From: a virus
Length of the DNA: 18,558 nucleotides
Strand: one strand, 5' to 3'
Virus genome (UHGV): UHGV-0255022
Below, piece after piece: positions 1-18,558 of this stretch. The position numbers and the translations under genes are program-made. Numbering within the stretch: the stretch's first letter is position 1; every line of letters starts with the position of its first letter. Under the pieces are notes generated by a model, which worked only from the letters and a program-made list of their open reading frames with translations, had not been told where the DNA came from and ran no database searches.

Positions 1-23
1 TCACTACATGTGTTAAATATTGA

Positions 24-53
24 AACGGGCGTATAACACGCCCGTTGTTTTAT
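24..53 (+). terminator. Intrinsic-terminator-like hairpin at the prophage left boundary
   Basis: Inverted repeat aacgggcgt (24-32) / acgcccgtt (38-46) with a 5-nt loop, followed by gttttat (47-53). It may terminate a flanking host gene or lie in the att core region. Confidence 0.45.
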
Positions 54-66
54 GATGATGTAAAAT

Positions 67-103
67 CTTCCCCAAAACTTTCCCCAAAACCCTTCCCCAA
101 AAC
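67..103. repeat. Three tandem direct repeats of ttccccaaaac between the int stop codon and the boundary hairpin; candidate arm-type integrase binding sites
   Basis: The motif ttccccaaaac occurs at 68-78, 80-90 and 93-103, immediately 3' of the int stop (114-116). The position matches the P' arm of lambda-type att sites; the function is inferred. Confidence 0.4.
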
Positions 104-113
104 TGGCTATTTT

Positions 114-1256
114 CTATGCTGTTTTGATATCTACGATAATCCAGTCTTTACCACGATCATCATTGTATCGGTCGGTCATTTTTCTGGATTTATGGCCTAA
201 CAACTTTTGCGTATCCAGACCCTGTTCCCGATATAACCGTTCTGACAGAGATCGCTGCTCATGAAATGTGGGCGCAGTTCCTTGCTCCCATTTTATGCCA
301 CATTTTTCCCGGGCCTTTTTAAAAGCCGTTGTCAGAGTATTTGCAGAAACCTGGTCTCCTCTGTTTGCTTGAGAGGTAGTGTGACGGTAATGGACCAGAT
401 ATTTACTAACAACAGCATCCCTGCACTGAGATATAACTTCACGAAGGGTAATATTCAGAGCATCGCATTTCAGGTTAAGCGGAATAGCAAGTTTTGAACC
501 GGTTTTTTCCTGAGTAATGTGCAACATGTCGTCCCATATATCAGAGAATTTCAAATTGCAGATATCGCCTAAACGTTGTCCAGTAACAAGAGCAAGTAGC
601 ATGCCGCATTTTAAATAGGGCTGCCGTCTGCTTACGCTGTCAAATATTGCCTGCCATTCGGGCAGTGACAATCTTTGGCGGTTTACTCGATTTCGCGGTT
701 GTTTTGTTGCCTGCGCTGGGTTAAATCCTGGCGGAACATGTCCTGCGTGTTGTGCTTCTTTGAAGACGTCGATCAACACCATTCTCACGACTTGCGCCAT
801 CCTGTTATGACCTTCAGCCTTTACAGCATCAATTATTTCGGCAATATCAAGTGCGGTAATATCCTTGAGGTGTTGCATTCCACAATGCTCACGGAAAAGA
901 CGAATGGGTTTGCCTTTTTGCCGATAGGAGTTGGGTCTTAGTTCATTATGTTGCAGCCTGTCCTCTTGGATAGAAATATATTTATCAAGCCATTCTGTCA
1001 CCGTAATGTCTGAGCGCCTGCCTTTCATTCTTTCCAGACGCTCATTGACGCTTAATATTTGTCTGGTACGTTGTTCAGCAATAATGGTATTTGCTTCAGT
1101 AGCAACTTGTTTTGCTTCATTCTCATCAGTTCCTAAGCTATGAAAACGACCGGATAGTGGATGTTTGTATTGCCAATATACCTTTCCGGTTCGCTTATCT
1201 AATTTGCAATATAAATTGGGTATAGAGATTTTGTGAGATCGGGGTCTAGCAGCCAT
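114..1256 (-). CDS. int: Phage integrase, tyrosine recombinase of the lambda Int family
   Basis: 380-aa ORF with an arm-binding-like N-terminus (RSHKISIPNLY...RTGK) and a C-terminal catalytic region (HEQRSLSERLY, LLGHKS) resembling lambda Int. It sits at the prophage end and overlaps xis. Confidence 0.9.
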   Translation of the reverse strand: MAARPRSHKISIPNLYCKLDKRTGKVYWQYKHPLSGRFHSLGTDENEAKQVATEANTIIAEQRTRQILSVNERLERMKGRRSDITVTEWLDKYISIQEDRLQHNELRPNSYRQKGKPIRLFREHCGMQHLKDITALDIAEIIDAVKAEGHNRMAQVVRMVLIDVFKEAQHAGHVPPGFNPAQATKQPRNRVNRQRLSLPEWQAIFDSVSRRQPYLKCGMLLALVTGQRLGDICNLKFSDIWDDMLHITQEKTGSKLAIPLNLKCDALNITLREVISQCRDAVVSKYLVHYRHTTSQANRGDQVSANTLTTAFKKAREKCGIKWEQGTAPTFHEQRSLSERLYREQGLDTQKLLGHKSRKMTDRYNDDRGKDWIIVDIKTA

Positions 1257-1482
1257 CAGCGATTATCCTTTGGAGTTTTGGGTTTGCGTTTATTGGGAGT
1301 TGCGGTTCTGCAAGCGTTCCTACAAAACGGGAATTTCGGTCAATCATCCAGTAGCGACCAACTTTTATAGCGGGTGGGGCCATCATTTTCCCTTGCGCGT
1401 ATTTTTTCAGAACTCGCTCACTTGGTGCTAAGTCCCCAAATTCTTCTTTAGCCCAGTCCTGTAAAGTGATTAGTCGAGACAT
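1246..1482 (-). CDS. xis: Excisionase (Xis)
   Basis: 78-aa ORF directly upstream of int, overlapping it by 11 nt. It has a TLQDW winged-helix-like N-terminus similar to lambda Xis and a strong SD (gaggagg) upstream of the ATG. Confidence 0.75.
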   Translation of the reverse strand: MSRLITLQDWAKEEFGDLAPSERVLKKYAQGKMMAPPAIKVGRYWMIDRNSRFVGTLAEPQLPINANPKLQRIIADGC

Positions 1483-1621
1483 TTGTCCTCCTCTTAGCTG
1501 CTGAGGGAGTTTGTGACCGATATATCTGACATGATATTAAGCTCATGGCAGGTACATCTCTTGACTGGTCATAGAGATAAATTTAATGCTGAGAAATGCA
1601 GTATTGAATTTATCAATTTTT

Positions 1622-1861
1622 CTATTTCCTGCGCATGTCACGTAACTTCTTAATGTGTTCTGCCGTTTCGATCTCTTCTGCTATCCGATCTGCATCAGCT
1701 TTATTCACAGGTTCAAAGTCATGATTAAAGCGGAACATGCTGGCGATACATGTTCTGCCTTTTCGGATGTAGTGAACTTTGTTGTGGGTAGAACGCAGGA
1801 TTTTGCAGGGAGTGCCGTGGTGGTCGACGTACCAGGTGTTAGGGTCAATCACTCTGAACAT
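1622..1861 (-). CDS. Hypothetical early-left (b/ea region) protein
   Basis: 79-aa ORF co-oriented with the leftward operon, overlapping the next gene by 17 nt. No recognisable family. Confidence 0.4.
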   Translation of the reverse strand: MFRVIDPNTWYVDHHGTPCKILRSTHNKVHYIRKGRTCIASMFRFNHDFEPVNKADADRIAEEIETAEHIKKLRDMRRK

Positions 1862-2174
1862 TCTTGACCTTGTGTTGTGCGGATTGATATTCAGTGCTGA
1901 TATTCACCTTTATAGCGAACACCTTTACCGGTTTATCGCCAAAGTGCGGATGTGTGATTGTCTTCACTTCATATCCGTCATACGGAACATCAATTCTGCG
2001 ACTGGAATCGTCGCGCTTCGGATATCCCTTTGTGATAATCAGGCGGTCATATTCCCGGAACATAATTCGCTTATTCCAGTAGTCATTACACAAGCGATAC
2101 TCTTCCGTTTTCTCTCCGCGAATCATGGCATCGAAGTATTCACTTTTAACAGCAAGTTGCAGGTTAGCCATCAC
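1845..2174 (-). CDS. ASCH/PUA-like domain protein (putative)
   Basis: 109-aa ORF with an N-terminal motif (LAVKSEYFDAMIRGEKTEEYR) typical of ASCH-fold proteins. Its stop overlaps the start of the upstream gene (ATGA). Confidence 0.45.
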   Translation of the reverse strand: MMANLQLAVKSEYFDAMIRGEKTEEYRLCNDYWNKRIMFREYDRLIITKGYPKRDDSSRRIDVPYDGYEVKTITHPHFGDKPVKVFAIKVNISTEYQSAQHKVKNVQSD

Positions 2175-2392
2175 TTAATCCCCCTTTGTTTGCGGATAAG
2201 CTCCAGATCTTGCTGGCAACTGGCGCAAGTCCGACAACCCTGAACGGCCAGGCGTCTTCGTTCATCTATCGGATCGCCACACTCACAACAATGAGTGGCA
2301 GATACAGCCAGGTAGTTCAGGCGGCGCATTTTTATTGCTGTGTTGCGCTGTAATTCTTCTATTTCTGATGCTGAATCAATGATGTCTGCCAT
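2171..2392 (-). CDS. TraR/DksA-family C4 zinc-finger protein (lambda Orf73-like)
   Basis: 73-aa ORF with CxxC...(17)...CxxC (CCECGDPIDERRRLAVQGCRTCASC), the signature of TraR/DksA-type RNA polymerase secondary-channel binders. Confidence 0.65.
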   Translation of the reverse strand: MADIIDSASEIEELQRNTAIKMRRLNYLAVSATHCCECGDPIDERRRLAVQGCRTCASCQQDLELIRKQRGIK

Positions 2393-2444
2393 CTTTCATT
2401 AATCCCTGAACTGTTGGTTAATACGCTTGAGGGTGAATGCGAAC

Positions 2445-2468
2445 AATAAAAAAGGAGCCTGTAGCTCC
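2445..2468 (-). terminator. Weak intrinsic terminator candidate inside the leftward operon
   Basis: On the minus strand, ggagc-tacag-gctcc (5-bp stem) is followed by ttttttatt. It lies about 23 bp downstream of the stop of ORF 2491..2772. Confidence 0.3.
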
Positions 2469-2490
2469 CTGATAATTTTGCTTTTCATGT

Positions 2491-2772
2491 TCATCGTTCC
2501 TTAAAGACGCCGTTTAACATGCCGATTGCCAGGCTTAAATGAGTCGGTGTGAATCCCTTCAGCGTTACCGTTTCGCGGTGCTTCTTCAGTACGCTACGGC
2601 AAATGTCATTGACGTTTTTATCCGGAAACTGCTGTCTGACTTTTTTGATTTCAGAATTAGCCTGACGGGCAATGCTGCGAAGGGCATTTTCTTGCTGAGG
2701 TGTCACTGAACAAGCCCCATGTCGGCAAGCATAAGCACACAGAATATGAAGCCCGCTGCCAGAAAAATGCAT
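2491..2772 (-). CDS. Hypothetical early-left protein
   Basis: 93-aa ORF in the operon orientation. The true start is uncertain: an internal GTG at 2706 is possible and no strong SD was seen. Confidence 0.35.
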   Translation of the reverse strand: MHFSGSGLHILCAYACRHGACSVTPQQENALRSIARQANSEIKKVRQQFPDKNVNDICRSVLKKHRETVTLKGFTPTHLSLAIGMLNGVFKER

Positions 2773-2782
2773 TCAGTGGTTG

Positions 2783-2974
2783 TCATACCTGGTCTCTCTC
2801 ATCTGCTTCTGCTTTCGCCACCATCATTTCCAGCTTTTGTGAAAGGGATGTGGCTAACGTATGAAATTCTTCGTCTGTTTCTGCTGGTATTGGCACAAAC
2901 CTGACTCCAATTTGAGCAAGGCTATGTGCCAAATCAATACTCGTTCTTAACTCAACAGGAGATGCTTTGTGCAT
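2783..2974 (-). CDS. Small early protein, lambda orf63-like by size and position
   Basis: 63-aa ORF that overlaps the next ORF by 28 nt, the arrangement I recall for lambda orf63/orf60a. Sequence identity is not verified. Confidence 0.45.
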   Translation of the reverse strand: MHKASPVELRTSIDLAHSLAQIGVRFVPIPAETDEEFHTLATSLSQKLEMMVAKAEADERDQV

Positions 2975-3135
2975 ACCGCCCCCCGTTTATTATTTATCTC
3001 CTCAGCCAGCCGCTGGGCTTTCAGCGGATTTCGGATAACAGAAAGACCGTGAAATACCCAGCCTCGCTTTGTAACGGAGTAGACGAAAGTGATCGCGCCT
3101 ACCCGGATATTATCGTGAGGATGGGTCATCGCCAT
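2947..3135 (-). CDS. Small early protein, lambda orf60a-like by position
   Basis: 62-aa ORF immediately upstream of exo and overlapping its start. Confidence 0.45.
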
Positions 3136-3806
3136 TGCTCTCCAAATACAAAACCAATTTCAGCCAGTGCTTCGTCCATTTTTTCGATGAACTCCGGCAC
3201 CATCTCGTCAAAACTCGCCATGTACTTTTCATCCCGCTCAACCACGACATAATGCAGGCCTTCACGCTTCATTCGTGGGTCATAGTTGGCAAAGTACCAG
3301 GCATCTTTTCGTGTCACCCACATGCTGTACTGCACCTGGGCCATGTAAGCCGACTTTATGGCCTCGAAACCACCGAGCCGGAACTTCATGAAATCCCGGG
3401 AGGTAAACGGGCATTTCAGCTCAAGGCCATTGCCGTCACTGCATAAACCATCGGGAGAGCAGGCGGTGCGCATACTTTCGTCGCGATAGATGATCGGGGA
3501 TTCAGTAACATTCACGCCGGAAGTGAATTCAAACAGGGTTCTGGCGTCGTTCTCGTACTGTTTTCCCCACGCCAGCGCCTTAGCATTAACTTCCGGAGCC
3601 ACACCGGTGCAAACCTCAGCCAGCAGGGTGTGGAAGTAGGACATTTTCATGTCAGGCCACTTCTTTCCTGAGCGGGGCTTTGCTATCACGTTGTGAACTT
3701 CTGAAGCGGTGATGACGCCGAGCCGTAATTTGTGCCATGCATCATCCCCCTGTTCGACAGCTCTCACGTCGATCCCGGTACGCTGCAGGATAATGTCCGG
3801 TGTCAT
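3126..3806 (-). CDS. exo: Lambda-type 5'-3' exonuclease (Red alpha)
   Basis: 226-aa product that is near-identical to lambda Exo as I recall it ([47 protein letters not shown]...). It overlaps bet by 4 nt, as in lambda. Confidence 0.95.
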
Positions 3807-4588
3807 GCTGCCACCTTCTGCTCAGTGGCTTTCTGTTTCAGGAATCCAAGAGCTTTCACTGCTTCGGCCTGTGTCAGTTCTGACGATGCGCGAATGTCGC
3901 GGCGAAATATCTGGGAACAGAGCGGCAATAAGTCGTCATCCCATGTTTTGTCCAGGGCAATCAGCAGAGTGTTAATCTCCTGCATGGTTTCATCGTTAAC
4001 CGGAGTGATGTCGCGTTCCGGCTGACGTTCCGCAGTGTATGCAGTATTTTCGACAATGCGCTCGGCTTCATCCTTGTCATAGATACCAGCAAATCCGAAG
4101 GCCAGACGGGCACACTGAATCATGGCTTTATGCCGTAACATCCGTTTGGGATGCGACTGCCACGGCCCCGTGATTTCTCTGCCTTCGCGAGTTTTGAATG
4201 GTTCGCGGCGGCATTCATCCATCCATTCGGTAACGCAGATCGGATGATTGCGGTCTTTGCGGTAAATCCGGCACGTACATGATTCATTGTCCTGCTCAAA
4301 GTCCATGCCATCAAACTGCTGGTTTTCATTGATGATGCGGGACCAGCCATCAACGCCCACCACCGGAACGATGCCGTTCTGCTTATCAGGGAAGGCGTAA
4401 ATTTCTTTCGTCCACGGATTAAGGCCGTACTGGTTGGCGACGATCAGCAATGCGATGAACTGCGCATCGCTGGCATCACCTTTAAATGCCGTCTGACGAA
4501 GAGTGGTGATCAGTTCCTGTGGGTCGACAGAATCCATGCCGACACGTTCAGCCAGCTTCCCAGCCAGCGTTGCGAGTGCTGTACTCAT
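3803..4588 (-). CDS. bet: Red beta single-strand annealing protein
   Basis: 261-aa product matching lambda Bet as recalled ([59 protein letters not shown]...). Confidence 0.95.
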
Positions 4589-4593
4589 CCGTT

Positions 4594-4890
4594 TTATACC
4601 TCTGAATCAATATCAACATGGTGGTGAGCAATGGTTTCAACCATGTACCGGATGTGTTCTGCCATGCGCTCCTGAAACTCAACATCGTCATCAAACGCAC
4701 GGGTAATGGCTTTTTTGCTGGCCCCGCAGCGTTGCAAATGATCGATGCAGAGTGATTCAAACAGGTGCTGTGGAAGACCTTTTTCCATGTCGTCTGCCAG
4801 TTCTGCCTCTTTCTCTTCACGGGCGATCTGCTGGTAGTGACGCGCCCAGCTTTGAGCCTCAAGACGATCCTGAATGTAATAAGCGTTCAT
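4594..4890 (-). CDS. gam: Gam, RecBCD inhibitor (short 98-aa form)
   Basis: 98-aa product matching the lambda GamS region as recalled ([21 protein letters not shown]...[10 protein letters not shown]), with an SD (caggag) upstream. The frame is closed upstream, so the lambda long-form N-terminal extension is absent. Confidence 0.9.
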
Positions 4891-4965
4891 GGCTGAACTC
4901 CTGAAAATGGCTGTGAAAATATCGCCTGCGAAATGCCGGGCTGATTAGGTAAACAGGAAAGGGGA

Positions 4966-5256
4966 TTAGTGATTCAGGCCGTTGCCGCGTCCGTCGAGAA
5001 AAACTTCCACGAGCAAATCACGGGTATAAGTGCGCTCGATGCCGCGATGCAGATAAAGCCGTCCGCGTAAATTAGCTGATGCAGTCCAGGTACCATCTTT
5101 GTGTTTGACCAGCATTCCTGGCATGACCGCACCGCGATTAACGGTCTGCGTTCCGTAATGTTGATGAACCATAAAAACTCCTGCCCGTAAGCTGGGCTGC
5201 TGAACATATAGAGACTTCTGCGCGTATTCAGGCGGTGGATGGCCGCCGGTTGTCAT
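4966..5256 (-). CDS. Hypothetical protein, first ORF of the predicted pL transcript
   Basis: 96-aa ORF with a GAGG about 11 nt upstream. It has no arginine-rich N-like motif and no recognisable family. An alternative 77-aa frame (4974..5207) overlaps it. Confidence 0.35.
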
Positions 5257-5430
5257 AACTAAGCCGCCTCGTTGAAGCGACTAAGGTATGAAATGTTGAG
5301 TTAATTTCAGCTGGTCACACCGACGTTCACGCGTCCGTTTCACCCCTCGCACTCCCCGAAGCCTGCTGAAATTCAAACTGCGGATCTAAGCGGTCATCGC
5401 AACGGTGAATCAGGTAGTTGCCGTATCGTT

Positions 5431-5510
5431 GTGTTGTTGCGATGAACTTATTTAAAACTATAGTTGTTTTATCGTCAACAACAAAAGTTGTTTTATTGGT
5501 TGTTTTAGAT
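5431..5510 (-). promoter_or_regulatory. Predicted leftward early promoter pL with an OL operator cluster of GTTGTT/AACAAC half-sites
   Basis: Minus strand: -35 TTGACG (plus 5473-5478), 17-bp spacer, -10 TTAAAT (plus 5450-5455). It is embedded in repeated GTTGTT/AACAAC inverted half-sites (AACAAC-tttt-GTTGTT, GTTGTTGACG...AACAAC) that mirror the OR architecture. Confidence 0.5.
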
Positions 5511-5619
5511 ATAACTGGTTGTATTTAGGATGGATTTATTTTGTGACTTGAATCGCATAGCGATAACTGAAGCGAGGTTATGGTGGTTTTTTTAACGGTG
5601 TGTGTGATGAGGGGAGGGC

Positions 5620-5646
5620 AAAAGAAAACCCGGCACGGTGACCGGG
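5620..5646 (-). terminator. Intrinsic terminator downstream of the repressor gene
   Basis: Minus strand: CCCGG-tcaccgtg-CCGGG hairpin followed by ttttctttt. It lies between the cI stop (5768) and pL. Confidence 0.45.
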
Positions 5647-5767
5647 ATTCTTACGCCGTTAGGTAAAGATATTATTGCGGTGGCTTAATATTACTACCTA
5701 GAGCAAAGATAGGAATTAGTTCTTTACTGAATGAGCACAATGCCCAGTTGATAATTTTTAATTGGTA

Positions 5768-6457
5768 CTACCCATGCTTCCTATATGTCTGCGGCATGCT
5801 CCCAATAACCTTACCGAAGATGAACACCCGGTTCATCTCGTCTTTCTCGATCGGGTCCCACGGTGAGTAGCTTTTGTTATCAGAGATGACCAGCAGCTTA
5901 TCCTTCATCATTTGCAGGCGCTTTACATGGGCTGTGTCGTCGTACAGAAACGCATAGATACCATCACCGTCGAAAGATTTAACTGTGATATCAACGAACA
6001 GCAGATCACCTGGTTCGATCGTTCCTGACATGCTGTCACCACGCACGTTAATGATGCGGATATTTTCCGCCTTCCTACCATCGAACATGTGACGAGCATC
6101 GTCAAACGAGTACTCAACCGAGCGTAGAACTTCTACAAACTCACGGTTGATGACTCCCGGCCCAGCACTGACTTCTATATCAAGAACGTCAATCTTGAAG
6201 TATTTGGAATGGCTGACAGTTGATTGTATTGGTTGCACTGTACTGTCTGACATATTTCCAACGCCAGAAGATAACCATTCTGCGCGCACACCCAAAGCGT
6301 TCGCGATCTCCACGATTTTAGTTGTTTGATTAGCTTTCCCTGTTTCGATTTTCTGAATAGCAGCCTGGCTAACCCCGACCAAATCCCCAAGCGCCTTTTG
6401 TGTAAGGCCTCGCGCTAATCTGGCTTCTTTAAGTCTTTCTGAGAGTGTTGTTTTCAT
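5768..6457 (-). CDS. CI-type prophage repressor (N-terminal XRE HTH, C-terminal S24 LexA-like autopeptidase)
   Basis: HTH motif LTQKALGDLVGVSQAAIQKIETGK; an Ala-Gly cleavage site (SAGPG); catalytic Ser in GDSMSGT and Lys in HVKRL. The start is placed at MKTTLSERL (ATG 6457) rather than the ORF-track start at 6523, which lies inside the operator. It is divergent from the cro-like gene and probably leaderless. Confidence 0.85.
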   Translation of the reverse strand: MKTTLSERLKEARLARGLTQKALGDLVGVSQAAIQKIETGKANQTTKIVEIANALGVRAEWLSSGVGNMSDSTVQPIQSTVSHSKYFKIDVLDIEVSAGPGVINREFVEVLRSVEYSFDDARHMFDGRKAENIRIINVRGDSMSGTIEPGDLLFVDITVKSFDGDGIYAFLYDDTAHVKRLQMMKDKLLVISDNKSYSPWDPIEKDEMNRVFIFGKVIGSMPQTYRKHG

Positions 6458-6463
6458 AGTCCA

Positions 6464-6492
6464 AATGTACAACCAAGGTTTTATTCCATCAA
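6464..6492 (-). promoter_or_regulatory. Predicted PRM-like promoter for a leaderless repressor mRNA
   Basis: Minus strand: -35 TTGATG (plus 6487-6492), 17-bp spacer, -10 TACATT (plus 6464-6469), with the cI ATG about 7 nt downstream and no SD. Confidence 0.4.
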
Positions 6493-6498
6493 ACGAAA

Positions 6499-6534
6499 AT
6501 GGTTGTTGACTAAAAACAACCATAGTTTTAATCT
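6499..6534 (+). promoter_or_regulatory. PR promoter overlapping a 25-bp perfect palindromic operator
   Basis: Palindrome ATGGTTGTTgactaaaAACAACCAT (6499-6523). -35 TTGACT (6506-6511), 17-bp spacer, -10 TAATCT (6529-6534), then SD GGAGG (6552-6556) and the cro-like ATG at 6562. Confidence 0.6.
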
Positions 6535-6561
6535 TGATTCAAATTAACCACGGAGGTTGTT

Positions 6562-6792
6562 ATGAACCCAGCTATCAAAACAGCGATCAATATCGTTGGT
6601 TCACAAAAGAAACTGGGCGCTGCTTGCGAAGTTTCACAGCAGGCCGTCTATAAGTGGCTTCACAACAAAGCAAAGGTATCCCCTGAACATGTCGGCAGCA
6701 TTGTTACGGCTACTGGTGGAGTAGTGAAGGCATACCAGATTCGCCCGGATCTTCCGAAGTTGTTTCCACACACCGAAAAGAACGCAGCTTAA
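6562..6792 (+). CDS. Cro-like HTH regulator (YdaS-like)
   Basis: 76-aa ORF, first gene of the rightward operon, with an HTH (SQKKLGAACEVSQQAVYKWL) and a strong SD. Confidence 0.8.
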   Translation: MNPAIKTAINIVGSQKKLGAACEVSQQAVYKWLHNKAKVSPEHVGSIVTATGGVVKAYQIRPDLPKLFPHTEKNAA

Positions 6793-6861
6793 ATTTCCAT
6801 TTCACGCTCTTTAACAATAAGCAATCAACTTAACAGTCAATTCAAACTAAAGGAGTCAATT

Positions 6862-7401
6862 ATGCAACCACTTACATACCAACAGACTAGCGGATTTAGC
6901 CCGACTGCGGTGATAAATCGTTCTCAAACAAAACAGGTGCCAGGCCACGAAAAAATCCGTGATGCCGTCCGCGCCTGGTCGGCTGTAGATAATCAGGATG
7001 TCGTTGCCACACTCATTGTGAATGAGTATCTGGAGCAGGGCGGCGGCACCATCGATTTCCCTGATGATGTCAGCCGTGCACGCCAGAAGCTGTTCCGCTT
7101 CCTCGATAACAAATTCGATTCTGAAAAATACCGAAATAACGTGCGTGAACTGACCCCGGCAATTCTGGCGGTACTACCGCTGGAATATCGCGGTTACCTG
7201 GTTGAGCAGGATAGCTTCATGGCTAGGTTGGCTGAAATGGAAAAGGAACTCAGTGAGGCAAAACAGGCTGTCATTCTCAACGCACCACGCCACCAGAAAC
7301 TGAAGGAAATTAGTGAAGGTATTGTGTCGATGTTTCGTGTGGACCCAGATCTGGCTGGTCCATTGATGGCGATGGTTACTACCATGCTGGGGGCGATATG
7401 A
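6862..7401 (+). CDS. YdaT-like prophage protein in the CII position
   Basis: 179-aa ORF with SD aaaggag. The motifs EYLEQGGG and LTPAILAVLP resemble Rac-prophage YdaT as recalled. It lies between cro and O, where lambda has cII. Confidence 0.5.
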   Translation: MQPLTYQQTSGFSPTAVINRSQTKQVPGHEKIRDAVRAWSAVDNQDVVATLIVNEYLEQGGGTIDFPDDVSRARQKLFRFLDNKFDSEKYRNNVRELTPAILAVLPLEYRGYLVEQDSFMARLAEMEKELSEAKQAVILNAPRHQKLKEISEGIVSMFRVDPDLAGPLMAMVTTMLGAI

Positions 7402-7487
7402 CAGGTTCAGAAATGGCGAAAGCCGGTCTGCTGGAACAGAACCGACTTTCAGGTGCAAATCGTAACACACTCATTGCGGGAGGAATT

Positions 7488-18558: not shown

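What the first reader, a model, noticed from the sequence alone, without database searches (positions are those of the whole stretch)
4891..5767. No recognisable N antiterminator downstream of pL
The interval between gam and cI is under 0.9 kb and has no rexAB, sieB, cIII or kil. The first ORF of the predicted pL transcript (4966..5256, 96 aa) has no arginine-rich motif. The leader does contain an inverted repeat (TTGAATTTCAGC ... GCTGAAATTAAC, about 45 nt apart) that could form an RNA structure. Either N was deleted, leaving a partly defective prophage, or early antitermination is N-independent. Downstream terminator-like elements exist (for example 2445-2468), so some mechanism for reading through them would be needed.
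Basis: inference. Interest (0 to 1): 0.5.

Follow-up and report, generated by a model that had tools for sequence, protein, structure and literature searches.

The report
Lambda-like prophage early region without N
This lambda-like prophage really lacks the classic N anti-terminator gene after its early leftward promoter, and the same N-less layout sits in about 40% of complete E. coli genomes and in plaque-forming phages, so it is a working variant whose read-through mechanism, if it has one, is unknown.

Summary
The core observation holds. No N-family protein, no boxB hairpin and no HK022-type put RNA lie between cI and gam, and positive controls show the searches can detect N. Several details are wrong.

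- kil is present (4966-5172, 68 aa).
- The "96-aa first ORF" is an artefact. It joins the AUG of a conserved structured RNA element in frame to kil.
- An Arg-rich micro-ORF (5281-5376) exists, but TAG and frameshift variants interrupt it and it is only marginally unusual by chance.

The interval reads: pL/OL, then a ~150-nt leader specific to this lineage (5294-5443), then a ~130-nt RNA element (5173-5300) with a covarying hairpin, then kil-gam-bet-exo. In 13 other lambdoid phages that element follows a tL1-like terminator. Here both N and that terminator are missing.

The leader is joined at the transcript start to at least three different operator types. It occurs in 2210 of 5426 complete E. 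coli genomes and in active phages (Perceval, ΦR68.2). "Defective prophage" is therefore not supported, and "N-independent" is.

Most likely the recombination genes need no anti-termination. Whether the leader RNA actively promotes read-through of the lambda-type terminator at 2452-2470 is untested. Structure statistics and covariation do not support this, but they do not exclude it.

The parts
4594..4890 (-). gam (98 aa), the second gene of the pL operon here
   Evidence: Pfam Gam, E=3.7e-63
4966..5172 (-). kil (68 aa, MVHQHYGTQ...), the first real gene of the pL operon, with its own SD (GGAG) and AUG at 5172-5170
   Evidence: PHROG 294 Kil, E=1.3e-37. Annotated as a 207-nt Kil in 4A7 and HK225. 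Alignment A4.
4966..5256 (-). The '96-aa ORF' of the finding. It is an artefactual fusion of the element's AUG (5256) with kil.
   Evidence: In HK225 and phi80 the same AUG opens a separate 21-codon ORF. In Siccibacter a 5-nt deletion changes the peptide but keeps the hairpin. Indels at 5182 and ~5178 in Turner and PhiR30_1 break the frame.
5173..5300 (-). Widely conserved structured RNA element upstream of kil. It holds hairpin 5262-5282, the invariant GUUAUGAC, and hairpin GGCGG-CCAUCCA-CCGCC at 5231-5247.
   Evidence: nhmmer hits in 14 or more lambdoid phages and prophages of other genera. Alignment A5. 6 of 9 pairs of hairpin 1 have compensatory changes, 0/500 shuffles reach the observed covariation. 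Fold z = -4.2. In 13 of 13 other phages a tL1-like terminator precedes it; that terminator is absent here.
5281..5376 (-). Arg-rich micro-ORF (TTG 5376; alternative GTG 5352/5343; ...RGVKRTRERRCDQLKL...; TAG at 5281-5283). Probably not a gene.
   Evidence: 8 R/K in 16 aa occurs in 3.3% of shuffles. TAG in 10 of 41 haplotypes and CAG in 31; 5-nt and 1-nt insertions occur in some. No homolog outside the lineage. No Pfam or PHROG hit.
5294..5443 (-). Lineage-specific untranslated pL leader that occupies the place of N plus tL1. It contains inverted repeats 5303-5314/5362-5373 and 5394-5403/5436-5445. The RNA is C-rich at its 5' end and G-rich in the middle.
   Evidence: No homolog in 25 kil loci of other genera or in non-E. 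coli phages. No Rfam hit. No put-model hit.
5449..5510 (-). pL (TTGACG 5473-5478, 17-18 nt, TTAAAT ~5450-5455) embedded in OL operators (AACAAC/GTTGTT motifs). The start site is inferred at ~5441-5444.
   Evidence: Read from the sequence. It is a near-twin of pR (TTGACT 6506-6511, 17 nt, TAATCT 6529-6534). Homology between immunity types begins exactly here. The promoter is inferred, not mapped.
5629..5646 (-). Intrinsic terminator ending the cI transcript
   Evidence: CCCGGTCACCGTGCCGGG followed by TTTTCTTTT
5768..6523 (-). cI repressor (HTH + S24 peptidase). The true start is probably the ATG near 6459 (230 aa).
   Evidence: Pfam Peptidase_S24 1.5e-18 and HTH_3 6.5e-13. Relatives annotate 690-nt cI genes.
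6806..6817 (+). Exact rrn-type boxA (GCTCTTTAACAA) in the pR transcript between cro (6562-6792) and cII (6862-7401), with no adjacent boxB
2452..2470 (-). The only strong intrinsic terminator on the pL path, between the orf61-like gene and the DksA-like/xis/int genes
   Evidence: The 121-nt region is 100% identical in ev207 (N+) and 95-98% identical in a lambda hybrid (Lambda h434 imm21) and in Stx phages.

Best explanation
The interval is the early-left control region of a lambdoid phage lineage that works without N.

Shown:
- pL, overlapped by OL operators, is followed by a ~270-nt stretch with no convincing gene. It consists of a ~150-nt leader specific to this E. coli lineage and a ~130-nt structured RNA element shared with many lambdoid phages.
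- Then come kil, gam, bet and exo.
- Relatives carry N (or other early genes) plus a tL1-like terminator in front of that element. This lineage has neither.
- No strong intrinsic terminator lies between pL and exo.

Inferred:
- Immediate-early leftward transcription therefore reaches the toxic and recombination genes with unmodified RNA polymerase.
- Tight or overlapping gene spacing (reading frames 76 nt apart to 4 nt overlapping) protects the transcript from Rho once kil is reached.
- Genes beyond the lambda-type terminator at 2452-2470 (DksA-like, xis) are reached by leak-through or by other promoters.
- On the right, an exact boxA after cro may recruit host NusB/NusE to damp Rho-dependent termination.
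For: - No N: Pfam and PHROG searches of all ORFs in the interval and of the left-operon ORFs are negative. Positive control: ev207 N.
- No boxB-type hairpin in either leader.
- No boxA in the pL leader.
- No put: a covariance model of HK022 putL/putR and HK639 putL gives no hit in the leader at E<=10.
- No Rfam family.
- Alignment A5 shows a terminator hairpin plus U-run immediately upstream of the conserved element in 13 of 13 other phages. This lineage has it replaced, with homology resuming at the TTTCATACC that overlaps the terminator's U-tract.
- The terminator scan finds only a weak candidate inside kil (5007-5023) and the strong 2452-2470 site on the pL path.
- The lineage is functional and common: 16 phages, 2210 of 5426 E. 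coli genomes, 69 full-length copies in IMG/VR loci with leader, element and kil contiguous, an active Perceval and a plaque-tested ΦR68.2.
- The leader is joined at about +1 to three unrelated operator/promoter types.
Against: - The terminator at 2452-2470 is identical to that of ev207 (N+) and is shared with Stx phages and a lambda hybrid (N confirmed only for ev207). In such phages N-modified polymerase presumably reads through it. xis lies beyond it, so efficient excision after induction may still need read-through.
- On the right, Q (15909-16598) is separated from pR by two large inserted ORFs, a strong bidirectional terminator (12992-13012) and an opposite-strand gene. Some solution other than passive read-through seems needed there.
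- A 270-nt untranslated, partly C-rich leader should be a target for Rho. The model does not explain this.
- The leader's retention with a module boundary exactly at the transcript start hints at a function that this model does not assign.
Confidence: 0.5

Rival explanations
1. The lineage-specific leader RNA (5294-5443, perhaps together with the conserved element) is a cis-acting processive anti-terminator. It would be a functional analogue of HK022/HK639 put that is not homologous to it, modifying the polymerase that has just made it.
For: - The position matches putL: it starts at +1 of pL and precedes the first gene.
- It is the only sequence in the early operons that is specific to the N-less lineage. 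All early proteins checked belong to PHROG families, and the left-arm DNA tested is shared with N+ phages.
- It keeps the same boundary with three different immunity regions.
- The phages retain lambda-type terminators.
- The leader holds two perfect 9-10-bp stems, whereas a stem of 9 bp or more appears in 2.6% of shuffles.
- The A5367G variant keeps the pair as G-U.
Against: - The put covariance model is negative.
- Folding energy is not better than shuffles: z=+0.5 for 147 nt and z=-1.4 for the repeat region.
- 41 haplotypes show no compensatory change, and the MFE 'rod' is broken by A5410T in 5 haplotypes.
- The O157 variant lacks the first ~35 nt.
- There is no second copy in the pR operon or anywhere else in the window.
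- The sequence is known only from E. coli at 94% identity or more, so conservation is uninformative.
Confidence: 0.22
2. An unrecognised protein anti-terminator, encoded elsewhere in the phage or supplied by host Nus factors acting on the boxA at 6806-6817, gives processive read-through. The pL leader would be irrelevant to it.
For: - An exact 12-nt rrn-type boxA lies in the pR transcript.
- It occurs only in phages with this immunity module, all of which are N-less.
- N-like factors can be unrecognisable by sequence: phi80 'N' matches no N family.
Against: - The 4A7-type immunity module, which carries the same leader, lacks the boxA.
- The pL leader has no boxA.
- rrn-type complexes act mainly on Rho-dependent termination, not on strong intrinsic terminators (established knowledge).
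- No lineage-specific ORF exists in the early operons of the window.
Confidence: 0.15
3. The Arg-rich micro-ORF (GTG 5343 or TTG 5376, MKRTRERRCDQLKL...) is a minimal N-like peptide that binds a leader hairpin.
For: - The KRTRERR motif resembles N arginine-rich motifs (comparison from memory).
- It is the first ORF after pL.
- A GGGGAG lies 8 nt upstream of GTG 5343.
- 4 of 41 haplotypes have ATG there, and the only common polymorphism in the core is synonymous.
Against: - The Arg/Lys density is reached by 3.3% of shuffles.
- TAG ends the ORF after 20-31 codons in about a quarter of haplotypes, and CAG variants run on into kil.
- 5-nt and 1-nt insertions shift the frame in some haplotypes.
- It uses rare Arg codons.
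- There is no boxB-like hairpin in either leader.
- There is no homolog outside the lineage and no family hit.
- In lambda, the N arginine-rich motif alone does not anti-terminate (established knowledge).
Confidence: 0.04
4. N was lost and the element is a defective prophage that depends on N from a co-resident lambdoid phage.
For: - E. coli strains often carry several lambdoid prophages.
- Perceval is the least-produced LF82 virion and needed enrichment to give plaques.
Against: - Carriers plaque on K-12, E. coli C or DH10B hosts (record host fields).
- There are no nut sites for a helper N to act on.
- The arrangement is uniform in thousands of genomes.
Confidence: 0.04

Closest known systems
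Phage lambda pL-nutL-N-tL1 early-left region (N/Nus anti-termination)
   Same: - Same position in a lambdoid genome: cI terminator, OL/pL, a leader, then kil-gam-bet-exo.
- The distal left-arm terminator region is shared (95-100% identical) with N+ ev207, a lambda hybrid and Stx phages.
- A boxA is present on the pR side.
   Different: - No N-family gene, no boxB, and no boxA on the pL side.
- No tL1, ral, sieB or cIII.
HK022 putL/putR and HK639 putL-like RNA (protein-independent, cis-acting anti-termination)
   Same: - An N-less lambdoid with a non-coding leader that starts at pL.
- The first ~20 nt of the transcript resemble those of the HK639, phi80 and HK225 leaders: 15 of 20 identical, CATCG.AAC.A.ACA.CGA.
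   Different: - No match to a put covariance model.
- None of the invariant put blocks is present (CGAACGGC, GTCGG, GGCG.GG..CAGGA.GA, CAAT).
- No pR-side copy.
- The function is untested.
phi80 / HK225 / HK639-type region downstream of tL1
   Same: The 5173-5300 element, with its covarying hairpin, GUUAUGAC and GGCGGCCAUCCACCGCC hairpin, is shared, as is the kil that follows.
   Different: Those phages have genes plus an intrinsic terminator between pL and the element. Here the 150-nt leader replaces them.
Lambda N- nin5-type N-independence (loss of terminators instead of anti-termination)
   Same: The logic of the best explanation is the same: the gene-proximal terminator (tL1) is absent, so unmodified polymerase reaches the early genes. 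This comparison rests on established lambda genetics recalled from memory.
   Different: This is a natural, widespread arrangement rather than a laboratory deletion. The right operon here still contains strong terminators before Q.

Membership tests
Lambda-type N / nut anti-termination | An N-family protein encoded as the first gene of the pL operon | tested here: not met
   All ORFs of 20 aa or more in 4891-5767 were tested against Pfam and/or PHROGs without an N hit. Left-operon ORFs are negative. Control: ev207 N hits Pfam N_peptide at 1.5e-32 and PHROG 271 at 2e-24.
Lambda-type N / nut anti-termination | An N-terminal arginine-rich RNA-binding motif in that protein | tested here: inconclusive
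   An Arg-rich micro-ORF exists (5281-5376). However, it is reached by 3.3% of shuffles, is cut by TAG in 10 of 41 haplotypes, is frameshifted in others, and has no homologs.
Lambda-type N / nut anti-termination | boxB hairpins (short stem, GNRNA-type loop) in both the pL and pR leaders | tested here: not met
   A hairpin scan of 5173-5443 (-) and 6780-6870 (+) found no GNRA or GNRNA-looped stem of 4 bp or more. The two leaders share no hairpin.
Lambda-type N / nut anti-termination | boxA in both leaders | tested here: not met
   An exact GCTCTTTAACAA lies at 6806-6817 (pR side) only. Nothing with 3 or fewer mismatches lies in the pL leader.
Lambda-type N / nut anti-termination | Dependence of phage growth on host NusA, NusB, NusE and NusG | not testable with these tools
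   Needs plating on nus mutants.
put RNA (HK022 / HK639) | Two-stem-loop RNA with the conserved put sequence blocks | tested here: not met
   Model R1 (3 sequences, 17 pairs) gave no hit in 5173-5443 at E<=10 with filters off. The model is small, so very divergent relatives could be missed.
put RNA (HK022 / HK639) | Located just downstream of the early promoter(s) | tested here: inconclusive
   The leader starts at +1 of pL, but no related sequence follows pR. The HK639 record likewise annotates only a putL-like RNA.
put RNA (HK022 / HK639) | Cis-acting terminator read-through that needs the beta-prime zinc-binding domain | not testable with these tools
   Needs reporter fusions and rpoC mutants.
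rrn-type boxA / Nus-factor complex | boxA consensus GCUCUUUAACAA in the nascent RNA | tested here: met
   An exact match at 6806-6817 on the transcribed strand of the pR operon, and the only exact copy in 18.6 kb. Its function is untested.
Kil (FtsZ-inhibitor peptide family, PHROG 294) | Profile match over the full length, positioned just upstream of gam | tested here: met
   E=1.3e-37, residues 1-68. 85% and 78% identical to the HK225 and KO-TP1 Kil.
Any Rfam RNA family | Covariance-model match at or near the gathering score | tested here: not met
   No hit in the whole window at the gathering threshold. Only chance-level hits (E>1) in 4800-5800.

The most novel reading that the evidence does not exclude
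The ~150-nt leader that starts at +1 of pL, possibly acting with the conserved structured element behind it, is a new class of cis-acting anti-terminator RNA unrelated in sequence to put. It would let an N-less lambdoid lineage, present in about 40% of E. coli genomes, read through lambda-type terminators.
Probability: 0.2. Interest if true: 0.75.

Novelty: new variant of a known kind. Interest (0 to 1): 0.4.

Why it matters
N-dependent anti-termination is the textbook switch of lambdoid phages. The only characterised N-less alternative is the put RNA of HK022 and HK639.

This work shows that a very common E. coli prophage lineage has neither N/nut nor a recognisable put. Members include the LF82 prophage Perceval, the 4A7-type gut phages and an O157:H7 prophage. 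The lineage still shares terminator-containing modules with N+ phages.

If the leader turns out to be an anti-terminator, it would be a second, independent RNA solution to the same problem. It would also be a handle on induction of many clinical E. coli prophages. If it is not, the lineage is a natural example of N-independence through loss of the promoter-proximal terminator, which is useful for annotation but not surprising.

Either way, the 96-aa to 139-aa 'Kil' ORFs annotated in several records are over-extended.

Tried and rejected
- Rfam scans at the gathering threshold (whole window) and by E-value (4800-5800) gave nothing meaningful.
- A put covariance model built from HK022 putL/putR and HK639 putL gave no hit in the leader.
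- A local alignment of the leader against the rest of the window, looking for a pR-side twin, stayed at the shuffle level.
- Alignments of the leader to the phi80, HK225, HK639 and HK022 leaders gave phi80 a score of 36 against a null of 27.9±4.5, with 10 of 200 shuffles as high. Homology is not established.
- nhmmer of the leader against 25 kil loci from other genera gave no hit, so no deep alignment for covariation could be built.
- RNAalifold on 8 haplotypes and variation in 41 haplotypes showed no compensatory pairs. The MFE rod is contradicted by A5410T. The IMG/VR haplotypes were selected with an exact 14-mer (5324-5337), so invariance there is by construction.
- tblastn of the Arg-rich ORF against 50,697 phage records found only the same lineage.
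- A search for an RfaH ops element found none in the leader on the transcribed strand.
- Literature searches for descriptions of this N-less lineage found nothing specific. They found only a general remark that an N-less lambdoid 'may have a put mechanism' (PMC12315714).
- The King et al. 2011 paper on HK639 could not be located in the library.
Full report
**Map of the region.**
The window is the early region of a lambdoid (pro)phage.
- On the - strand lie int, xis, small lambda-type ORFs, exo (3126-3806), bet (3803-4588), gam (4594-4890; Pfam Gam 3.7e-63) and a cI-type repressor (5768-6523; HTH + S24 peptidase).
- On the + strand lie a YdaS-type cro (6562-6792), a YdaT-type cII (6862-7401), O, P, inserted genes, nin genes and a Q-like anti-terminator (15909-16598; PHROG 304).
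- cI is followed by its own terminator (5629-5646).
- Next come AACAAC/GTTGTT operator motifs around a promoter, TTGACG-17-TTAAAT (5450-5478). It is almost a copy of pR, TTGACT-17-TAATCT (6506-6534).
- The pL assignment and a start site near 5441-5444 are inferences. They are supported by the fact that relatives with other immunity regions become homologous to the window exactly from that point on.

- No ORF of 20 aa or more in 4891-5767 hits an N family in Pfam or PHROGs. None of the left-operon ORFs does either.
- The test is meaningful. The 90-aa ORF at the N position of phage ev207 is recognised by both libraries (Pfam N_peptide 1.5e-32; PHROG 271 2e-24).
- The pL leader has no boxA with 3 or fewer mismatches. 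Neither early leader has a hairpin with a GNRA or GNRNA loop.
- The inverted repeat exists: 5303-5314 / 5362-5373, 12 nt, 92% complementary, 47 nt apart. A second one lies at 5394-5403 / 5436-5445.
- The downstream terminator is real (2452-2470).

**What it got wrong or missed.**
- kil is present. 4966-5172 encodes a 68-aa protein with its own SD that matches PHROG 294 (Kil) at 1.3e-37. The same gene is annotated as Kil in 4A7 and HK225.
- The 96-aa ORF is an accident. Its AUG (5256) belongs to a conserved RNA element and is in frame with kil in this haplotype only by chance.
  - In HK225 and phi80 the same AUG opens a separate 21-codon ORF.
  - In Siccibacter and one other prophage a 5-nt deletion changes the peptide but keeps the hairpin.
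  - In Turner and PhiR30_1, single-base indels near the kil SD break the frame.
- Upstream in the same frame there is an Arg-rich stretch (RLRGVRGVKRTRERRCDQLKL, 5281-5376) that ends in TAG 5281-5283.
- An exact rrn-type boxA, GCTCTTTAACAA, lies at 6806-6817 between cro and cII. It is the only exact copy in the window.

**The Arg-rich micro-ORF is probably not a gene.**
- Its Arg/Lys density (8 of 16) is reached by 3.3% of dinucleotide shuffles of the leader.
- TAG is present in 10 of 41 haplotypes and CAG in 31. With CAG the frame runs on into kil, which explains the 128-139-aa 'Kil' annotations in PhiR47_2 and Perceval.
- Some haplotypes carry a 5-nt or a 1-nt insertion.
- It has no relative outside this lineage and no family match.
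- I cannot exclude a 20-aa peptide starting at GTG 5343. A GGGGAG lies 8 nt upstream, 4 haplotypes have ATG there, and the one common core polymorphism is synonymous. Without a boxB partner, and given what is known of lambda N domains, I give it about 4%.

**The conserved element (5173-5300).**
- nhmmer finds it in HK225, phi80, HK639, Klebsiella and Enterobacter phages, and prophages of Citrobacter, Siccibacter, Huaxiibacter and others.
- In alignment A5, hairpin 5262-5282 keeps pairing through compensatory changes in 6 of 9 pairs. Pairing is 90% against 35-54% when the partner columns are slid, and 0 of 500 shuffles reach the observed covariation.
- The window copy folds far better than shuffles (z = -4.2).
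- In all 13 other sequences an intrinsic terminator lies immediately upstream (GACCCGC..GCGGG or GCCGCC..GCGGC followed by a T-run). In phi80 that terminator follows the annotated 'N' gene. In HK225 it follows three small genes.
- In the window lineage the terminator hairpin is gone. Homology resumes at the TTTCATACC that overlaps the terminator's U-tract.
- So relative to its cousins, this lineage lacks both the pL-proximal genes and the terminator behind them.

**The lineage-specific leader (5294-5443).**
- It is found, unannotated, in 2210 of 5426 complete E. coli genomes, mostly at 95% identity or more. It is also in 16 sequenced phages and in 75 of the 120 IMG/VR loci fetched, 69 of them with leader, element and kil contiguous.
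- It is joined to three unrelated promoter/operator types. Two join at about +1 and one, the O157:H7 type, about 35 nt further in.
- It has no homolog in 25 kil loci from other genera, in non-E. coli phages or elsewhere in the window.
- It matches no Rfam family and not a put covariance model.
- Similarity to the phi80 and HK225 leaders is marginal (p about 0.05), apart from the first ~20 nt. These are 15 of 20 identical to the start of the phi80, HK225 and HK639 leaders.
- Structure evidence is weak. Folding z-scores are +0.5 (147 nt) and -1.4 (repeat region).
  - Two perfect 9-10-bp stems are somewhat more than chance gives, since a stem of 9 bp or more appears in 2.6% of shuffles.
  - 41 haplotypes show only one-sided changes. 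Some are compatible with pairing (A5367G gives G-U) and some are disruptive for the MFE fold (A5410T).
  - With sequences this similar, covariation cannot decide.

**Is the prophage defective?** No evidence says so.
- Perceval carries the same leader at 96.5% identity. It is an active LF82 prophage that was isolated as plaques, although it is the least-produced LF82 virion (PMC9928086).
- ΦR68.2 is used in efficiency-of-plating assays (bioRxiv 10.1101/2025.11.03.685801).
- Several PhiR relatives are recorded with E. coli K-12 or E. coli C as host, and Turner with E. coli. 4A7 is a complete deposited phage genome with no host recorded.

**How it most likely works.**
Shown:
- There is no N/nut and no recognisable put.
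- There is no strong terminator between pL and exo.
- One strong terminator lies at 2452-2470, before the DksA-like gene and xis. The 121-nt region around it is 100% identical to that of ev207 (N+) and 95-98% identical to a lambda hybrid and to Stx phages.

Inferred:
- Unmodified polymerase transcribes kil-gam-bet-exo.
- Distal genes depend on leak-through, on other promoters, or on an unknown read-through function.

I put about 0.5 on 'no dedicated processive anti-termination on pL'. I put about 0.2 on 'the leader RNA is a new cis-acting anti-terminator'. The main argument for the latter is that the leader is the only sequence in the early operons specific to the N-less lineage, and that it keeps a precise boundary at the transcript start. 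I put about 0.15 on an unrecognised protein or host-Nus solution, for which the orphan boxA on the pR side is the only lead. That boxA travels with this immunity module and is absent from the 4A7-type module.

An unsolved point for every model is how Q is reached. Two large inserted ORFs, a strong bidirectional terminator (12992-13012) and an opposite-strand gene (13017-14060) lie between P and the nin/Q genes.

**Comparison with known systems and novelty.**
- It works unlike lambda N/nut, since the defining features were tested and not met.
- It is not a member of the put family by sequence and structure model.
- It resembles HK022 and HK639 only in being N-less with a non-coding leader at pL. 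It resembles lambda N- nin5 in the logic of losing a terminator.
- N-less lambdoids are known, and the literature tends to assume a put-like mechanism for them (PMC12315714).
- What may be new is that this extremely common E. coli lineage has neither system.
- I rate it a new variant of a known kind, of moderate interest (0.4). The higher-value reading, a new anti-terminator RNA, is unproven.

Noticed in passing
window 5173-5300 (-); also L008 2501-2595, L012 322-413, L003 33056-33170, L010 2501-2604 and others: A conserved structured RNA element sits between a tL1-like terminator and the next gene in many lambdoid phages of several enterobacterial genera. It has a covarying 9-bp hairpin whose 3' arm holds a GAG(G) about 10 nt before an invariant AUG (GUUAUGAC), followed by a GGCGG-CCAUCCA-CCGCC hairpin. 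The nucleotide sequence is conserved rather than the peptide. There is one copy per genome. Its function is unknown; it might control translation or processing of the gene that follows, here the toxic kil.
   Followed up: partly
window 6806-6817 (+): An exact rrn-type boxA (GCTCTTTAACAA) lies in the pR transcript between cro and cII, with no boxB next to it. Among sequenced phages it is found only in those that carry this immunity module, and all of these are N-less.
   Followed up: partly
window 5560-5767; L001 3763-5191; L006 3258-4674; L038 1549-3150; L039 3641-4854: The gap between the cI terminator and pL (the rexAB position of lambda) is empty here. In relatives it carries different cargo: GevA/GevT toxin-antitoxin, an ASCH-domain gene plus an unknown gene, a SIR2-family gene in O157:H7, or an IS3 element. 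It behaves as a hotspot for defence-type inserted genes.
   Followed up: no
L012 432-728 (phi80 'N'); L012 ~1060-1140 and L008 1245-1320 (leaders): The protein annotated as N in phi80 matches no N family in Pfam or PHROGs. The phi80 and HK225 pL leaders share their first ~60 nt with the put-type phage HK639 and contain a boxA-like TGCTTTTTAACAA. The early anti-termination system of phi80-type phages may therefore also differ from the lambda type.
   Followed up: partly
window 9116-14507: Between P and the nin/Q genes lie two large ORFs (9365-10906 and 11184-12980; PHROG 7803/16344, function unknown), a strong bidirectional terminator (12992-13012) and an opposite-strand gene (13017-14060; its counterpart in phage 4A7 is annotated esterase). 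It is unclear how transcription from pR reaches Q. A promoter-like site at 14326-14354 and a terminator-like hairpin at 14447-14470 precede the first nin gene.
   Followed up: partly
window 5283 (T/C) and 5343 (G/A): Two common polymorphisms change how gene callers read the leader. T5283C turns TAG into CAG, which produces the 128-139-aa 'Kil' annotations in public records. G5343A creates an ATG in front of the Arg-rich stretch.
   Followed up: yes
window 6459-6523: The 251-aa cI ORF listed mechanically probably starts at the ATG near 6459, giving 230 aa as in relatives. The extra 21 codons overlap the OR operators and pR.
   Followed up: no
window ~5436-5445; L038 ~3472-3480; L012 ~1130-1137; L003 ~34376-34383: The predicted pL transcripts of this phage, its O157 variant, phi80, HK225 and HK639 all begin with a CATCG motif, although the operators upstream are unrelated.
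   Followed up: no

What the first reader, a model, noticed from the sequence alone, without database searches (positions are those of the whole stretch)
6440..6561. OR region: 25-bp perfect palindromic operator with GGTTGTT half-sites and a leaderless repressor start
Between the divergent cI and cro-like genes lies the perfect palindrome ATGGTTGTTgactaaaAACAACCAT (6499-6523), overlapping a near-consensus PR (-35 TTGACT, 17 bp, -10 TAATCT). A PRM-like promoter on the other strand (-35 TTGATG, 17 bp, -10 TACATT) would start transcription at or next to the cI ATG, with no SD, so cI is probably leaderless as in lambda. The half-site GTTGTT differs from the lambda, 434, P22 and 21 operators that I can recall, suggesting a distinct immunity specificity.
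Basis: partly seen in the sequence, partly recalled or inferred. Interest (0 to 1): 0.55.

Follow-up and report, generated by a model that had tools for sequence, protein, structure and literature searches.

The report
Prophage switch with 434-type operators

Summary
The inverted repeat ATGGTTGTT-N7-AACAACCAT at 6499-6523 is present, as 9+7+9 and not a full 25-bp palindrome. It lies between a divergent S24-type cI (5768-6457, minus) and a YdaS-type cro (6562-6792).

Comparison with 30 loci from other Enterobacterales shows that the conserved unit is a 14-bp dyad, ACAAC-N4-GTTGT: five conserved bases, four variable, five conserved.
- OR has three such sites at 6469, 6493 and 6516, spaced 24 and 23 bp.
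- A possible fourth site lies over the cro ribosome-binding site (6547).
- OL has two or three more (5454, 5478, perhaps 5509).

That gap is 9 bp at OR and 10 bp at OL, whereas the N4 spacing never varies.

The closest solved relative of the cI N-terminal domain is the 434 repressor. The sites fit the 434 frame ACAA-N6-TTGT, but carry C at position 5, which no annotated 434 half-site has.

This is a new, uncharacterised member of a known kind. It is found in 1521 of 5426 complete E. coli genomes. Nothing here was tested experimentally.

The parts
5768..6457 (-). cI repressor gene, 229 aa: 434-like HTH N-terminal domain plus S24 self-cleaving C-terminal domain (Ala98-Gly99, GDSM Ser142, Lys179)
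   Evidence: Pfam HTH_3 5e-13 and Peptidase_S24 1e-18. Closest solved structure is the 434 repressor. RefSeq uses the same start.
6464..6469 (-). PRM -10 hexamer TACATT. It abuts OR3 and lies 6 nt before the cI ATG, so the predicted transcription start is at or next to A6457 (leaderless).
   Evidence: Sequence. TAnnTT is conserved at the same position, with 6-7 nt to the ATG, in 18 aligned sequences.
6469..6482 (.). OR3: ACAACCAAGGTTTT, inside the PRM spacer. Predicted site of negative autoregulation.
   Evidence: 9/10 match. At this position 26 of the 30 relatives (L002-L031) have a 10/10 dyad, with a variable central 4 nt.
6487..6492 (-). PRM -35 hexamer TTGATG
   Evidence: Sequence. The TTG (CAA on the + strand) is conserved in all 18 aligned sequences, with a 17-nt spacer except in L024 and L026, which carry one extra base.
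6493..6506 (.). OR2: ACGAAAATGGTTGT, centred 42.5 bp upstream of the predicted PRM start. Its last base is the first base of the PR -35.
   Evidence: 8/10 match. Conserved block CAAaCgAA.tAT.GTTgT. The geometry matches 434 OR2, centred 43.5 bp from the annotated pRM start.
6499..6523 (.).
   Evidence: The gap between the two halves is 9 bp at OR and 10 bp at OL.
6506..6511 (+). PR -35 hexamer TTGACT
   Evidence: Sequence. TTGAC/TTGAT in most relatives (TCGACA, TTGCAA and TTGTAA in three), and the same module at PL.
6516..6529 (.). OR1: ACAACCATAGTTTT, filling the PR spacer. Predicted main site for repression of PR.
   Evidence: 9/10 match. ACAACYATRGTTTT is conserved in relatives and nearly identical to OL1.
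6529..6534 (+). PR -10 hexamer TAATCT (3/6 here; TATACT, TATAGT, TAATAT or TATATT in relatives)
   Evidence: Below the promoter scan threshold.
6547..6560 (.). Candidate fourth operator ACCACGGAGGTTGT, overlapping the cro Shine-Dalgarno GGAGG (6552-6556), at about +6 to +19 of the PR transcript
   Evidence: 9/10 match. The left half ACnAC recurs in many relatives, but the distance from OR1 varies from 27 to 31 bp, and the right half coincides with the SD plus its spacer. One E. coli variant changes position 5.
6562..6792 (+). cro analogue, 76 aa, YdaS family. Its recognition helix SQQAVYKWL resembles that of cI.
   Evidence: Pfam YdaS_toxin 4e-17. The cI and Cro helices change together across immunity types.
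6862..7401 (+). YdaT-family protein, the functional counterpart of CII in this type of module
   Evidence: Pfam YdaT_toxin 9e-30. The role is inferred from CP-933P (PMC9986795, PMC8630535).
5454..5467 (.). OL1: AAAACTATAGTTGT (ACAACTATAGTTTT in the PL direction), in the PL spacer
   Evidence: The same site, in the same promoter context, occurs in the 19 relatives shown in the PL alignment.
5473..5478 (-). PL -35 hexamer TTGACG. The -10 is TTAAAT/TAAATA at about 5449-5455.
   Evidence: Sequence. The module GTTGT-TGACa-N4/5-ACAACTATAGTTTT-AAAT is conserved in most relatives.
5478..5491 (.). OL2: ACAACAAAAGTTGT, the only 10/10 dyad in the window
   Evidence: It is 24 bp from OL1, as in most relatives.
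5509..5522 (.). Candidate OL3, ATATAACTGGTTGT: one good half-site, 31 bp from OL2. A further lone half-site TGGTTGT lies at 5497-5503.
   Evidence: Half-sites. ACAACC half-sites recur 12 and 31 bp upstream of OL2 in several relatives. 434 OL3 is also 31 bp from OL2.
5629..5646 (-). Terminator-like hairpin downstream of cI, the probable end of the PRM-cI transcript
   Evidence: Terminator scan: 6 pairs, 5 of them G-C, followed by a T-rich tail.

Best explanation
Positions 6458-6561 are the right operator/promoter region (OR) of a lambdoid prophage of the DLP12 type. The repressor has a 434-like helix-turn-helix domain and an S24 self-cleaving domain. As a dimer it binds 14-bp dyads with the consensus ACAAC-N4-GTTGT: five contacted bases, four uncontacted, five contacted.

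Three dyads sit 24 and 23 bp apart.
- OR1 (6516-6529) fills the spacer of PR. OR2 (6493-6506) touches the PR -35. Occupying these two sites shuts off cro and the lytic genes.
- OR2 is centred 42.5 bp upstream of the PRM start. From there it can activate PRM as lambda and 434 repressors do.
- OR3 (6469-6482) fills the PRM spacer and gives negative autoregulation.
- A fourth, weaker dyad over the cro ribosome-binding site (6547-6560) may add repression.

The same dyads (OL1, OL2, perhaps OL3) control PL about 1 kb to the left.

PRM starts transcription at or next to the A of the cI ATG, so cI mRNA is leaderless. The YdaS-type Cro carries a similar recognition helix and most likely binds the same dyads with a different order of preference. 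SOS-activated RecA would trigger cI self-cleavage at Ala98-Gly99.

The 9-7-9 palindrome is a by-product: two head-to-head dyads placed side by side necessarily give a tail-to-tail inverted repeat between them.

Shown here: the sequence anatomy, its conservation, the spacing statistics and the homologies. Inferred: binding, order of occupancy, activation, the transcription starts and RecA-triggered cleavage.
For: 1. Enrichment. ACAACNNNNGTTGT with at most 1 mismatch gives 6 hits against 0.70 expected, and 0 of 200 shuffles reach 6. Five of the six lie in the two regulatory regions.
2. Alignment. A MAFFT alignment of OR from the window and 17 species (Kosakonia to Xenorhabdus) shows the half-sites conserved and the central bases of OR3 variable, with the same 24/23 spacing in most.
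3. Spacing spectrum over 31 sequences. There is a single sharp peak at ACAAC-N4-GTTGT (39 exact hits in 30 sequences; 124 hits in 31 sequences with at most 1 mismatch). The reverse orientation splits between N9 and N10.
4. OL pairs. The relatives shown in the PL alignment carry OL2 + TGACa + OL1 beyond cI, 24 bp apart in most (23 in two), which is one base more than at OR.
5. Pectobacterium rdgA loci have no cro. They keep a lone perfect 14-bp dyad at the rdgA start and an OL1-like dyad about 100 bp upstream of the Mor-like downstream gene.
6. Recognition helix. [S/T]QAAIQKIE is invariant in all 30 loci that have this dyad, despite 56-78% overall identity. It differs in the 5 loci that have other repeats.
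7. The Cro and cI helices are alike and change together between immunity types.
8. The closest solved structure is the 434 repressor N-terminal domain. The 434 site is 14 bp, with an outer 5+5 and an inner 4 (PMC1636474). The annotated 434 operators and promoters have nearly the same geometry.
9. E. coli variants 96-100% identical carry all their intergenic substitutions outside OR1-OR3 and outside the promoter hexamers.
10. The 6-7 nt between the PRM -10 and the ATG is conserved. The upstream in-frame extension is closed within 0-9 codons in 23 of the 30 relatives.
Against: - No binding, footprint or transcript data exist for this phage, and none were found in the searchable literature.
- PR and PRM are each only 8/12 to consensus and were not called by the promoter scan.
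- OR2 is a weak match (8/10; left half ACGAA).
This is one evolutionary event, but it is what would be expected if something reads the inner dyad.
- The fourth site coincides with the SD sequence and its distance from OR1 is not fixed, so it may not be an operator.
- The best dyad in most relatives is OR3, not OR1. The lambda order of occupancy therefore may not apply.
Confidence: 0.8

Rival explanations
1. One reading: the repressor recognises one long dyad, GGTTGTT-N7-AACAACC (6499-6523), as its main operator, overlapping the PR -35.
For: The arms are perfect 9-mers. The repeat is conserved in most relatives, and in L016, L019 and L020 both arms change together.
Against: - The arm-to-arm distance is 9 bp at OR and 10 bp at OL, in roughly equal numbers. 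A rigid dimer would not tolerate that.
- This model leaves unexplained the conserved outer halves, the OR3 dyad, and the lone 14-bp dyad at Pectobacterium rdgA.
- The half-sites would point away from each other, 14 bp centre to centre. That does not fit a 434-type dimer, which reads ACAA...TTGT over one helical turn (PMC1636474).
- L021 breaks the palindrome but keeps OR1.
- Phage 434 shows the same by-product (TTGTAT-GAAA-ATACAA between OR2 and OR1), although its annotated operators are the 14-mers.
Confidence: 0.06
2. Interleaved registers: cI reads the head-to-head 14-bp dyads, while the YdaS-type Cro reads the tail-to-tail dyad between OR2 and OR1. The two regulators would then compete through overlapping but different sites.
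For: - In L016, L019 and L020 the Cro helix changes (TQAAVQKWL) together with both inner half-sites, while the cI helix stays the same.
- In CP-933P, two overlapping kinds of repeat were seen within the PaaR2 and YdaS footprints, and the authors left the exact sites open (PMC8630535).
Against: - This rests on one lineage, that is, one event.
- The Cro and cI helices are similar ([ST]Q[QA]A[VI][YQ]K) and co-vary across immunity types, which argues for a shared half-site read in the same way.
- The variable 9/10 spacing applies here too.
Confidence: 0.08
3. The palindrome acts as an RNA hairpin or terminator, for example on an antisense PRE-type transcript running toward cI.
For: The terminator scan lists it on both strands. 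The RNA fold is -9 kcal/mol, z = -2.35.
Against: - It has only 3 G-C pairs and a poor T tract.
- It lies upstream of both predicted start sites, so neither PR nor PRM transcribes it.
- A terminator in front of cI on the establishment transcript would defeat that transcript's purpose.
- The conservation pattern is that of DNA half-sites, not of paired RNA bases.
Confidence: 0.02

Closest known systems
Phage 434 immunity region (cI, OR1-3, OL1-3)
   Same: - The repressor N-terminal domain is the closest solved homologue.
- Operators are 14 bp in a 5+4+5 layout with outer ACAA...TTGT (PMC1636474).
- OR spacing is 23/22 in 434 and 24/23 here. The third OL site is 31 bp from OL2 in both.
- The PRM -10 abuts OR3, and OR2 is centred about 43 bp from the PRM start.
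- The C-terminal domain is the S24 self-cleaving type.
   Different: - Position 5 of the half-site is C here and is never C in the 12 half-sites of 434.
- The recognition helix is SQAAIQK here and TQQSIEQ in 434.
- In 434 the PR and PRM -35 hexamers overlap and OR1 lies downstream of the PR -10. Here the two promoters are one operator unit further apart: OR1 sits in the PR spacer and a possible fourth site lies downstream.
- 434 cI has an 18-nt leader with a ribosome-binding site. Here cI appears to be leaderless.
- Cro here belongs to the YdaS family and is not a 434-Cro homologue. CII is replaced by YdaT.
Phage lambda OR/OL genetic switch
   Same: - Divergent PRM and PR, with three operators 24 and 23 bp apart.
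- OR2 in an activating position.
- An OL counterpart.
- A leaderless cI mRNA (as stated in PMC8630535).
   Different: - Lambda operators are 17 bp with a different sequence, and lambda cI has a different type of N-terminal domain.
- OL lies about 1 kb from OR here, against 2.4 kb in lambda (the lambda figure is from general knowledge).
- No N gene was recognised to the left of PL.
CP-933P (E. coli O157:H7) PaaR2 / YdaS / YdaT module
   Same: - YdaS serves as the Cro analogue and YdaT as the CII analogue.
- The repressor gene is leaderless.
- There are four repeats in the intergenic region and a PL/OL copy (PMC8630535, PMC9986795).
- cro and the 179-aa gene here match the YdaS and YdaT Pfam families.
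   Different: - The repeat consensus there is GTTTAGTAA in 18-bp palindromes, so it is a different specificity.
- PaaR2 lacks the S24 domain organisation seen here and is followed by a toxin-antitoxin pair.
RdgA/RdgB of Pectobacterium (DNA-damage control of pectin lyase)
   Same: - The loci L004-L015 encode a cI-like protein 64-72% identical in the N-terminal domain, with the same recognition helix.
- They have a perfect ACAACCTAGGTTGT at the gene start.
- They have an ACAACTATAGTTTT dyad in a PL-like promoter upstream of a Mor-like 116-aa gene.
- The related repressor of Erwinia phage phiEt88 (61% identical in this domain) is annotated rdgA.
   Different: - It is a chromosomal, domesticated two-gene circuit with no cro and no OR1/OR2 pair.
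- The identification of these loci as rdgA/rdgB, and the published autoregulation of rdgA, are from memory of the 1990s literature. I could not retrieve those papers.

Membership tests
Lambdoid immunity region (cI / OR / cro switch) | Divergent repressor and cro genes with a short intergenic region that carries back-to-back promoters | tested here: met
   cI 5768-6457 (-) and cro 6562-6792 (+), with 104 bp between them. The hexamer positions are conserved in 18 sequences. The promoters are only 8/12 to consensus.
Lambdoid immunity region (cI / OR / cro switch) | Three tandem dyad operators about two helical turns apart, with a second set at PL | tested here: met
   OR sites at 6469, 6493 and 6516 (spacing 24 and 23). 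OL sites at 5454 and 5478 (spacing 24). Enrichment; conservation.
Lambdoid immunity region (cI / OR / cro switch) | Repressor with a LexA/S24 self-cleavage domain (Ala-Gly site, Ser and Lys catalytic residues) | tested here: met
   Peptidase_S24 1.2e-18. Ala98-Gly99, Ser142 within GDSM (140-143) and Lys179 within VKRL (178-181). Cleavage itself was not tested.
Lambdoid immunity region (cI / OR / cro switch) | Repressor and Cro actually bind the operators and give bistable control | not testable with these tools
   This needs EMSA or footprinting and reporter assays.
434-type repressor/operator | N-terminal domain homologous to the 434 repressor | tested here: met
   phmmer against the PDB: 434 repressor 1per/2or1, E 4.5e-9, over residues 5-68.
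434-type repressor/operator | 14-bp operator with 5 conserved + 4 variable + 5 conserved bases and outer ACAA...TTGT | tested here: met
   Spacing spectrum, alignment and the annotated 434 operators for comparison. The 5+4+5 description comes from PMC1636474.
434-type repressor/operator | Same immunity specificity as 434 (homoimmune) | tested here: inconclusive
   Position 5 is C in 11 of 14 half-sites here and in 0 of 12 in 434. Helix residues differ at 434 positions 29, 30, 32 and 33. This suggests heteroimmunity, but cross-immunity was not tested.
Leaderless cI mRNA (lambda type) | Transcription starts at or within a few nucleotides of the start codon, with no Shine-Dalgarno sequence | tested here: inconclusive
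   The -10 ends 6-7 nt before the ATG in all 18 aligned sequences. The start at 6457 is supported by homologues and by RefSeq. The transcription start itself is not mapped.
YdaS/YdaT-type (Rac, CP-933P) early-right module | A YdaS-family Cro analogue followed by a YdaT-family CII analogue | tested here: met
   PF15943 4e-17 and PF06254 9e-30.
Intrinsic terminator | G+C-rich stem followed by a U tract, located at the end of a transcription unit | tested here: not met
   3 G-C pairs of 9, a poor T tract, and a location upstream of both promoters' start sites.

The most novel reading that the evidence does not exclude
The array of ACAAC half-sites is read in two registers. The repressor reads the head-to-head 14-bp dyads. 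The switch would then work through interleaved operators instead of shared ones. The only hint is one lineage (L016, L019, L020) in which the Cro helix and both inner half-sites changed together while the cI helix did not.
Probability: 0.07. Interest if true: 0.6.

Novelty: new member of a known kind. Interest (0 to 1): 0.3.

Why it matters
This immunity region is present, at 95% identity or more, in 1521 of 5426 complete E. coli genomes. It also occurs in recently deposited inducible phages (PhiR34_1, Turner and others). Even so, I found no description of its operators in the searchable literature.

A correct operator model has several uses:
- It predicts which prophages are homoimmune.
- It gives ready-made sites for repressor-based reporters and for induction studies.
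- It links a phage switch to the chromosomal RdgA/RdgB circuit of soft-rot Pectobacterium.
- It shows how one base of the half-site (position 5) and a few helix residues may separate this group from 434.

It does not change what is known about how such switches work.

Tried and rejected
- Promoter scan. It reported neither PR nor PRM, because both are 8/12. The promoters therefore rest on comparative evidence, not on consensus strength.
- Literature. I searched for the phage names and for five exact operator strings. Only irrelevant hits came back. Searches for RdgA binding sites found no primary paper, so the RdgA link stays a lead.
- Rfam on the whole window. No family matched, so there is no known RNA element in OR or in the PL leader.
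- Long cI start at 6523 (251 aa, as annotated in PhiR34_1). Rejected, because the extension is closed within 0-9 codons in 23 of the 30 relatives and RefSeq uses 6457.
- YdaT consensus TTGATT-N6-AATCAA near OR. The sites at 6534-6551 and 6811-6828 have 2-3 mismatches. Overall there were 21 hits against 15.7 expected, which is not significant. I did not pursue this beyond noting one perfect site elsewhere.
- Hairpin or terminator reading. Rejected as weak and in the wrong place.
Full report
**What is in the sequence**

The window is a lambdoid prophage of the DLP12 type. It carries int, exo/bet/gam, an immunity region, O/P replication genes, a nin region and lysis genes. The stretch 5700-6900 is 100% identical to Escherichia phages PhiR34_1 and Turner. 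The stretch 6380-6640 occurs at 95% identity or more in 1521 of 5426 complete E. coli genomes.

It is a 9-7-9 repeat, not a 25-bp palindrome. Perfect repeats of this size are about five times more frequent in the window than in simulations (5 against 1.1). About 2% of simulated 104-bp intergenic regions contain one.

**The flanking genes**

- *cI.* The minus-strand gene has an HTH_3 domain and a Peptidase_S24 domain. It has Ala98-Gly99, Ser142 (within GDSM) and Lys179 in the expected order.
- *cI start.* The longest ORF starts at an ATG inside the palindrome (6523, 251 aa), and PhiR34_1 is annotated that way. In 23 of the 30 relatives that share this operator, the in-frame extension is closed within 0-9 codons. 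The proteins align from MKTTL onward. RefSeq also annotates 229 aa.
- *cro and the next gene.* The plus-strand gene (6562-6792) belongs to the YdaS family. The following 179-aa gene belongs to the YdaT family. These are the Cro and CII analogues described for prophage CP-933P (PMC8630535, PMC9986795).

**The repeated unit**

The same half-site occurs more often than the palindrome accounts for, and it also occurs left of cI. Read in the other register, the sequences are 14-bp dyads ACAAC-N4-GTTGT:

| Site | Coordinates | Sequence |
|---|---|---|
| OR3 | 6469-6482 | ACAACCAAGGTTTT |
| OR2 | 6493-6506 | ACGAAAATGGTTGT |
| OR1 | 6516-6529 | ACAACCATAGTTTT |
| possible fourth site | 6547-6560 | ACCACGGAGGTTGT |
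| OL1 | 5454-5467 | AAAACTATAGTTGT |
| OL2 | 5478-5491 | ACAACAAAAGTTGT |

With at most one mismatch the pattern has 6 hits in the window against 0.70 expected, and none of 200 shuffles reaches 6. Five of the six hits lie in the two regulatory regions.

**Comparative test**

A scan of one genome per species with the cI N-terminal domain returned 53 loci.

- *OR layout.* In L002-L031 (Kosakonia, Enterobacter, Klebsiella, Pectobacterium, Brenneria, Pantoea, Erwinia, Serratia, Providencia, Morganella, Photorhabdus, Xenorhabdus and others), the site next to the cI start is a 10/10 dyad in 26 of 30 loci, with a freely varying central 4 nt. In the loci that have a cro, the other two sites follow 24 and 23 bp further on in most.
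- *OL pair.* Beyond cI, the 19 relatives shown in the PL alignment carry the pair ACAAC-N4-GTTGT / TGACa / ACAACTATAGTTTT. The spacing is 24 bp in most and 23 bp in two.
- *Spacing spectrum.* Over all 31 sequences (167 kb), ACAAC-Nk-GTTGT has 39 exact hits at k=4 in 30 sequences and at most 2 at any other k, except k=16 (12 hits). The invariant dyad is therefore the 14-mer. The palindrome is the right half of OR2 facing the left half of OR1, and its spacer follows promoter geometry (17 nt at PR, probably 18 at PL).
- *Same by-product in 434.* Phage 434 has TTGTAT-GAAA-ATACAA between OR2 and OR1.
- *Variation within E. coli.* Variants 96-100% identical carry their intergenic substitutions at 6460-6461, 6486, 6541-6542 and 6551. 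None falls in OR1-3 or in the promoter hexamers.

**Protein side**

- The closest solved structure to the N-terminal domain is the 434 repressor (E 4.5e-9).
- The 434 site is 14 bp, described as an outer 5+5 plus an inner 4 that is read indirectly (PMC1636474). This is the conservation pattern seen here.
- The recognition helix [S/T]QAAIQKIE is invariant in all 30 loci with this dyad. The five loci with other repeats have other helices. They carry a different dyad (ATAnn-N4-nnTAT) at the same position.
- The Cro helix ([S/T]QQAVYKWL) resembles the cI helix. Both change together in the other immunity types: cI xQPT[IV]WRL with Cro xQPTVWRWL. This argues that both proteins read the same half-site, as in 434.

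**Promoters and the leaderless start**

- The PRM -10 is TAnnTT and abuts OR3.
- The PRM -35 keeps its TTG.
- The PR -35 is TTGAC or TTGAT in most relatives.
- The PR -10 starts at the last T of OR1 and is closer to consensus in several relatives.

In the window itself both promoters are 8/12, and the scan called neither. The PRM -10 ends 6 nt (6-7 in relatives) before the cI ATG, which leaves no room for a Shine-Dalgarno sequence. A leaderless cI is therefore the best reading, but the start site is not mapped.

OR2 is centred 42.5 bp from that predicted start. In the annotated 434 record, OR2 is centred 43.5 bp from the pRM start.

**Differences from 434**

The annotated 434 record differs in four respects.
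- 434 cI has an 18-nt leader with a ribosome-binding site.
- In 434 the PR and PRM -35 hexamers overlap, so OR2 lies in the PR spacer and OR1 lies downstream of the -10.
- Here the promoters are one operator unit further apart. OR1 lies in the PR spacer, and a fourth dyad-like sequence lies over the cro Shine-Dalgarno sequence. That fourth site is uncertain: its distance from OR1 varies from 27 to 31 bp, and its right half is the SD plus its spacer.
- Position 5 of the half-site is C in 11 of 14 half-sites here and in none of the 12 in 434. The helix differs at four positions. A separate immunity is likely but untested.

**Open point**

In the same loci the Cro helix is TQAAVQKWL, while the cI helix is unchanged. 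L021 breaks the palindrome without such a change. This is one lineage, so I treat it as a hint that Cro might read a different register. I do not treat it as evidence against the 14-mer model for cI.

**Verdict**

The general reading (OR, PR, PRM, leaderless cI) holds. The operator assignment is in the wrong register, and the comparison with 434 is reversed: this is a 434-type system with a new half-site.

It is a new, uncharacterised member of a well-known kind. It is of practical interest because it is so common in E. coli, and because the same repressor/operator pair appears domesticated in Pectobacterium. Every mechanistic step beyond sequence anatomy, conservation and homology is inferred.

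Noticed in passing
window 14326-14343: A perfect match to the published YdaT operator TTGATT-N6-AATCAA (TTGATTATGAATAATCAA). It lies in the intergenic region between a minus-strand esterase gene (13017-14060) and the NinB/YbcN-like gene (14508-14963). About 0.001 perfect matches are expected by chance in 18.5 kb. It is absent from all 61 fetched loci, including PhiR34_1. It could be a second target of the prophage's YdaT protein.
   Followed up: partly
window 6312-6325 (inside cI, +132 from the start): An operator-like sequence, ACGATTTTAGTTGT (8/10), lies inside the cI coding region. The Pectobacterium rdgA genes have ACAACCAAAATTGT (9/10) at exactly the same offset. It encodes the conserved residues T-T-K-I-V, so it may simply reflect coding constraint.
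   Followed up: no
L004-L015 (Pectobacterium and Samsonia), e.g. L012 2486-4087: Chromosomal cI-like genes with the same recognition helix and the same 14-bp dyads, followed by a 116-aa Mor-like gene behind a PL-like promoter. This looks like the RdgA/RdgB DNA-damage circuit, that is, a domesticated relative of this phage switch.
   Followed up: partly
window 5523-5767, and L056-L059 downstream of cI: The slot between the cI stop and OL holds only a terminator-like hairpin in this window. In other E. coli copies with the same cI it holds different cargo: a GevT toxin, a lipoprotein, a BamE-like protein, or a Panacea-domain protein. It appears to be a hotspot for accessory or defence genes, like the rex position in lambda.
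   Followed up: no
window 9365-10906, 11184-12980, 13017-14060: Cargo between ren and the nin region differs from PhiR34_1. There is an inverse-autotransporter beta-domain ORF (513 aa), then a separate ORF of Big_1/invasin repeats (598 aa), which may be a split intimin/invasin-like adhesin. A BD-FAE/alpha-beta hydrolase gene lies on the minus strand.
   Followed up: no
window 4966-5450: No N-type antiterminator was recognised left of PL. The first leftward ORF (4966-5256, or 4966-5172 as RefSeq's 'cell division inhibitor') has no Pfam match. About 200 nt of leader lie between PL and that ORF, with no Rfam hit.
   Followed up: no
PV340559.1 (PhiR34_1) CDS 5302-6057 = window 5768-6523: The deposited annotation starts cI 22 codons too early, at the ATG inside the palindrome. 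The same submitters annotate 229 aa in PhiR47_2 and PhiR26_1.
   Followed up: yes
L016, L019, L020 (Brenneria, Symbiopectobacterium), OR region: The Cro recognition helix is TQAAVQKWL, not [S/T]QQAVYKWL. OR1 is flipped (AAAAC...GTTGT) and OR2 ends in GTTTT. The cI helix is unchanged. This may be a shift in Cro specificity.
   Followed up: partly
window 6534-6551 and 6811-6828: Weak matches to the YdaT operator (2 and 3 mismatches). One lies just downstream of the PR -10, the other in the cro-ydaT intergenic region, where CP-933P has its main YdaT site (PMC9986795). They are not significant on their own.
   Followed up: no

What the first reader, a model, noticed from the sequence alone, without database searches (positions are those of the whole stretch)
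6562..7401. YdaS/YdaT-type module replaces the canonical Cro/CII pair
The first rightward gene is a small HTH protein and the second is a 179-aa protein with YdaT-like motifs (EYLEQGGG, LTPAILAVLP) in the slot where lambda has CII. Whether this protein acts as a lysogeny regulator, as a toxin, or both is not settled from sequence. Its pairing with a LexA-type CI repressor and lambda-type O/P is a mosaic worth examining.
Basis: partly seen in the sequence, partly recalled or inferred. Interest (0 to 1): 0.5.

Follow-up and report, generated by a model that had tools for sequence, protein, structure and literature searches.

The report
Phi80-type Cro/CII switch genes
These two genes are the ordinary, already described lysis-or-lysogeny regulators (a Cro-like protein and a phi80-type "YdaT" CII) of a very common E. 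coli lambdoid prophage, not a toxin pair. Following them up turned up a conserved, apparently unreported candidate binding site for this CII type in front of the phage's ninB-to-Q genes.

Summary
Observation confirmed: ORFs 6562-6792 (76 aa) and 6862-7401 (179 aa) match Pfam YdaS (62 bits, cut-off 30) and YdaT (103 bits, cut-off 21).

They sit between an HTH+S24 repressor and lambda-type O/P genes.

The 179-aa protein is 66% identical over its full length to phage phi80 CII. Its model matches the solved YdaT structures (8bt1, 3c4r).

The region is 99.8% identical to phage PhiR34_1, where it is annotated cI/Cro/cII/O/P. It occurs in 2,223 of 5,426 complete E. coli genomes.

Published work shows YdaS and YdaT are Cro and CII equivalents, not a toxin-antitoxin pair. 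Verdict for the finding: already known.

Side lead: the window's only perfect match to the published YdaT operator, TTGATT-N6-AATCAA, is at 14326-14343, on the -35 of a conserved promoter upstream of ninB.
- Half-sites are conserved while the spacer varies.
- The box is present in 54 of 65 phi80-type-cII loci and 0 of 45 lambda-cII loci. Four Klebsiella phages with non-YdaT cII lack it.

A weaker box inside cII (6910-6927) lies 41.5 bp upstream of the start site implied by a conserved leftward TANNNT, a plausible P_RE. Both sites are inferred, not tested.

The parts
5768..6457 (-). CI-type repressor (HTH_3 + Peptidase_S24). The ORF extends to 6523, but the likely start is MKTTL at 6457.
   Evidence: Pfam PF00717 at 67 bits and PF01381 at 49 bits; phrog_4 match starts at residue 23. 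Only 24% identical to phi80 CI.
6458..6561 (.). Divergent operator/promoter region (O_R, P_R, P_RM): repeats at 6469-6486 and 6516-6533, and the palindrome ATGGTTGTT-N7-AACAACCAT at 6499-6523. Related repeats at 5415-5515 would be O_L.
   Evidence: Repeat families D2-D4 and I1/I3/I6; the palindrome is listed. The promoter assignment is by eye only.
6562..6792 (+). Cro-slot gene, YdaS family (76 aa).
   Evidence: PF15943 at 62 bits; phrog_35 at E 1.5e-27. Best PDB hit is Cro 3bd1. Annotated Cro in PhiR34_1.
6793..6861 (.). cro-cII spacer with a boxA-like CGCTCTTTAACAA at 6806-6818. This spacer travels with cro, not with cII.
   Evidence: Sequence. The same cII is joined to two unrelated spacers, with the junction at the ATG. 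No homology to the phi80 spacer.
6862..7401 (+). CII-slot gene, YdaT family, phi80 type (179 aa). Residues 1-28 disordered; POU-like HTH domain 29-113; recognition helix 73-82 with R79; long helix 119-138; two further C-terminal helices.
   Evidence: PF06254 at 103 bits; phrog_163 'CII-like transcriptional activator' at E 6e-67. 66% identical to phi80 CII. Model. Foldseek top hits 8bt1 and 3c4r, TM 0.66-0.69. Profile against PDB gives E 3.5e-8.
6910..6927 (.). Candidate CII operator inside cII codons 17-22 (GTGATAAATCGTTCTCAA). Inferred.
   Evidence: The same position (+49 to +66) holds TTGATTTCGATTTATCAA in ENT1 and ATGATAAATCGCAATCAA in mEp237. NTGAT[AT] and TC are kept while the amino acids vary.
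6884..6889 (-). Candidate -10 (TAGTCT) of a leftward, CII-dependent P_RE-like promoter. It places the box centre at -41.5. Inferred.
   Evidence: TANNNT is conserved at this position in all 9 aligned cII genes although the encoded residues differ. No consensus promoter was found here by the scan.
7400..7513 (-). Candidate oop/M3-like antisense RNA unit: promoter TTGAAT-17-CATAAT (7513-7485) and hairpin 7417-7451. Inferred.
   Evidence: Promoter scan. Fold of -25.2 kcal/mol, z = -2.85. Same position as the annotated M3 RNA of phi80 and HK639.
7488..8417 (+). Lambda-type replication initiator O. The ORF opens at 7398, but the likely start is 7488.
   Evidence: PF04492 at 116 bits; family matches start at residue 31. 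This ATG aligns with the phi80 gp15 start.
8414..9115 (+). Lambda-type helicase loader P.
   Evidence: PF06992 at 206 bits.
14326..14343 (.). Perfect YdaT-type box TTGATTATGAATAATCAA, covering the -35 and spacer of the nin-leader promoter. Proposed distal CII operator. Inferred.
   Evidence: Only perfect match in the window, against 0.01 expected. Half-sites conserved with many different spacers. Tracks YdaT-type cII.
14349..14511 (+). nin leader: -10 CATAAT (14349-14354), covarying hairpin 14359-14385 with loop CCTGAACAA, and the small ORF orf33/ylcH (14410-14511), followed by ninB/ybcN at 14508-14963.
   Evidence: Putative promoter and orf33 are annotated in phage 82 record X92588. 14 stem variants all fold to the same hairpin. 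NinB matches phrog_72.

Best explanation
The two genes are the rightward early regulators of the immunity switch of a lambdoid E. coli prophage. Gene 1 (YdaS family) is the Cro equivalent, a small HTH protein that binds the O_R operators and turns down repressor synthesis. Gene 2 (YdaT family, phi80 type) is the CII equivalent. It has a POU-like HTH domain followed by a long helix that in solved homologues makes a tetramer. It is made early after infection, binds TTGATT-N6-AATCAA-like inverted repeats, and activates leftward transcription that establishes CI repressor synthesis. Shown here: family membership, fold, gene position, and near-identity to annotated phages. Taken from the literature on homologues: DNA binding, tetramer formation, P_RE activation, and absence of toxin-antitoxin behaviour. 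Inferred here: (a) the cognate P_RE lies inside the first 66 nt of cII itself, with the box at 6910-6927, a TANNNT -10 at 6889-6884 and the box centred at -41.5, which is class II activator geometry; (b) the same protein binds a perfect box on the -35 of the conserved promoter in front of ninB-to-Q (14326-14343), most likely repressing it and so delaying the late genes, the end that lambda reaches through P_aQ.
For: - Profile matches are well above the cut-offs, and PHROGs names the family 'CII-like transcriptional activator'.
- The protein is 66% identical over its full length to phi80 cII.
- The model has the published YdaT helix pattern, including the 14-residue alpha2-alpha3 loop. Its six best PDB matches are YdaT chains.
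- The recognition helix RARQKLFRFLD aligns with CP-933P RNTQKIFRWLD and keeps the essential Arg (PMC9986795, PMC11879457).
- The region is 99.8% identical in DNA to inducible phage PhiR34_1, annotated cI/Cro/cII/O/P.
- In the literature, YdaT activates P_RE933P and is not a toxin-antitoxin component (PMC8630535). Rac YdaT binds a box at its own start codon and activates racR 29-fold (PMC11879457).
- For P_RE: box and TANNNT are conserved in 9 aligned cII genes despite varying residues, and the mosaic junction is exactly at the ATG.
- For the nin box.
- Rac-SA53 and an Aeromonas phage have one-mismatch boxes just upstream of xis-int, a P_I-like position.
Against: - No experiment exists on this protein or on any phi80-type member in the papers I could read.
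- The model has only moderate confidence (mean pLDDT 64.5).
- Near cII there is no close match to the published box. The intragenic site has 4 mismatches, and sites with up to 3 mismatches occur at chance frequency in the window (21 found against 15.7 expected).
- The consensus promoter scan finds no leftward promoter between cro and cII.
- Part of the conservation at +49 to +66 could be protein-coding constraint (the MINRxQ motif).
- The association between the nin box and cII type is lineage-structured. Two of four contigs with lambda-type cII still carry a perfect box.
Confidence: 0.85

Rival explanations
1. YdaS and YdaT form a toxin-antitoxin (or toxin-repressor) pair whose job is addiction or growth arrest, as the Pfam names suggest.
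For: - The Pfam names are 'Bacterial toxin YdaS/YdaT', and RefSeq calls the protein 'toxin YdaT domain-containing protein'.
- Derepression or overexpression of Rac ydaS/ydaT is lethal (PMC5700377, PMC5700373, listed).
Against: - The names come from a computer prediction. Jobling reports that a 2010 study found no evidence for a toxin-antitoxin pair (PMC5917428).
- CP-933P YdaT is not toxic and acts as a transcription activator (PMC8630535).
- Rac YdaT toxicity runs through transcriptional activation of rcsA (PMC11879457).
- Here the genes sit exactly in the Cro and CII slots of a complete, inducible phage type.
- The fold is a DNA-binding HTH domain.
Confidence: 0.03
2. The 179-aa protein is a DNA-binding regulator, but mainly a repressor of lytic or delayed-early promoters (for example the nin-leader promoter or P_R) rather than an activator of repressor establishment.
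For: - The only perfect box in the window overlaps a -35 hexamer and spacer (-35 to -18), which is repressor-like geometry.
- A 2-mismatch box lies between the putative P_R -10 and the cro start (6534-6551).
- Rac YdaT also binds over P_ydaST.
Against: - Both characterised homologues activate a leftward repressor promoter.
- The intragenic box and TANNNT geometry (-41.5) conserved across 9 aligned cII genes fits activation.
- The two activities do not exclude each other.
Confidence: 0.1
3. The nin-region palindrome is not a CII site at all. It is bound by a host factor or another phage protein, or is simply the -35 region of a promoter, and it co-occurs with YdaT-type cII only because both belong to the same phage lineages.
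For: - Two contigs with lambda-type cII have a perfect box.
- The control sets are each dominated by one lineage.
- No binding data exist.
Against: - The box matches exactly an operator defined by footprinting for two family members that are only about 30% identical to each other and to this protein.
- The half-sites are invariant, while the spacer takes 11 forms in one sample and at least 20 in the other.
- The change in phi80 is symmetric: TTGATA-N6-TATCAA.
- The box occurs with at least four cII sub-lineages and three NinB types.
- Homologous leaders in four Klebsiella phages with non-YdaT cII lack it.
- cI, cro, Q and the replication genes differ among the box-bearing phages, whereas the cII type is shared.
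Confidence: 0.35

Closest known systems
Phage phi80 CII (PHI80_49; records JX871397 and X13065)
   Same: 66% identical over the full length, with the same length (179 vs 180 aa). Same slot between a Cro-like gene and the replication genes. An antisense M3/oop-like RNA unit follows the gene. Same intragenic box position and a homologous nin-leader element.
   Different: The partner genes differ. CI is 24% identical, and Cro shows only a 26-residue local match. The replication genes here are lambda O/P type rather than phi80 gp15/gp14. The phi80 nin box is the symmetric variant TTGATA-N6-TATCAA.
CP-933P YdaT (PDB 8bt1) and its homologue 3c4r
   Same: Same Pfam family and fold: POU-like HTH domain, long alpha2-alpha3 loop, long oligomerisation helix. 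The Arg of the recognition helix is conserved. Same CII slot (PMC9986795).
   Different: Only 27% identity. The window protein has a 27-residue disordered N-terminal extension and two extra C-terminal helices. The CP-933P operator lies at the end of ydaS, whereas here the best candidate lies inside cII. The CP-933P repressor is PaaR2 with a toxin-antitoxin pair attached.
Rac prophage YdaT (E. coli K-12)
   Same: A family member that binds ATGATT-N6-AATCAA at the start of its own gene and activates a leftward repressor promoter (PMC11879457). The candidate box here is at a roughly equivalent position relative to the HTH-coding region.
   Different: About 37% identity to the Rac-SA53 homologue, over part of the protein. 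Rac YdaT also activates the host gene rcsA and is toxic when overexpressed; this has not been tested for the phi80 type.
Lambda CII
   Same: Same genetic slot, same proposed role in establishing lysogeny, and an operator inside its own 5' coding region. An antisense oop RNA follows the gene.
   Different: No Pfam match to the lambda CII family at E <= 1. Lambda CII is 97 aa and binds the direct repeat TTGC-N6-TTGC as an asymmetric tetramer. YdaT is a symmetric tetramer that binds inverted repeats (PMC9986795).
Cro proteins of lambdoid phages (P22 Cro family; Xfaso-1 Cro, PDB 3bd1)
   Same: The 76-aa protein is a single HTH domain in the first rightward position. It has weak hits to P22_Cro and HTH_3, and its best PDB hit is a Cro protein.
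   Different: Its operator specificity is its own. The P22_Cro profile is matched below the cut-off (22.8 against 30.2 bits).

Membership tests
YdaT family (PF06254; phi80-type CII) | Profile match above the curated cut-off | tested here: met
   103.4 bits against 21; profile positions 1-90 of 92. phrog_163 at E 6e-67 over the full profile.
YdaT family (PF06254; phi80-type CII) | POU-like all-helical HTH domain with a long alpha2-alpha3 loop, followed by a long C-terminal helix | tested here: met
   The model has helices 29-43 and 45-58, a 14-residue loop, then helices 73-82, 88-104, 107-113 and 119-138. The six best PDB matches are 8bt1/3c4r chains with probability 1.00 and TM 0.66-0.69; the next hit has probability 0.41. 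The model has only moderate confidence (pLDDT 64.5).
YdaT family (PF06254; phi80-type CII) | Conserved Arg in the recognition helix (CP-933P R60, Rac R57) | tested here: met
   R79 in ...RQKLFRFLD aligns with ...TQKIFRWLD. It is invariant in 31 homologues.
YdaT family (PF06254; phi80-type CII) | Position as second rightward gene, after a Cro-like gene, divergent from the repressor and upstream of the replication genes | tested here: met
YdaT family (PF06254; phi80-type CII) | Tetramer formed through the long helix | not testable with these tools
   Only a monomer was modelled. Helix 119-138 is present.
YdaT family (PF06254; phi80-type CII) | Binds a TTGATT-N6-AATCAA-type inverted repeat and activates a leftward repressor promoter | not testable with these tools
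   Candidate sites only: 6910-6927 (degenerate) and 14326-14343 (perfect).
YdaS family (PF15943; Cro-type HTH) | Profile match above the cut-off, and first rightward gene next to the operators | tested here: met
   62.2 bits against 30. The gene starts 104 nt from the likely repressor start, across a repeat-rich region.
Lambda CII family (Pfam Phage_CII) | Sequence match to the lambda CII profile | tested here: not met
   No such family appears among the Pfam hits at E <= 1. The window protein finds nothing in a locus that does encode a lambda-type cII (L017), where the lambda CII query hits at E 1.6e-12.
Type II toxin-antitoxin pair | A toxin whose activity is neutralised by direct binding of the adjacent antitoxin, in an autoregulated two-gene operon | not testable with these tools
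   Not tested here. Papers read here (PMC5917428, PMC8630535, PMC11879457) argue against it for homologues. The context here is a phage immunity region.

The most novel reading that the evidence does not exclude
YdaT-type CII proteins have a second, family-wide operator that has not been described. It is a TTGATT-N6-AATCAA palindrome laid over the -35 of a conserved promoter whose transcript begins with a covarying hairpin (loop CCUGAACAA), in front of orf33/ylcH-ninB-...-Q. Through it, CII would directly hold back delayed-early and late gene expression while it activates repressor synthesis from a promoter embedded in its own first 22 codons. The same perfect box sits in the defective DLP12 prophage of E. 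coli K-12, so Rac YdaT could regulate another prophage in the same cell.
Probability: 0.5. Interest if true: 0.5.

Novelty: already known. Interest (0 to 1): 0.25.

Why it matters
For the finding itself, very little. It adds one more copy of a well-populated, already characterised regulator pair, and it shows again that the Pfam and RefSeq label 'toxin' is misleading for these genes.

The side lead would matter modestly to people who study phage decision circuits. It would give the non-lambda type of CII a defined regulon: an intragenic P_RE, a P_I-like site in some lineages, and a nin-leader operator. It would also suggest how phages without P_aQ restrain late genes during establishment of lysogeny. 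It can be tested at once with proteins and assays that already exist, including in E. coli K-12 (Rac YdaT on the DLP12 ylcH promoter).

Tried and rejected
1. I looked for the published YdaT box next to cII. There are only degenerate matches, and sites with up to 3 mismatches occur at chance frequency in the window (21 against 15.7 expected).

2. I rejected the spacer site at 6811-6828 (3 mismatches) as the cognate operator. The spacer belongs to the cro module: the same cII is joined to an unrelated spacer in other prophages, with the junction at the ATG.

3. I looked for a P_I-like box upstream of xis-int in the window and found none with 3 mismatches or fewer. Rac-SA53 and an Aeromonas phage do have one.

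4. Rfam at gathering threshold finds nothing in the window. That covers the oop-like unit, the nin hairpin and any put- or nut-like element.

5. tblastn with the window protein missed the divergent cII of phage ENT1, which at first looked like an exception to the association. Reading the ORFs resolved it.

6. My first tabulation script located ninB in only 34 of 80 loci. I redid it.

7. A column-wise covariation count on the hairpin was abandoned because MAFFT put the stems in different registers. I folded each variant separately instead.

8. Inverted-repeat and consensus promoter scans found no obvious P_RE between cro and cII.

9. I considered the toxin-antitoxin reading and rejected it on the literature and the genetic context.
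Full report

Yes. The window has an ATG-initiated 76-aa ORF at 6562-6792 and a 179-aa ORF at 6862-7401, both rightward. The second has AAGGAG 6 nt before its ATG.

The profile search it proposed is clearly positive:
- The 76-aa protein matches PF15943 (YdaS) at 62.2 bits against a cut-off of 30.
- The 179-aa protein matches PF06254 (YdaT) at 103.4 bits against a cut-off of 21, over positions 1-90 of the 92-position profile.

PHROGs places the two in phrog_35 (transcriptional repressor) and phrog_163 (CII-like transcriptional activator, E 6e-67, full profile length).

The neighbours are as described. To the left is a leftward HTH_3 + Peptidase_S24 repressor. Downstream are Phage_rep_O and Phage_lambda_P genes.

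**2. What is it?**

The 3.8-kb stretch 5400-9200 is 99.8% identical in DNA to Escherichia phage PhiR34_1. The genes there are annotated cI, Cro, cII, O and P. About 15 sequenced E. coli lambdoid phages encode the same CII-slot protein at 95% identity or more.

The protein is 66% identical over its whole length to the cII product of phage phi80. It is 51-72% identical to the 'CII' proteins of mEp237, HK225, HK639, CobraSix and several Klebsiella phages.

Phage phi80 has the same layout: cI, a Cro-like gene, cII, an oop-like M3 RNA, then O-like and P-like genes. By contrast, the repressor is only 24% identical to phi80 CI, and the Cro-slot protein shows only a 26-residue local match to phi80 gp30. 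The cII gene also sits beside other repressor and replication modules in other phages. This is ordinary lambdoid mosaicism.

The cro-cII DNA occurs in 2,223 of 5,426 complete E. coli genomes, and at 80% coverage or more in 1,508. RefSeq labels the protein 'toxin YdaT domain-containing protein'.

**3. Fold**

An AlphaFold2 model built on 31 homologues has moderate confidence (mean pLDDT 64.5). Its elements are:
- residues 1-28, disordered
- helices 29-43 and 45-58
- a 14-residue loop
- a recognition helix, 73-82
- helices 88-104 and 107-113
- a long helix, 119-138
- two further C-terminal helices

This is the topology published for CP-933P YdaT, including the long alpha2-alpha3 loop (PMC9986795). 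The six best PDB matches are the chains of 8bt1 (YdaT) and 3c4r, with probability 1.00, target-normalised TM 0.66-0.69 and 27% identity. The next hit has probability 0.41. A profile of the homologues finds 8bt1 at E 3.5e-8.

The recognition helix RARQKLFRFLD aligns with CP-933P RNTQKIFRWLD. R79 corresponds to the Arg that is essential for DNA binding (CP-933P R60, Rac R57).

**4. What the literature already says**

- Jobling (PMC5917428) pointed out that YdaS and YdaT had been identified as Cro and CII homologues in 2003. He also noted that the 'toxin' label comes from a prediction program.
- Jurenas et al. (PMC8630535) showed that CP-933P YdaT is not toxic and activates a P_RE-like promoter. 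They also noted its homology to phi80 CII.
- Prolic-Kalinsek et al. (PMC9986795) solved the structure. They showed a tetramer and footprinted TTGATT-N6-AATCAA.
- Wons et al. (PMC11879457) showed that Rac YdaT binds ATGATT-N6-AATCAA at its own start codon and activates racR 29-fold. It cross-recognises the CP-933P box, also binds quite degenerate sites (7 of 12 positions), and is toxic on overexpression through rcsA.

The module in the window is a known kind of thing, present in nearly identical form in annotated phages.

**5. How it most likely works here**

Identity and general role follow from sections 2-4. I then looked for the cis-sites.

*No close box near cII.* The published box is not present near cII in good form. 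Matches with up to 3 mismatches occur at chance frequency (21 against 15.7 expected). The homology between this cII and the phi80-type genes starts exactly at the ATG. In IMG/VR prophages the same cII gene is joined to two unrelated cro-plus-spacer modules, again with the junction at the ATG. A site that must co-evolve with CII should therefore lie inside the gene, as lambda's does.

*An intragenic candidate.* At +49 to +66 every phi80-type cII carries an NTGAT[A/T]-N6-NNTCNN motif:

| Phage | Motif at +49 to +66 |
|---|---|
| ENT1 (divergent) | TTGATTTCGATTTATCAA |
| mEp237 | ATGATAAATCGCAATCAA |
| Kp5LV | CTGATAAAGCGAAATCAA |
| window (6910-6927) | GTGATAAATCGTTCTCAA |

The encoded residues vary (VINRSQ, MINRAQ, MIYQNR, LIKRNQ, LISIYQ). 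The rare Ile codon ATA is used in most of these genes.

*A candidate -10.* Twenty nucleotides further along the minus strand, all nine aligned cII genes have TANNNT. In the window this is TAGTCT at 6889-6884. It is kept although the residues encoded there differ. If that hexamer is a -10, the box is centred at -41.5, the usual place for a class II activator, and the leftward start would be near 6877.

This arrangement would also explain why phi80-type proteins carry a 27-residue N-terminal extension that is disordered in the model and absent from Rac and CP-933P YdaT. All of this is inference. The consensus scan finds no promoter there, as expected for an activator-dependent promoter, and part of the conservation may be protein-level.

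*An oop-like unit.* Downstream of cII there is a promoter-like site on the minus strand (TTGAAT-17-CATAAT, 7513-7485). It is followed by a stable hairpin (7417-7451; -25.2 kcal/mol, z = -2.85). This is the position of the annotated M3/oop RNA of phi80 and HK639. The O gene therefore probably starts at 7488, not 7398.

**6. A lead outside the given coordinates**

*The site.* The window contains exactly one perfect TTGATT-N6-AATCAA, at 14326-14343, against 0.01 expected. It lies between an esterase-like gene and ninB/ybcN. It covers the -35 hexamer (TTGATT) and spacer of a promoter whose -10 is CATAAT (14349-14354). Mahdi and colleagues annotated that promoter as putative in the phage 82 record X92588.

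*Conservation.* In an alignment of five phages the half-sites are kept, the spacer differs, and homology breaks just upstream of the box. Phages phi80 and HK225 have the symmetric variant TTGATA-N6-TATCAA. Among 80 IMG/VR contigs with a close NinB:
- 60 have a perfect box, with 11 different spacers.
- 10 more have one mismatch.
- The boxes with at most one mismatch start 180-183 nt before ninB.

*Association with cII type.*
- All 19 complete phage genomes that share this segment at megablast level are among the 46 or so records (of 50,697) with YdaT-type cII.
- A more sensitive search adds CobraSix, phi80 and HK225, which are also YdaT-type. It also adds 19 Klebsiella phages that share only the ninB-proximal part and are not on the YdaT list.
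- Four of those Klebsiella phages were examined. Three have lambda-type cII and one another type. All have the homologous leader (GATAAT, a hairpin with loop CCUGAGCAA or UCUGGACAA, a small ORF, ninB), but none has a box better than 4 mismatches.
- Of phi80-type cII loci with at least 8 kb downstream, 54 of 65 have one box 3.0-7.3 kb from cII, with at least 20 spacers. Of lambda-cII loci, 0 of 45 do (454 kb; Fisher p about 1e-20).
- All 38 distinct contexts have the same architecture.

*Caveats.* The samples are lineage-structured, so the p-value overstates independence. Of four contigs with lambda-type cII and a ybcN-type NinB, two carry a perfect box.

*The transcript.* The transcript from this promoter would begin with a hairpin. 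The stem sequence differs among 14 variants, yet each folds to 9-10 bp around the same 9-nt loop. No Rfam family matches.

*Independent lineages.* These suggest the specificity is shared across the family. Rac-SA53 has one-mismatch boxes on the ydaT start codon and just upstream of its xis-like/int genes. Aeromonas phage pAEv1818 has one just upstream of xis/int.

*K-12.* E. coli K-12 DLP12 carries a perfect box upstream of ylcH-ybcN. The Rac YdaT paper does not mention that site. rusA, downstream in DLP12, is known to need an inserted promoter for expression (PMC4118853). So in K-12 this promoter is either weak or its transcript is terminated early.

*Reading.* My reading is that this is a distal CII operator. 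The geometry (-35 to -18) suggests repression. That would restrain ninB-to-Q transcription while lysogeny is being established, which is the end lambda reaches through P_aQ. I put this at about 0.5.

**7. Comparison and novelty**

By every feature testable here, the 179-aa protein is a member of the YdaT family, of the phi80 sub-type. It works like lambda CII, but no Pfam match places it in that family. The 76-aa protein is a Cro-type HTH protein of the YdaS family.

The module is already known and very common. The interest of the finding as given is low. The nin-region box, the intragenic P_RE model and the covarying leader hairpin are new observations as far as the literature I could search goes. 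They are untested.

**8. Verdict**

- Observation: confirmed.
- Interpretation: supported, but its 'open question' is out of date.
- Novelty: already known.
- Interest: 0.25, carried mostly by the side lead.

Noticed in passing
window 14326-14343 (also L001 12985-13002; L260 3785-3802 = E. coli K-12 DLP12): The only perfect match in the window to the published YdaT operator TTGATT-N6-AATCAA lies on the -35 of a conserved promoter upstream of orf33/ylcH-ninB. The half-sites are invariant and the spacer is hypervariable. The box tracks YdaT-type cII across phages. A perfect copy also exists in DLP12 of K-12.
   Followed up: yes
window 14359-14385: A hairpin sits right after the nin-leader -10. 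Its stem takes many different complementary sequences across phages, while the 9-nt loop CCUGAACA(A/C) is kept. It resembles a boxB-type element. There is no Rfam match and its function is unknown.
   Followed up: partly
window 7400-7513, minus strand: A candidate oop/M3-like antisense RNA: promoter-like TTGAAT-17-CATAAT plus a stable hairpin between cII and O. It implies that O starts at 7488, not at 7398 as annotated in the related phage record.
   Followed up: partly
window 5768-6523, minus strand: The repressor ORF has a 22-codon 5' extension that runs through the operator palindrome. The family matches begin at the internal Met (6457). The long form annotated in PhiR34_1 would leave only 38 bp for the whole divergent promoter region and is probably wrong.
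   Followed up: partly
window 4966-5767 and 6806-6818: No ORF of 40 aa or more lies between the O_L repeats (5415-5515) and the Kil-like ORF (4966-5256), so there is no evident N gene. Yet the cro-cII spacer carries a good boxA-like CGCTCTTTAACAA with no obvious boxB hairpin after it. How early antitermination works in this phage is unclear.
   Followed up: no
window 9365-10906 and 11184-12980: Two adjacent ORFs (513 and 598 aa) match positions 1-468 and 689-1318 of the 1,642-position profile phrog_7803. Together they look like one large gene that is split or partly deleted. It is inserted between P and the nin region, where PhiR34_1 has ren-emrE-ybcK-ybcL-ybcM instead.
   Followed up: no
window 13017-14060, minus strand: A leftward esterase-like gene (phrog_3341) lies just upstream of the nin-leader promoter. 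It is another cargo gene that is absent from PhiR34_1.
   Followed up: no
L098 (Rac-SA53) 2326-2343; L099 (Aeromonas phage pAEv1818) 12052-12069: One-mismatch YdaT boxes lie directly upstream of the leftward xis-int genes in two unrelated YdaT-encoding phages. This is the position of lambda's CII-dependent P_I. The window has no such box upstream of its own xis-int.
   Followed up: partly
window 1601-1615: The palindrome ATTGAATTTATCAAT lies between xis and the next leftward gene. Its spacing differs from the YdaT box, and its meaning is unknown.
   Followed up: no
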